Shown: positions 1 to 64,000 of the stretch, in pieces | Position numbering within the stretch: position 1 is the stretch's first letter | Layout: the number at the start of each line of letters is the position of its first letter | Assembly: GCA_011109175.1 (NCBI GenBank) | Contig: RDEW01000053.1 | Coordinates: 1 to 64,000, forward strand | DNA: 64,000 nucleotides | Direction of reading: 5' to 3' | From: Dicyema japonicum | Lineage: Eukaryota > Animalia > Dicyemida | The notes under the pieces: model-generated | Seen by the model: only the letters and a program-made list of their open reading frames with translations | What the model was told of the DNA's origin: nothing | Database searches by the model: none | Translations under genes and position numbers: made by a program

Positions 1-354
1 AGTCAAAAAGGGATTGAGTTCACATCAGTTTGATTCAAAGAAAGTGGACAAATATGTCCCCCATCGTCATCTCTACGGATATTTCAAGTGGAGACCAACT
101 CAGGTTTTTTCATCTTTTCCTCTCGTCAACATAACATTTTTAGAAACTGGAACAAATAGACCTCATGTTCTGTGAGGAATTAACAGTTAAATTCAACCCA
201 AGAAGACTTATAACGTCAACCAGCCACGATAGGAATATCCTTGGGGATCCAATAAACATGGTAAATAGTTCCTTTTATTATGTGACTTGACCACGGGTTA
301 CCTATTGGCAACTCAGATTAACTTGAATTAATTTCATTATTGATTTATTAACTG

Positions 355-3313
355 AGGTGGTGACGTGCCTCTCTCGCACAAGATGTCTTCTTCATGCATT
401 CAATCTTCCCTGTTCACTATTGGATCATTCAATGTGAGAGGACTAATATACAACACTTATGTGCGGACCTCCAACGATATGGAATATTTGTATGCTGTCT
501 CCAGGAAACTAAAGTCCCCAATGGCCTGGATGTAAACAATGAACGGGCACCAACTGCTCCTGTTGCCGTCAGACTGCAAACATTATGGGATGGGGTTCGC
601 TAAACGCGTGGACGCAGCTGTGGTGGCTCATAGAGCATGGAGTATCAACGACAGGATTGCCATCTTCCAACTACGTTTCGGAAACAACCGTAATACTACT
701 CTATCGATTATCAATGTATATGCACCGACCACAGTGGGGGCATCCGCCAACGCAGAGGAATTTGACAATTTCTACTCGATCTTATCATCGGCTTACTCCT
801 CCCTATCCAGATCCTACATGGTCTTTATAGCGGGAGACTGGAATTCAAAAGTGGGTCGAATCAAATTGCCTGGGCAGTCACGCTCAAGGGAACAGAAATC
901 TGTCCGGGTAAACCCTTAAACATTTCTGCGAATCTTTTGGATTATTCCTTTTATAACACGGCGTTCCGACATGCAGCGCGACATACTACGACGTGGACAG
1001 GGCAGAGGAGAGACTCCTGTGGAAATCGAGTTCACATATTAAACCAAATCGACTACATACTATGCAGGCAAACACAGAAGAGGCTACTCACGGACTCCCG
1101 AACGTACAGTGGCATGATGACCTCGAGTGATCACAGACTACTAGTGGCACGTCTCATCCTAAAGCGGCGCTTTGGAATTTCTGGAGCATTGGCAGCTCTT
1201 ACACGGAGCAGGACCTTGGCCGTGGAAGCTCTATGTGCTTCCGACAATACCCGTAAAAAATACGGCGAGAAAATATCGAACCTGTTGGAAAATGTCGACA
1301 GAATATGTCACCGGGCTGCTACGGAAGAATATTTCTATCAGAGTCAAGCAGCCTGCTAGAAATCGCCCAAGGAGGTTCAAGGGAATTTTTGACAAAGAAA
1401 TAGAAAAACTGTCAAAAAACCAAAGGAAACTCCGATTCTTAATTGTCAAACTCGACAAGCCAAATTGACTCTCATAAATAGAACGCAACATAATCAAATA
1501 CAAAATAAAGAGAAGAGTGAGGGAACTACCCGGCATACACTGGATAACTTGGCAAAAGACGCCGAATGGTACAAACATGGTGCATGAATGTTTGCTGCGG
1601 TTAAACAATTATCCCACAATACCAGACCGTAAAGAATCACAATTCTTGATGATACAGGAAAAGTGATAATCAACGGCGAGGAATCAGCAAATAAAATTGC
1701 CGCTTTCTACAAAAAACTACTAAATCTCAATGAACACTTGGAACCGTTCGAAGGAATTCCTAGAGACTTGAATCAAAGCATCACGCGTTACGAAGTTATT
1801 TCAGCCTTGAGCAAGCTGAAAAATGGCAGAGCCCGGGACCAGACAACGTGAGTGCAGAATTATTAAAATACGCGCCGGACAGAGTGGTTGAGTTGATCTG
1901 CACAGTCCTGAACAGGAAATTCGAATGTCACAGCCCATTTGATGCGGGGAGTGCCACCTTAATCCCAATTCAGAAACCTGGAAAGGAGAAGGGAAATCTA
2001 AGCAGTCTACGCCCGATTACACTAATGAATACGATAAGGAAAATGCTCTCCTTGTTGTGCTGGATCGTACTTCAGGCCTGTAAATGAGTTCCTAAACCCA
2101 AGTCAAAGTGGATTCAGACCTGGAAGGTCGACGGCAGACGTTATATGGAGCCACAGGTGGATATGTGCAATGTGGCAGAAACACAAAGAAGAAACCTCAA
2201 TCCTTGGAATTGACTTATGCGGTGCTTTCGACATTATCAACCGCAAGAAGCTAATGCACGTACTGGAGAGTATTGTAGACGAGGATGCATCACGTATGAT
2301 AGGATTTTTACTCTCCAACACATCGCTATCTGTGCGCGTGGGAAATTACAACTCGACAAGATTTATAACCGACACCGGCCCACAACAGGGAGACTCGTTA
2401 TCCCCTGTCCTATTCATAATATACCTGGAGGCAGCTCGAAGACCTCTCAGGAAAAAGAATAGTTTCTCTAACGTGATGGAAGCAATCTACGCCGATGATA
2501 TTGATTTCGTCTGCCGAGATAGGGATACGGTGGAAACTATACTAAAAGTGATCCCTCAAGGCTTGGAGGACTGGTCCTTGGTAGTAAACCCAGACAAAAC
2601 GGAAAGAATTAGCATATCCCATTGCACGACGAGAAACTAGGAAAAGTGGAGAACATGAAAGAAAGTTGGGTATCTCCTCGGGGACTCGGAGGACGTTATT
2701 CACAGGAAAGTTCTGGCGGTTGCTTCTTTCAAAAAATTGTGGGCGATCTGGATACGACGAAAGTAAATAGACACTCACCTTCGAATTCGGTTGTACAACT
2801 CCTTTATCGAACCAATTCTACTTTATAACGCGGGGACCTAGAGCCTAACCACCAAAGAACTGAAAAACCTCAACTCTTTCCACAGAAAACAACTGCGACT
2901 TCTTCTGGGAGTCTACTGGCCAAACCGGATAACCAACAACGAGCTATATAGAATTACTCAAACAACTAAGATTGGGAATAAAGTTACTTCTGCGAAATGG
3001 CAGCTCTTTCGACATATCCTAAGAGCTTCTGAAATGGCACCGGCCAATCAAGCCATGGAATTATATTTTTCTGTATTAAACAAAACAACGTATCGAGGTC
3101 GACAAAGAACAACGTTGCCGTCGACGCTCGACAAAGAACTCACTTGCATAGGAAGAAAACTGAAAACAGGAGAGGATCTGGATGATCTGAGGGCGGATGC
3201 GAAAAACGGGAGAATGGAAACGACTCACAGCGCGTGTCCAGAGATTCATGGCAAAAGTGGAATCTCAAATTAGTCAACTTTTCTGGTTCCGCGGATATTG
3301 CTAATAATAATAA
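355..3313 (+). mobile_element. RTE-like non-LTR retrotransposon, near full length, frameshifted
   Basis: APE motifs (LQETK, NVYAPT, GDWNSKVG, IDYIL, SSDHRL), RT motifs (QGDSLSP, YADD), C-terminal RGRQRTTLP, (TAA)4 tail at 3302-3313; no ORF1. Confidence 0.9.
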
Positions 3314-3374
3314 GTTACCGGAGTCGACCCAGATGCCGTAATCGCGGAAGGAGGTACAAGGTCTCGTATCTCGG

Positions 3375-4595
3375 ATGAGGCAGCATCATTTGTTATGTCG
3401 AACTAACATTGATATCTCTGAAAATCTGTCGAAACCTGAAAGTGATTTGATCAGCGAATTCCTTCCAAGGATAAGGGACCAGTCTTTAATCAATTCCGTT
3501 ACTACGACGACGTCATCGAAGAAAAATTTGATATGCAACTCGCTAGATACATATATTTCAGTAACATTCATTTTGCTGCTGTAGAACATCCGGAATTTGT
3601 CCAATTCGTCCAAATGCTTCTTCCTGGGTATCGTTTACCCTCTCGTCATCAAATTGGTGGGCCATTGCTCGATCGTGTGTACGACCAAATACATGAAGAC
3701 TGTCAGCAAAGACTCCAGGACAAGACAGTGTCTATGATGTTGGACGGGTGGAGTAACATTCATAATGAACCTGTTATTTGTGTGTCAGTTGTAACATCGG
3801 ATGGAGAAAACTATCTGATTGACACTGTGGACACTTCTGGATATAGCCACACCGCGGAGTATCTTCAATCTGTTGCTTTAACCTTTGCAAAGTCCGCCGA
3901 GCAACGGTTTGGATGTAAAATCGGGAGTCTTGTAAGGGACAATGCTGCCAACATGACTAAAATGAGGCGGATAATGATCCTTCTCTCGAAGGATGTCGAA
4001 GTAGCTGACGTTAAAGAGACCATCGTAAGAATAAATAAACATTTGCGGCTGATTAAACCAATTGCTGTCGCTTTAGACAAAATTCAAAATGATTCTACGA
4101 CGATTAGTCATGCCGTAGAAATTTGGAAAGAACTTGAACAGACTTGAATGTACGACTACTTTAGAAAAAGTGAAAACTCAAGCAGATCAAGCATTAACAC
4201 CTTTCCGCTTACTTGCGAATCTAATGGACCCAACACGTTGTGGGAGATCTTTTTCAACTGCTAGATTGACCTCGCCTTGGAGAATTGTGCTGAACATCAT
4301 GCATATACTCTTCCGACTATGATTAATTTCAGAGAAAAAGCTGATCATTCAAACTATACATGTTCGCTCCGTATTTATTGAGCAAAGTATCACCTATAGC
4401 TTAATGGGAGTCGAACTCTTACCTTCTGAAGTAATTTCACTCTGCCAAAAAATTTTTGGAGTAGTTGCTTCCGCAGGTGGAATAGAACGAATTTTTTGAC
4501 CTTTGGATTCTTATTACATTCAAATGTACGAAATAGGCTGGGAATTAAAAAAGCTGCCAAACTTGTATTTGTTTACAAGTTTCTAAATAAATAAA
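3375..4595 (+). mobile_element. hAT transposase relic (DUF659-type)
   Basis: VEHPEFVQFVQMLLPGYRLPSR, MMLDGWSN catalytic motif, and a hAT dimerisation-like C-terminus near 4480-4590; broken by stops. Confidence 0.85.
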
Positions 4596-5066
4596 TACGA
4601 TTTCCATTGTTTTTATTTTTATTTTACTTTGTTTCCAAATAAAAATCACTCAATTCAAAAAATCCTGTTAAATCAAAAAAATCAGATTTTTTCATAAAAA
4701 TCATGAATTCGGCTAATCAAAGGACCTTTTCAAGATCAAAAAATGTGATAGGCTGCCCATGCGTAACGCGCCTCCCATGTCACATGTTATTCGCTGAGTA
4801 AAATACAGGCACATTAAGATAACTCCGCGAGGAAGTGAAAAACAATTTGGAAAAAACCATGGATCTTTAACCTATCGGATCCTCTAAGGTTAGAAAAAAG
4901 ACCTTTGTTTGAATAAACTCATGTAAAAATTAATTTGCTTACACTGGTCACAGAATTACAATCCCCCACAGAATCGGTGGTAGTGTAAAAAAAACTTATC
5001 TGTTATTATGCTATTATATTAACCCACATGGCCATTTATATGTTAGAATACGAGAATTTTTTAAAG

Positions 5067-5410
5067 CAGGAGTTCCCAACCGGAGGTGCTCGAAGAAAAA
5101 TTTAGGGCGTGCAAGATTTTAAAAATTTATGGTTAAATTTTTTGCACTTCAAATAGAATTCCAGAATTGTACATTGGAGGAGTTTGGGAGTTCAGTGATG
5201 AAAATGTATATTCTCTATAATCTTAAACGGCTTTATATGAAATTTTTACATTTGCAATGACAAACTTGTGTGAATCATGATTCAACTCTCTTTTGGTAGT
5301 TAAAAATAAAATCGCCTGAATTTAGAACAAACATTCTTATTGCGATTAGCAACAAAATTTCAAGATTCGACAAATTTATTAAAAATAAACAAGAACAAAA
5401 AAGCCATTTT
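5067..5410 (+). mobile_element. Charlie-like hAT fragments
   Basis: caggagttcccaac TIR-like start; the 3' end translates to ...SRFDKFIKNKQEQKSH, resembling Charlie/ZBED transposase ends. Confidence 0.5.
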
Positions 5411-5419
5411 TGATGAGAT

Positions 5420-7000
5420 GGTGACGTGCCTCGTTTCTTAATTGGATAACAGTTGAGAAAAAATGTCTAAAAAGCAAGGGGTACAAAGGGATGCACCTCG
5501 TCTAAAGCTCCTTACGTTCAACGCTAGAGGCTTATCTACGACCTGGTCGAGGAAGATTCTCTGTGATGACCTGGAGAGATACGACGTATCCATTGGGTGC
5601 CTACAAGAGACGAAAGTTACTTGAGCCTTGATGAGAACTATGCCGAATATCGAATAATATGTCTACTAAGCGACTCAAAATATTATGGACTTGGATTTGG
5701 CATCCACTTAAAGTTGACATGTGCAGTCCACCGTATATGAAGTGTGAATGACAGGATCTGTGTTATACAAATCCGTCTTAACGACTTCCTCCTTCGAAGA
5801 GCTCTCTGACAATTGTAAATGTTTATGCGCCACACTGCGGGAGAGTAGCGAAAGATCCGACAGAACTAGAAGACTTATATTCAGCACTGTTACGGACGTA
5901 CAACGAATATGAGTCGTCATCATAATACTCATTGCTGGGGATTTGAATGCGAAAATCGGGATGAAGAATAACCCGGATGATGTTTTCTTGGGAGAACATG
6001 GACGTGGAATAAGAAACCTACCCGGAACAATACTTGGTAACTTTTGTATGGTAAACAACCTTTTCCTATGCAATACTGCATTTACGCATCCTGCCTGCCA
6101 CAAAACTACGTGGATGGGGAAGCGAAGGAACTCAGAGGGAAAGCTGGTTCCAATATACAACCAAATAGATTATTTTATATGCCGGGCTATAGACAAACAC
6201 CTTCTAGTAAATGCACGTTCATATGAAGGCTCAACGACTGTCAGCGACCACAAGATAATTATTGCGACCTTCACCCTGAAAAAACATGCCATCAAATACA
6301 AGAATGCCAAAAATCACGATTTTGAGAAAATCAGAGGCGTCTACGAGACTGAAAGGCTGATTTCCTAACCGGAGACTACTGAGAAATATCAACTCATGTG
6401 CAGTACGTATTGGTGGATACCTTGTTAGAAAATGCGTGGAAACGCACAAAGGACACCATCAACGAACCTGCTGAGGCATGTCCTTGCAAATGGGAGAATA
6501 TTAAATTGCACCTGAAGGCTATTCACCCAAATGTTCCTAAGCTTGCGAAAAGTTTAAAAGAAATAAACATGAGAAAATCAAATGCTATTGACGCTAATAC
6601 GAGAAAATCCCTGCAGGGCGAAAGGCAACGTGTCAGAAGAAAAATAAAAAGTCTGAACAAGAAGCTTTTCGTTTAAGAAATAGCTTTTTGTATAGAAGAG
6701 GTAGATCAAAGTGAAAGACAACGCACAGGTGTACGTCGCTGCTCGTTTGCTGCCGCGAACAAACCGAAGTCGACTAACCATAAAAGACGAGAAGGGTATG
6801 CTGATACTGAACAGCGAAGAATAAACTGAAGCCATCGCGGCTCACTTTGAGAAGCTTTTCAACATCAAAACCATGGAAATCCACCCATTTTATGGAAGGT
6901 ACCAATCACGGAGATACCAATCAAGACTGGAGATACCAATCACGCTCGAAGAAATCAAAACGGCCTGCCGAAAACTCAAGAATAACAGAAGTCCAGGACA
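5420..7000 (+). mobile_element. RTE-like LINE, 5' part (APE and linker)
   Basis: Same ggtgacgtgcctc 5' motif as the copy at 359; LQETK, GDLNAKIG, YNQIDY, VSDHK; 6575-7000 is nearly identical to 47400-47800. Confidence 0.9.
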
Positions 7001-7019
7001 AAATAGATTCCGACTAAAG

Positions 7020-7120
7020 AAAATCTTTTGGTCGCCCTCATTCCATTGAAAAGGTTCCCACAACTGCGAGGACTCGATGTTTCCTACCCTTTCAGATGGT
7101 TCTGGACGTTCCTTCCTTAA
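7020..7120 (-). mobile_element. CRE-like RLE retroelement fragment
   Basis: Reverse complement shares gtcct(c)gcagttgtgggaac..tggaatg with 9608-9645. Confidence 0.45.
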
Positions 7121-7570
7121 TGAGATTTTTTGGAAAACAAAAAAATCTTAGTAAAAATAATCACCAGACATTCATTGGTACTTTCTTCGGATTCTTGGTA
7201 AAATATGATTTTACCTTATTTAAAATCATATGCTATAGAGCTATATTTGGGAATTCCACAGGAAACATACACACAAACTTATATAATGTAGCATCGTATC
7301 TGTCCACCACCAGATTCCTGGTGGTAGTTTCTAAAATGCCATGCTGTAGGCTTCGTATCTGGCCAATGGTATCTTAAACCATGGTCATTCAAAAGCCATC
7401 GTCAAATTATACTTAATTGCATACATAAATACAAGAAATAAAGGTTACACTAATGAGTTCTTGAAAGGTAACAACAAGAACAAAAAAAGAAACACGCAAT
7501 TAATTGATTATTTTTTAAATTAATAATTTTTTAATTAAAATATTATAAAATAGTCAAAAGTTATTCAAAC

Positions 7571-8500
7571 TATGGCACTCCACAGGGAGACCCATTATCA
7601 CCTATACTTTTTGTCATATACCTTGAAGCTGCTTTACGGGAGTCAAAACCGATAATGAGTGAAAAGACAAACATTATTGCGTATGCTGACGACGTAGACT
7701 TTACTTCAAACGACAAAATACCGCTCACCCGCTTGATGGAAGAAGTGTCTGGAAGACTAGCCGAATGGTTCCTAACAGTAAATCCGGACAAGACTGACGT
7801 AACTGAACTCAAGAGGGAAGAAACAAGGACAGAGGAGTACTGGCGCAAATGCAAAAAGCTTGGCTCCCTCCTAGGAGACCATGAAGAAATTACGAGAAGG
7901 AAAACCCTAGCACAAACTGCCCTCTCCAGATTAAAGAACATCTGGCTTCACAAAAAAGGCCTTGACATTATAACAAAAACTCGATTATACAACTCGCTAG
8001 TGAAACCCATACTACTATATAACGCTGGTACCTGGGCCTGCTCAAGAAATGAACTGAAGAGGCTTAATGCGTTTCATAGAGACCAACTACGGCATATGAT
8101 GTTTGAAAGAAGTGATACGAGGATGTCATCTAATCTTCTCTATAAGAGGACGAAGACCTCAGAAATTTCTAATGAGATTCTGGATACACGATGGAGGCTT
8201 TTCGGCCATATTCTGCGACTGGACCTAGATGCCCCCGCGAACGTAGCCATGGAGGATTACTTCATGTTGGGGGCCCCCCGTTTCCGTGGTCGCCCAAGGA
8301 CGACACTGGCAGTCGTTCTCGACGAGGACCTTAAAGAAATGGGACGGCATCTTGCAAGTGGAGAGGATCTGGACTGGTTTGCGCGCTGCGGCTATGAATA
8401 GGAGGAAGTGGATGAAACTAACCAGTGATTTGCTAACTCGTGTTGCACATGCTTTGTCAATTCCTATGACATAGCGATAAGTGCTTATAATAATAATATT
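7571..8500 (+). mobile_element. RTE-like LINE, 3' part (RT)
   Basis: TPQGDPLSP, YADD, WRLFGHILR, RGRPRTTL, (TAA)n tail near 8487-8498. Confidence 0.9.
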
Positions 8501-8744
8501 CAAACTATATTTTTGTGATGTATTCACTTTGATAACCTTTTTTAATGTGGAATCTTTCAGAGTTGGAGAATCAACCAAACACTTGAAGTTGAAAGCGCAA
8601 AAAATCACAACAATAGCAAGTCTTAGTTTAGATTGCGGATGAAGTTGATTAGATTGAAACACTTCCCAGTAATACAGTCCGACCTCGATTTGGAACGGAC
8701 CTCGGGGCTGGAACAACCCCAGTTTTTGGAACACTTTGTTAATT

Positions 8745-9400
8745 GGGAAATTTAAAAATCCTAGATGTATCAGAAATTTTGTCCCAGAGGATTATGGTGC
8801 TATGTACTCGTCATCCAGAAATGCCTGCATGACAAGAGATATTTTTAATCAACTGTTATTTTAAATAAATGAACGAATAAAAATTGAAAAGAGAAAAATT
8901 CTAATCCTCTCCGTGTCATGAAGATAAATGCTACTCAAATTTCGAATTGCTTTTTTTACAAAAAAAATACAACTCCAATTCTTCAACCATTTGAAAATGG
9001 AATAATCAAAACTTTTGAAAATAATTATTCGAAGGCGTAGATCGAATTTGTATGTAGTACAGACGAAGAAGATTTTTTTGCGAATCATTTAAAAAAATTA
9101 ATTTACGCCAATCATTGATACGCCAATTATAGTATCGAAATCTTTGCAAAATATATCCTGTGAAATAATTAAAAATTGCTTGGATAACCTTTCGCGATGA
9201 AATACCTGTTGTGTCTGATAATCTGACGGATGATGTTATAGAACAAATTGTAGACGAGGTTTTGGAAAGTCCGGAAAGCAGCGATAATAAAGAAATTTTT
9301 TATTATGGTATGCAAAATAAAAAACGACGATCAAAGAAGTAGTAAAAAATTAATAAATTGAAAGAATCAGTTCTAGATATTGCTCCAAGTTCGTTAAAGG
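8745..9400 (+). mobile_element. pogo/Tigger-like (DDE_1) transposase relic
   Basis: GKFKNPRC..., NACMT..IF, KNTTPILQPFENGIIKTF motifs; frameshifted. Confidence 0.75.
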
Positions 9401-9479
9401 ATTTTACTGCTTCAGACAAAATTTATACTTTTGAAATCGATTCAGCTATGGTTAGAGTGCAAAGATCCTGTAAGTGAGA

Positions 9480-9780
9480 CAAATTTTAACCATCACGTGG
9501 AGCCATACTAATTATGAAGGTTATTTGATACTGATAACGAGGACTTCATTAAGTGTCTCAAATACCCGGGCCTCACCAAACTCTGGATACCAGCCGCTAT
9601 ACTCCATCCAGTCCTGCAGTTGTGGGAACTTCCAGTGGAATGGGGGAAGGGTCTTCGACCAAGTTGACAGTGAGGTTAATCGAACAAACCCCTGTTATTC
9701 CTTATTGAATGACATCATGACCAAGTATCACAGGGGATGGATGGAAATATCAACGATTACACAAACAACTTTGTTCTAAC
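9480..9780 (+). mobile_element. CRE-like RLE retroelement 3' fragment (degenerate)
   Basis: PAVVGTSSGMGEG resembles the P.A.ETSG..G motif of the better-preserved copies; homologous to 7020-7120. Confidence 0.45.
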
Positions 9781-9864
9781 AAACTTCTGAAAATGGTTAC
9801 CCAATTTTTTTCTATGGGAGGAAGTGGAGGCAAATTCGGACTATAATTATAGGGAACTTTTAAA

Positions 9865-10070
9865 TTAAATTTATTGAACCAGAAAAACACTTTCATAGTC
9901 AGAATAAAAAAAATTCAGGTTACCTCGGCCACCCTCAGCAGGACTTCATGTAAACTCAACAGCTTCTCATCAAACCGTCAGAGTAACCTGATAAACTCAT
10001 CGTGCTAGGACCAATAGCGCCAGACGTCTCACTGGAAATCAGCTGGAAAGCGAACAGGTCCGCTATGCCG
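9865..10070 (-). mobile_element. Tc1-like 5' fragment joined to a CRE-like fragment
   Basis: 9870-9925 resembles 62843-62895; 9960-10060 translates to ETSGAIGPST on the minus strand. Confidence 0.45.
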
Positions 10071-10599
10071 TGGTAGTAACTAAACAAAATAACTTCTAAA
10101 TAATCTATCCATCAATGGTACTAGTGCATTATAGTACCTCTAAAGCAATTATAGTGCCCCTTAAGTAATTACAGTACCCTCTAAGTAATTTTTCTTATTT
10201 TGCTAAAATTAATATTTTTAGCGCTAATAGGTTTGTTTAAGTGCTAGAAACAACTTGCTCCACTCATCACTCTAAATCACCGTGAGACTGGCGCTGCAAG
10301 GGACAAAAAAGGGGACCTAGACATCGCCCCCCTTTACGGAAGAAAAGGAAATTTCTAATTTTGTCTAAAAACTGATTGGAGGCCTATGATAGTCTCGTCC
10401 ATTTATTTGATTTTCTGCCTTTATGTTCTTGTCTATCTCTCTGTTCAGTTCTTGTATTTTCCAGATGATCTCTTCTATTGGCGATTTTACCATTCTCTGA
10501 TCAGATGTTTCGTCGTTGTGTTGAAACGTTATGATGACGTAAGTTGCCTCCCCATAGGAATGTACATCCTTTTCTCAGCGTTTATGGTGGAGTTGAACC

Positions 10600-11058
10600 A
10601 TTTTACTAATTGTTCGACGGTGGAAGGAGTGGAGAATTTTAATAGTCCACTGCAATTATCGACAATCGGGCGCAACACCTTCTTACTACAAAAAATTTAC
10701 AGACAATACATACGGCCAGTAATCGAATACTCATGTCCTTCCTGGAGCTTGATGATTTCTGAATCGTCGTCTCAAAAATTAGAAGCCGCACAATTTGCTG
10801 CCTTGAAAATAATTAATAAGAAAACTGTGGAAAACGTATTGAATGTTAGAGAACACCTAAGGTGGAGAGTGAAGTCATTTCTACAGTGGGCAATGAAAAC
10901 CGGCTGTCCGCTTTCACTTTCTATATCTGACTATCTAGAAAATGCGGGGAATCTATTAAGAATAAGACCGTCCCCGTTTTTTACCAATTCTGTTGGATCT
11001 TTGAGGACCCCGAACGCGAGCCAGAACCCGGAAAACCGGGATCACTTAGTTAGTAGTT
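10600..11058 (+). mobile_element. Jockey/I-like LINE 3' end
   Basis: IYRQYIRPVIEYSCPSW, KLEAAQFAALKII; ends in ccgggatcac(ttag)n-like tail. Confidence 0.8.
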
Positions 11059-11063
11059 AACTT

Positions 11064-12500
11064 TTAACTTTTTCTAATCCGGTGATCTTGGGGTAAAAAA
11101 TTATCGACGTAATCTTTGAATCCTCTCCAATTCGCAAGGCTGTAATTAGTAATCGTTGGACATTGTCGTTTTATCCGTGACCTCGTTTTGACCTCCAAAA
11201 ATATGGTATTGTGGACACTCCTGGTGTCATATTTCTCTGACCAGTCAATAAGAAGAGCCAAAGACTGTGATGGCAGATGTCGATAGAAGAAGGTTCATCG
11301 TTACGTCGAGTAGGTGTTATACATAGACTGTGGAGGTCTTCAATTATAATCTACCCCCTTTTGTCATAAGTATGTCCTGTCAGCCACAGTGGTAATTCCA
11401 TCAAATCTCCTTAATGATCCAAAGGGTCACCGAGGATCTACATGAGACTGGATGCAAAAAGTAACTTATAAAAATATACGGTAAATTAAAAAAAATAAAT
11501 ATTTAGAATTTAAATAAATTTAAATAAAACGTGTTCTTGTGTGATAATGTTGTCTTTTGATGATTCCTCTAATTTTTACATCCAAACGAAGGGAAATCTA
11601 AACCCAGAATTATTAATGAACACAGAAGGTCACTATTATTTAACAAAATTAAGATCTCCCATTGTTTAACTCAAATTCCTCGACTAAGGAATATAATCAG
11701 GAAGAATCGACCACCAATAGCCGTAAAAATGACCCCTTCTCTACAGCTTGGCTGGATATCGGCGACTTAATGGAGAATTTAAAGTTAGTGAGTGAGTCCT
11801 CCAACAAAGAAGAGTTAAAATTACACGTGGATAAGCCATCTTTCAACAAAATTGTAGATCTTTTACAGTAATTACTGTTTTTGACCTGTGCAGCATCGAG
11901 GATGACTTTTTGGAGAAGAATTCCTACGTGTTATGTGACCCTCTTAACGCTGACTGCGGAAGAATGCGGAAGCTTCTAAATTTTCGGTCCACGGATGAGG
12001 TTTCTATGTTTATGTACTTCAGGTGATGGAAAAGTCCGTTATGTCTTCGAATTTTGAGAAATACGACAACGTGGTTCCCTATATTCGTGGAGTCCGTGAA
12101 ATGAAGCGACAAAGACGAGTATTTATCTTTTGTGACTTTTCAGGCTGAGAGACAGACTACAAGGGAAAACGATGGTTCGGACTTCCTGCTCCAATTGTAT
12201 CTGAGGAGGCTGAGACTGACCTGAACATCATAAAGTATCGGAAAGCCCTCGCCGAACCTGGCCATTTCTACAAGGGGAACGACAGAAAGGACCTTCCGAA
12301 GTACTTCCAGGTTTGGAGGGATTGTTATCCCAGTTTGGGACGGTGTCGACTCTCCCAGCGATTTTGCTTCAGACCGACTTCCAAGGAAGCAGCGAAAGGG
12401 GACAATTGTAGAGGAGTTGCTGGAAAGTGAGGAGTTTAGAAAGTCCTTTTTTGTCTCTTAGTTTAGATCGAACAAGAAGTTCCATGAAATGAAGGAAAAG
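11064..12500 (-). mobile_element. Degenerate Jockey/I-like LINE (APE end and upstream region)
   Basis: Post-endonuclease motif NYSLANWRGFKDYVD, homologous to NYKKANWNDYSKYIE at about 40220. Confidence 0.55.
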
Positions 12501-12938
12501 AAGCTGCAAAGGATGAAAGGACGATTTAACAGAGCTAAAAAAGGAAAGAGTTGATTTTGTGAATTTTTGTTTTTGCAATCAATTAATAATGAAGTACTAT
12601 TCTAACTTATTTGGGAGACCATAATTCAGTAGAGTGGTTGCAAGTTAATGGGCATTTTTAGTTACATTAAGATAGATAAATCAGGGGATGGTGGAATGTT
12701 AGCTTCACTCTCAGTAGAAATGTCCGGTTTTATTACGCCCTTGACGCTTGAATTCCTGAGTCAATTTCCTTAGGCTAGTAATCCTGAGATAATAGCCCGC
12801 AGTCAGATTCTACTGTATGCTATAGCGCATAATTAAATGATTTAAGAAATTTAATTTTATTGTCTTTTTAAATAATTTTTTATTTTGTTTTCTTTTATTT
12901 CATTCATGTGTGAGATACCATAACGATGACCTTCCATA

Positions 12939-13222
12939 AGTAATCAAAAATTAGCCTTTTTCTACAACATTGCTTAAACTTCTTGATTATGCCTGCATCC
13001 ATTGGTTGAAAATGAGCAGTTGTGATTCTGGAAGTAATAAAATTTCAATGTTATCAAAGATTTTGTTAAAGCATTATCAACCAAAAATGAACTTTTTTCC
13101 GTAACATTTTAATTCATCAAAATTCCAAGTAATCAAAAATTAGCCTTTTTCTACAACATTGCTTAAACTTCTTGATTATTATCAACCAAAAATAAACTTT
13201 TTCCGTAACATTTTAATTCATC
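12939..13222. repeat. Two interleaved direct repeats (A..B, A-B)
   Basis: About 52-bp block agtaatcaaaaattagcc...cttgattat at 12939 and 13127; about 46-bp block attatcaaccaaaaat...aattcatca at 13073 and 13178. Confidence 0.85.
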
Positions 13223-13224
13223 AC

Positions 13225-14129
13225 TAGGGCAACCAATTGCAATAAATTGCAATTAAATATAATTTAATAAAAGTTTTTTTAAGTAGAAAGACAATTATTT
13301 AACAAAGAAGCAAATGTTAGTTGAGGAAGCCTGGCTTTGTAAATTGCGAACGAGCTCCCTCGGAGTATGGCCATTCAATCTTTTGTCTCAGCCATAACCC
13401 TTCTCGTTGATCCCTTTTCTTTCATGCAATCATTCCTCGAGTTCGCGCAAGAACTCACAGATGTTTATAACCTGATTTCTTCTGTAAAAGCTTCCACAGT
13501 GAAGAACAAAGGACGCTGAGAAATGTTCTCACAAATAGGAAATCCACCGAAGTTGTCAAAAGATGGGGAAGCTGGCTAAGCAGCCAAAGATTACTCCCAA
13601 AATCTTCCAGAAATTATTAAATTTGTTCTGAATCTGAAGGAAATGGAATTTTAATCAAAATGTTTTGATTTTTATTTATTTTAGGCAAAAGAATCAGTTA
13701 ATATTCCCACGTTGTTTTCATGTTTGACCGAAATCAGCTCAAACTAATTGGTTTTAATTAAATGATTTCAAATACAAACTACTTGATTATTTAATTCTTA
13801 TGCAGATCTGAACAGCATAGAATTTTCATCAGATCGGTGCAATATAAAAAATTATATATCAAAAAAGCTTCAGAAATCTGGGATCTAAGTATTTCTGATT
13901 TCCCAAATAAAAATATTTCGCTATAAATTTACTCATACCTTCGAAATTGTTGCAGCCTCAGTTGAAAGGGGGATTATCTTTTTGACGAAAATTCTTACTA
14001 AAAATTGAAATTTTAAACCTGAAAATGTTCAGGGATATTTAATTTCGTATTACATTAAATGATTTTGTTTATTTTTCCATAATGCAATTTTTACAATTAA
14101 TTTTTGTTTGCAATTTTCTGGTTGCCCTA
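13225..14129. mobile_element. Non-autonomous hAT element (MITE-like)
   Basis: TIRs tagggcaacca / tggttgcccta and a perfect 8-bp TSD ttcatcac (13217-13224, 14130-14137). Confidence 0.9.
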
Positions 14130-14249
14130 TTCATCACTAAGATTACTGATGAAAATATTAAAAAGTTATGTTGTCATCCAATCCCTTTTATTTTCACAGT
14201 ACAGTAATTTTCAAACTCAAGATTTTTAGACATGCAACGTGAAATTCTG

Positions 14250-14380
14250 AAAGGTGTGCTGATCTCCTCAGTGATGTGATGTTTGTTCCCTTCGCTATGG
14301 AAACCTCCGGACATTAGTCTTACACTTTCCTGAAGAAGGCAGAAAGGAATCCTTTACCAGGTAGGTACCGTTGCGCAATA
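14250..14380 (+). mobile_element. CRE-like RLE fragment
   Basis: FVPFAMETSG motif. Confidence 0.6.
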
Positions 14381-14590
14381 GAACTTACTTTTTTTATTCA
14401 AAACTGAGGATTTTGTGTTTTTTTTAATTTTTATCCAAACAAATAATATTTATGTCTTTTAAAAAATATAGGGGAACCAATCAAAATGAGGCACAAGCTC
14501 GATTTTGTAATAGCTTTGTATGGATTATTCAAATTGAGTAATTTTTTTGCGTAATGCCATGTTTAAAAGTAAGCTCAGCCCAAAGTGCAA

Positions 14591-15120
14591 ATGGCTCAAC
14601 CTCAACCAACCAAAAAAAGATTAGGCGATAGGAAAAAATTCGGACTTGTCCCGTTCGGTAAGAATCCTTCCTCATTAAAGAGAGTGGCTTTCCAAACTGC
14701 TTCATGATTACTTCATCGAATTGGATCGGTCCTGTTCTGGTGAAAGTAGACAATTTCTTATTCAGCATAATTGGGAATGATAACAAAGTCATCTTTTCGA
14801 CTTCCGAAAATGGCCTTAATATGATCAAAATTTTGCCTGAGAACGATACAATCGCCTTTTTCATCGACACAAAGATTGAATGTAATTTTCGACTGATTTT
14901 AGATTACAATTTTATTTGTGGCGTTGATGATGCGCTTACGGGGAATCACATGCAGGGTAAGTTTGAGATTTATGTCCCTGATAAGAACTCGAGGGATAAG
15001 TTTTTTGCCATCATTAAAGGGATGTTTAGCATTGTTTCTGAGGTAAAGATAAATAATATCCTAGAAAACAAAAAGTTGTTTTTACGCCCAGTATTTTGGG
15101 GAGGAGGCAACCGAGAATAA
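14591..15120 (+). CDS. Uncharacterised protein of about 168 aa, possibly PH-like fold
   Basis: ATG 14591, 23-nt GT-AG intron 14658-14680 joins in frame to ORF 14704-15120; FEIYVPDKNSRDKFFAII resembles a PH C-terminal helix. Confidence 0.65.
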
Positions 15121-15618
15121 AATTTACACAATTATCTAACTGAATTGGTCAAGAATTTTTGCTTATTTTTTATTTTGTTGGCTAAAAAAAGGCGACTAAG
15201 GTGTTAAAAACCTCCTAACTCGAGATTGTCGTCTTAAAGGCGTCATTGGCTCCACCTAACTCAGGAAACGGGCAATGCCTGACAGGCATTCTAAAAGGAT
15301 TGCTCCTTCCCTACTCCACCTTAGGGGTTCACAGTGAAAGATCTTAGGAAGGAGGTGAAGCAGGGAAGGGATGCGTCCATTCCAACGGGAAGAACATGGT
15401 AAAACTCAAGACTATTCTGGGGAAGATTCAATACGATGATTTGTGACCTGCTTGAACCACCGAGTTGGCCGTGAAAACAATTCCGTGCAATCCAAACCCT
15501 CAGAACAACTATTGAGACGCCTTAGGGCAACTCGAGATCTCGGCAAAGGAACAAGATCGGGTGGCAGTCATTTTTAGAAAAATATTAAATCAATATCACT
15601 CCCCGATAGATTCATCGA

Positions 15619-16119
15619 TTAATCTGAAAAAATCCTTGAATCTTGAATTTGTTTATCCTCAATTAGCCTTTTCTTTAAAATTAGCGAACAAAAACCTTTC
15701 TTAACTCATTTAACTTCTCCTGCAGATCTTTCCGAGTCTCCAAAAGTTCCTGGTTTGTTTTGTTGAGGTCACTGCCTACTTTTCTCTAGAATGACCGACA
15801 AACTCCACAATATAGCTTCTACTAGAGGTCCCGAAATCAGAGTAATTGATAGTCAACTGCTTTTGAATCTGCCTTAGCAGCTTTTTGCACTCATTTTTGT
15901 ATTCAACTGACAATCTGTCCACCAAAAAAGTCAGATTGATCGTATTTTCAGACTCCTGCGCATATTTCTTTTTCCACAACTCACTCTCTTCTGTCAGATC
16001 AAAACTTACCCCTAGATTTCTAATCTTAGACATTTTTATGCTCATCATCGCTCGGTCTCTCTCCGTAGGGAAATCTACCATAAACCCGGGAATCCACCAT
16101 TTCTAATCTTATCTTCCAT
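15619..16119 (-). CDS. Uncharacterised coiled-coil protein of about 140 aa
   Basis: MEDKIRN|DFPTERD...SYI|RKVGSDLNKTNQELLETRKDLQEKLNELRK|KRLIE...SD*; three 23-nt GT-AG introns each restore the frame. Confidence 0.7.
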
Positions 16120-16199
16120 CAATTCGACTCAAATGTGCTATATTTAAACAAACCATGACGTAACAATATTAAAACGTCAAAAATCATTATAACTCAGAT

Positions 16200-17100
16200 A
16201 TTGTTTAAGCCAACGAGGGATGGTCTCCTTGTATTCTCGAAAGCCACGTGTTCCCGTATTTGTGGTACCATCTAAGGTACAAAAATGTCATTACGAGCCA
16301 AAAAGGAGTTCCCCCTAGATGGTCCAAAGTGATTCCAGGGGACTCTTTTTGAAAAAGAGACCTAACGTTTCGAAGGCACACACGCAGTTAAAAATCTGAC
16401 CTTAAAAACCGCGGAAAACCTGCCCTGAAGAAAACGAATGGGAAAAGGACCCTATCCAGGCCCAATTATGGAGTAGTGGCAGGTCGGGTTGCTGAGCACG
16501 TGCAGAGCAAATATCCCCATGATGGCCCCTGGACTTGAAATAACAGGAAAATCTCACGGCTCCGATGCTTCCATAAGTCACTCCCTTGACCATCTTTCCC
16601 AACAAGACTAAGAAACACGGAAAAACAGGCCTAAGTAAGCCAAAAACGGAAACCGGCGGAAATATATAAGAAAACAAAGTCGGAGGGGCCGTAACTCTCC
16701 CACCGAGGGAGCAAACTGAATGAAGGCAAATAAGTTAAAAAAACAGATGAAGGGGGTTCGAGTGGCTGAAAAATGCACGTCAGCATCGTATAAATCGGGA
16801 TTCTGGAGAAATGAGGTAAATCTACTTTTCAGGAGAGGAGACGAAGTGCTTGACCATGGTCGAATAGTAGAAAGGACCTGCCAAGTAAGAAATTAGGAGG
16901 TTGAGGACCACAATGGCGTAAATTGGAGACGAATGACTCCTTGAACACAAGCCACATAGTTTCCCAAAATTGGAGCTACTTAAAATGAGCTATGTTACGT
17001 ATTATCTCGTCACTCCTGGAGTTCCACAGAGACCAGATCGAAGGCCTCGGTCTCCGGTATTCCCAAAGGCTGGATATGGCAAAGGCGATTCCGCTGATCT
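16200..17100 (-). mobile_element. Degenerate LINE ORF1 (gag-like) fragment
   Basis: CYFKSRGHHGDIC resembles a decayed zinc knuckle; multiple stops. Confidence 0.4.
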
Positions 17101-17749
17101 GGAATTTTTAAATAATAAACGGTAATAAAAATGTCCTGAATAAAAAAATAAATATTTCTCTTTTTTCCAATATTATCTTCAGATATATTTGTTTTATTAG
17201 TTTTGGTGTGACGACCCTTATTTCGTAATCCTCTATTTAATTAATAGAGATATTTTGATCCTGGCTTTAATGAAAATATCAGCCCTTAACATAAATGAAA
17301 ACATTTAAATGTTTTATTTTAATCATTTAAATTGTTTAAATTAATTGTTGTTAATTATTATTTTTAATTTTCAACCATCCATATGTGAGCACCACCCCTA
17401 TCTAATTACGTGCGATATCCTCCTGTCCCTTTGCAACCTCTACGTGTTGACAATCATTAATTAGCACAACGTTCGTTTACAATGCTGGGACTGAGCGATC
17501 TATGCATCCTACAAGTAAGTGATGCCGGGGTTGCTTAACTAACTAACGATCCATAAGAGTTCCTCTTATACGGCACTTTCTTATAGTCAGGAAATGTGAT
17601 GAGTGTTGAGTGAGACCGGGATTACTTGAATTTTTCATTCTGGCTATGGCAGTGTTTTTTTGGTTCAATAAAATTTTAAATTTTTTTTAAATCGACAAGA
17701 CCTCAATACACAAATGTATGCGTCACTGCCAAAAAATATAAAACGAAAA

Positions 17750-18195
17750 AAATGTCCCGGGAGTAGATCTTTCGAGGGCCTTCGACACAGTAAACAGAAG
17801 CAAGCTGATGAAGGTTCTCGAAAAGACACCAAACCTTAATGAAATCCATTAATAATCATGTTTTTTGAGACACCCCCTTGCTGTCAAACTGGGTAATGGA
17901 GACCTAAAATCACGAAGATAGATGAAACTTTTCGGACACATGCTGCGCCTTTATCACACAACTACACCGAATCCCCAAAATTCCTAGGAAAGCCAAGAGT
18001 AACCCGTCCAGTTATTCTCAACGCTGACTAACAAAAATTAATGGTAAACTCTTACGCACGAGGATATCACTAACATACGAAAAGGGCACGGAACAAGAAT
18101 GCCTGGAAGAAGTCAGTTATCAAGATCTGTCACGTGGCACAAGAGAAATCTTAACAAAGTTATTTTTTCTCGAACAATATTTTTAATAATAATAT
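17750..18195 (+). mobile_element. RTE-like LINE 3' fragment
   Basis: LFGHMLR, GKPRVTRPVILNAD, (TAA)3 tail near 18184. Confidence 0.7.
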
Positions 18196-18589
18196 TTGAA
18201 AACAAAGTAGGTTAGTGGTTGTCGCTGTCACTCGCGTCACATTTAGCTGTGAATTTGACTCCCACACTGCTACCTACTGGTCAAAAACTGTCTTCTCTGA
18301 TCTTTGCCTTCTTCGACCTGTGATGAACTCTAAATTAATGGGCCCAGGCATCCCCAGATGTCTCACAGAAATCGATGAAATAAAAGTCTGGTATTTCCAT
18401 TTAATATTTTTCAGCTCTGGAAGTCCCAGATTTCGCAAACTCTAAAGTTTAGACAGATTTGCAGTCTGTAAAGTATATCCAACGTAAGGCATTTTCCCTC
18501 CTCCATATATTATTTTTCCTATAGTATTTTTCTCCAAAAAACTTGATAACAAGAATATTTAAGATTTTTGTTAATTCCTCCCGTGTTCC

Positions 18590-19211
18590 TCCCTAGGGAC
18601 CCTTTTAACGATGACTATTCGGATTGGTATCGCACAACGGCTGGGAGTTGATGTTTGCGTCGAACATCAATGTCGTTGTGGAGGGATCGTCGATGCCAAA
18701 GGGCTGCATCCGCTTTCGTGCAAAAGGAGTGCGGGCAGAGCACCCCGCCACTCTGCTAGGAATCACATTGTCATGCGATCTCTTGAAGCGGCAGGCTTCC
18801 CGGCAGTACTGAAGCACGTGGGATTGTCCGCGGAGACGAGAAAAGAGCGGATAGGTTAACTATCTTTCCGTTCACTGAGGGAATTGGACTGCACTGTTGT
18901 GGATTCTTTCTCGAACTCGATGATGCTCAGCTCGATGCAGTCTGCTGGATCGGCAACCGATCTGGCCGAGAAAATCAAGATTAAAAAATATGGCCAAATT
19001 GGAGTGCTTTCGTTTTGTACCGGTGGCAATCGAGACGTCTGGTGCCGCGGGAAGTATCACAGCCTCTTTCCTGAAGGAAATTGGTGGGAAAATGGCCCAC
19101 CGTAAGAAAAACTTGCGGGAAGCGGTCTGGCTGATGCAACGAATTGGGATTGCAGTTGTCCGCGGAATCGCTTACTACGTAATGTCAGAAACCGCTCTTC
19201 CCCATAGTTAA
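18590..19211 (+). mobile_element. CRE-like non-LTR retroelement, 3' RLE domain
   Basis: CCHC knuckle (CRCGGIVDAKGLHPLSC), RH..N, DCTVVDS, FVPVAIETSG, QRIGIAVVRG. Confidence 0.85.
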
Positions 19212-19619
19212 TAAATAATATTTTATTGTTAAATAAACGCCATTTTTTGAAAGTAAAATCCAATTGTATGGTTTTTTTGCTTGAATGGGAAATCAAATTA
19301 TCGAAAAACAAACGAAAAATTTTATTAGTGATCAGCCTACAAAATCGGCGTGGAATTAAAGTAAATAGGAATACGACTTGAAGCTTGGAAGAGATCAGCA
19401 ATTTGGGGGATAGTTTCTGTTACTACGGGGAATGAATGTTAAAAAGCTAAAAGTTCTTCGACTAAGGATATCAAATTTGTTCGCTCGATTTATGGAAAAT
19501 CTGTTATTCAATCCGCAAATAGCCGAATTTACCAGGGTTAATGATCATCAACACGGCGAGACCTGCTTCATAAAAAAATTTATTTTGTTGCTTCAATTGC
19601 GGAGGGTATGGAAATTCTA

Positions 19620-21922
19620 GGGAGTTTGTCCACTCAAATCTTTCTGATTGCATAAACAGATGCATAAAATGTGGCCGGATGGATACCAGGCAACGGTCTT
19701 AATAATTGGATGCCTCCACATAGTCGTGGCAGAGCATGGATCCGCACCGAGTGGCTAAATGATCAACCGACATGCTCCTTGACTTACAATGGGGACATGT
19801 ATTTGTTGACCGACCCCAAAAAATATTGCGGTCTTGCATATACGTGTACATCACCTCCGATCGAGGTGATGTTGTCACCGTATTTTAGCCATATGACTTA
19901 AGGTCGACATGTGGGTTGTCCAATGCTCTGAAGAGGACCTTATGAAGGCTTTTTAAGTTGATCTTTTCCATAAATTATTATATTGTAATTCGATCAACGC
20001 CTTCACATTTACTAGCCCACCATCATCAACACCATACTTAGCAGACAAAAAAGGTCTGATAGTGCCTAGGTGGGTTCCCCGTGTTTTCTCGGTCGTTATT
20101 ATGGCGTGCTTCCTAGCAGACACACTCGACCCAGCCATCAGAGTGTCGTGCATTCGCTCACTTAGTTGGACTACTCCACGGCCGAATTTATCACGAGGTA
20201 AATATAGTCTCTCCTTATTGGCTGGCAGCACATGGACATGTTTCTTTCTGAGTACTCCACGGATCATAACATCCATCTCATCATACTCTTTGGGCTCAAA
20301 CTCTTCAACACCTATGTAGTAATTTAGGAGCGAGACAGCATACTCATTTAATGCTAGGAACAAATTCCTTGCATTTAGAAACGTCTTACACAATAACGCT
20401 GCTCTTTTACGGATGCCTTCAGTATTTTGTTGCTTTGTCTCAGGCATTATAAGGGACTTTGGAGTTTCGATAACACCCAGATACTTACTAACTCTTGCTA
20501 CATACTTGCGTGTTAGTCACAGACTTTGAATAATTCAAATCTAGTCCTATACTAGAATTCCCTGGCACAGACCCCCATGGAGTAGAGCTCCTCGGCTGTT
20601 CGAGCATACATCTTCAGGTCATCGATAGAAAGAAGGTGATTTGTACTGAAGCAAACCCCCTCACAATGAACTGGTATTTGCTCAAACCGGTCATTGAGGC
20701 GGCGACTCAATGGCTCCAAACAGAGAAGAAAGAGCAGTGGAGACATGCTTTCCCCCTGAAGGATCCCCCTTGAGTTTTACCTCGCCTATCCGGTGCCTAT
20801 TATAGTTCAGATGAATACTCCACTATTCATCACAGCCACTACAAAACTGATGAATCACACAGGCATACATAGACTGTGCAGGCTCGACAGGGTAAAAATG
20901 ATCAACTAAATGGTAAGCCTTCTTCACATCCACCCACATAGACAAAAGTGAGTTTCCGTGAGACACAGAAAGGCACTTTTTGATCAAACCTGCTATTTTC
21001 CCCTGAAAATTTCGCACAGTACCCAACTGATTCTCGGAGAGAATTCCATTTGCTTCTACAAAGCTCTTGACCTCATTAGCCACCAATTTGGACATCAGCT
21101 TATACAGGGTTGGCAATGCAGGTTATCGGTCGATAATCTGCAGCAGACTGAGGGTTGTCCAGCTTTGGGATCAAATAAGTTGTCCCTGTGCAGGCCCAAT
21201 CAGGAAAGTGATGCTTTTCTGTAATACACGACACATAGAATCGTGCAATGAAGTTCATTTTTTGATAAAGAAATTATAAACTTTATCGACCCCGGTCGTT
21301 TTCCAATCAGGGAGATGTCTAATTACCGATTTAAATTTCTTAAAATCGAAAATTCCGCAAGAAAGAATCGGCGCTGTACGGGACATTCAACGCAATTCCT
21401 CTGTACGGTTTAGCCTCCCACATACTACCCCATGTGGAAATCATTTCCGCGTCCTGCTGGGAACATACACTATGGCCATTTTCGTGTAGGCGACGGTAAA
21501 ACAATCTGCGATTAAACTCAAAAAGATTATTTTCTCCTTCTCTTACACCGACTTTCATGTGTATAAAATTTCCTCTTATTCACCATTATTGCCCCTTCTA
21601 ACTCCACATTTGCTTCTCTCTTTGCCTACAGCCATTTTCTTGAGTTCACTCACAGATATAGCAGTACTGAATATGCCACTGCAGAGCTCCGCCAAGTATG
21701 GCCAACCATTCCATGGCATTCGGGATAGCCTGCTACGTACCTGCAGGACTACCTGCCTCGCCCATTCTTTAGGGTCAGCTGCCACAACGCTCTCGGATAT
21801 GGCAAGAATTATATTCATTCCATCAGGTAACGCAAGTGATCCTTCTCCTTTTTTCCTTTCAACATTTATTGCCAACTCGAGAGAGTTTTAACGCCACCGA
21901 ATCGAACGCACGTTGCATGTTT
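19620..21922 (-). mobile_element. R4/Dong-like RLE retrotransposon, degenerate, 5' end retained
   Basis: PTLYKL, WVDVKKAY, GI.QG...SPLLFLLCLEPL, NHLLSIDDLK, ERLYLPRDKFGRG; 19711-20066 nearly identical to 33445-33795. Confidence 0.85.
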
Positions 21923-21974
21923 ATTTTTTTTTCCCATTTTATAATCTTAATTATTTTATCATTATTCCTTTTTT

Positions 21975-22272
21975 TTAATAAAATTCTTTACAAAAATTCT
22001 TGGCGTCTTGTTTAGTGTCTAAATGTACTTCTAAAAACGTCGTGCCAGCCTTCCTCATATAGATAATCCAGATTATTCCAATAATTAATTGAAATCTTTG
22101 AATTGATCCATTTTCTTGATTTCCGATATAATTCATCAAGAAATATTGATATAATGGATTTAGAATCGCAGGAAAATCTGATCTCGACGTATCCAATCAA
22201 AAGTGGTCTTTACAGTATTATAGCACAATTCCCTAATAATTATGTCGTCAACTCTAAGGGGGCAGTGTTCAT
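21975..22272 (-). CDS. Probable small orphan protein
   Basis: MNTAPLE|ELCYNT|IRFSCDS...HDVFR|NAKNFCKEFY* using 20-, 31- and 22-nt GT-AG introns; 5' structure uncertain. Confidence 0.4.
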
Positions 22273-22419
22273 GTATGTTATGATGACGTCACTATTTATG
22301 AGTGCGTAAACAGATTTAAATCCCATATGTCATATTAACCATAATAAATGAGACGGATCTCTGTTTCGTGGTTACACTGGGTCACATGTGTCGAAAGATC
22401 CTCCATACAAAAACTATTA

Positions 22420-22617
22420 TATTGTAATTCGATCAACGCCTTCACATTTATTAGCCCACCATCATCAACACCATACTTAGCAGTCAAAAAAGGTCTGAGG
22501 TGAGTTATAATCCTACCATCTGGTAGCGTGAGTGACACTTTTCTTTTTTTGCTTCCAACAATTTTAGCAGCTCAATAATTTTTTAACGCTACAGAATCGA
22601 ACGCACATTGCATGTTT
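22420..22617 (-). mobile_element. Internally deleted R4-like derivative
   Basis: 5' motif shared with 21886-21922, joined after a short spacer to the KYGVDDGGL segment also present at about 19980-20060 and 33460-33530. Confidence 0.75.
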
Positions 22618-23291
22618 TTTGGAAAAATCAACAAAAATTTATGTAAAAACGTACAAATAAAAATACTGGTAATTTTACAAACGAATTTTTCCTCACTCGA
22701 TTTACGTTCAATTGCAAAACGATCAGGGAGAAACATGAGCCGGGATTCTGTTTTACGTCACACATAACAGTTAGCAGACCCAGTAACCCACCTCATGAAA
22801 CGATGTGAAAAGGTAAGATAGGAGAATAGTTTTTTTACGCTTACTGACACTGAGCGCCGCCAAATTAGAATAACCAGTACACGTCACGCTAACATTTGAG
22901 TTTTACAATTAAGATTAAAATTATTTCCAAAGACCAAGGGTAACCAAACTAACTCACCGATCCTGACTCGTTCCAGTATTCTAGAATTTGTTACCAGGTA
23001 ACGACGTTGTCCCTGGGGAAGAATTGTTGGATCCTCTTGATGCCGGCCAGGCATTGGCGCCTCCTCAGTATGGTGGATCCAATGACGTCATCAAAAGGAG
23101 AATAATTTTAACAAACTATCCACGTAGCACCACATGGCCCTACGCGAATTTAAAATTCTGAATGAAAATAAAATAAAATCAACAGTTAACAGACTTTGGT
23201 AATTTATTTTAATATTTTTTATTGAAAAAAATAATTCTTATTTTTAATAAAATATTGAATTTAATTTCTTGGACATTTCTTGTGTTGTTTT

Positions 23292-25180
<1,889 letters not shown>

Positions 25181-25203
25181 TTTTTATTTAAATTTCCTTT
25201 AAT

Positions 25204-25400
25204 TTATTTTTTTGCTTTATTCATGACATCAATACATTGAGCAATGCATTTCTTGGAGAAATGTAGCATATGGACCCATCCTGTTTTGAAGATCGAAACT
25301 AACCAAAAAAGATCCTCCAAAATTACGGAAACGGACTTCTGAAAAGTCCAAGCCTCTGGAATCTCTAATACATAAGAACAGAGGAACTTGCCGTTGTGAC
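25204..25400 (-). CDS. Possible terminal exon(s) of an unknown gene
   Basis: Open 69-codon frame, GC higher than flanks, ends just before the copine stop; acceptor tatag at about 25400. Confidence 0.3.
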
Positions 25401-25543
25401 TATAAAATGACAAGTTATTGGACTAAGTAGGCAATGGGGAAAATCTAACCCTTAAAAATAGTTAATTCAAAGCATTCTACCATTATGCTAACTGGTAACC
25501 ACCAAATTATTAGCACCATAATGTAGTTTTTTAGGTTGAGGTT

Positions 25544-27825
25544 GGTGACGCATCTCAAATTACACTAATGTTTTTTTCACTCTTTTCAAACTCTCTGTTC
25601 ACGCATCCTTCAACGTTCGAGGACTAAAGTCGTCGGTCAAAAGGAGGTCACTCTGCCAGGATCTGAAACGATACAACATTACTATCTGCTCCCTGCAAGA
25701 GATCAAAGTCAAAGAAGGACATAAGGAAACAAAATGCTGACCACGACCTTATCTTGCTTCCTTCGTACTGTCACCACTACGGAATGGGCTTTGCGGTGGA
25801 TAGCAGACTCCGGGAATATATAAAAAGAATATGGAAAGTGAATGACAGAATTTGCGTAATTCAATTGGAAACTGGATCAATCTCTACAATTACAATTATA
25901 AAAAAGTGGAGATTGGAACGCGAAGGTCGGAAAAGGGGCCCGAGAACTGAGCTTCATGAGTACCCATGGGAGAGGTCATGTCTGGAGCAACTATGGCCAA
26001 CTTTGCGATTAATAAACAATTATTCATTTGCAACACAGCATTCCAGCACGCTGCAAGGCATATCACGACCTGGACTGGAGAACGCCGAGACTCAGATGGA
26101 CATGTAATCAAAATATATAACCAAATTGACTACATTCTGTGTCGACAATCACAGAGAGCCCTACTATCAGATACCCGAACATATGGAGGAATCCTAACAT
26201 CGAGTGACCATAAACTATTGGTAATCAAACTTCTCCTAAAGAGAAGATTTTTGATCAACAGAGTCAAAAACAGACACAGATAAGTTAGACACGCAGTCGA
26301 ACTCTTTTCAACAATCCTGTCCACAGAAATAACTATTCAGCTAAAATATCACAAACCATAGAGCCGATCAATCTCAATCTACCTGCTGGAAGTTTATGGA
26401 ATGAACTCGTAAACAAAATAAAATCAGTGGCTAATCGCACGATTGGGACAATTCTCAAAACCTTCAAAGGAATACACGACCCACATATAGATCACCTCTT
26501 CCATTTACAAAAGAATCTACGTATCAAATGCATGAAAACCCGCAACCACGTGAAAGCAACTGAGTTCAAAATCATACTACTCAACTCTGCGCAAAATTCT
26601 ATCGCTAATTGCTCTGGACAGAATAAAAGCCCCACTACGTGGATTTATCGGAGCTAGCCAAAGTGGGTTTGTCTCTGGAAGATCAACTATCGATGCCGTT
26701 TGGAGCCACAAATGGATGTGTGCTTCATGCCAAAAATATAGAGGAGTACCACATAATGGGAATCGACATATCTAAGGCATTCGACTCAATCAGCAGAGTC
26801 AAGATGATCCAAATATTAACACCACTACTCGAGGGAGATTGCATCAGAATAATTCGTTATCTACTCTCCTCCACTCAACTATTTATCCAGCTCGGAAATC
26901 AGAAATCCAGAGTATTCGGAACAAACAAGGGTACTCCCCAAGGAGACGCCCTATCTCCGGTCTTATTCATCGCATATCTGGAGCTCACGGCAACAGACCA
27001 CCGATTAGAAGGTATTATCGACAAATTTGCCAAAACATTTGAAAAATCATTCCTAAAAATTAACACCGAGAATACAGAATATACAGGCGATGCGAACAAC
27101 GACACGAGGAAAAATGGAAACATGCGAAAAAATTTGACACTCTCTTAGGAAATACAGAAGACATACTACGGAGAGAATCAAAACCGGTTTTACTGTACAA
27201 CTCTTCTACCTGGGCACTCACAAAGCCTTCTACCTGGCAAGAAAATCACTATCAGCTTTCGCTCTAAAAAGACTAAACAACGTAACAAATTTCTGCCTCT
27301 TTAAAAACCAAATTATACAATATGTTCGTAAAACCGGTTTTACTGTACAACTCTTCTGCTGGGCACTCCACAATGCCTGAAATGGAAAGTCTGAACTCCT
27401 TTATTAGAATGCAGCTGATACATTCTAAGAATTTCCTGACCAAAGCACATCTCAAACGAAGACCTATATTCCTATTACAATGTCCACCCATTGGACGGAG
27501 AAATAAGAAGTAGCAGATAGGGCTTATTTGGTCACATCTTAAGAATGGACAGGAATACTTTCGCTAATCTCGCGATGGAACACCACTATGCTCTTCATCC
27601 GGGATCGACTTTCTAGGGAAAATCAGAACTACTCTACCAACCCTTCTACATCAAGACCTTACTTCGATTGGGAAAGGGTTAACGTTGGCAGATAATCTTG
27701 AGCACCTGAGGAACCTATCGAGGAACAGAGGGAACTGGAAGCGATTAACAAAACGCATCCAGGAGAGGGTGGCACAAGCGAGATAACTTTACTAACGTTG
27801 TTTTGCGGTGTGCTTATTAATAATA
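25544..27825 (+). mobile_element. RTE-like LINE, internally deleted and frameshifted
   Basis: ggtgacg 5' motif, SLQEIK, YNQIDYIL, SSDHKL, GTPQGDALSP, 3' (TAA)n tail. Confidence 0.9.
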
Positions 27826-28050
27826 AATATATAGTGTAATCACATGTAGAGCTATAATAACACACGTGCGGCATGCGAAGCGATTCTATCTAGTAGCCAC
27901 TTAAAACACTCGGACACGATATTTCTTTAGAGATGAGGTAATCCCCCGTAACCCTGTTGGCAGGAACGAAAAAAATAGATTTAATAAAATAAATATTTAT
28001 TTACAAAAAAAACACTAAATTTAAAAAATAAATTAAAGTACCGCCTTTTC

Positions 28051-28621
28051 ATGTGAGCCTATTATTTATTGAAGGGATTATTCATTCGAAGACGTTGAAT
28101 TTTTGGCAGAAAATGAACTTATCGGAATCGTTCCAAACTTCACTATGAACAGACTTTGTCTTATCTGTGGTGAATTTGGACCATTTGTAGCAGGTCTTCC
28201 TACTGAAACTCCTCTCTGGGTGGCTATAACTCTACGCCAGCGACACAAATGTTCAATTATTCTTCCAAATTGGTTCTCGATCGAGTCCTTTAAACAAATG
28301 AAGGAAATGGAGAAGGAATCCAAGATATTCTGTGCTCTTCCGTCACAACATTTCCGTGAAATATCCTATCAGCTGATTAGACACGTGGGTGATGAGATCC
28401 CACACCTGGTTCAACTCAAGTCGCTCCTTCTGGACATAATCGACGTGAGATTGAACAAACTGAGGAACAGTGTGGTCGCTTTCCTGAAGAACACGGCTTC
28501 CGTGAATGTTTTGGCCACATATGCCCGACTGAACAACCTCACGCCCTTCGAGATATCTCTTTTTAGGGATCATTTTACTTCCTCGCTTGATTTTGTACAT
28601 AAAATCAGATATTCTATCTGA
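28051..28621 (+). CDS. GINS2: DNA replication complex GINS subunit Psf2
   Basis: AT|G split by 22-nt intron 28053-28074 gives MDYSFEDVEFLAENELIGIVPNF...GEFGPF..G.P...PLWVAI.L.QRHKC...P.W...RLNNLT..EI. Confidence 0.93.
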
Positions 28622-28691
28622 TTTATTATAAATTATTTTTGTTTAATTATTTTATTTATTTAAATTTTATTTTATCACGTGGGGCTTTGTT

Positions 28692-29001
28692 ATGTCAAGG
28701 AGTCTTAATAGCAAACGCGCAAAGAAACTTAAAAATCTCAAACGACTGAAGATGAGAGAGAAGGAAATGACAAGACTGAAGGCAGCCATTAGTAAGGATC
28801 CGTTAAATGGTTTAAAGTCCTCAAATTATTGTAGATACTGCTTACAGGTCCTCTGAAGCAAAAGAAGTCGTGATGACTGACGGGGACTCTCAAAAGAATA
28901 AGAACATGGCGAATTTTATCCACTCCAAGGAAGTTAGGAAGCGAAAGAGACAGTTAAAGAAGATAAGCTTCAATGCAAAAAGAAGAGGTCGAAGGATTTA
29001 A
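28692..29001 (+). CDS. LLPH: LLP homolog (LAPS18-like basic nucleolar protein), 94 aa
   Basis: MSRSLNSKRAKKLKNLKRLKMREKEMTRLK matches the remembered MAKSLRSK..RKMR..KR.K...KE..RLK pattern; 25-nt intron 28810-28834; basic C-terminus. Absent from the ORF track. Confidence 0.75.
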
Positions 29002-29479
29002 CTTTTGTTAGTATATTTGTTTTTATTATTGTTTTTTCAAGTCATCAAATATAAAAGCTATATGAAGTGTTATGTTCAGTTACATTCAGACGTATGACAA
29101 AAACTGGGGGTTCCTTGACGCAAATCGGGATGATCGAAATGGGAGTTATTTTTTTAGACAATTTGAAACCACCAAAGTGATGATATTGCTATTTTTATAA
29201 CCTGAAGTCGTTCATAACCCCCATTTTTAATTATCATAGTCGCACTCTACTCATCAATTTTTTTGTTAGACGGAGAAAAGTATCCTTCCCTTTGCTGCCA
29301 ATTTTACTTTCTAAAAATGCAGATACTTCCTCTCCAGTTTAATTTTTGAAGTCTTACAAAATTATGCTCCCTTCATTGGGAACACGCCGGAGTATTGAGA
29401 TTGTATTGCCAATCAGGAGATTTTATCATGGGTCCCAATACTTTTATCGAGAATCGATCCTTTCTGCTCCCCTCAGAGT

Positions 29480-29885
29480 ATTGTTCCCATAAAAGGAGGA
29501 AAGATCTAACATCGATCGAAGAATACCCCATTAAAACTAAGCTTGCCATATAAAAGCAAGAAGGATCTAATATTGGTCCAAGACTACTCGTAGAGTGCAG
29601 GAAGATCTATTATTGGTCCAAGTATTTCCCGTAAAACTAGAAAGGTCTTATATTGGTTGAAGAATATCTCACAAATGGCAAAAAATCCATTATTGCTTGA
29701 CACACATCCCATAAAGGTCAGAAAGGTATCATTGGTCAAAATATTTCAAATAAATGCCAGAAAGCTCTATTACTCGATAGATACAAAAAACCTAACATTG
29801 GTCAAAGAATATCCACTAAAGAGCAAAAGATCTATTATTACCGACAGTTATCCCATAAAGACAAAAAAATCTAATATTGATCGTC
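29480..29885. repeat. Degenerate minisatellite, unit of about 39-40 bp, roughly ten copies
   Basis: Recurring atcccataaa..aagatctaatattggtcaa-like unit; no single frame stays open. Confidence 0.7.
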
Positions 29886-30025
29886 GGATTTATTAAACCC
29901 GCCAAATCTGGGGGTCGATAATCAAATGATTGTTTGAGTCTGTAGATTAAATATTTTTATTTGTTTTTTGTAGATTATAACCAAAAGTAGAATCAATACT
30001 TTAAACCCCAAATTATATTTTAATG

Positions 30026-32400
30026 TTAAAGTTGAACGTAAATCTTGTTAATTTCACTTGATTTTGAGATTTTTTTCGAAAGGCAGCATCTATCATTTTT
30101 GATATAAGCGTAATTCCACTCCATTTTATTATTGCACCACGAATGAAACGAACAGCTTAACAAAAACGTGTGATTCTTGTGACACTGAGGGTCGTATGGA
30201 TTCCCAACCGATGCCTTTTTCCTTGCTATAATCACCTGAATCGATTCCGTCATTGGTTTTCCGCATATTAGTCTTGCCTTTGGTAAAATGTAAGCTAAAC
30301 CATCGTTTCCTCCGAATTTGAGTACACAACGCAGGAGGTGGCTGAGGGTTTAACCCCATAACAGCCAACAGTATTCGAACAAGAACATCCGATTATGACA
30401 TGTGATTCGGGACACTCAGCCTTTGACAATCTCCCTGTATTTCCGTTGATTAGCAAAATTTCCGTAAAGTACTTCGAGACCAAGTCTATCGACTTGATAG
30501 AGGATTGTCCATCCACTGTTCTGCAAAAATGATTGATTAGCCAACCCACTAGCATTCAGGTAGTTCGAGTTTATTAGAGAAGTGACTGTCGTCCTCAGTT
30601 GGAACGACTGAGTTTTCGAGTCGCTGCAAATGGCTTTCGCCTATAAATCTGACTGAATCCGACCTGAATGAAGCTGTTTCCATTCTTTGCGTATACACAG
30701 CATTTGCCATCATAAATCCACGAAATATCCGAGGTAGATTTTGTGGAAGAACAGTCGGAAATTATTTTTGGAGTAGGACAGCCCACGCACGTGGATGTTT
30801 GCTTTTCTGCTTCTTTGGCGAAAATAACATCGCTGAATTTTTCAGAGGCGAATGAGGCTTCGAATATAAGGTTATCTTACTCTTGCAGATTGCTACGATT
30901 GTTGGGTCCTTGCCGTAGACTTGGCAGTAATTTTCGTTTAATTCAACGTTCACTAGTCTATTCGGTTTATGAATGAATCTACTTGGAGGGTATGCAGTCC
31001 ACTAAAGTTTCATTGTCTTTGCAGGAGACTTTGTGAACCCCAATACCAATTAACTTGTGGGATGTGTAGGTGTACGTCGAAAATTGAGAATTCTCACAAT
31101 AAGCGACAACCTGAATCACCAGAAAGCTCAAACCTGCTTGTTTTCGTCATTCGAGATGCAGGTGTTGAATTGCAGCTTAGCAAAACTATCAAATCCATAG
31201 CAGTGAGCGAGCTTTGTTCCCACGGGACAGGAGGCTGGGATCGAGGAGTCTGACACCACGAGTTTGGCTTTGTCAACTACAAATAATTCAAATCACCATG
31301 CCAATCGCAATCGCATAGATCTCACAGCCATCACAGGAAGATTTCGGGACACAACTTTTGTCCAAGTTGTTCTTGACTATTCCAAATGTCTGAGCAGAAT
31401 TTGGCCTATTTACATAATTTGGGGGGTACTTGATCTTTATTAAGCATCCCGTTACATATTCTGAGTAAATATTATCAGGTCCCGGCTTTCTGATGACTGT
31501 TTTATATTCGTTATCCTTCACACAGCCAATTATGGCCGGACAAATTTAAAATGAGCTAACCTTGACTTCTTTGTCGTTATTAATGTAAGTGACAATGCAC
31601 TGGTTGTCCCTTATTTCAGTGGAAGAGCATTTCTCGGGGACCGCACAATCACAGGACTTGATTGTATAGTTTTTCTGGCAGGTTCCTATCGAAATGATCG
31701 TTCCGTCGTCTTTTGTGATGGTGTATCCATTCACGTGGTCGTCAATTTGTTCTTTCTAATAAACCAGACAGTTACTGAGACACGTGATTTCTCCAGTGAT
31801 GAAGACATCATTTTGATTACCCTTTTTGTTCTTGAAGTAGCATTTATTATACTTCATCATGATTACGTGACTTCCTACCGGAAGCCCGCTAAAGCTGAAT
31901 ATTCACGACTCACGGATTGTACATTCTGCAGTCACTCATCACAGTTCCAGAGGGACAGGCCATTTTCCCGCATTTGAGTATAACCTTGGTGTACACTTTG
32001 GCCTCATATTTTTCTCGTGGAACACATTTTGCCATAGTCTTTCATTCCTCACATAAAATACCCTAAATTTGTATTCCCGGTTTGCTCCGAATGAGTAGCA
32101 CATTCTTCCCTTTACAAACGTTCCGTATGAATATCCATCGTAGTAACATTTAGAGACTACCATATTCGGAGGGCATCGAATGGTTGAAACGAAGACACTT
32201 CCTTCAAATGCTCCCCCATGAATTTTTATTTCTCCGTCAACTAAACTATTGACGATTTAATACATTCTAAAGCAAAACGGAATAGCAAAAGTAGCACAAT
32301 CATTGCTTACTTCAAAAATGCCAGGATTATATATCACAGAGGTTACAGATGGCGTGGAATAAATTTGTCCACAGACTGTCGTTTTTTATCGATAAATCAA
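30026..32400 (-). CDS. Cysteine-rich repeat protein, about 9 PCSK9-CHRD/resistin-like modules; 5' end unresolved
   Basis: Joining exons over about 13 introns of 18-28 nt gives a continuous frame with a repeated C-P-x-G-x4-5-C...C...A-x-C module (e.g. CPESHVIIGCSC, CPSGTVMSDC, CPVGTKLAHC, AKAIC, IVAIC). Confidence 0.75.
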
Positions 32401-32429
32401 ATTAGCTTCCATTATGTCGTTACTTTTAG

Positions 32430-33130
32430 CAGACAGTCAGCCCATGGTTAGAATCACCCTTTCTGCAAATGGGTTTGCTAGATCATATCAGGAACGTAGG
32501 AAACCCATGCCATTTCTCAGCGCCGTCTCTTCAGAAAGGAGACTGGTGATGGACGAGCAGTTGGCTTGCATGAGAGGTTATACCCTGAATCCTAGAAGTA
32601 GGACAGGAAAATCTCCAGTCCGAACAAGCATATTCAATTGTCGGCACAATAACTTGAAGGTAGACTTTACTAATAAAATCTGCAGGTGGGAAGGGGGTCT
32701 TCTTATGGTAAATTGAGAACGTTCCATTTTCAAAGCCCCTTGGTTAACACCTCTTTCGCGTGACTGGAAAACGTCATTAAAGAGTCGAAAGTTACTCCAA
32801 AAATCTTATAGATTCGCGTAGAATGAATAGGGATGTCTCTAAGGAATAGCTCGAGTCCACTCGTTAATCTCCAGTCACTAGTGAACAAGGTGAACTGAGA
32901 CTTGAATGCGGATCAAGACAACATATTTTGGGATAACCAGTCACAAACCTGGTTGAGGTGTGACTGAACCACAGCCAAGGAGAGATCTATCTCTTGTGGG
33001 GATAATGAGGTCATCCACGTAAGATGAAAACATAATGTCCTGATCTTTGGCAGTAGGTAACTCGTGTAGAAATAAGTTAAACAGGAACGATGATAAAGGG
33101 GAACCTTGGTGGACCCAATTTGGTAGTTGC
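32430..33130 (-). mobile_element. Jockey/I-like LINE RT 3' fragment
   Basis: QGSPLSSFLFN, YVDDL, IFGVTFD on the minus strand. Confidence 0.75.
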
Positions 33131-33384
33131 CTAAATTAGTTTATCGATCCGGACTCTTCCACGTCGGTTATCATGTCGAAGCAGTCTGTGATGTGATGGA
33201 TTGGGAGACGGATCCCAATTGAGTCGTGTTGAAGAACGGCCTGATCTGAAGAAGTCTGCGAACAACGATGACTTGAGCAGACTCGCGTTTGGAAAGTATC
33301 CATTCATGTTGATTTCCAAACACTGGCTTGGTCGTTACGCCATTTAACCTTTTGCCATCATCCTTGTCACGTTTGACTTATCCT

Positions 33385-34400
33385 AATGCGAATGCACGAC
33401 ACCCTGATAGCTGGGTCGAGTGTGTCTGCCAGAACCCACCTAGGCACTATCAGACTTTTTTGTCTGCTAAGTATGGTGTTGATGATGGTGGGCTAGTAAA
33501 TGTGAAGGCGTTGATCCAATTTCAATATAATAATTTGATGGAAAAGATCAACTAAAAAGCCTTCATAAGGTCCTCTTCAGAGCATTGGACAACCCACATG
33601 TCGACCTTAAGTCATATGGCTAAATTACGGTGACTACCCATATCGATCGGAGGTGATGTACACGTATATGCAAGACCGCAATATTTTTTGGGGTCGATCA
33701 ACAATACATGTCCCCATTGTAAGTCAAGGAGCATGTCGGTTGATCATTTAGCCACTCGTGCGGATCCATGCTCTGCCACGACTATGTGGAGGCATAACGA
33801 GGTAGTAAGGAGTCTTCATCTTTAACTATGCAATAAGTATGGTATTCGCCACACCAGAAAGTTGCGGACTCTTAAGGTGCAATCTGTAGTAGAGAACACC
33901 AGGGTCCAAATTAAGGTAGACAGTGTTATCCGTACCTCGATGCAAGTCAAGCACAATAAACGGTGTTGCACGATGAGGAGTCTGGCCAAGTCCTTATCAT
34001 AGAGGTTGGCATTACGTCTCAAGACCGTTTGCAGATTGTGGAGGTGGAGAAAAAAAGGAAGTATGACTTGCTTGCAAACGAGATGGGGCAGATGCTTGGT
34101 TGCAAGGTCCTCGTTATTCCAATAGTAATGACGTTGGAAGGAATTGCAACAATGTACCACAAGGGTTATGTGAAGCAGTTGGGGGTAGATAGGAAGCTCC
34201 AGGCCTATCTACTGTCCACTGTATTAAAGCGGACTTTAGATAGTTTGACACTGGAGTGTAGGAGGTAGAGCCCGGAGATGCCATATGGGCAGAGGGTTCA
34301 ATTGGACAAGGCGTTCTCGGAGTTGTTTCAGCAACCAGAATCGAACCTGCCTGAGGAGGCTGGCGAACAGGCAGGCGAGGAAGCTTGTTAATCATTAAAT
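33385..34400 (+). mobile_element. R4/Dong-like retrotransposon, 5'-truncated, with CCHC and RLE domain
   Basis: CPHCKSRSMSVDHLA, RHNEVVR, IIEVGIT...EKKRKYD; AT-rich tail. Confidence 0.85.
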
Positions 34401-34660
34401 ATTAACTTTTTATTGTTGGTTAAATAAAGTGGGGTTAAAATTAATTTTGTTTGCTAGTATAATTTTAATTATTGTCCTATAGTATGAGAACCCGGGGACA
34501 TCTTCGTGTCCGAGCTGATAAGTCAAACTTATCACTCCAAAACATATGATTACAGGAGTCATCAATGAAACCAAAGGAATCACAATATATTTCCATGATG
34601 CACAGTATCAAAAGGATTGAAAACGTATCAAAGGAAAAAGTTCAAAAATCTATTGAAGAT

Positions 34661-35675
34661 CAGTGTTTCTCAAACTGGGGTCCGCGGAACAATCTTTAGT
34701 AATTTATATTAGTCTACTTTTATATTATATTTTTTTAAATTATTTTGAATTAAATTTAAAAAAAAGTGCTTAATTTATCCTTGTAGGAATGTCCTGTTCA
34801 AATAATTCAATGAATAAAAATACATTTTCTGATACTCGTTTATTGACTTTATTGGAATTTCTGGTGGATATATTTGAATCTGTGAATTTTGTTAATTTAC
34901 AACTGCAAGAAAGAGATACCACAGTCCTCCATTGCCATGAAAAAATGACTGGTTTCAAAATGAAACTAGAACTGTAGAATTCAAAATTAAATAGTTACAA
35001 CGTTGCGCCATTTCCACATCTAAATATATTTATTGATGAAAATGAACTTTGCATTACAGCATTGATGTGATGAAACAACACATATTATTTACTAATAGAG
35101 AAATTTCTAGGTATTTTTTCGTTATTTATAAATTTTTAGATATTTTCCTGATAATTCTGAATTTGATAAGTACGATCGTTTTCTCAGCAACCCATTTGCA
35201 ATTTCAGTTAAGGATCTCCCTTCTGAAAACCGTATAATTCAGGAACAATTTATCGATTTGCTTAATGATGGATATGCAAAACACGTTTTCAACGAAGTTT
35301 CCCAAAGCGATTTTTGGATTCAAATGGCTGATTCCTATTCAGAATTGGCAAGGATGGCGCTTACAGTGCTCATTCCATTTGCAACTACATATGAGAGTGA
35401 GACAGTGTTTTCAGCACTACTTACCGTCAAATCAAAATTCCGCGATAGATTGGATGTGTCAAATGACATGAGGGTTGCATTGTCTAAAACACAACCCGAC
35501 TTAGAAAAACTGGTGGTGGCCAAACAAGTGCATCCATCTCATTAATTATCATTCTTTAATTTTGCACTAATTTTTGTTTTTGTTAAAATGATAATTCACT
35601 AATTTAACGAAACACCGCAAGCAATTAAAAAAAAAAGGACCGCGACTTCTTTTTTTTAAAGTTTGAGAACCACTT
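34661..35675 (+). mobile_element. Charlie/Buster-like hAT element, internally deleted
   Basis: TIRs cagtgtttctcaaact / agtttgagaaccact; 6/8 TSD (ttgaagat vs tggtagat); FW...YSELARMALTVLIPFATTYESETVFS...DMRVALS...QVHPSH. Confidence 0.9.
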
Positions 35676-35779
35676 TGGTAGATAGATAATTTAATTAACA
35701 CAACAAACTCGTTACTAAGTAAAAAGGGAGAAACCAACGAGTTCGTCCTGGTAGACGGGGTCTGGTATAACGAGACACC

Positions 35780-36474
35780 ATATGTCTCTTCTTCGAATTA
35801 TTGACCCCTTCACCCAACAAGAATTATTTTTTACGTAGTGCAATATTTTTTCAATGGATCTTGCACGTATTTCATAACTTGGCGGTAATTTAGATTTTAA
35901 ATAAAGTCCATATACAGTTTAATAGCACATCTTTTTGATTTATCGAGAAGCTCTACAAGAATACTTCTCTCATCACTTTCAAACCATCCTTGGAGCCATA
36001 AATTCAAGAATGGTTCTATACAAGCTGTATGCACATAGATAAAAGTTTCCAGACTCAATTGAAAACGTAGAAGCGATTTCAACATCGTTATAGCTTTTTT
36101 CCTTTTTTAATGAAGGAACCCTTCGAGTTCACACAAACACCAAGATATTGCAATTGTTCCATGCATTTGATTGCTCCACTTCGTTTAGACGGTTAATCGC
36201 ATATGTAAGTTTTCTCGATTGTCTTTCAGATGCCCCCGGAATAGATTCCCAGAAGAAGAAGAAGCCGGTAACCATTTGTTTTAGAATGACTTATCAGCCC
36301 GGACGTGATACTACACGACAATTATTGATCCAGTCGGCTTAAGAGATACAGCGTCGTCCCCCATCGTTGCAACAACGGTTGTAGCCAGACAACTGAAGCA
36401 CCCAATGTGTTTCAGGGACAAATGACTTGCGATTGTAGCCAGAAATCTCAGTCAGTCATAATAAAAAATTTTAA
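35780..36474 (+). CDS. Possible multi-intron orphan gene; exon structure unresolved
   Basis: Canonical-looking short introns (gtaaccatttgttttag and others) can join ...DAPGIDSQKKKKP|NDLSART|RLKRYSVV...; alternative chains exist. Confidence 0.3.
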
Positions 36475-37559
36475 TTTTCTTTTATTTCTATTTGACAGTT
36501 TCACCGATTTTATTTCACAGATAATTTATTTGCAAAACTATTTCAGGTTTTCTGAGTAATTTTCTTAAAAAGCACTGTTTTACCGATACTTCTCAATGCT
36601 CCTTTGAAGTACAATTTGAGCTTCCAAACGATTACATGATATGTTCGACACCCATGAAGGTGTATGGGCGCTAAAATTTATGGACTATGTTATTTTTCAC
36701 AAATAGTAAATTGACGTATTCTGCCTCTTATCTGGCTATCAATCACCTCAAACAATGTGAAGATATTGGGAGTCACATTCGACTCTAATTCCTGGAAAAC
36801 ATGTGGACGATATGATATCCTCTTGCTAAGAAGATTAAACTTTATGAGGAAGCTTCTAGTTTAGAAACTCATCAGTTGAAGTTAGGTCACCTATATCGCT
36901 GTGAGTCAATAATCGATTTTGTAGGCCACTTGAAAATTTTAAATAACGATGTGCCGTTACAATGACCTTACTGTCAGCTCAATTAGAGTTACGTTAAGAA
37001 CTTTATATGATCATCCCTCTTCGACGTCAATTCCATATAAGATTTTTTCGCTAATCCTCCCATTTTGACCATTTTTATTTTAGTAAAGAAAATAGACGAA
37101 TTTGTGAGCGATTAACTGAAAATTACTATTCTCGTAGTATCCAGACATTAATCCCTTTGGAACATAGGAGTGCGCTAAAAAATTTCCTATCCCATAAATA
37201 GTCAGAATTAAAAAAATAAGTGAGAGATATTTTTAATATCACCAAATTATTTAAAAGCCAAATTCACAATTATAATCGATTAAAGGAATAAAGCCTCACT
37301 CAGTCATGATAAGAAATTGAACAGAGATCTTTGCTGATAGACACGTTTCTTTCGTTAGAACTGCGTCACCACATCAACCTCTAGTCAAATAACTATTTCA
37401 AATTTGTTAAGCCTTAATTTCAGAGATCTGTTGAGTCACTATTATAAAATAGAATGAGAAGAAACCTTCCCCGCTGTGGAGATTGATCCAGGGCTCCAAA
37501 ACTAACCGCAGGAAAAGAACTGGTATGGACACCGGGATCACTTAATTAGACGATAACTC

Positions 37560-37993
37560 TTATCCTCTCGTGATTTCAGGATCATTAATGGATGATATCG
37601 TCTTCTTAGAGGTCCCATGAGCCTTTACCCCAGCAATATGATTTTTGGGTTTATCAAGGTCACAATATGATGCTAAATACTGATTACTTACAACACAACC
37701 TTTCCAGTAAAATTTGTACTATTATCTGTTTTAAATATTTGGGCTCTCGTTTTATATATTTTGAGAGTTGTAACGTCACAAAAATTTATAATCTCTTTAG
37801 TGCAAACATTATAAGCCTTTTTGGTGATTGTAAATAATCCACTTTGGTACGACCAACATATAAAATTAATAGGCAAACTAGTTATATTGCTGCTAGGAGG
37901 CAATAGCATTTCCAAGTCAACAATAAATAAATTTCTTGATATCATTCTGGTTTTCATTTTCAATGTCGTGTAATTTTTCCTCCAAGAAAGCAT
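37560..37993 (-). CDS. Probable orphan protein
   Basis: 101-codon ORF plus a 20-nt GT-AG intron continuing as YLASYCDLDKPK...ITRG*. Confidence 0.4.
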
Positions 37994-38124
37994 GATATTA
38001 TCGCGTCCTATTTTTTGAAATCAAACAATGCGTCATTAAAATTTTTATTTTTCATCTTTTTAAATATAATGTGAGTACAGTATTATTATTTAAATAAAAT
38101 AAAATTTTTATATTTTTTTTATTC

Positions 38125-38170
38125 ACACGCGGTGAGGGCAACTACCTGACTTCTATTGTTTAAATTAATA
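38125..38170 (+). mobile_element. Isolated 3' tip of a CRE-like element
   Basis: gcaactacctgacttctattgtttaaatt is identical to the 3' end of the insertion at 50882-51349; followed by an A-rich tail. Confidence 0.75.
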
Positions 38171-39039
38171 AATAAATTTAAATAAAAAAAAAATAAAATA
38201 AAATAAAAAATAAATTTAAAAACAATTTAAAAAAAATAAAATAAATAAATTTTATATAGAAGAAAATAATGAAATCGTTTATCGTATCCTTTAAAGGAAT
38301 TTTAAAATGAAAGCTGCATTCAATGTTAAGGAATAACGAAACACATTCCGTAATCTAAGGATACTTACTATAGTTAACCATATCAACTTGATGAACCACT
38401 GGATTTGCGTCATGGATTCAGATTTTGGGACCCGAATTTAGTTTTTATAGTAGATGAAAGGATACCCACTATTGTAATTTTTTAATTTTATTACAAGAGC
38501 TACAAATAAATAGTCAAATGGTCCCCACGATGAAATGAAATTATTCAAAGACCAAGAGTAAAGCCAAACTAACTAATCCCGTGGTTATGATTCTCCAGTA
38601 GAACCCTCATCCAAGCACAGTGATCCATAAAAAATTTTCCGAGAAGCTGAGATCAAAGCCAGAACTCGCCTCCAGGAAGGAAAATTGTCTCCCGCAGGAA
38701 TGGAGAGATTGATGACCACAATGGACGGAACATCTCATATCACCGGCTTCCCAGTATAGAGGCCAATCCAGCAGAATCAAGAACATGCTACAAGATTCCG
38801 TTTATCGCCTTGTTAGAATATTTCCAACTTGTTAGAATACTCCGCTCGCCGGCTGACTTTCAACTGCTTTATATCTGAGTTCTGTATATTAAATAAGAGT
38901 CGAAGAATCATTTTGATCAACAGCTTGGATATGCAAGGCTTGCTAAATCTGTGGGGGAGTGGATTCCCAGACTGACGAAGCGACTTGGTGAGGTTGCTTG
39001 TCTCCATCCTAGGTCTTCGAATTTAACGTTTGTGGTGTT

Positions 39040-39420
39040 CTTGCGCCGCGAATGATGGCTCGGATCTCTAACAGAAACTCTCTAATCAGGTTTCTCTTTC
39101 TAATGTTTTATGAAGGACGTGCACATCCTAGGAAAATTCCTTGCACATCCTAGGGTCTGTGCTCATTGTTGAAGTATTGTTCCATCACTATATTTGCAGG
39201 GGCATCCACACGCAGTACATGCACAAAGAGTCTCCACTTCGATTTAATGATTTCTATGCTAAATGGGACTGATTCGGTTGCACGATATCTCTGTTGATGA
39301 CAATCAGAGATAGTACTTTTCTTATTGTTTTCAGTAATATCTCCGGCCTCAGATTTCGTAATGGTCCTCTTCTCTTTCCTGGTTTTGCAAAGGGAATAAA
39401 ATTCCATATCCGAGCTTCAA
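39040..39420 (-). mobile_element. RTE-like LINE 3' fragment
   Basis: KWRLFVHVLRVDAPANIVMEQYF. Confidence 0.8.
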
Positions 39421-39899
39421 AAAAGAATTTGTTTCAACACTGAGTTATTTTTCGTTATAAGAGCAGTCAGCATATTTAATCATCTCACACCAAGCAGCCC
39501 TGTTATTATTCAGTTTATTGATGGTCAAGTGAGTCCCATCAATACTCAGTAGATTTAATTTCCTCGGCGATTTCTCAAGTGGATTAAAGAACTTCCATTT
39601 CTGCACAATTGTTTACAGAAATGATAAGCAATAATCTCAGTTTTTCTTTACAGTCCCTGGTTGTCTTGAACACAAATGTTTGTAGGTTGGGTACCCCTTT
39701 AAAATAAGCGACCAGAACTGAACATTTAAGTCCCGTATCACATTTTTTAATTTCCTTGCATAGATTTGTTTGAACGTGAAACTTTAAAAAAATAAAGGGA
39801 AATTTATATCAGCGTGATCACTCTATGCAGTGGTTCCAACCTCAAACTGCTCGCGGAACCCTTCTAATTCAATTATTACAATTTTCACTTAAAACATAA

Positions 39900-40900
39900 T
39901 CCTAATAACCAAAAACAATTTTAATGTGTGGAGATTTTAATGCTAAACATCCAGTCTTGTTAAAATCACATCCAGCAGACTCAAGAGGATCATCATTATT
40001 AAACCAGCTCACCTCTCTTACTATCCTCAACAACACCAGGAAGCACACTAGGACTCCTTACAAGAAAAAAGCATCAACGTCCCCAGACATTACATTTTGT
40101 TCTCCAACATTGCACCGGGCACATCTTGGACGGTGCATTATGGATTATCTTCCGACCACAATCCAATCATTATTCGAATCAAAAAGTTCTTTACCACAGG
40201 AAAGAGACTTTTTCATTTTTCAACTATAAAAAAGCAAACTGGAATGACTATTCAAAATACATCGAACAAGCTATACTAAACTTTGACATGATGATATTCC
40301 CCTCAATAGATGAGACTATTGACTATTTGAACAAACTATTCTCATGGCCCAGAGAACATTCATTCCGCGCGGATCATTTAAATTCTACAATGAAAAACTC
40401 GATCAGAACACCAAATCATTAATTAAAGAAAGGAATCGCCTGAAAGGATATGTACCTTCCTTTCCCGGACTAGACAAACTGAAGCCAACAAATGGGACAA
40501 ACTAGTACCTTCCCTTCCATTTCAGAAATCTACTCAGACGATATGGAGAGAAATTAAACAATTTGGGCCAATAGGTAATTTTAAAAGACAACAGACGGAT
40601 CAGCACAGTCTTAAGCTCATGAAATATTAAATCACTCGCGTAACTGGGGGTTCGATTCCTACATCGCTATCTACCTGGGAAAAGGATTCTCTTCTGTTCC
40701 ATGTCTTCTTAAATTCCTAAGAGGAGTCATGTGATCCGCCTGTCTCAGAAGGCGTCCAATGCTTCGACGATATACAAAATGATCTATCTCTCCTCTACTA
40801 ACATAAAAGGGTTCCCACAGTGGGAGATATGGATGACCAGATGCTTGAAAATGATGTTTCTTAGTCCGACCTTAGGAACTGAGCATACTTAAACACAAGT
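39900..40900 (+). mobile_element. Jockey/I-like LINE APE region
   Basis: CGDFNAKH, SPDITF, LSSDHNPI, NYKKANW. Confidence 0.8.
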
Positions 40901-41048
40901 TAATGAACTCTAACCTCTCCGGTATATTCAAGGTTATTAAATGAATAAATTTCCCCACCTTGTTACCAAATGATCTTGTCTTCATTTTTTAAATGATTAA
41001 GCAGCCAAACTCTTTTAGGGAAGAATAAACTGATTAAGGTAAAGACAA

Positions 41049-41387
41049 TTATTTATTATCCAAGCCAATTAGAGTATCGACATCATCATACATCCAGTTA
41101 GTCTCATGAATATAAGTCAAATACTTCTCCAAATGTTTCATTCTAGATTTATGGCAGGCTTTACTAATACTAATGTGTCACCATGTTTATGACGGTCTTT
41201 GTACTTTCCCAGTTCATAATTCAAGTATTTTTTTACCGAAATTTCTTTGATAATGTCTACCAAAAACCTTCTATCAGATCCTGCTTTTTCGGTGTTACTC
41301 CCGGTTGCGATCGATTGCCAACAGGAGACTGATCCTTTTGTCCAAAATCTAAAAATAACACACACAACAACCCAATCTACGAGCCAT
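41049..41387 (-). CDS. 80-aa orphan microprotein
   Basis: MARRL|DFGQKDQSPVGNRSQPGVTPKKQDLIE|EISVKKYLNYELGKYKDRHKHGDTL|NETFGE|TNWMYDDVDTLIGLDNK*; four GT-AG introns of 23,23,28,22 nt. Confidence 0.7.
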
Positions 41388-41849
41388 TTAATTTAAATAT
41401 TAACAGATAATATTTTTATATTTTATTAAATATTTTAAAAAGATAACCTCTTCTGACACCATTAAAAATGTATTTACTGCCTAAAACATTTGTCCCAAAT
41501 CTTTTAACATTCGTGAACTAAAGAATAGATTCACGGAAATTCCGCGTTAAAATCTTACACGGTTCATAGCCTTAAACAACAAGAGGACAGTAAAGTGATG
41601 ATTTGGACAAGGATCCTTTGTTTACAGAGAAAATTTTCACTAATTATTGGCTAAAGATCTGGAACTGATAATTTGGCTTCTTAGCCAGTGTGCTAACTAA
41701 TTCTCTCCTTGGTCTCTTAAAAATGTTTCGGTCGATAGATTGAGCTCGTGAAGTAGCTTTGGTGCATTGTTGGTTAGTGCTATTACACTTAATATCTTCA
41801 TCCCCTCAGATTGACACAACCTCTAGTCTCCCTTTTTAATGCAGACATC

Positions 41850-44330
41850 TGAAACACAAAGGTTAGAAATAGGAAAGATTTGGAAGCGCTAATGTCCCAA
41901 TTCGAATCCCAGTTGGCCCAAAATTTAAAAAAACGAAGGTTAGTAGTCACCCCGACCTCACAGGAGGCCGGTCGCCATCAAGTGCTATTCTCTCCCACAA
42001 GTCCGTGGAGCTATGCAATCTCACAACAATTACTGTCGAGATCGCATGCTCCGAAGTCAAGGGACCATTTCATTATTCCACAATCTCTAATTACTCAACT
42101 TGTTTCCAACTCCCGAATCTTAAATGCAAAAAATCCTGACGATCTTGCACACATCATCTAAAAAATTGAACGGGTTTTTGCTTTTCCATTTTCTTTTGTC
42201 TGTTGTCACGAAGATTGCTGAAAGAGTTCTGCTATTTTATTCAACCCGTACTGTCATTTCCCGAATTCCAACAAAGTCCTTATTGTTCGGCTACAACCCA
42301 TCTTTCTAAACTGATTCAATTTATTTTTTCCTATCTGGCCGTCCTGGAAGTTCTTTTACTACTCTTATTATCGATACCTTCCAAACGGCGTTCCTCGGTC
42401 CTATCTCAGGCCTTATTTAAATTTCAAATATCAGGCTTACCAACAAATCAGAACAAATTTTTTAAGCCTATGATATCATAATTGCCTCAATCCACAGCTC
42501 GTAACCGTCGCTTCTATAGTCCTGAAGAACATATTGATATGTTTTTTTCTTCGATGGACCAAAATCGCATTCCTTCTAACGAAAAGTCATCAATAACGCT
42601 TTTCACTACAGACCGGCACAGCGCTCTCCTTCATCTGGTCAAATTCCTAAAGTAGTTGGTGTGATATTTGATACTTCTTTATTTTCAAAAAATGTATATG
42701 CAAAAAAATCTCAGAATAAGCTCAACTTACTCCGGGTCGTGGCAGGTACGTCATTTGGTCATAGCAAAGGGAGCTTGACCATTATCATTAGACAATTTAC
42801 AACGATGAACTGTGATGTTCAGGCCTGGGGTCACGTCGAGACATCCACCTCACAGAACCAAATACACGTGTCAGATCGATTGAAGGGTCCGCTCTTGGCT
42901 GTGGCGTTCTTGTTAGCCATCGGTTTATTTTACTCGAAGGGAGCGGGGGTAAATCTAATAGGATCATCGATGAAAGAGACACGAACCAAAAGGTCCATAT
43001 AATAGTCATATTATAATTTGCCAAATCACAAATATGCCAAAAGAAGACTTACAAAGGACACATATCTTTGAAAACGCGGTACATCTAAAAGAATCACTGA
43101 CGACATATAAACTACTTATAAGTGCTAATAATCATGGTAGTTTACCGAATCACCAGATTTCCTAATAGATGACTTACCTCTGATCAACTCTAAGCCTTAT
43201 ATATTCTACATCAAAGATTATGGAACGGACTGTATTCAAGAGATTGAATCGGCATATAGAAGAGAGTAACTTTTTACGACCGTACCAATGGGGTTTTCGT
43301 CCGGGGAGATCGTGCGGAAATTGTATTCACTCACTAAATTACAAAATTACAAATGCATTTGAGAAGAAAAGCCAGTTAAGCCTTGATTGCCTTGACATCT
43401 CGGAGGCGTTCGACAGTGTATGACATGAAACCCTTGTTTTGTCAACTTGTACGATCAAAGATATCCAAACAAATATTCCTATGGTTGAAAGACTATTTGA
43501 CTGGGAGGATATCTTATGTGGTAGTCGGTGGAAGATATTCTGATGGTATATCATTTAAAAAGGGGAGTGCCACATGGATCTATTTTAAGCCCCCTGTTAT
43601 TCAACGTATTTATGGAAGATTTTCCGTCACTGCTAGACGTCAGGACATTTTAATCTTCGATTCGTCTTGAGGGCATACCTTTCAGAGCGGGACTAGGAGC
43701 TTTTTTTTTTTTGTCGACAAAGTCCAGGATTGGTGTGATCGGAGAGCCCTGAAATTCTCCACACAAAAAGTCCAGTTATTTACGGATAAGCAGGCTGGGT
43801 AGGCATCACGTTGAGCCCTACCTTTTCGTATACAGAGAGTTTTATCCCTGAAATACTTTGGGATTGTAGTAGATGGGAGAAGGTCATATCTAAAGGACAT
43901 CGAAGAGCGAAGAAAGAAAGCTGTGCACTGTTCTGCACTAGAAGCTTAAAATTGGATGGTTATACCATGCTCTTTGTTTTTCGGAATGTGATTCTCCCAA
44001 GACTTATCTACGGAACCAAGGATGGTTTTACAGCCCCTCGAGAGAAAGGATCCTCGCTCGACTAGAGAAAAAAGCGAGCGGCGATCAAACTATCCCTTGG
44101 GAAGAAATTGTACGAAGGCCTGACTGAGGAAGAGAACAAACTTGTCAGGCCAGTCAAGGAAGATGTTCAAATCAGGATGTGTAACTTACAAGACCAGCAG
44201 ATGGATGGTTAGCAAGGAAAGGAGGTACCGGGATGAACAGTCCAAGCCAACTGGCGGACTGATAGCATCTATTCCGTAACTTGTACAAATAGATGACTTA
44301 TAAAAACTGACCTTGGATGATTACCGACAA
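41850..44330 (+). mobile_element. Two adjacent degenerate Jockey/I-like LINE RT fragments
   Basis: VTKIAERV, KLNLLRVVAG; then MERTVFKRL...QWGFRPGRSC, LDISEAFDSV. Confidence 0.75.
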
Positions 44331-44620
44331 AAGGGCCGCGATTTAAAGATTATCCTGGTAATTGACTGATTTGCCGAAAATAAGACGACTTTATTTATTA
44401 AGCCCAGGTTTAAAATCTTTGGTAAGCGCAGCAAAAACAGTCACAGCTAAATATTCCAAGTAAGGAACCCAAGGGAGAACGTTTGCTTGTCCTGACCAAT
44501 TACATCCTCCAATAGTCCATTACAGTCTTCCACTTTGGAAGAGATGTGAAAAAGTAGATCCACCCTCTTCCATTTTCGGCGCAAGTCCTACCATCGCAGA
44601 CATCATCTCATTCTTTAGCG

Positions 44621-45026
44621 CAGTGGTTCTCAACCGTTTTCCCACCTTCCACTTTGAAATTTCATCGCCCATGAGTAAACTTAACTTTTTAGAATTTTAC
44701 TAAATTAATCTCATTTATGTATTTAGCTCGTTAACGAATAATTTTATTTAAAAATGAAATGATCACTGACTAATGTGATCCCAATCTATGGGAGCGACCA
44801 ACAAATGCTGCGTCCTATTTAATACCTGCGGGCCTCCTACAAGTTAGTGAGGCTGGGGTTACTTAACTACCTAACTATCCTTGAAACTGATGACTTAGCA
44901 CTAATCATTGACTAATGTGATCTTTCTATAAAAATTAAAAAAATCAATAATTAAAAATCCTACGTCCCAAATTTAGAATTCCACCACCCAAAAGTAAAAA
45001 TCGCTCAATTTGGGCTGAGAACCACT
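44621..45026. mobile_element. hAT MITE carrying a 128-bp nested insertion
   Basis: TIRs cagtggttctcaacc / ggctgagaaccact; TSD ctttagcg vs ctttggcg; inner 44781-44908 flanked by 14-bp TSD tgactaatgtgatc. Confidence 0.85.
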
Positions 45027-45169
45027 CTTTGGCGGAAGAGTTTTCATAATAGAAAATCTTCACCAGTGGACGCCACGGAGAACTCAATAAAACAGGAAAA
45101 TTCAAAAAAGAGCATATTCACAACAATAAGTAATTTAATATAAAAAGAGTCAATACGACCTCCAAACAC

Positions 45170-46485
45170 TTAGATCACCGAGTTTACGCGAAGTTTGATA
45201 AACTGAATTTTTGGAAGCTTATAATTCCACGTCGCATCAATCAAGTAGCAGTCATATTTAAACACGTGGTAAATCTAAAAGATAACATTTACGTCTCACG
45301 GAAGGAAAGTTCTCAATCATAATCCCCGTAATTTCACTGACGGCCTTAGTGACTCCCAGTAATCCGTCAACTCCAACGGAATTTGCAGTCAAATCAAAAA
45401 ATATGGGCGAAAATATGACTCCCAGAGAACTAGCAGTCATCTTATTCGCACGTGAATTTTCTGCGACCTTGGACAAATGGCGAAGAATGAAAAACAGCAA
45501 TTTCAATGAAAAGTTGTCGAATTCGGCCATTTTGTTAATCAGGTAAACCACCAAAATCATGGGTCTCCCATTTTTGTTGTATATTTCCAGCAATTCCCCT
45601 AGAATGTCTAAATTTTAGCCAAAAGCCACTGTTTAATCCAAAATGACTGGAAAAGCTGCGAAGCACACATTTAAGAAGACAGAAAATCACAACAGAGTCC
45701 TCCCAAAAGGGGGATTCAAAAGTCCAGTGGTGAACATCCTGAATATCGACAAACTCCACCTTATTAAGCACAGAAATCAGCTCAGCTATATTCTGGCTGT
45801 TCGTGCAAATTCTGTAGATTCCTTCCACGTGCATTGAGTAGTTCTCAATGTAGGAGACGAGCAAGTCCAGTACAAAGGGGATTCCGTCTATTTGAGGCGA
45901 CGGAGTGAAGTTCTTCCTATCGAACACGAACTCGTTCTTGGCCCCAAGTCGATTCATTTTGAAATTTTTGAATAATTTAAAAACTTGGTTAAAACCAAAA
46001 ACTACAAAAGTCAGATGTACCCGAAGTGAAGTTCAGCATGTTTCTGAAAATCTTATTGCACGTGTCTGAACCTCTATGAATAAATCCCAGCGTATACTTT
46101 CTTGGGTTGTCTCCTCTGTGGATCTCCCGTCTTGCAGGGATCAGTCCATTGTGTGACCTACACGTGTTTAATGAAGAAAGCACGAATATATATTGATTAT
46201 ATTGTGAATATGTCAAATGAATTGTTTACTTTTAGCAGTCTTTACTTGACTTTGAAGAAATTTTGAGTCACAGTTTTTCACCTGCGCGGTTTTGGCGAAT
46301 CTGTCGTGGCCAATGATAATATATTTATTCAGATTTTTTGTGGATTTGGCACGTGGAAGGAGTCTGAGATAATGTTGAGAGTTTAGAGCATCTTTAAATC
46401 CATTTGATTTTGTGTACGGCTTTTGGAAAATATATTGAGGATTTTCGAATATTTTCATGGTTTTCTTATGAACGTCCATATTCAT
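45170..46485 (-). CDS. RhoGAP domain protein; N-terminal exons uncertain
   Basis: GIPFVL...IE...VEGIYRI, LLKCVLRSF, LRHLSKVAENSRANKMTASSLGVIFSP; 22-nt intron joins the two ORFs, a 19-nt intron (46002-46020) links upstream coding sequence, probable 25-nt terminal intron. Confidence 0.85.
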
Positions 46486-47394
46486 AAAGTAATTATTTAT
46501 TTTATTATTTTTTAAATTATTTTAATTAATAAATACTAAATAATTAAAAAAATATTTGTTTTTAAGTCATAAATTATTATTAAAAAAGTAACTTCACTAA
46601 GCTGATCAAACTGGAATAAGACGGTAGAATTCAAAAGAAACTTTCTTAGAAAACGTCTATTGTCTTATTCCGTACCTCTAGCTTTTTTTTGAACCCTTAT
46701 AACATAATTGAGTATTTGGAACTAAGGCTTCAGATAATGAAATGTCTCGGCGTGAATCCTGGCTGCCAATAATGATGCATTAAGCGTGAAATGTTGTATC
46801 GTGTAAGTGACTGCTTTTATGTTACCACGTAACATGGGATATGGCTAACCTTCAATCATTCGGAGTGTTGACCATTCTTAATTGTTATAATGTGACTCAT
46901 TCAGTCCAATTATGAAATTATTTTGTCTTATCTTATCGCTAAACGAAATTGCAGACTGATAAACACTCCATCTTGAGTTGTATTAGAGCGACGATGAAAG
47001 CTTATTACTAAGGAATGGTGTACAACAGTTGAGATATGTGTGGTCTCATCACTGAGGCTCATAACAGACATTCCATATTACGGTGGAGACTATATTCTCC
47101 GCAGACTGGGGTTAAGGATAATTCATCATAATCACAATTCTAGTGGCTGCAAAATTTAATCCGATTTTAATAACCGGCTTGCAGGGCTACAAAAGGGTGA
47201 ACCTAGAATGATAGAATGGCTCTTCCAGAACATTGGGATCGTGATCATGAGAGTTAACTCCCATTGCGTGCTCAATGCCAGCAGACCATAATGAAGACCT
47301 ACTAACTTATTTTTATTTTAATAAATTTGTATTTAAAAAATAATTAAATTACTCGTATATTTTATCTTATTGAAAAAGTCTAAAAGAAATAAAT

Positions 47395-49263
47395 ATGAGA
47401 AAATCAAATGCCACTGACACTAATGCGATAAAAGCCCTTCAAGGCGAAAGACAACGTGTCAGAAGAAAAATAAAGGGTTTGAACAAGAAGCTTTTCATAG
47501 AAGAAATAGCTCCTGTATAGAAGAAGTAAACAAAGTGAAAGACAACGCACAGGTGTACGTCGCTGCCCGTTTGCTGCGGCGAACGAACCGAAGTCGACTA
47601 ACCATAAAAGACGAGAACGGTAAGCTGATACTGAACACCAAAGAACAAACTGAAGCCATCGCGGCCCACTTTGAGAAGCTTTTCAACATCAAAACCATAG
47701 AAATCCACCCATTTGATGGAAGGCCAAGACCCCTTAAGATACCAATCACGGCCGAGGAAATCAAAACGGCCTGCCGAAAACTCAAGAATAACAGAAGCCC
47801 CGGACCAGATGCGATAAACCCAGAACTACTGAAATACGGCCCTGACCTCCTTTTTGAAAAAATCGCTACACTACTAAATGAAATGTTTTCAACTAACTCA
47901 ACTCTACCTCTGGGTACGGGACTACTAATCCCCATACAAAAAACTAACAAAAACAGAGGACCGCTCGAAAATTTGCGACCCATCATACTACTAAATTCAT
48001 TACGCAAAGTCTTGGCAAACATTGTGCTTGAACGAATAAAAGGACTGCTTACAAATACCTACCAGATAGTCAAAGTGGTTTTCGAGAAGGGAGATCCACA
48101 GCTGATGCGGTCTGGAGTCACAGATGGAGGTGTGCAACATATCAAAGATACCGTAACGCCACCAATATTTTGGGAATTGACCTATCAAGAGCTTTTGATA
48201 CGGTTAACAGGAACAAATTAATGGGGGTACTGGGCGGATTTCTTGATGAATCGAGTCTAAGGATGATCCGAATTCTACTTTCTAACACTGAGCTCCTTGT
48301 GAGAGTCGGAAAAACCTATTCAAGAAAATTTGAAACAAATACGGGCACTCCACAAGGAGACTCTCTTTCTCCTCTACTATTCACAATTTATTTGGAAGCC
48401 GCTATGAGGGAACTTAGACCGTCATACCAAGGAAAGACGGAAGAAGTAATCTACGCGGACGATGTAGACCTAATTTCTGAAGACAAAGAGGTCCTGGAAA
48501 ACCTATTAGAAAAAGCACCAGATGTACTAGGGAAATGGTTTCTTACTGTGAACAGAGAAAAACAGAACTCACAGAGATAAGAAGGATGAGTAACGTCCTA
48601 GAAGAGAAGTGGCGACAAGTAAAGAAACTCGGTTCACTTATGGGAGATAGCGAAGATATTTTACGTAGGAAAACTCTAGCCAATGCTGCGTTATATAAAC
48701 TGAAGAATTTATGGCTCAATCAAAAAGGCATCGACACAAAAATGAGAATCCTACTATACGACTCATTCATAAAACCCGTACTTTTATATAACGCTGGAAC
48801 TTGGGCGACCTCATCAGCGGATATGAAAAACTAGACTCGTTCCACAGAGGTCAACTGAGAAAAATAACAGGAACTACTTGGCCTACGAGAATATCTAGGA
48901 ATGCTTTATATAAGAGATGCAGCACTAGACCTATCAGCTTAGAAGTACTGGAATCCCGATGGAGGCTCTTCGGACACGTGCTGAGGATGGAATTAACTTC
49001 CCCACCGAACATATCTATGGAAACATACTATGTTAGTGAAGAAGGCCGCTATCGGGGAAGACCAAGAACAACACTGCCAATAGTCTTACAAAAAGACCTG
49101 GTCAGTATAAAAAAAACTAACAAATGCCGACGACCTGGACAGCATGAGAGCCTTGGCTAGAACAGGGGAGCATGGAAAAGGATGACATCTAACCTTGTTT
49201 CTTTTGCTGCACATGCGGGGCTATAATTAGTATGGCTCTTGTGAAGTGCTTAAATAATAATAA
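47395..49263 (+). mobile_element. RTE-like LINE, 5'-truncated
   Basis: KLKNNRSPGPD, RPIILLN, GTPQGDSLSP, YADD, WRLFGHVLR, RGRPRTTLP, (TAA)n tail. Confidence 0.92.
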
Positions 49264-49369
49264 TATCAGACTTTAGCATTAAATCTAAACCAAAGATAAG
49301 ATTAAAGGATTAACATTAATCTTATAAATCCAAGGATACTCCCTAAAACATTATTAAGATAATATATTG

Positions 49370-49630
49370 AGTCACCCTAAAGCTGTTGTGAGGATGATTC
49401 CTAACCAGGGAAGCCAAAGAGAGATCCGGCAAGCTACAGACTAATTAGCTTAATATGCTCTTTCGTGAGAGTGATTGAGCGTATCATTTTCAAAAGGCTA
49501 AGCAGACATATAGAAGAAAAAGACTTTCTGATGCCGGAGCAGTGGGGTTTTCGTCCCGGAAGAGGCTGTGCAGACTGTTTCTTTCTACTGAATTCTGAAA
49601 TCATGAAAGCAAGGGATTCCAAGAGACAAA
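49370..49630 (+). mobile_element. Jockey/I-like RT fragment
   Basis: IERIIFKRLSRHIEEKDFLMPEQWGFRPGR, homologous to 43220-43330. Confidence 0.75.
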
Positions 49631-49639
49631 TAAACCGTT

Positions 49640-52240
49640 AACGAAATTACGGACTTGACTTTTTTTCCGTTTATAAATTAAGATTTTTATTCATGATCGT
49701 TTCATTTTAAAGTAAGCGAGTTTAGAATAACAAATTATTTAAATAGTTAATTTTGGCTAATGTTAATGAATTAAAATGTCCCGCCACAACTAAAACTACA
49801 CGTGGTGGAAATAAATTCTAAAAATAAAACAGATTTTTTCTACTTTTAAAATTTTTTAAAATGTTATAAACATATGATTTTTATTTAACGAGAATCAAGG
49901 GATTATTTAATGTGAATCAAAAGAATATTTAATATTCCATGCAATTGCCTTTAGGGCTTCTCCTACTGTTTTTTTCCGTCCTGGCGATCCGAACATATAT
50001 TTAAACGTTTTTTTTGTCTATCAATCGTTTTTTATTTGTTCTTGTTGAAATTCTTTTTCCAAAGGAATCCTGGTCAATAATAGTTTTCGTCATTTTTTCT
50101 TCTTTTTGGATGACAATATCCAGTCAAATTGTATAATTTATTGTTCCACCCCTCACAATAGTTATTTGTTCTTTGTTTATTATTGAGTGTAGCTTCATAC
50201 ACATTCCATAAATTTGAAAAAACAATGGAGCAATGTGCTGTATTCTAAACAGCTAAGGGGTTTTCTCGATCATTTAAGCAACGATAATAACCACGAACAT
50301 ATGTTCTATCAAAATAATCTAATATATATTTCGAATCTGGAACATTTTCTGGTATATTATTCATTAGGAATTCTATTCCTTCTTCCATATCTTCAATGGG
50401 TAATAACGTAAGAGCGTCTATCATTGCGCAAAAAATGTTAAAATTAATATTTTCTTTATATTGTTTTACTAGATGTAATTCTTGAATTTTTCTCCAGGTT
50501 GACTGTCTTAGATGATAATAACATCCTCTAATATGTATTCGTCTCCCAAATACTGCAAGGACATCTCGAAATACCGAATCTTCAAAGTCTGTCATAATAG
50601 TTTCAAGACAAAATTCCAAATTCAAATTATGAATTGCATTTTGAATAGCCTCAAAAAATTCTTCTTAAATCTTTCGTGATTTAGAAGGTAATATTCCATA
50701 AATAACTGTAATTGCACTGGCATTGAACTGAATCCTGATAAAATAGATTTACTTGAAGATACATGGTGCCATGGAGAAATTTCCATCCATATACCATGAT
50801 TTTGAATTCGCCAATAACGTTAAATTAGTTTTGGTGCTGAATATTAATATTCTATCGGTTCTTCTATGATTATCATAAATTTTTTTTTAACGGAAAAGGG
50901 TAAATTTAAACAATAGAAGTCAGGTAGTTGCCGCCCTCACTGCGTGGCTGTTCCCTCTCAAAATTGCGAGCGAAATTCGCTCAAATAGCCAGCGGCGTTC
51001 ACGGAGATCTCCAGTGCATGAGGTGATCCGGTTTCCAAGACGTCCGAAAAACTCGAGTGTAGAGGGGGAGTAGGATCCGGAAGTCTCCATAGCAAGGGGA
51101 ACAAATTTGACATCATCGGGAAGGTCGACGTATTTAACGAGTTTGGCCTTCTCCGCCTTTACGGATGCTGAACAGGCCCTTGTAGCACTCGTGAAGATTT
51201 TTCTGGGCGAACGTGTCTGTACATGTCACATCCCAAACCAGTGGTTTCTCGGCCTCAAATGGAAATATGGTCATCCCGTCCGGTCGTTTCCCGTCACTTC
51301 TGCATAACCCGACCGGTTCAAGAATGGCCGAGTATCCAGCAGCATCCATATTATCATAAATTAAAAAATTTTCTGAATCTGGACCAAGAGTTAAAGTTAA
51401 AGACGATGGAATATCTCCGAGATCGAAAATATTTTTGGAATAAGTAGACAAGCGTTGATTCCTTAGTGTTCGCTTGAAAGAATCTTCAGAAGGGAGAATA
51501 ATTCCGGTTGCTGTTTCACATTGAGACACAAACTTTGAATAGATTTGTAAGGGATTTTCTTGACTCGTTTTAGCAATAAGTTTTGCTTCGTTGCACAATT
51601 TCATCAGTTTTATTTGACTTTCGTCAAATTCGTGATTGTGAGAGATTCATTCTTTGGGAAATTCAAAATTATGATCTGTTCTTAGGCTTCCTCTGCATCC
51701 TTGTGAAGATTTTTTCACACATTTAAAAATTATATAGTTTTTTGTGACCGAGTGTTTTGTATACATATAACCCTTAAAACAAATTTTCTTTCCTGCTTTG
51801 TTAGTTGATATTATCTCCATTTTGTCTCTTATTTTAGCGGCAAGCATAATATTTAAGATACGCTTAACAAAAAAATTAAACCAAAGCGAAAAAAGTCAAG
51901 GTCAAAAAGATTAAACCAAAACGAAAAAAGTCAAGTCAATTTTATTATTACCTTGAAATTCTTAAATTGATTTAGTCAAAGTCCGCTAACGAAATCACGG
52001 ACTTGACTTTTTTTCCGTTTTGCGCTAAATTTCGAAAATTTATAAGGGAAAAATTTTAAAAAATGGAAAAAAAGTCAAGCGGAAAAAAAGTCAAGTATTG
52101 AATTTTAAAAAATTAAAATGCTAGTAGTATCACAAAAATGCGATATAAACTAAAAAAAGACGACTTGAATTTTTTTCCGCTTGACTTTTTTTCTCCTTAC
52201 GGACTTGACTTTTTTTCCGCTTGACCTTTTTTCCGCACTC
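49640..52240 (-). mobile_element. MULE (Mutator-like) transposon with FLYWCH N-terminus
   Basis: KICFKGYMYTK...FKC....C.G.L...HNH, WYMDGNF, MTDFE, RGCYYHLRQS, YILDYFDRTY; terminal array of (c)ggaaaaaaagtcaag repeats at 51885-52240. Confidence 0.9.
50882..51349 (-). mobile_element. 5'-truncated CRE-like insertion inside the MULE ORF
   Basis: EPVGLCRSDGKRPDGMT...WDVTCTD; poly(A); 13-bp TSD attatcataaatt at 50869-50881 and 51350-51362. Confidence 0.9.
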
Positions 52241-52244
52241 CAAT

Positions 52245-53170
52245 AAAAAGACCAGTGTTCGAATGTATTTAAAAAAAGAATACTGTTCAGAACGCTATAG
52301 ATATTCCTAATCAAAGTAATTAAAAGTCTTTACTGGAAGCAACTGCCCAGTAAGTGGATATGACTCACTAGTGGTCTTTCTTGAGATCACTAATCCTCCG
52401 TTTGGAAAGATTCATTGTTCTAGCACTATGGCAATTTGGAAATTTCACACGAAGCTCGAATTATCCTGAAGAAATCCGACTCTCTCACACTAGAATACTC
52501 CAATATTAACCTCCGTAATGCTTTTACTACGGAGCTTGGTAAAAGTTCCTCATTTGGCGTGAATAGGCAGAAGTTTCCACACTGAGTTTACGTCCATCTG
52601 AAGTGGTTCTGAAGGGATCCCCTCATGGTTTACTGACGAAGATCTTAGTGTATTCTTATTGGAGATTCTTCAGCCAGGATTTTTTTCCGTCGTTTCAAGA
52701 AAAATAATTACAACCTTGGTGTTGGAAAATTGGCTGTCAAGGCAACGTCTCTTATAATATTTGGATTACATGTTGGTTTCCAGAAAATTCGATGTGAATG
52801 GTATCAAGACTCTGCAATCAGATGATTCGGATGCCAAAAATTTGGCCACGTTGCATCTCGATGCATTGAAAAGGAGAAATGCCTTATTTGCTGCGAGGAT
52901 CCGGGAAAGAGTATTTGTCCTTCCAAAGATCGTAGAAGAAATGAATTAACTGCGAGACTGTCGGTAACCTCCCGTGTAATGGAGGTTGGCCGGTGGCAAA
53001 GACCGCTACTCAAAAAACTAATCGTCATGAAGAAAAATTGACTGTGAATAAGAATACTATCAAGCATGTCTAAGACACTGTTTGGTAAATTAACAAGTAG
53101 ACAATCTGTTGCTTGTATGAGTCTTCGAGACAGAGTTTCTTGGACCCCAAAGAATGGACGATGTAACTAA
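52245..53170 (+). mobile_element. Degenerate Jockey/I-like LINE 3' part
   Basis: Decayed RT-like segments; (TAAC)n-like tail near 53165. Confidence 0.45.
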
Positions 53171-53559
53171 CTAGAGTTGACGTTGTTTTTTAAAAACGAA
53201 ATTGAATAATTTTTTATAATAAATTATTCGATTGTGAACCAAAATGAATGACAGAACTAATCACTTAGAATTTGAGACTGATAACTACGACTTAGCGTCC
53301 TATAAAAAAGCTACACTGTTACCACTTCCAGGGTGGCTCTGGGTAGTTAAAGTACAGGACTACTAAAATTCCTAGATCTCCTTTTCAGACCAGTTTATTA
53401 TTCTTTTGGAGAGATTCTTGGCTCTCCGATTTGTTTGCCCTGAATCTCCATGACTCGAGTGGAAGATATTTGTGAACAACCTGACTTTGCATCGCGTTTT
53501 TTAGTAGTAACCAGATTTCTACATGTTTGAAGTTACAATTTAATTTACCTAACGAACCC

Positions 53560-54020
53560 CCAGGCACCTTCCTGGGACGTTATTTGATGACAACTTCACG
53601 AGTATAGGGTTATGCGTCCGCCTAGAAGTGGATGTTTGCGTGACTCACATGTAGATGCGGAAGGATGGTCTACGTTAAAGGTCTTCACGCCCTCTTCTGT
53701 GGGAGAAATGCTGATAGGAGCCCAAGACGCAGAGCCATCAACGGAGTTATTGTGTGGGGACTGGAAACAGCCGGATTCCCGACTCAGTTGGAGCCTCTCG
53801 AACTGGCATAGCCAACAAAAGACCCGATGAGACAATTCTTTTTCCATGGGAAAGCGGTAGATACCTAGACCGGGACACCACCTGTGTAGATAGCCTTTCC
53901 TCCAACCTTGCACTGACGAGAATTCACCCAGGATCAACCTTTGAAAGGCCCGAGACCATTAAGAAAAAGGACTACGACAGTCTCGGTGGACTGAACATCT
54001 GCAAAATTAGAGTCTTCTAG
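53560..54020 (+). mobile_element. CRE-like RLE fragment
   Basis: KRPD.TILFPWESGRYLDRDTTCVDS, ETIKKKDYDSL. Confidence 0.8.
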
Positions 54021-54276
54021 TGATATTGTACGCTTCAATAATATCTTTAAAATAAAAAACGTGGTGGTTGGGGCCTGAAAACTTCAAAGTTCACTTAAAT
54101 CTGAATGCCAAAATAGGGAACCCCAAATCGTACGGCCTACGTGTAGGTCCAGACTAACTCCGCTGTTGAATCCTGAACTCGCCTATTACCGAGTGCCTGC
54201 TATAATGCCAGTGAAATTAAAAAAAACGAAAAATAGTCAAATTAACGTATAATCATAAATAGACAATCTCATACAA

Positions 54277-55752
54277 TCAGGGAACACTTGGTTCAAGCAA
54301 TTGATACCGTCTGAGCACATCTCTCCCATCCCTGGTAACGTTAGCGAGGTTCCTGGCAAAAGCAATGACTTCATCGTCATGCGAATCGATAGCTGTGACT
54401 AAGGCTTCTTCATATTCGCTTAAAAATGAAACCACAAAACACCTTATCGAAAATAACAGAGTAATGCGTCTCCTAATAGGCAGAGACGAGATCATCTTAT
54501 TAGCAATGATGCGATTCACCTCATAAACCTTCTCAATAAGTTGCTAAAACTAAGTTAACGGAGAACGGGGATCTTCTGTAAGTCTTCAGTTTCATGAGGG
54601 ATGACCAGTTCTGATTAGACAGGAGAGATTCTGACTTTAGCAGACACCATCTAATATTAAGCAAAGATACCACTTATAATCGGTGATTTTTATTCGTTTC
54701 CGCAAACTTTGAGCTTCTTTGACAAATCCGTGGCGGAAAAGAACTCTGAGCGTGTCATTCAAGGACAATTGGGAGAGAGATAACATTCCATATTTTTTGT
54801 CGTATTTTTGCTGAAATTCCAATAAAATCAACTCTTCTTTAAATATCTTTAAATTATTATAAATTAAAAACAGAATCTGATTTTTTTAATTTTAAATAAA
54901 TTAAATAAAATATTTGACTTTGGATATTATCATTGTGGTTGTTATGAATTACTTTTATTGAAATCATTTTCCTACCTTCAAATTCCATTTTAGGACTACT
55001 ACAGAGCCATTTGTTGAGTACTTTTCGATGCGACTGAAATATGGCAAAAAAATCACTTTTTGTTTTCTTAGAAGGTTAAAGTTCTCATGAAAGTCCTTTT
55101 TATTTCGACAATTTGAGTAGACCTGATCTAAAAATTTCAATTTTCCCGAGTCAGCTGCCACTTTAATGGCTTCGTAGTAAAGTCTGAAAATATAAACATT
55201 CGTACTTTCCGCTAATCAAAATGCTGATTTGTTGTTCAACACTACATTTAGCTAAAAGTCTTCCAAAAAGCGATATGTTGTCATATTCCAAGCACTTTTC
55301 CATCGCAAACTAATTCTTAGCTAATAAAATACTCTCAATCTCCCATACGAGTCACAAAATGTTCTCAGGTCCGTTTCTCTGCCTCTATTCCCGGCTATTA
55401 GCCGCTCGGCCTGGATGTAGGCAAGTCTCAAGTTACAGATCAGAGTACCTTTTGACTGAGATTTCGTCACATTGCATCATTTCAGGTCCAATAAGGAGAG
55501 CTTTGTGCAGAGAATCTGTAGATGACTTTAAGCCTAAGTTGTGCTGAAATTGCAGTATTTTTATTAAAGTTGATATTTGCTACAATATTTAGCTAACAAA
55601 CTCTCCCATCGAAGCTTTCCTTGTCCGCCTCCAATTCAGCCAACCGTAAATATTTGATGTTATCTTCGAATGACTTTGTCAGAAATTAATGTCACCTTTG
55701 ACTGATAAGCATTAATAATATTAGCGTTTTCATGATTTAATGTGGGCAACAT
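54277..55752 (-). CDS. Protein of two tandem VPS16 C-terminal-like modules; 10 introns
   Basis: LLEFQ..YD...LSLNDTL..LF..G...A..L....KI.DYK.W...L......W..L..L...R.SP matches the VPS16 C-terminus; the first half repeats the pattern. Introns 22,22,22,23,22,23,139,23,16,24 nt. Confidence 0.75.
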
Positions 55753-56619
55753 TAATATTTTTTTAAATATTTGGTTTAAATATTTTTTTTATTTTTTGAG
55801 TTCATATAACTCATTAATTTACCAAAATTTATTTTATTTATTAAATAGAACGTAAATTAGCCATTATTGTCGACACACCGCGATTTTTCCGTGCACTTTT
55901 TGTCCACAATCCAGGAAATTGGTAGCAGTCGTCGACTCTAATTCAGAGTCGTTAACTCTGTATCACTTCTACTCCGGCGACGATGAAAATTCGTGTCATC
56001 GCCCGACATAGAAAGAGCTCACTTTATGACGCCCTTATCAAATACCTCAAAAACCACCTCAGATACTAAAAGACTCCAAGTTCGCTATAGAGAAAAATTC
56101 ATGATATCATCCTCGCCGGTCAAAATCTCCTCGAATCATGAAAATACCGGGAATAAGCTTCCAATGTTCATTACCCACGTTCATCTACCACCCACATCAA
56201 CATAAGTCACTGGGACTAGGGAATATGCAATTCGACGGTTATTGAGTAAAGCAGGGATCACCTAATGTGCGCATTATTGATGATTCTTGGTTCTAAAAGA
56301 CCAGCTATTGATTAGGATGCTTGTCCTCTCAAAATATATGTAAGCCCAGTAAAAAAAACTTTTACCACAAAAGTAAATTACTAACTGATTTTTGTCTTTT
56401 TATCCACATCACGTCTCTTATTGCACTCAAAGGGGTCCTACAATAATCACGTCCCAGTTCCACTAGTTTTTGAAGCAGCCTTAAAAAATCTCCAATGATA
56501 AAAAATATTTGTGAATGTACTGAAATCTAGATTTTCAACGTGGTTCATTTTCACGTAGCGTCAGTTTCACTCTGGCAACTACAAGAACTGCAATTACCCC
56601 TATCATCCTGCTCCAACCT

Positions 56620-57200
56620 CAGGAAATCGGAGGCTATTAGTGGCAGATTTTTCCCAAAGATTGGATTGACTCCTAATCCTCGTTGAACTCCGGGTCGCAA
56701 TTTGGGAAATTATTCAAGTGTCATTCAACTCAACATAAACCGCACACACAAATTTATTGTTTTTTTGCCACTCACAAAATCGATATTCCCTTCATGCTGG
56801 AAACGAAACTATCCAGAAAATCAATTCTTCCTAATTCCGATGATTACTCAATTGTCCACCATAGCTGAACTATTCAAACATGGGGGACGGTGTAATCACT
56901 TTTATCCATAAGTCCATTCCTTTCTGTGATACTTTCACTTGGACACGCACTCTGATTGAAGCTACAATCGCACTGAACATACTTCCATCCATGGCGAAAT
57001 AAATATTTACATCCCACCCCGGTCCCTGCATAAAACACTAATCCTCCAGCTGGCTGAATTACAAACGTTCTAAAATGTCATAATCTGCGAGATATAAACG
57101 CCAAAATCCGTTTTAGCTAAATGACCAAAATGATAGGGGGTTTCAGATCCTACAGAAACTAGTCATACTCGATGCTTTCAGGGTGTGATACTCAAATACT
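56620..57200 (+). mobile_element. Jockey/I-like APE fragment
   Basis: VIQLNIN, LETKL, HGGR; frameshifted. Confidence 0.6.
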
Positions 57201-57279
57201 TCCCCTGACCTCACTTTATGTTTCAAAAAAACATAAAAAATCATTTCGCGAAAAACATAAAAATTACTGACAACTTTTC

Positions 57280-58017
57280 CGTGGAGAACTTCAAATCACT
57301 TTATGTTTCCGTGAAATTTTTCAAATAGGTTATCCTCAATATACGGTCAGTTTCCTCCTTCCATATACTGCTGATTGCCTCCATCATCCTGGCAGATATG
57401 AATTCCCCGTCTATTTTGTCGACACAACGCCTTAGCTTTGCTCTTAGGCGATTCCTCTCACAAATAAGCCTCATAATAATTGGCGAAACAAAATAATGAT
57501 TATTCTTTGAGAAAACCCTTCGTGCATATAGGTGAAGATATGACTGCATAAGATTCGTTACTTCTCGACTTGCAGTATTGATATCTCCTATGGTTGAATA
57601 CTCTCTCGGTAGAACACACATATTATTGGATATGAAGACCCTATAATGGTCCTAATCCAAATGAGATGTGTTGAACCTCAAGAAGACATCTTCCATAACA
57701 TCTGGCCTCATACTAATAACCAATTCTTGTGAATATGGTCGTTCCTGATATCCCATAGAGTTTTTGGCTTTCCCACATAGACAGATAGAGCTGGCGATAC
57801 TAGCAATACGGCGAGTTTGTCCCCACCATGATAAGTCATCCGATGTAAGAATCACAGAGGCACATGAATCAGACAATAATTCTAAACGTTGTCCATCCTG
57901 ATTTGTCTTGCAACAGCCATAACTAGTGTTCTTCGAATTAAGATCCCCAATTAAGATAGTATAGGGATTCTTGTTGTTGAACTCAGAGATATCAGTAGAA
58001 TAAGTCTCAAAATTCAT
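57280..58017 (-). mobile_element. Jockey/I-like APE fragment
   Basis: ILIGDLNSKNTSYGCCKTNQDGQRL. Confidence 0.75.
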
Positions 58018-58823
58018 GGACTATAGATCTCCAACACTAATCCATGCTCGAGGCCGGAATCACTTAACTAACTGCGTACTGAACTCTAGTATACTGAATT
58101 TCATCATCTCCTCAAGTTGTACTCGGAAGACATTGGAAACCCGAAATTTTAAAATAAGGAAGCATCGATGCACCAATATCCGGGTTCGTGACTCAGACTG
58201 GAGGAACTTAGATAAACCTGCCTTGAAAAGGAAAAAAGGGAAAATGGTTATTCTCGAATGTTCTTAATGCTAAATTTAATCTACCATAATCTGTGGTTTA
58301 ATATAAATAAAATCAATCACAGCTGTAATTACATTACCGACTAAATGCTAATAAATTCAACTTTATTCCTCAAAATACGCAATTTATGTTCCTCCAAAAA
58401 TTCGAACAGGAAACATTCCTATGATATTCCTTTAATTTTCTCTTAATGGGAAATGGAAGCACTAAATCTGTAAGACGATAAAAGAAAACCCACAAAAGAC
58501 CTACGTCATCAGCTTGACTGATCAATCAGCCATTGACAAGCTGACCCGCAAAAAGTACTAAAAATGAAAATAATTAATTCCAAGCCAGAAAAGATCCATA
58601 AATAGTTACCTCAGTCTGCAACACAATATATGTGACACCACTCCATTAAATACTCACTATTTCTCGTAGGAAAACGAAAACACACAACAAGAATTATAAA
58701 CAAAAAATCCCCAGCAAACAAACGAGACACAAATAATCACAATTTTGTACAAATAAGACTCAAAAAACATAATTAAGAGAACAAAAATAAAAAAAGTAAA
58801 AAAGAAATATAAAATGATTTCAA

Positions 58824-60016
58824 TTAGTAGACCCTATCGTACACAACCCCAGAAACGGTCTCCTTCTTGGGTTGATTATTAGCATCGTGTGCTCTCCGCG
58901 CCAGATATTCAAACATAGAACTCTCATGCATCCCCAAAGTCTTCGCAATCGACACAGGCTTGGGATCAGCATAAAAATAGTCATGCTCAAGAGCCTGGTC
59001 ACAGTCAAATCGTCTCTCAGGGTTATACACCAACAGTCTCTCGATCAGCTCAAAGGCCAGAGGGTCCATTACGTAGCATTTCAGCTTATCCTTGTGAATC
59101 CCGTTCACCGGTCCAGTAGAAGGTTCGGTCAATGCCTTGAAGTGTTTTAGTTTGATCACGTGAGGCCACTCATTGGGGCTAACGGGGCCAAGCAAGTGAA
59201 TTATCAGCTTCATCTGTTGGGCCTCGCTAGATCCCTGCAAGATCGGGACCCGCGTCCACAATTCAGCCATAATACAGCCAACTCCCCACATGTCTACAGC
59301 CGTCGTATAGAGTCGCTCCCCCAACAGCAATTCCGGTGGTCTGTACCACAGAGTAACTACTCTGCTCGTATATCCCTGATTGGCACGGAACTGCTTACAA
59401 GGCCGAGCTAGTCCAAAGTCCGCCACCTTAAGGATCCCCGATTTGGTTATTAGAATGTTCGCAGCCTTCATATCCCTGTGTAGAATCTGTGAATAGTGCA
59501 AGTAATGAAGTCCCTCTAGCAGCTGCTTAGAAATCTACTATTTTAGAAAGTCACAACGTTTTTCATTTCAGCGTCCGAAAATTTTACCTTCTTGTTGAGA
59601 AGGAGTCCAGCCAAATCGTAGTCACAGTACTCGAAGACTAAATAAAAGAATATATCCCCGTCTTCTATCGCTCAACTGAAACTACTTTCTCGGCATGAGC
59701 AGACTTCTATCAACTCGACAACGTTTGGGTGATTCACGTGCTGTAAGATCTTGATTTCACGCAGTGCAGTAATGGGAAACTGAGAATTATGACAGTAGTA
59801 CCCCATCTTTTTCGTTTTCTGTTAGGATCTTCTTCAAGGCCACGGTTTTATTAGAATGTTTGTCTACAGCTTGAAAAACTTCCCTAATGCAATAGAATTA
59901 AGTATATACCCGAACGTGCCCTGTCCGATCTTCATCTTTTTAACATATTTGTCATTGATGTGAATATCCAATATGGGACCTCTGCTAGCCTGAAATTATT
60001 TATGACAAGAAACCAT
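58824..60016 (-). CDS. CDK9: Cyclin-dependent kinase 9
   Basis: IGQGTFGEV, VALKK, ENEKDGFPITALRE, HRDMKAANIL, DFGLAR, YTSRVVTLWYRPPELLLG, C-terminal YDRVY. ATG-only first coding exon; introns 24,26,22,21,23 nt. Confidence 0.96.
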
Positions 60017-60109
60017 CACAAGGATAGTTCTTAGTTTAAAGTTTAAATTCAATATTTCATTTTTATTTTTAAATTTAATGTAATGTATTACTTTTTAATA
60101 AAAAAGTAA

Positions 60110-61150
60110 TTTTGGTGTTTTCCTATTTCTCCAGCTTCCTCACATACCTGACTAACAGTATTCGCTGTGGATTTCTGTACAAGCCAAGACACCAGAATAT
60201 TGTGTTGTGCTCACTAGACGTCCACAAAGCTTTCGATTCTGTGCCGAGGAAGAATCTAACATGGAAAATCTACCAATCAGATATCCCTGAAAACCTAAAC
60301 GCTGGCTGACAAACTTCCTTAGCGGACGGAGAGGTGGAGTGTGCATTGGAAACATTCATTCTGTCTCCCGTTTATTCCCAAATGGAGTACCCCAGGGAAT
60401 GCCGCTATCACCATTCCTATTCAACCTATTTGCAGCTGACATTCCGACGCCGAATAGAGATGACGACCTGCTTCTGGCTTATGCAGACGATATTGTTTTA
60501 GCCTCACGGGATCAGAACACCCAAACGAGACGGGAAGAATGCAACATCACATGGATCAACTACTCGAGTGGTTTAATGAAAATCGGATGTCAATCAATAC
60601 CGAAAAATCTGTTACAACTCTATACCTCGGACAAAAGATTGTCGAGCAGGACAATAGAAGTTACTGCGGAGGGAAGAGCACTGTCCTTCAGCAATTGGCA
60701 AAAAATATTGGGTCTAATTTTAGATCCGTACATAAATTTTTCGAGACACGTCACTAACATGCTGAACAAATGTGAGAAGAAAATTAACCTTCTGAAATGC
60801 CCAACAGGTCTATGGAAAATTGGACATCATCCTATACTTACGCTCTACTCACAGTACATCGAACCATGCATTTCATGTGCGTGTACTTCATGAGGAATAC
60901 TGACTTATTATACAAACATCCAGAAAATCTCCGCAACCCAGAAGAAGACCTTCAAGCTAACGGAGAGATGGTACACAGGGGTAAACATTAAATCACCGAC
61001 GCCCACGGAGAAACTAATCGAAAAAAACAAAAATGGACACCAATGCCAAAAAGAAAGTGCTCGCCCGCAACGAACTTGTGTAGGCTCAAGGGATCAACAT
61101 CGAACAAAGATGAGAGCCTTGATTCAATTCGTCGGGATCACTTAGTTTAG
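60110..61150 (+). mobile_element. Jockey/I-like LINE 3' half
   Basis: LDVHKAFDSV, GVPQGMPLSPFLFN, AYADD; ends in cgggatcacttagtttag. Confidence 0.85.
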
Positions 61151-61189
61151 TTTTTTCGGTTTAACAGTTGTCTTTGAATTAATTTTAAT

Positions 61190-61608
61190 TTAATTTTTAA
61201 CTAATATCGCACTCAGATCAGTGCCATTCAATTGTCTGACAATGGTTCCGGGTTCGACTTTCGCTACAATCAATTCCCATTGAAGGTTCCACTCATATAC
61301 GATGCTTTTGGCCTGACAAATGGCGCCATCAGTGATACCTCACTGTGATGCCTGATTGTCTACAGGGACTCACACACAACAGCAAAAAATAATTTGAAAA
61401 CATTCATTGCCCCTCTAGTTAGCATGACTGTCTTACTCTAAAATATAGTGCGTGTCCTCACGAGGAGTTATAAGTTGTTCTTGTTATTTTTATTCTGTGA
61501 ACCTTCTCTTACACATCCAAGGCATTGCATTCCACCAGCGACTTTTCCATTATTTAGAAATGTCTCCACATGTCGCCAAATAAAGTCAATCAAAATTGCT
61601 TTTCTCAT
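61190..61608 (-). CDS. Probable small orphan protein
   Basis: MRKAILIDF...CVRE|EQLITPREDTHYIL|EGAMNVFKLFFA|... with 23-, 22- and 21-nt introns; last exon ambiguous. Confidence 0.45.
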
Positions 61609-61652
61609 TACTGATCGACACGTGACATCGATTAATTAGGTAATTAAAATTA

Positions 61653-62265
61653 ATGGAAATATTAAAGTGTAAAAAAATTAATAAAAATAGTTAATTTAAA
61701 ACGGTTATACTTTCAGTGATGTGGTGATGACTTCACCTAAAGGAGATTTAGGAAAGGAAGTTGAGAGGATGAAGTCTATGCTAGAAATGAAGGACATAGT
61801 AATAAAATCTTTGCTAGTAATCATTCATATCAAATTCTAGAGTGAGATGCAAGAAATCAAAGAATTTCATGCAAAAATAGGATTATTTGATGAGAATTGT
61901 CCCTACAGATCTTTACTGAGGGGTATGGGCTCCAGGAATTCAGCAAAAGACTCGAATGTCCACGTGCAATTAAGGTTGGATCACTTCGAGGCCGTAAGCA
62001 ATTATATGGAAGTCCAAAATTCCTCATTTGATTGGATGAGGAATAAAGTTGACAAAATTATAAAGAAAACTCGAATCGTTTGGTTTTTTGTGCAATTTAG
62101 TTGTCGGAAAAGCTAAAAATGAAAGAATTGGATGAATTTGCGAAGAATTTGAAGGATCAGCTTATAAAATTGCAGGAGTCTGAACTTGAAAGTTTGAGAG
62201 ACGCCAATGAGAAACTAACCAACGAAAATGATATTCTCAAGGCAGAACTAAATTCCCTTCAATGA
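61653..62265 (+). CDS. Coiled-coil protein, uncharacterised
   Basis: ...KEVERMKSMLEMKDIVIKSLL|SEMQEIKE...KKTRI|LSEKLKMKELDEFAKNLKDQLIKLQESELESLRDANEKL...LQ*; 24- and 23-nt introns; start could be 61727. Confidence 0.7.
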
Positions 62266-62499
62266 CTTCATTGCTGAGGGTACCTTTTGTAAAAAATGTT
62301 ATTTTTAATTTATCCTTGCCTCATGTCTGTTTACTAAGATCAGTAGATTCTCCGTGGTCCCAGGTTGGAGTCTTCAGTGATCTCGTGTTCACTTGATTGG
62401 TTACTATTCCATACATTATGTCTGGAATTAGTAAATTAACGTGGCTCAAGGTATCAGATGTTGGAGTAGGATTGTAGACAGTGGCAGAGATGGTGGTTG

Positions 62500-62960
62500 C
62501 TACAATTTTCCTACGTCAAAAACCCTGATGTAGTAGTTTCATCGATAAAATAAAGAATCCGTGCTGCTGCATCTAGCACGTGTAATAGAGAGTGACGAGA
62601 ATCATTTTATGTAGCTTCTAATTTGTGTTCCCCCAATCTTTTCTGAATGTGATTTGAACCCGATACTTCGTGGGTAACCCTTTCTTCAGATCTTTGGGTT
62701 TCAGATGCGTCTGAACTCTTTACTTCGTTTCATGCTCAGGTGAATAGAAGTTTTCATCCATCATGAAACAAAGTAGGAATTTTGTGGAATAGGGGTACGT
62801 CACGGTCTCTTTCCGAGCAATTAGACACTTAACATGCGCTTATTATTATTGAACCAGAAAACCACCGTCATATCCAAAATAAATAAAATTGAGGTGATCC
62901 CAGTCTCCTCAACAGTCTTGCATTCTTTCTCGGTGTTCCGACTGCGTTCCTGCGCATTTC
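62500..62960 (-). mobile_element. Tc1/mariner-like transposase relic
   Basis: SRNTEKECKTVEETG resembles the Tc1 HTH end; 5' part shared with 9870-9925. Confidence 0.45.
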
Positions 62961-63119
62961 CGATGTGGACGGGGTGGCATACTCGAGTCCTTCGCAGGAA
63001 CACTGTTCCAGTCGCTTCTATCATATTTTCTAGGTTTCTGGGCAGGATTTCCACACGGGAAAATTTCCCTTAGTAGGTTTGCTGACTTCACTTGAATGTT
63101 GCAGATCTTGTCCAAATTC

Positions 63120-63500
63120 GTTGCAGCAAGAATAGATCCCAGAGATCACATGCGTATCCTATTGTAGCCTCGATGAACTGTTTTATCGTGAATAGGGTCA
63201 ACACCGACTTAAACGGGCCATAAACTTAGTTTATTCAGATTGTCCTGTACTCTTCTCGTTGCTTCCACAATACTCCACATCCCTTGAGGCAATGACTATA
63301 TCATCAGCATACGTTAATAACATGTCATCGTCCCCCTGAGGGAGTGGCAAGTCATAGGGGAGATAATGGGAGCCCTGAGGAACGCCATTTGCTAATAGTC
63401 TCGATACGGAACATCGATTGCCATAGTGTACTCGTCCTCATCGACCACTCAAAAAATTTCCCAACCATAGTTTCAGGTTTGCATCAATGTTTCGACGAAT
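63120..63500 (-). mobile_element. Jockey/I-like RT fragment
   Basis: PQGS, DDDMLLTYADDIVIASRD, close to the 60400-60520 copy. Confidence 0.8.
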
Positions 63501-63559
63501 ATATTTTGTGCGTGATAATTCGCGCTTAAAAGAGTGGTTATAAAGGCGAGGATTTCCTA

Positions 63560-64000
63560 CTTTCAGCAGGAATAAGTCAAAGGAGTTATGTGAATTACAC
63601 TTCAGGATTAAACATTCTTCCGGGACATAGCGAAGAATGTCTGTCAAGAGGAGATTCATCTGCCAGTTTGAATATTCATTGACGGAACATACTTATTTTT
63701 GAGACTTTTTGGTTTGAGACTGAAGAATTAAAAAAATCGTTCACAATTTGAATGTACTCTTGGATCCTTATACAACGTTTCTCAACCTTTTTCCTAAAGA
63801 CCCTAAAAATTCCAACAAGATGTATGAAACAGCAACATTGAGTGTTCAGAGTCAAGTTCCTCACATTCTTTGAAAGATTCAGTGACTTTGAAGCAAATAA
63901 TTTGTGACAACGAAAAAAACGTGGTGTGTGGTGGTGTGGTGTAATTGAGAAAGAAGAAGTAACCAGAAGCGATATGCACAAGATCGACAAAAGAGAAGAG
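63560..64000 (-). CDS. Possible 3' part of a gene cut by the window edge
   Basis: 104-codon open frame and a gtatgt donor-like site; no recognisable motif. Confidence 0.25.

Follow-up and report, generated by a model that had tools for sequence, protein, structure and literature searches.

We consider it likely that the interval from 32303 to 30026, on the minus strand of the window (the whole 64-kb stretch of Dicyema japonicum DNA that was analysed), is a protein-coding gene whose product is a secreted array of modules, about 660 residues long, homologous to those of PCSK9 CHRD and resistin, and that it belongs to a dicyemid family with at least 13 loci. The PCSK9 C-terminal domain and resistin are both medically important, yet the fold that they share is commonly seen as an oddity of vertebrates. 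D. japonicum is a tiny parasite of octopus that has shed most of its genes and retains a genome of about 5,000.

Gene structure and the module array

Between 30026 and 32400 both strands hold only short open frames. On the minus strand, a reading in three frames gives a string of cysteine-rich segments that change phase every 80–250 nt, and these switches are due to very short introns. Splicing by eye and by script yielded 13 exons and 12 introns of 23–34 nt (ten GT-AG, one GC-AG and one GT-CG). The resulting coding sequence of 1983 nt comprises 660 codons and a stop, the terminal TAA at 30026–30028, which is its sole stop; read without splicing, the same gene frame contains 38. Translation starts at an ATG at 32303, with an in-frame stop two codons earlier. 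The product of 660 residues contains 44 Cys and 10 His, and its C-terminus is not hydrophobic. The joined sequence served for checks of frame and for residue counts, and the searches and fold models used individual exons and the family profiles. Intron positions and phases are common to the gene and its paralogs.

In the published D. japonicum assembly (67.5 Mb, 377 scaffolds) the mean intron is 38 bp (PMC6736024). Among animals, introns below 30 bp are reported for myxozoans and D. japonicum only (PMC13644364). A host or contaminant origin of the gene was dropped given its dicyemid-type introns of 23–25 nt. An upstream first exon at 32385–32260 was likewise dropped, as it has no in-phase acceptor.

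The first-pass annotation had described a track of fragmentary open reading frames, and indeed the short frames join over the 12 ultra-short introns. It had also placed the repeat at 30026–32400, with a 5′ end abutting a LINE relic. The repeat is in that range, on the minus strand, but coding starts at 32303 and not at 32400, and the upstream high-copy interspersed repeat is not reached until about 33379, some 1.08 kb from the ATG.

For a non-circular test of the repeat, we used an HMM built from 41 units at paralogous loci, with the window excluded (the paralog-only HMM). The features of the gene, with the evidence for each, are as follows.

32264–32303, minus strand: exon 1, ATG and hydrophobic signal-like peptide of 13 codons plus one base, followed by a phase-1 intron; ATG-hydrophobic exon in 8/8 loci examined.
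32062–32240, minus strand: exon 2, linker and core of module 1 (C-x8-C ... C); paralog-only HMM E 1e-9, 43% identity to the C212 paralog.
31914–32038, minus strand: exon 3, last strand of module 1 (A-x-C), linker and start of module 2 (C-x8-C); paralog-only HMM E 1e-6.
31776–31888, minus strand: exon 4, remainder of module 2; frame kept over GT-AG introns of 25 and 24 nt.
31561–31751, minus strand: exon 5a, linker and core of module 3 with extra resistin-like C-x-C-x5-C cysteines; paralog-only HMM E 7e-10.
31537–31560, minus strand: intron-like segment of 24 nt with GT start and CG end; GT-AG intron at this position and phase in four paralogs.
31302–31536, minus strand: exon 5b, last strand of module 3 (A-I-I-G-C) and divergent module 4; conserved in four paralogs.
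31277–31301, minus strand: GC-AG intron of 25 nt; position and phase 1 match GT-AG introns of three paralogs.
31134–31276, minus strand: exon 6, linker and core of module 5; paralog-only HMM E 1e-6.
30983–31110, minus strand: exon 7, last strand of module 5, linker and start of module 6; paralog-only HMM E 3e-3.
30881–30957, minus strand: exon 8, remainder of module 6; spliced frame.
30664–30857, minus strand: exon 9, linker and core of module 7; paralog-only HMM E 9e-3, family HMM E 8e-14.
30550–30640, minus strand: exon 10, last strand of module 7 and first part of the 59-aa cysteine-free spacer; spliced frame.
30301–30515, minus strand: exon 11, spacer and core of module 8, the most resistin-like module; Pfam Resistin E 9e-4, paralog-only HMM E 5e-9.
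30026–30277, minus strand: last exon (12/13), last strand of module 8, module 9 (C-x9-C, CC) and the stop TAA at 30026–30028.
29956–29961, minus strand: AATAAA hexamer, candidate polyadenylation signal by motif match, 65 nt past the stop.

After the signal exon the product runs from module 1 to module 9 with no other recognisable domain; no coiled coil, protease or membrane anchor was found in it. Seven canonical units (modules 1, 2, 3, 5, 6, 7 and 8) share a C-x8-C core within C-P-x-[GN]-x5-C, followed by a third Cys 13–20 residues on and by an A-x-C strand 12–19 residues later. Together with the end module 9, which has C-x9-C and a CC pair, and the divergent module 4, they bear out the earlier count of about nine tandem modules. 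The module period is approximately 60–76 aa, linkers between canonical units measure approximately 24–26 aa, and the 59-aa spacer ahead of module 8 has no cysteine. Module 4 (31536–31302) contains four Cys, ends in C-E-I-Y-A-I-A-I and is conserved in four paralogs. It matched nothing in Pfam or the ESM-Atlas, and is the one unit of the nine that cannot be assigned to the CHRD/resistin fold.

Only modules 9 and 4 lie wholly inside one exon. In modules 1, 3, 5, 7 and 8 a phase-0 intron stands just ahead of the last A-x-C strand, and this recurrent intron site is consistent with exon-sized units having been duplicated.

The repeat is real and far beyond chance. When the paralog-only HMM is searched against the 2,299 ORFs (at least 18 aa) of the 64-kb window, seven units are significant (E 7e-10 to 9e-3). 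Every one of them lies in a minus-strand frame between 30298 and 32256, inside the gene, and nothing else falls below E 0.2. Tandem Repeats Finder detected no repeat in the DNA from 28500 to 33500, the repetition in the protein being so old that the nucleotides no longer reveal it.

One segment, 31560–31537, requires separate treatment. Its 24 nt start with GT, end with CG and hold an in-frame TAA at 31546–31548; at that exact position and phase, the four paralogs have a GT-AG intron of 21–24 nt. An alternative in-frame GT-AG intron of 45 nt (31560–31516) would cost module 3 its last strand. Four possibilities present themselves: the segment is spliced despite its CG end, the CG is an assembly or haplotype difference, the acceptor at 31516 is used, or this copy has just been disabled.

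The last of these would make this copy a pseudogene, disabled only recently, in a dicyemid family that otherwise functions; we regard this as distinctly unlikely. Having lost its AG, the copy would either keep the intron and stop after three modules or use a cryptic acceptor and lose a strand. The GT-CG reading where four paralogs have GT-AG, the TAA within the segment that would be retained and the GC donor of a second intron are all in keeping with such decay. Set against it are 660 codons free of further stops or frameshifts, 11 remaining introns that keep their positions and phases, a complete set of framework cysteines, and the conservation of both the signal exon and the stop; it is because the rest of the gene is intact that we rate decay low. 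As for the GC donor, GC-AG introns are a normal minor class, and the position and phase 1 of this one are conserved in three paralogs. In addition, splice-site motifs are reported to be reduced in D. japonicum (PMC13644364), and with an assembly heterozygosity of 1.24% and PacBio-filled gaps (PMC6736024) a difference of one base could be allelic or an error. A split into two genes at the TAA was also dropped: the downstream part has neither start nor signal, and the paralogs are continuous there. We retain the reading of a single protein-coding gene.

Relationship to the PCSK9 C-terminal domain and resistin

The first-pass annotation had read the units as PCSK9-CHRD/resistin-like, and Pfam, in which CHRD is covered by PCSK9_C1 (PF18459), PCSK9_C2 and PCSK9_C3 (PF18463), bears on this reading in two ways. 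The models were tested exon by exon on 10 open frames of the gene, a setting in which module truncation lowers scores. Here, PCSK9_C gave no match at E ≤ 10, Peptidase_S8 gave none, and no model reached its gathering threshold on any exon. On the positive side, Resistin (PF06954) matched module 8 alone (E 9e-4, 20.2 bits), under its 25-bit cut-off; searched genome-wide, PF06954 gave no match. PCSK9_C3 (PF18463), searched over the 67.5-Mb genome, found two places only, both of them paralogs of the gene, at 23.4 and 20.1 bits against a cut-off of 26.7. The published Dicyema annotation is older than the Pfam PCSK9_C models and, since the Pfam matches are also sub-threshold, the family may have gone unrecognised for these two reasons.

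We therefore turn to a family profile, A1, made from an alignment of 34 modules. Against 177,635 PDB sequences, A1 matched 17 PCSK9 sequences and nothing else significant (E 1.1e-5 to 6e-4). The best match, 7anq_A (E 1.1e-5), falls on CHRD module M3 (residues 621–663), with fainter similarity on M1 and M2, while resistin 1rfx gave E 1.3. A phmmer search of the last exon against the PDB produced chance-level Ig-domain matches only, because one module by itself has diverged too far to be recognised without a profile. Exhaustive HMMER of A1 against 1.84 billion representative proteins returned 52 at E ≤ 1e-3. The top proteins (P0001, P0002, P0003, P0005, P0006, P0008, P0014 and others) carry two to five Pfam PCSK9_C3/PCSK9_C1 stretches (E 1e-12 to 1e-34) that coincide with the A1 matches, and none of them contains Peptidase_S8. 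An hhalign comparison of A1 with P0005 gave 94% probability.

With A1 matching PCSK9 alone in the PDB, and its library matches being positive for Pfam PCSK9_C1/C3, the PCSK9-CHRD/resistin-like reading stands, and homology of the modules to those of PCSK9 CHRD and to the resistin head is supported at the level of profile comparison. The absence of a subtilase domain, already remarked on in the first-pass annotation, also holds, as module 1 comes directly after the signal exon and Peptidase_S8 finds no match.

Convergence on the C-P-x-G...C pattern would offer another explanation, in which the modules belong to a different four-cysteine extracellular fold, for example Sushi/CCP. The large search did return a Sushi protein and an HYR_4C protein. 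In these, only profile positions 16–31 were matched, many times over, and both were rejected as motif-level false positives confined to the C-P-x-G edge of the profile. Sushi, HYR and EGF gave no Pfam match on the window exons even at E 10, and the PDB is rich in CCP structures, yet A1 matches PCSK9 only. The best library matches, on the other hand, align across the whole unit and are Pfam PCSK9_C-positive, and PCSK9_C3 finds this family only, genome-wide. We consider convergence very improbable and continue with homology to CHRD and resistin.

Structural modelling with AF2 gave all-beta modules, with no helical segment in the exons examined. For module 9, Foldseek ranked resistin and PCSK9 first, with resistin 1rgx/1rfx at the top, and the model could be superposed on PCSK9 M3. 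Taken alone this is a weak indication of the fold, in line with what the sequences show. The model of exon 11, in which module 8 lacks its final strand, has a pLDDT of 68, and Foldseek ranks resistin 27 and PCSK9 30. These ranks are noise, the model being uninformative because an intron truncates the module.

The published CHRD motif is C1-x17-19-C2-x8-9-C3-x18-25-C4-x11-23-C5C6, with disulfides 1-6, 2-5 and 3-4, and the three CHRD modules mimic a resistin trimer (PMC9113161). By hand count, C2-x8/9-C3 is present in 8/9 Dicyema modules and the C4-C5 spacing (12–19) lies in the CHRD range; the C3-C4 spacing is 13–21, mostly below the 18–25 of CHRD. C1 and C6 are absent from most modules, leaving a core of C2, C3, C4 and C5. 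By analogy with CHRD, the core disulfides are probably C2-C5 and C3-C4, the C1-C6 pair of PCSK9 being missing. The product is certainly not a PCSK9, as it has no protease, nor a resistin, as it has no coiled coil and is not a single head. It is, as predicted from its sequence, a four-cysteine CHRD/resistin variant below the thresholds for Pfam membership.

The dicyemid family and its proposed role

Searched over the genome, A1 gives 48 module matches at no fewer than 13 loci, so the gene is not unique. The loci are C327 (this gene), C57, C212, C55, C79 (two), C323, C201, C101 (three), C330, C312 and C279. Two subfamilies can be distinguished: long genes like this one, of which the C57 copy has at least 12 units, and shorter genes of five or six units. 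Divergence between paralogs is strong. Single-exon searches recovered weak paralogs. Units at the same position across paralogs score 55–126, and other units within the gene score 19–48. This position-wise similarity implies that the multi-module architecture is older than the gene duplications, and the family is accordingly predicted to have arisen by whole-gene duplication of an already multi-module ancestor. The protein library (a 15-billion collection) contained no dicyemid family member, as judged from the lack of any A1 match below E 1e-30, and our literature search on invertebrate resistin/CHRD arrays or dicyemid cysteine-rich proteins found nothing relevant.

The first-pass annotation saw no signal peptide. 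The first exon (32303–32264) in fact codes for a 13-residue hydrophobic peptide with a phase-1 donor at its end, and in 8/8 loci examined an exon of this kind, beginning with ATG and hydrophobic, stands at the same distance ahead of module 1 and has the same donor context. On the basis of this conservation and hydrophobicity, the peptide is signal-like and we treat it as a putative signal peptide, from which we infer that the product is secreted and acts extracellularly.

A mechanism can be proposed on these grounds. The signal peptide would direct secretion of a chain that consists only of tandem, small, disulfide-stapled beta-sandwich modules. Outside the cell, this chain may serve as a multivalent protein-binding or adhesive scaffold, whether at the surface that the parasite turns to the kidney epithelium of its host or in a matrix of the parasite itself. 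It would act by binding partners and not by catalysis, much as CHRD and resistin do; CAP1 is bound by both CHRD and resistin, and MHC-I by CHRD (PMC9113161).

The job could also be an internal one, in the matrix or in cell–cell adhesion of the dicyemid body, and not directed at the octopus. Relatives in free-living protists and a hemichordate are mosaics with PAN, C-type lectin, TSP1, fn2, EGF and somatomedin B domains, as is typical of matrix and adhesion proteins, and this points towards such a role. The lineage-specific expansion (at least 13 loci among some 5,000 genes) and the strong divergence between paralogs are, in contrast, suggestive of the pattern often seen in host-interface families. 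We regard an internal role as possible, though somewhat unlikely.

A bolder version of the scaffold model takes its cue from the triplet organisation of the relatives, which suggests that the nine modules could form three pseudo-trimers. Here the modules would be grouped as three successive CHRD-like pseudo-trimers, each of which would imitate a resistin trimer inside a single chain, and the family would be the main secreted toolkit with which dicyemids hold on to, or signal to, the octopus renal epithelium. We put this forward tentatively, as a rather unlikely proposal. If true, it would be the first expanded surface or secretome family of a parasite made only of resistin/CHRD modules, and would give access to the question of how resistin and the PCSK9 tail arose before the vertebrates.

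On the secreted-array reading, this gene and its relatives show the CHRD/resistin module to be an old and widespread extracellular building block, occurring in protists, a hemichordate and a dicyemid, and one that can form an entire secreted protein without a protease. To our knowledge, almost nothing molecular is known of the host-facing biology of dicyemids, and a family kept at 13 or more loci in the gene-poor Dicyema is a prime candidate for extracellular or host-facing functions. The family also provides a natural series of four-cysteine fold variants for structural work.

Comparison with known systems

The closest characterised system is the CHRD of PCSK9. In both proteins the modules are in tandem and share C-x-x-G-x-x-L-x-x-C around C2-x8/9-C3, a later C4 and a last strand A-x-C; the function of CHRD is non-catalytic protein binding (PMC9113161). 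Unlike PCSK9, the Dicyema protein has no prodomain or subtilase, and has nine modules instead of three. Its modules have four core cysteines, not six, with no C1-C6 pair and with a C3-C4 spacing of mostly 13–17 against 18–25, and the protein is not His-rich (10 His in 660 aa).

The likeness to resistin/RELM proteins is seen in modules 3 and 8, where additional C-x-C-x5-C cysteines follow C3 in a manner reminiscent of the resistin head. Resistin itself is a single head of approximately 90–110 aa with an N-terminal trimerising coiled coil, whereas the Dicyema heads are strung in one chain of 660 aa and there is no coiled coil.

The first-pass annotation knew of no stand-alone long array of this kind. 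Six-module arrays without any other domain do exist in protist transcriptomes. P0001/P0053 (an MMETSP protist transcript, 626 aa) and P0005 (543 aa) have a signal peptide followed by six modules, with no further domain that can be recognised; P0001 and P0005 show A-B-C-A-B-C order, the A-I-A-R-C-C signature and a C-terminal hydrophobic anchor. Many other relatives, from dinoflagellates, a foraminiferan and the hemichordate Saccoglossus kowalevskii (XP_006818615.2), combine exactly three consecutive modules with PAN, C-type lectin, PA14, TSP1/fn2, EGF or somatomedin B. We found no experimental study of these marine multi-PCSK9_C proteins in the literature.

The Dicyema protein resembles these marine multi-PCSK9_C proteins in having a signal peptide, here a putative one, tandem modules of the same family and no protease. 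They keep the six-cysteine pattern, clear triplets and a hydrophobic anchor, whereas the Dicyema protein has nine modules with no obvious period of three, four core Cys and no anchor, and belongs to a large paralogous family. What is particular to Dicyema is thus the length of the array (nine modules here and at least 12 in the C57 copy), the reduced set of cysteines, the absence of any partner domain or anchor, and the spread of the family over at least 13 loci.

Intron positions and the inter-module spacer

In the module gene of the window and in the paralogs L020-L023, introns recur with the module, in phase 0 and directly before the last A-x-C strand, a position found in modules 1, 3, 5, 7 and 8. 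Among the paralogs, a number of introns lack stops and have lengths divisible by three, and therefore appear in ORF scans as 7-8 added residues. Modules 7 and 8 of the window gene are separated by a cysteine-free spacer of 59 residues (window:30301-30640, minus strand), about twice the usual linker length, which could be a concealed degenerate module or a flexible hinge.

Repeats flanking the module gene

Single-copy sequence (window:32320-33378) lies between the module gene and a high-copy interspersed repeat (window:33379-33820 and onward), which starts ~1.08 kb upstream of the gene's ATG and returned 774 first-look candidates across the genome at ~87% identity. The following ORF is probably a DNA-transposon remnant:

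window:35258-35545, plus strand, ORF matching Pfam Dimer_Tnp_hAT at E 2.7e-8 (C-terminal dimerisation domain of the hAT family)

Directly 3' of the module gene, at window:29480-29880, a repeat search revealed 40-nt spacings, marking a degenerate array of around ten ~40-nt units with a mutual likeness of 60-79%; Tandem Repeats Finder at its default score did not detect this array.

Near-identical copies and the longest paralog

Three gene copies of the short subfamily have almost identical module sequences, and one of the three sits at a contig end:

C101:342000-349000, copy L026
C101:375000-382000, copy L027
C312:2192000-2197874, copy L030

This near-identity reflects either recent segmental duplication or assembly redundancy.

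The longest array observed in the family belongs to another paralog:

C57:28500-37500, minus strand, paralog L019; array at ~6470-2640 within the locus (~3.8 kb), at least 12 recognisable modules

After module 1, L019 retains the PCSK9-like A-I-A-R-C signature.

Follow-up and report, generated by a model that had tools for sequence, protein, structure and literature searches.

The minus strand of the window (the whole 64,000-nucleotide stretch of Dicyema japonicum DNA that was analysed, RDEW01000053.1:1-64000) carries a VPS16-tail locus that runs from 55752 to 54277, is read in the standard code, and is interrupted by GT-AG micro-introns. D. japonicum is a tiny parasite of octopus and a drastically reduced animal. 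Once the GT-AG micro-introns are removed, the locus has an open frame of 378–390 codons. The spliced model combines the six introns proposed in an initial annotation, all of which have GT...AG ends exactly where they had been placed (22, 23, 22, 23, 16, and 24 nt), with three more, a pair of 22-nt introns towards the 5' end and a long gap, into a 1137-nt coding sequence for which the terminal TGA is the sole stop. The frame starts at an ATG (55750-55752), with a TAA in frame 13 codons upstream and no AG in between. The published genome comprises 67.5 Mb in 377 scaffolds with a mean intron of 38 bp (PMC6736024), and ultra-short introns have likewise been reported (PMC13644364); the genome searched here holds 67,542,437 bases in 377 sequences. 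The features of the locus, in the order of transcription, are as follows.

55753-55877, minus strand: AT-rich block directly ahead of the ATG, with 14% GC in the adjoining 110 nt, of promoter-proximal type
55696-55752, minus strand: exon 1, 57 nt; the junction to exon 2 has a unique ORF-preserving solution
55674-55695, minus strand: intron between exons 1 and 2, 22 nt, phase 0
55602-55673, minus strand: exon 2, 72 nt, with a 22-nt phase-0 intron on either side
55580-55601, minus strand: intron between exons 2 and 3, 22 nt, phase 0
55449-55579, minus strand: exon 3, 131 nt, with which unit A opens; as in the canonical unit, the intron before it is of phase 0
55427-55448, minus strand: intron between exons 3 and 4, 22 nt, phase 2, GT...AG
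55333-55426, minus strand: exon 4, 94 nt; its counterparts are 100 nt (canonical VPS16) and 91 nt (half B)
55310-55332, minus strand: intron between exons 4 and 5, 23 nt, phase 0, GT...AG
55206-55309, minus strand: exon 5, 104 nt, the same length as its canonical counterpart; the distal helices of unit A begin here
55184-55205, minus strand: intron between exons 5 and 6, 22 nt, phase 2, in an alignment column identical in half B and canonical VPS16
54976-55183, minus strand: exon 6, 208 nt, carrying for unit A the distal helices of the VPS16 tail and ~40 aa beyond the canonical C-terminus
54847-54975, minus strand: middle gap, 16% GC, either a 129-nt phase-0 intron or a spacer between two genes
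54674-54846, minus strand: exon 7, first exon of unit B, 173 nt (acceptor 54846) or 137 nt (acceptor 54810)
54651-54673, minus strand: intron between exons 7 and 8, 23 nt, phase 2, GT...AG
54560-54650, minus strand: exon 8, 91 nt (100 nt with an alternative 22-nt intron)
54544-54559, minus strand: intron between exons 8 and 9, phase 0, 16 nt as first annotated, GT...AG
54443-54543, minus strand: exon 9, 101 nt
54419-54442, minus strand: intron between exons 9 and 10, 24 nt, phase 2, GT...AG, at a position that matches a canonical intron
54277-54418, minus strand: exon 10, 142 nt, ending in the TGA stop (54277-54279)

The gene model outperforms chance by a wide margin. Five micro-introns suffice to cross half A, whereas none of 200 shuffles could be crossed with five or fewer (187 of the 200 could not be crossed at all), and two suffice for half B, equalled by a single shuffle in 200. 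The same micro-intron path test applied to the antisense strand of the locus returned no crossable path in any frame. When long introns were permitted, the minimal-intron path skipped whole exons and was uninformative. A ciliate-type code with TAA and TAG read as glutamine was rejected, as the spliced model is free of in-frame TAA and TAG; such codons appear because micro-introns are read through, the stops sitting inside them.

The extent to which the sequence fixes the splice boundaries was assessed by listing every ORF-preserving GT-AG choice for each junction. Junctions 4 to 5, 5 to 6, 7 to 8, and 9 to 10 each have a single solution within the 20–27 nt usual for this genome. The last of these introns (54419-54442) is in frame and stop-free, such that the frame stays open even if it is retained. 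For junction 3 to 4 there are two adjoining 22-nt options, 55427-55448 (phase 2) and 55449-55470 (phase 1), both of which preserve the ORF; the former yields ...EISVKR, fitting KLSNKR and KITDYK of the other two units, and is the better match to the homologues. These two introns are mutually exclusive and exchange ~7 residues (CDEISVKR versus CTLICNLR), so that the adjacent pair at 55427-55470 represents a possible alternative-splicing micro-switch, or mere ambiguity. The 16-nt intron at 54544-54559 has six other ORF-preserving GT-AG choices (19, 22, 28, 31, 31, and 40 nt, including 54529-54550 with 22 nt and 54532-54559 with 28 nt), all of phase 0 and with the donor shifted by at most three codons. 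Exons 1 and 2 can also be joined along a second, equally parsimonious path with other boundaries and another frame for exon 2, and the assignment of the first 43 residues is accordingly provisional.

The tethers HOPS and CORVET acquire their SM protein, VPS33, through the adaptor VPS16. Using a genome-wide six-frame search, Vps16_C was found at two loci only: canonical VPS16 (G000:C345:661011-663928), where Vps16_N and Vps16_C were both matched, and half B of the present locus (27.5 bits). The canonical gene was modelled as a minimal-intron path, which is approximate in mid-gene and clear in the tail. Similarity was scored as Smith-Waterman z scores against 1000–2000 shuffles. Half B aligned over the last 165 residues of canonical VPS16 (z = 14.6), and its proximal exons alone scored z = 10.7 against the canonical proximal exons. 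Exon 7, when extended to 54846, matched the Vps16_C profile (PF04840; 28.3 bits, E = 1.2e-6, positions 154-205; curated cut-off, 21 bits). These alignments clearly mark half B as a VPS16 tail.

The affinity of half A is confined to its distal part. Half A as a whole scored z = 4.3 against the canonical tail and z = 0.5 against the canonical head of Vps16_C, from which it follows that a reading of half A as just the N-terminal portion of a typical Vps16_C domain does not fit. The distal exons (exons 5 and 6) account for recognisable similarity both to the canonical distal exons (z = 5.2) and to those of half B (z = 7.5), while the proximal exons (exons 3 and 4) showed no similarity to the proximal exons of either (z about 0), exon 3 itself having no significant similarity to its counterparts. 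Half A is thereby recognisably VPS16-like in two distal exons only, and exon size and phase are the sole features that suggest homology in the proximal ones. The initial annotation had likened both halves to the VPS16 C-terminal region, which holds throughout half B and for the distal but not the proximal exons of half A. The two halves do align with one another, weakly but significantly (Smith-Waterman score, 58; z = 4.5–5.3; BLASTP E = 1.5e-4, 29% identity over 70 aa). The possibility that a likeness between head and tail is intrinsic to Vps16_C was rejected, with the canonical head scoring z = 0.6 against its own tail (errors in the head model, built as a minimal-intron path, are possible).

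When the profile was applied exon by exon, exon 7 alone was matched (19.3 bits before its extension to 54846) and the other exons, those of half A included, were silent. This silence means little because three of four genuine VPS16 tail exons are silent on their own too, and the fourth scored 13.4 bits, below the cut-off. PDB sequence searches with exon 6, the exon 9–10 read-through, exon 7, and a three-sequence exon profile returned no VPS16 chain, exon-length queries being insensitive. Exon 6 is unique in the genome, and an exhaustive protein search with it among 1.84 billion representatives recovered no relative and no annotated protein; the sole match, a DUF4444 protein whose score extended over six repeats, was rejected as unrelated. 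Among atlas look-alikes, exon 7 had none and exon 6 drew ankyrin-type repeats, below the recognition line and without Pfam support, which may be a faint sign of helical-hairpin character and no more.

The halves also agree in their introns. The tail of canonical VPS16 contains introns of 18, 21, 24, and 22 nt in phases 0, 2, 0, and 2, enclosing exons of 155, 100, and 104 nt. The same phase series (0, 2, 0, 2) is common to half A, half B, and the canonical tail, with a phase-0 intron preceding every one of the three units, and the unit exons are of similar size (A, 131/94/104 nt; B, 173 [137]/91/101 nt; canonical, 155/100/104 nt). When the three units are aligned, their phase-2 introns occupy the same columns and their phase-0 introns lie within 1–3 columns of one another. 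The shared columns and phases identify the repeated unit as the four 3'-terminal exons of a VPS16-type gene. The matching phases (2, 0, 2) and enclosed exons (94/104 and 91/101 nt) on which a tandem duplication had originally been proposed were recovered as claimed, and the canonical tail now adds a third instance of the pattern. The duplication is evidently old: copies A and B share about 25–29% identity, and DNA similarity between the halves did not rise above shuffled controls. It is thus very probable that this block of four terminal exons was duplicated in tandem long ago, with ancestral intron positions persisting as 16–24-nt micro-introns in paralogues that have almost no sequence identity left. 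To our knowledge a tandem-duplicated VPS16 tail has no precedent, and none was met in a limited literature. Propeller-less relatives of VPS16 are already known (VIPAS39), and the duplicated tail is what appears to be new.

That the protein lacks the β-propeller, as first proposed, was borne out across the window. Vps16_N (PF04841) matched only the canonical VPS16 contig in the genome-wide six-frame search, and a tblastn search of the modelled canonical VPS16 against the whole 64-kb window recovered half B only, with no propeller exon. The full-length VPS16 that had been anticipated elsewhere in the genome is the canonical gene described above. A complete collinear Vps16_C domain (head and tail, positions 1-320) was not recognised at the locus, as judged by local pairwise statistics and intron positions. 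Overall, the locus can be read with confidence as a coding locus of the VPS16 family that has no propeller and holds the tail unit in two old copies. Upstream of it lie LINE fragments and a kinase gene. The latter, the next gene upstream, is of CDK type (58824-59501 and on to ~59990, minus strand; HRDMKAANILI...DFGLAR), and an AT block (59991-60138) is situated beyond its 5' end. The LINE (non-LTR) fragments occur at 57301-58017 (minus strand), separating the kinase gene from the VPS16-tail locus, and at 60339-60893 (plus strand), and include an endonuclease-like part and a reverse-transcriptase part (YADDIVLAS). Another non-LTR fragment sits directly downstream of canonical VPS16 (G000:C345, about 664000-665200).

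Whether the two halves form one gene or two turns on the middle gap. A single fused reading frame of ~390 aa is given slightly better than even confidence. Exons 6 and 7 occupy one genomic reading frame; the donor at 54975 is of phase 0, and acceptors at four positions keep the frame open (introns of 99, 129, 144, and 165 nt). In the fused form the donor at 54975, three codons ahead of the old unit A stop, would be spliced over the 129-nt AT-rich spacer to the acceptor at 54846. Lengthening exon 7 by 12 codons to 54846 raises its Vps16_C score from 19.3 to 28.3 bits, which indicates that family-like coding continues upstream of ATG 54786, the only in-frame ATG after the AT block. An out-of-frame ATG in strong context (54791) lies 5 nt ahead of this in-frame ATG, both within exon 7.

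The composition of the gap favours a gene boundary, current or former. The gap is 16–18% GC and is part of an AT block (54789-54984), one of 21 such low-GC blocks in the window, which together make up 1.5% of it (others include 27965-28074, 55697-55877, and 59991-60138). Blocks of 3–20% GC and about 100–300 nt lie directly upstream of the ATG in all six genes with a placeable start; such blocks were seen in the window and also at loci designated L019, L006, L009, and L012, and they look like a compact promoter-proximal signature of the genome. The micro-introns are 29% GC and the ~1.6-kb long intron (or insertion) of Vps45 is 32% GC, so that the gap is unlike introns and like gene-start blocks. 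A 14-mer, ATATTTTATTTAAT, is common to the AT block of the clathrin heavy-chain gene and the gap of the VPS16-tail locus. A duplicated promoter was rejected, the gap and the upstream region of the gene having no DNA similarity above shuffles, and an operon or trans-splicing pair was set aside, as no literature support was found for spliced leaders in dicyemids.

The strongest rival to fusion is a pair of tandem genes, a reading that is possible though it commands distinctly less confidence. Exon 6, if unspliced at 54975, ends VGK-TGA (stop, 54964-54966), so that gene A would encode ~225 aa and gene B, with its promoter inside the AT-rich gap, ~147–180 aa; both would be short VPS16-tail proteins, and only B would be likely to bind VPS33. 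The gap is then an AT block of gene-start type at a typical spacing, ~55 nt upstream of ATG 54786, with an AATAAA 4 nt past the TGA of gene A, and it has half the GC content or so of the genuine long intron (16–18% versus 32%). This pairing is opposed by the 12–20 open codons upstream of ATG 54786, which fit Vps16_C and for whose translation there is no ATG after the block, by the strong out-of-frame ATG that precedes the in-frame one, and by the presence of both halves in one reading frame. Further, unit B begins exactly at the ancestral phase-0 exon boundary, without equivalents of exons 1 and 2. The two readings may be reconciled if two tandem genes became fused via splicing over the former spacer, which may itself be a still-active internal promoter; the locus would then be a possible example of tandem genes joined by splicing across a former promoter block.

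Considerably less probable is a plain orthologue of VIPAS39 (also VIPAR, SPE-39, or VPS16B), the propeller-less VPS16 relative that pairs with VPS33B outside HOPS and CORVET (PMC6005816, PMC4510706). Such an orthologue would be a single-copy Vps16_C solenoid in which half A is a diverged head (positions 1-150). Its length (378–390 aa) and the match of exon 7 at positions 154-205 would suit a collinear 320-position domain, metazoans normally possess a propeller-less VPS16B (PMC4510706, PMC6005816), and like VIPAS39 the locus lacks a propeller and has a Vps16_C-type solenoid, with canonical VPS16 as the genome's only other match to Vps16_C. Unlike VIPAS39, however, it appears to consist of two copies of the tail unit rather than one collinear head-plus-tail domain. 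The likeness of half A is to the tail rather than the head (z = 4.3 versus 0.5; distal exons, z = 5.2 and 7.5), and the introns of half A follow the tail pattern, with a 104-nt exon matching a 104-nt exon and a phase-2 intron in the same column; the introns of the canonical head are placed differently, according to the reading of the canonical frames. The setting also differs from that of VIPAS39, as no VPS33B-type second VPS33 was detected. The locus may nonetheless have a VIPAS39 orthologue as its ancestor, with the tail duplicated afterwards. With canonical VPS16 it shares the alignment of half B to the tail and, in both halves, the four tail intron positions and phases; it differs in having neither Vps16_N nor the Vps16_C head, and in a duplicated tail whose first copy has diverged in its proximal part. 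Least probable are non-functional relics, partial duplicated 3' ends of VPS16 neither expressed nor translated, for though repeats and LINE fragments surround the locus and exon 6 has no relative or annotated protein among the 1.84 billion representatives, the copies have only ~25% identity to their parent and each other and yet keep open frames over four exons with GT-AG micro-introns intact (shuffles doing as well, 0/200 for A and 1/200 for B), where pseudogenes decaying over so long a time would be riddled with stops.

The retained segments bear on what the protein may do. The hairpins of human VPS16 that bind VPS33 have A669 and R725 as key residues. The fragment of human VPS16 crystallised with VPS33A comprises residues 642-736 (PMC4510706, PMC6005816), and unit B covers Vps16_C from about position 154 on, including the probable equivalent of these residues. 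Having apparently kept the VPS33A-binding segment, unit B should bind the single VPS33 of the genome. Four Sec1-family loci were found in the genome and typed against solved structures as VPS33, Sly1, Vps45, and Munc18, the VPS33 locus (G000:C2, about 1128–1130 kb) having human VPS33A as its best match (4bx9, 2.5e-11). VPS33B was undetected in an exon-wise genome search with no VPS33B chain among the PDB matches for comparison, an absence limited by the recovery of about 76–77% of conserved core genes in the published D. japonicum assembly (PMC6736024). Loci for VPS8, a VPS39-type zinc finger, and CHCR domains are present in the genome; Pep3_Vps18 was undetected in it, which is not conclusive.

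With the propeller and the solenoid head missing, the protein is probably unable to replace VPS16 in HOPS or CORVET. Its most likely role would be that of a monovalent VPS33 adaptor or competitor that acts, like VIPAS39/VPS16B, outside the HOPS/CORVET scaffold, with the distal helices of unit A perhaps providing another contact. Taken together, a fused propeller-less VPS16-family protein with a duplicated tail, probably such a monovalent adaptor or competitor, is the best explanation overall and is held at about even confidence. The initial annotation had gone further and suggested a bivalent SM-protein adaptor, which gained no support: the proximal part of unit A, equivalent to the VPS33 hairpins, scored z about 0 against both half B and canonical VPS16, and only one VPS33 gene was found in the genome. 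Lacking recognisable proximal hairpins, unit A gives no support to a second VPS33 site, and one protein probably does not hold two SM proteins. A remodelled tethering complex, also raised at the outset, is speculation. It is improbable that the two-tail polypeptide is a minimal self-contained tether or dimeriser, in which B would hold the only VPS33 and A a second VPS33 or another partner, replacing part of HOPS, CORVET, or CHEVI after the loss of VPS33B; a SNARE, a Rab effector, or VPS18 would be candidates for that other partner.

The Tetrahymena CORVET paralogues (bioRxiv 10.1101/737247) offer a precedent for lineage-specific duplication and re-specialisation of class C/CORVET subunits. They are, though, whole-subunit paralogues in a free-living ciliate, whereas here a sub-domain is duplicated internally or in tandem in a reduced animal parasite. 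A dicyemid with one VPS33, a canonical VPS16, and a tail-only relative with a duplicated tail would illustrate how a minimal animal cell rewires its VPS module. The locus would also amount to a natural experiment on the parts of the VPS16 tail, with the proximal hairpins kept in one copy and the distal helices in both. The practical weight of this is limited, as the organism is not experimentally tractable.

Several features of related genes were observed elsewhere in the genome. Two CHCR matches of equal length and near-equal score, G000:C323:2107380-2107682 (plus strand) and G000:C323:2079788-2080090 (minus strand), lie inverted ~27 kb apart and may be an inverted duplication of a gene of the VPS11/18/39/41 class. 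In the Vps45 gene (G000:C246:235164-236807), ~1.6 kb of 32% GC separates positions 74 and 75 of the Sec1 model, a rare long intron or an insertion amid introns of 20–27 nt. The clathrin heavy-chain gene (G000:C323:1705380-1710890, ~5.5 kb; locus L019) seemingly contains micro-introns only, its open frames abutting or overlapping throughout.
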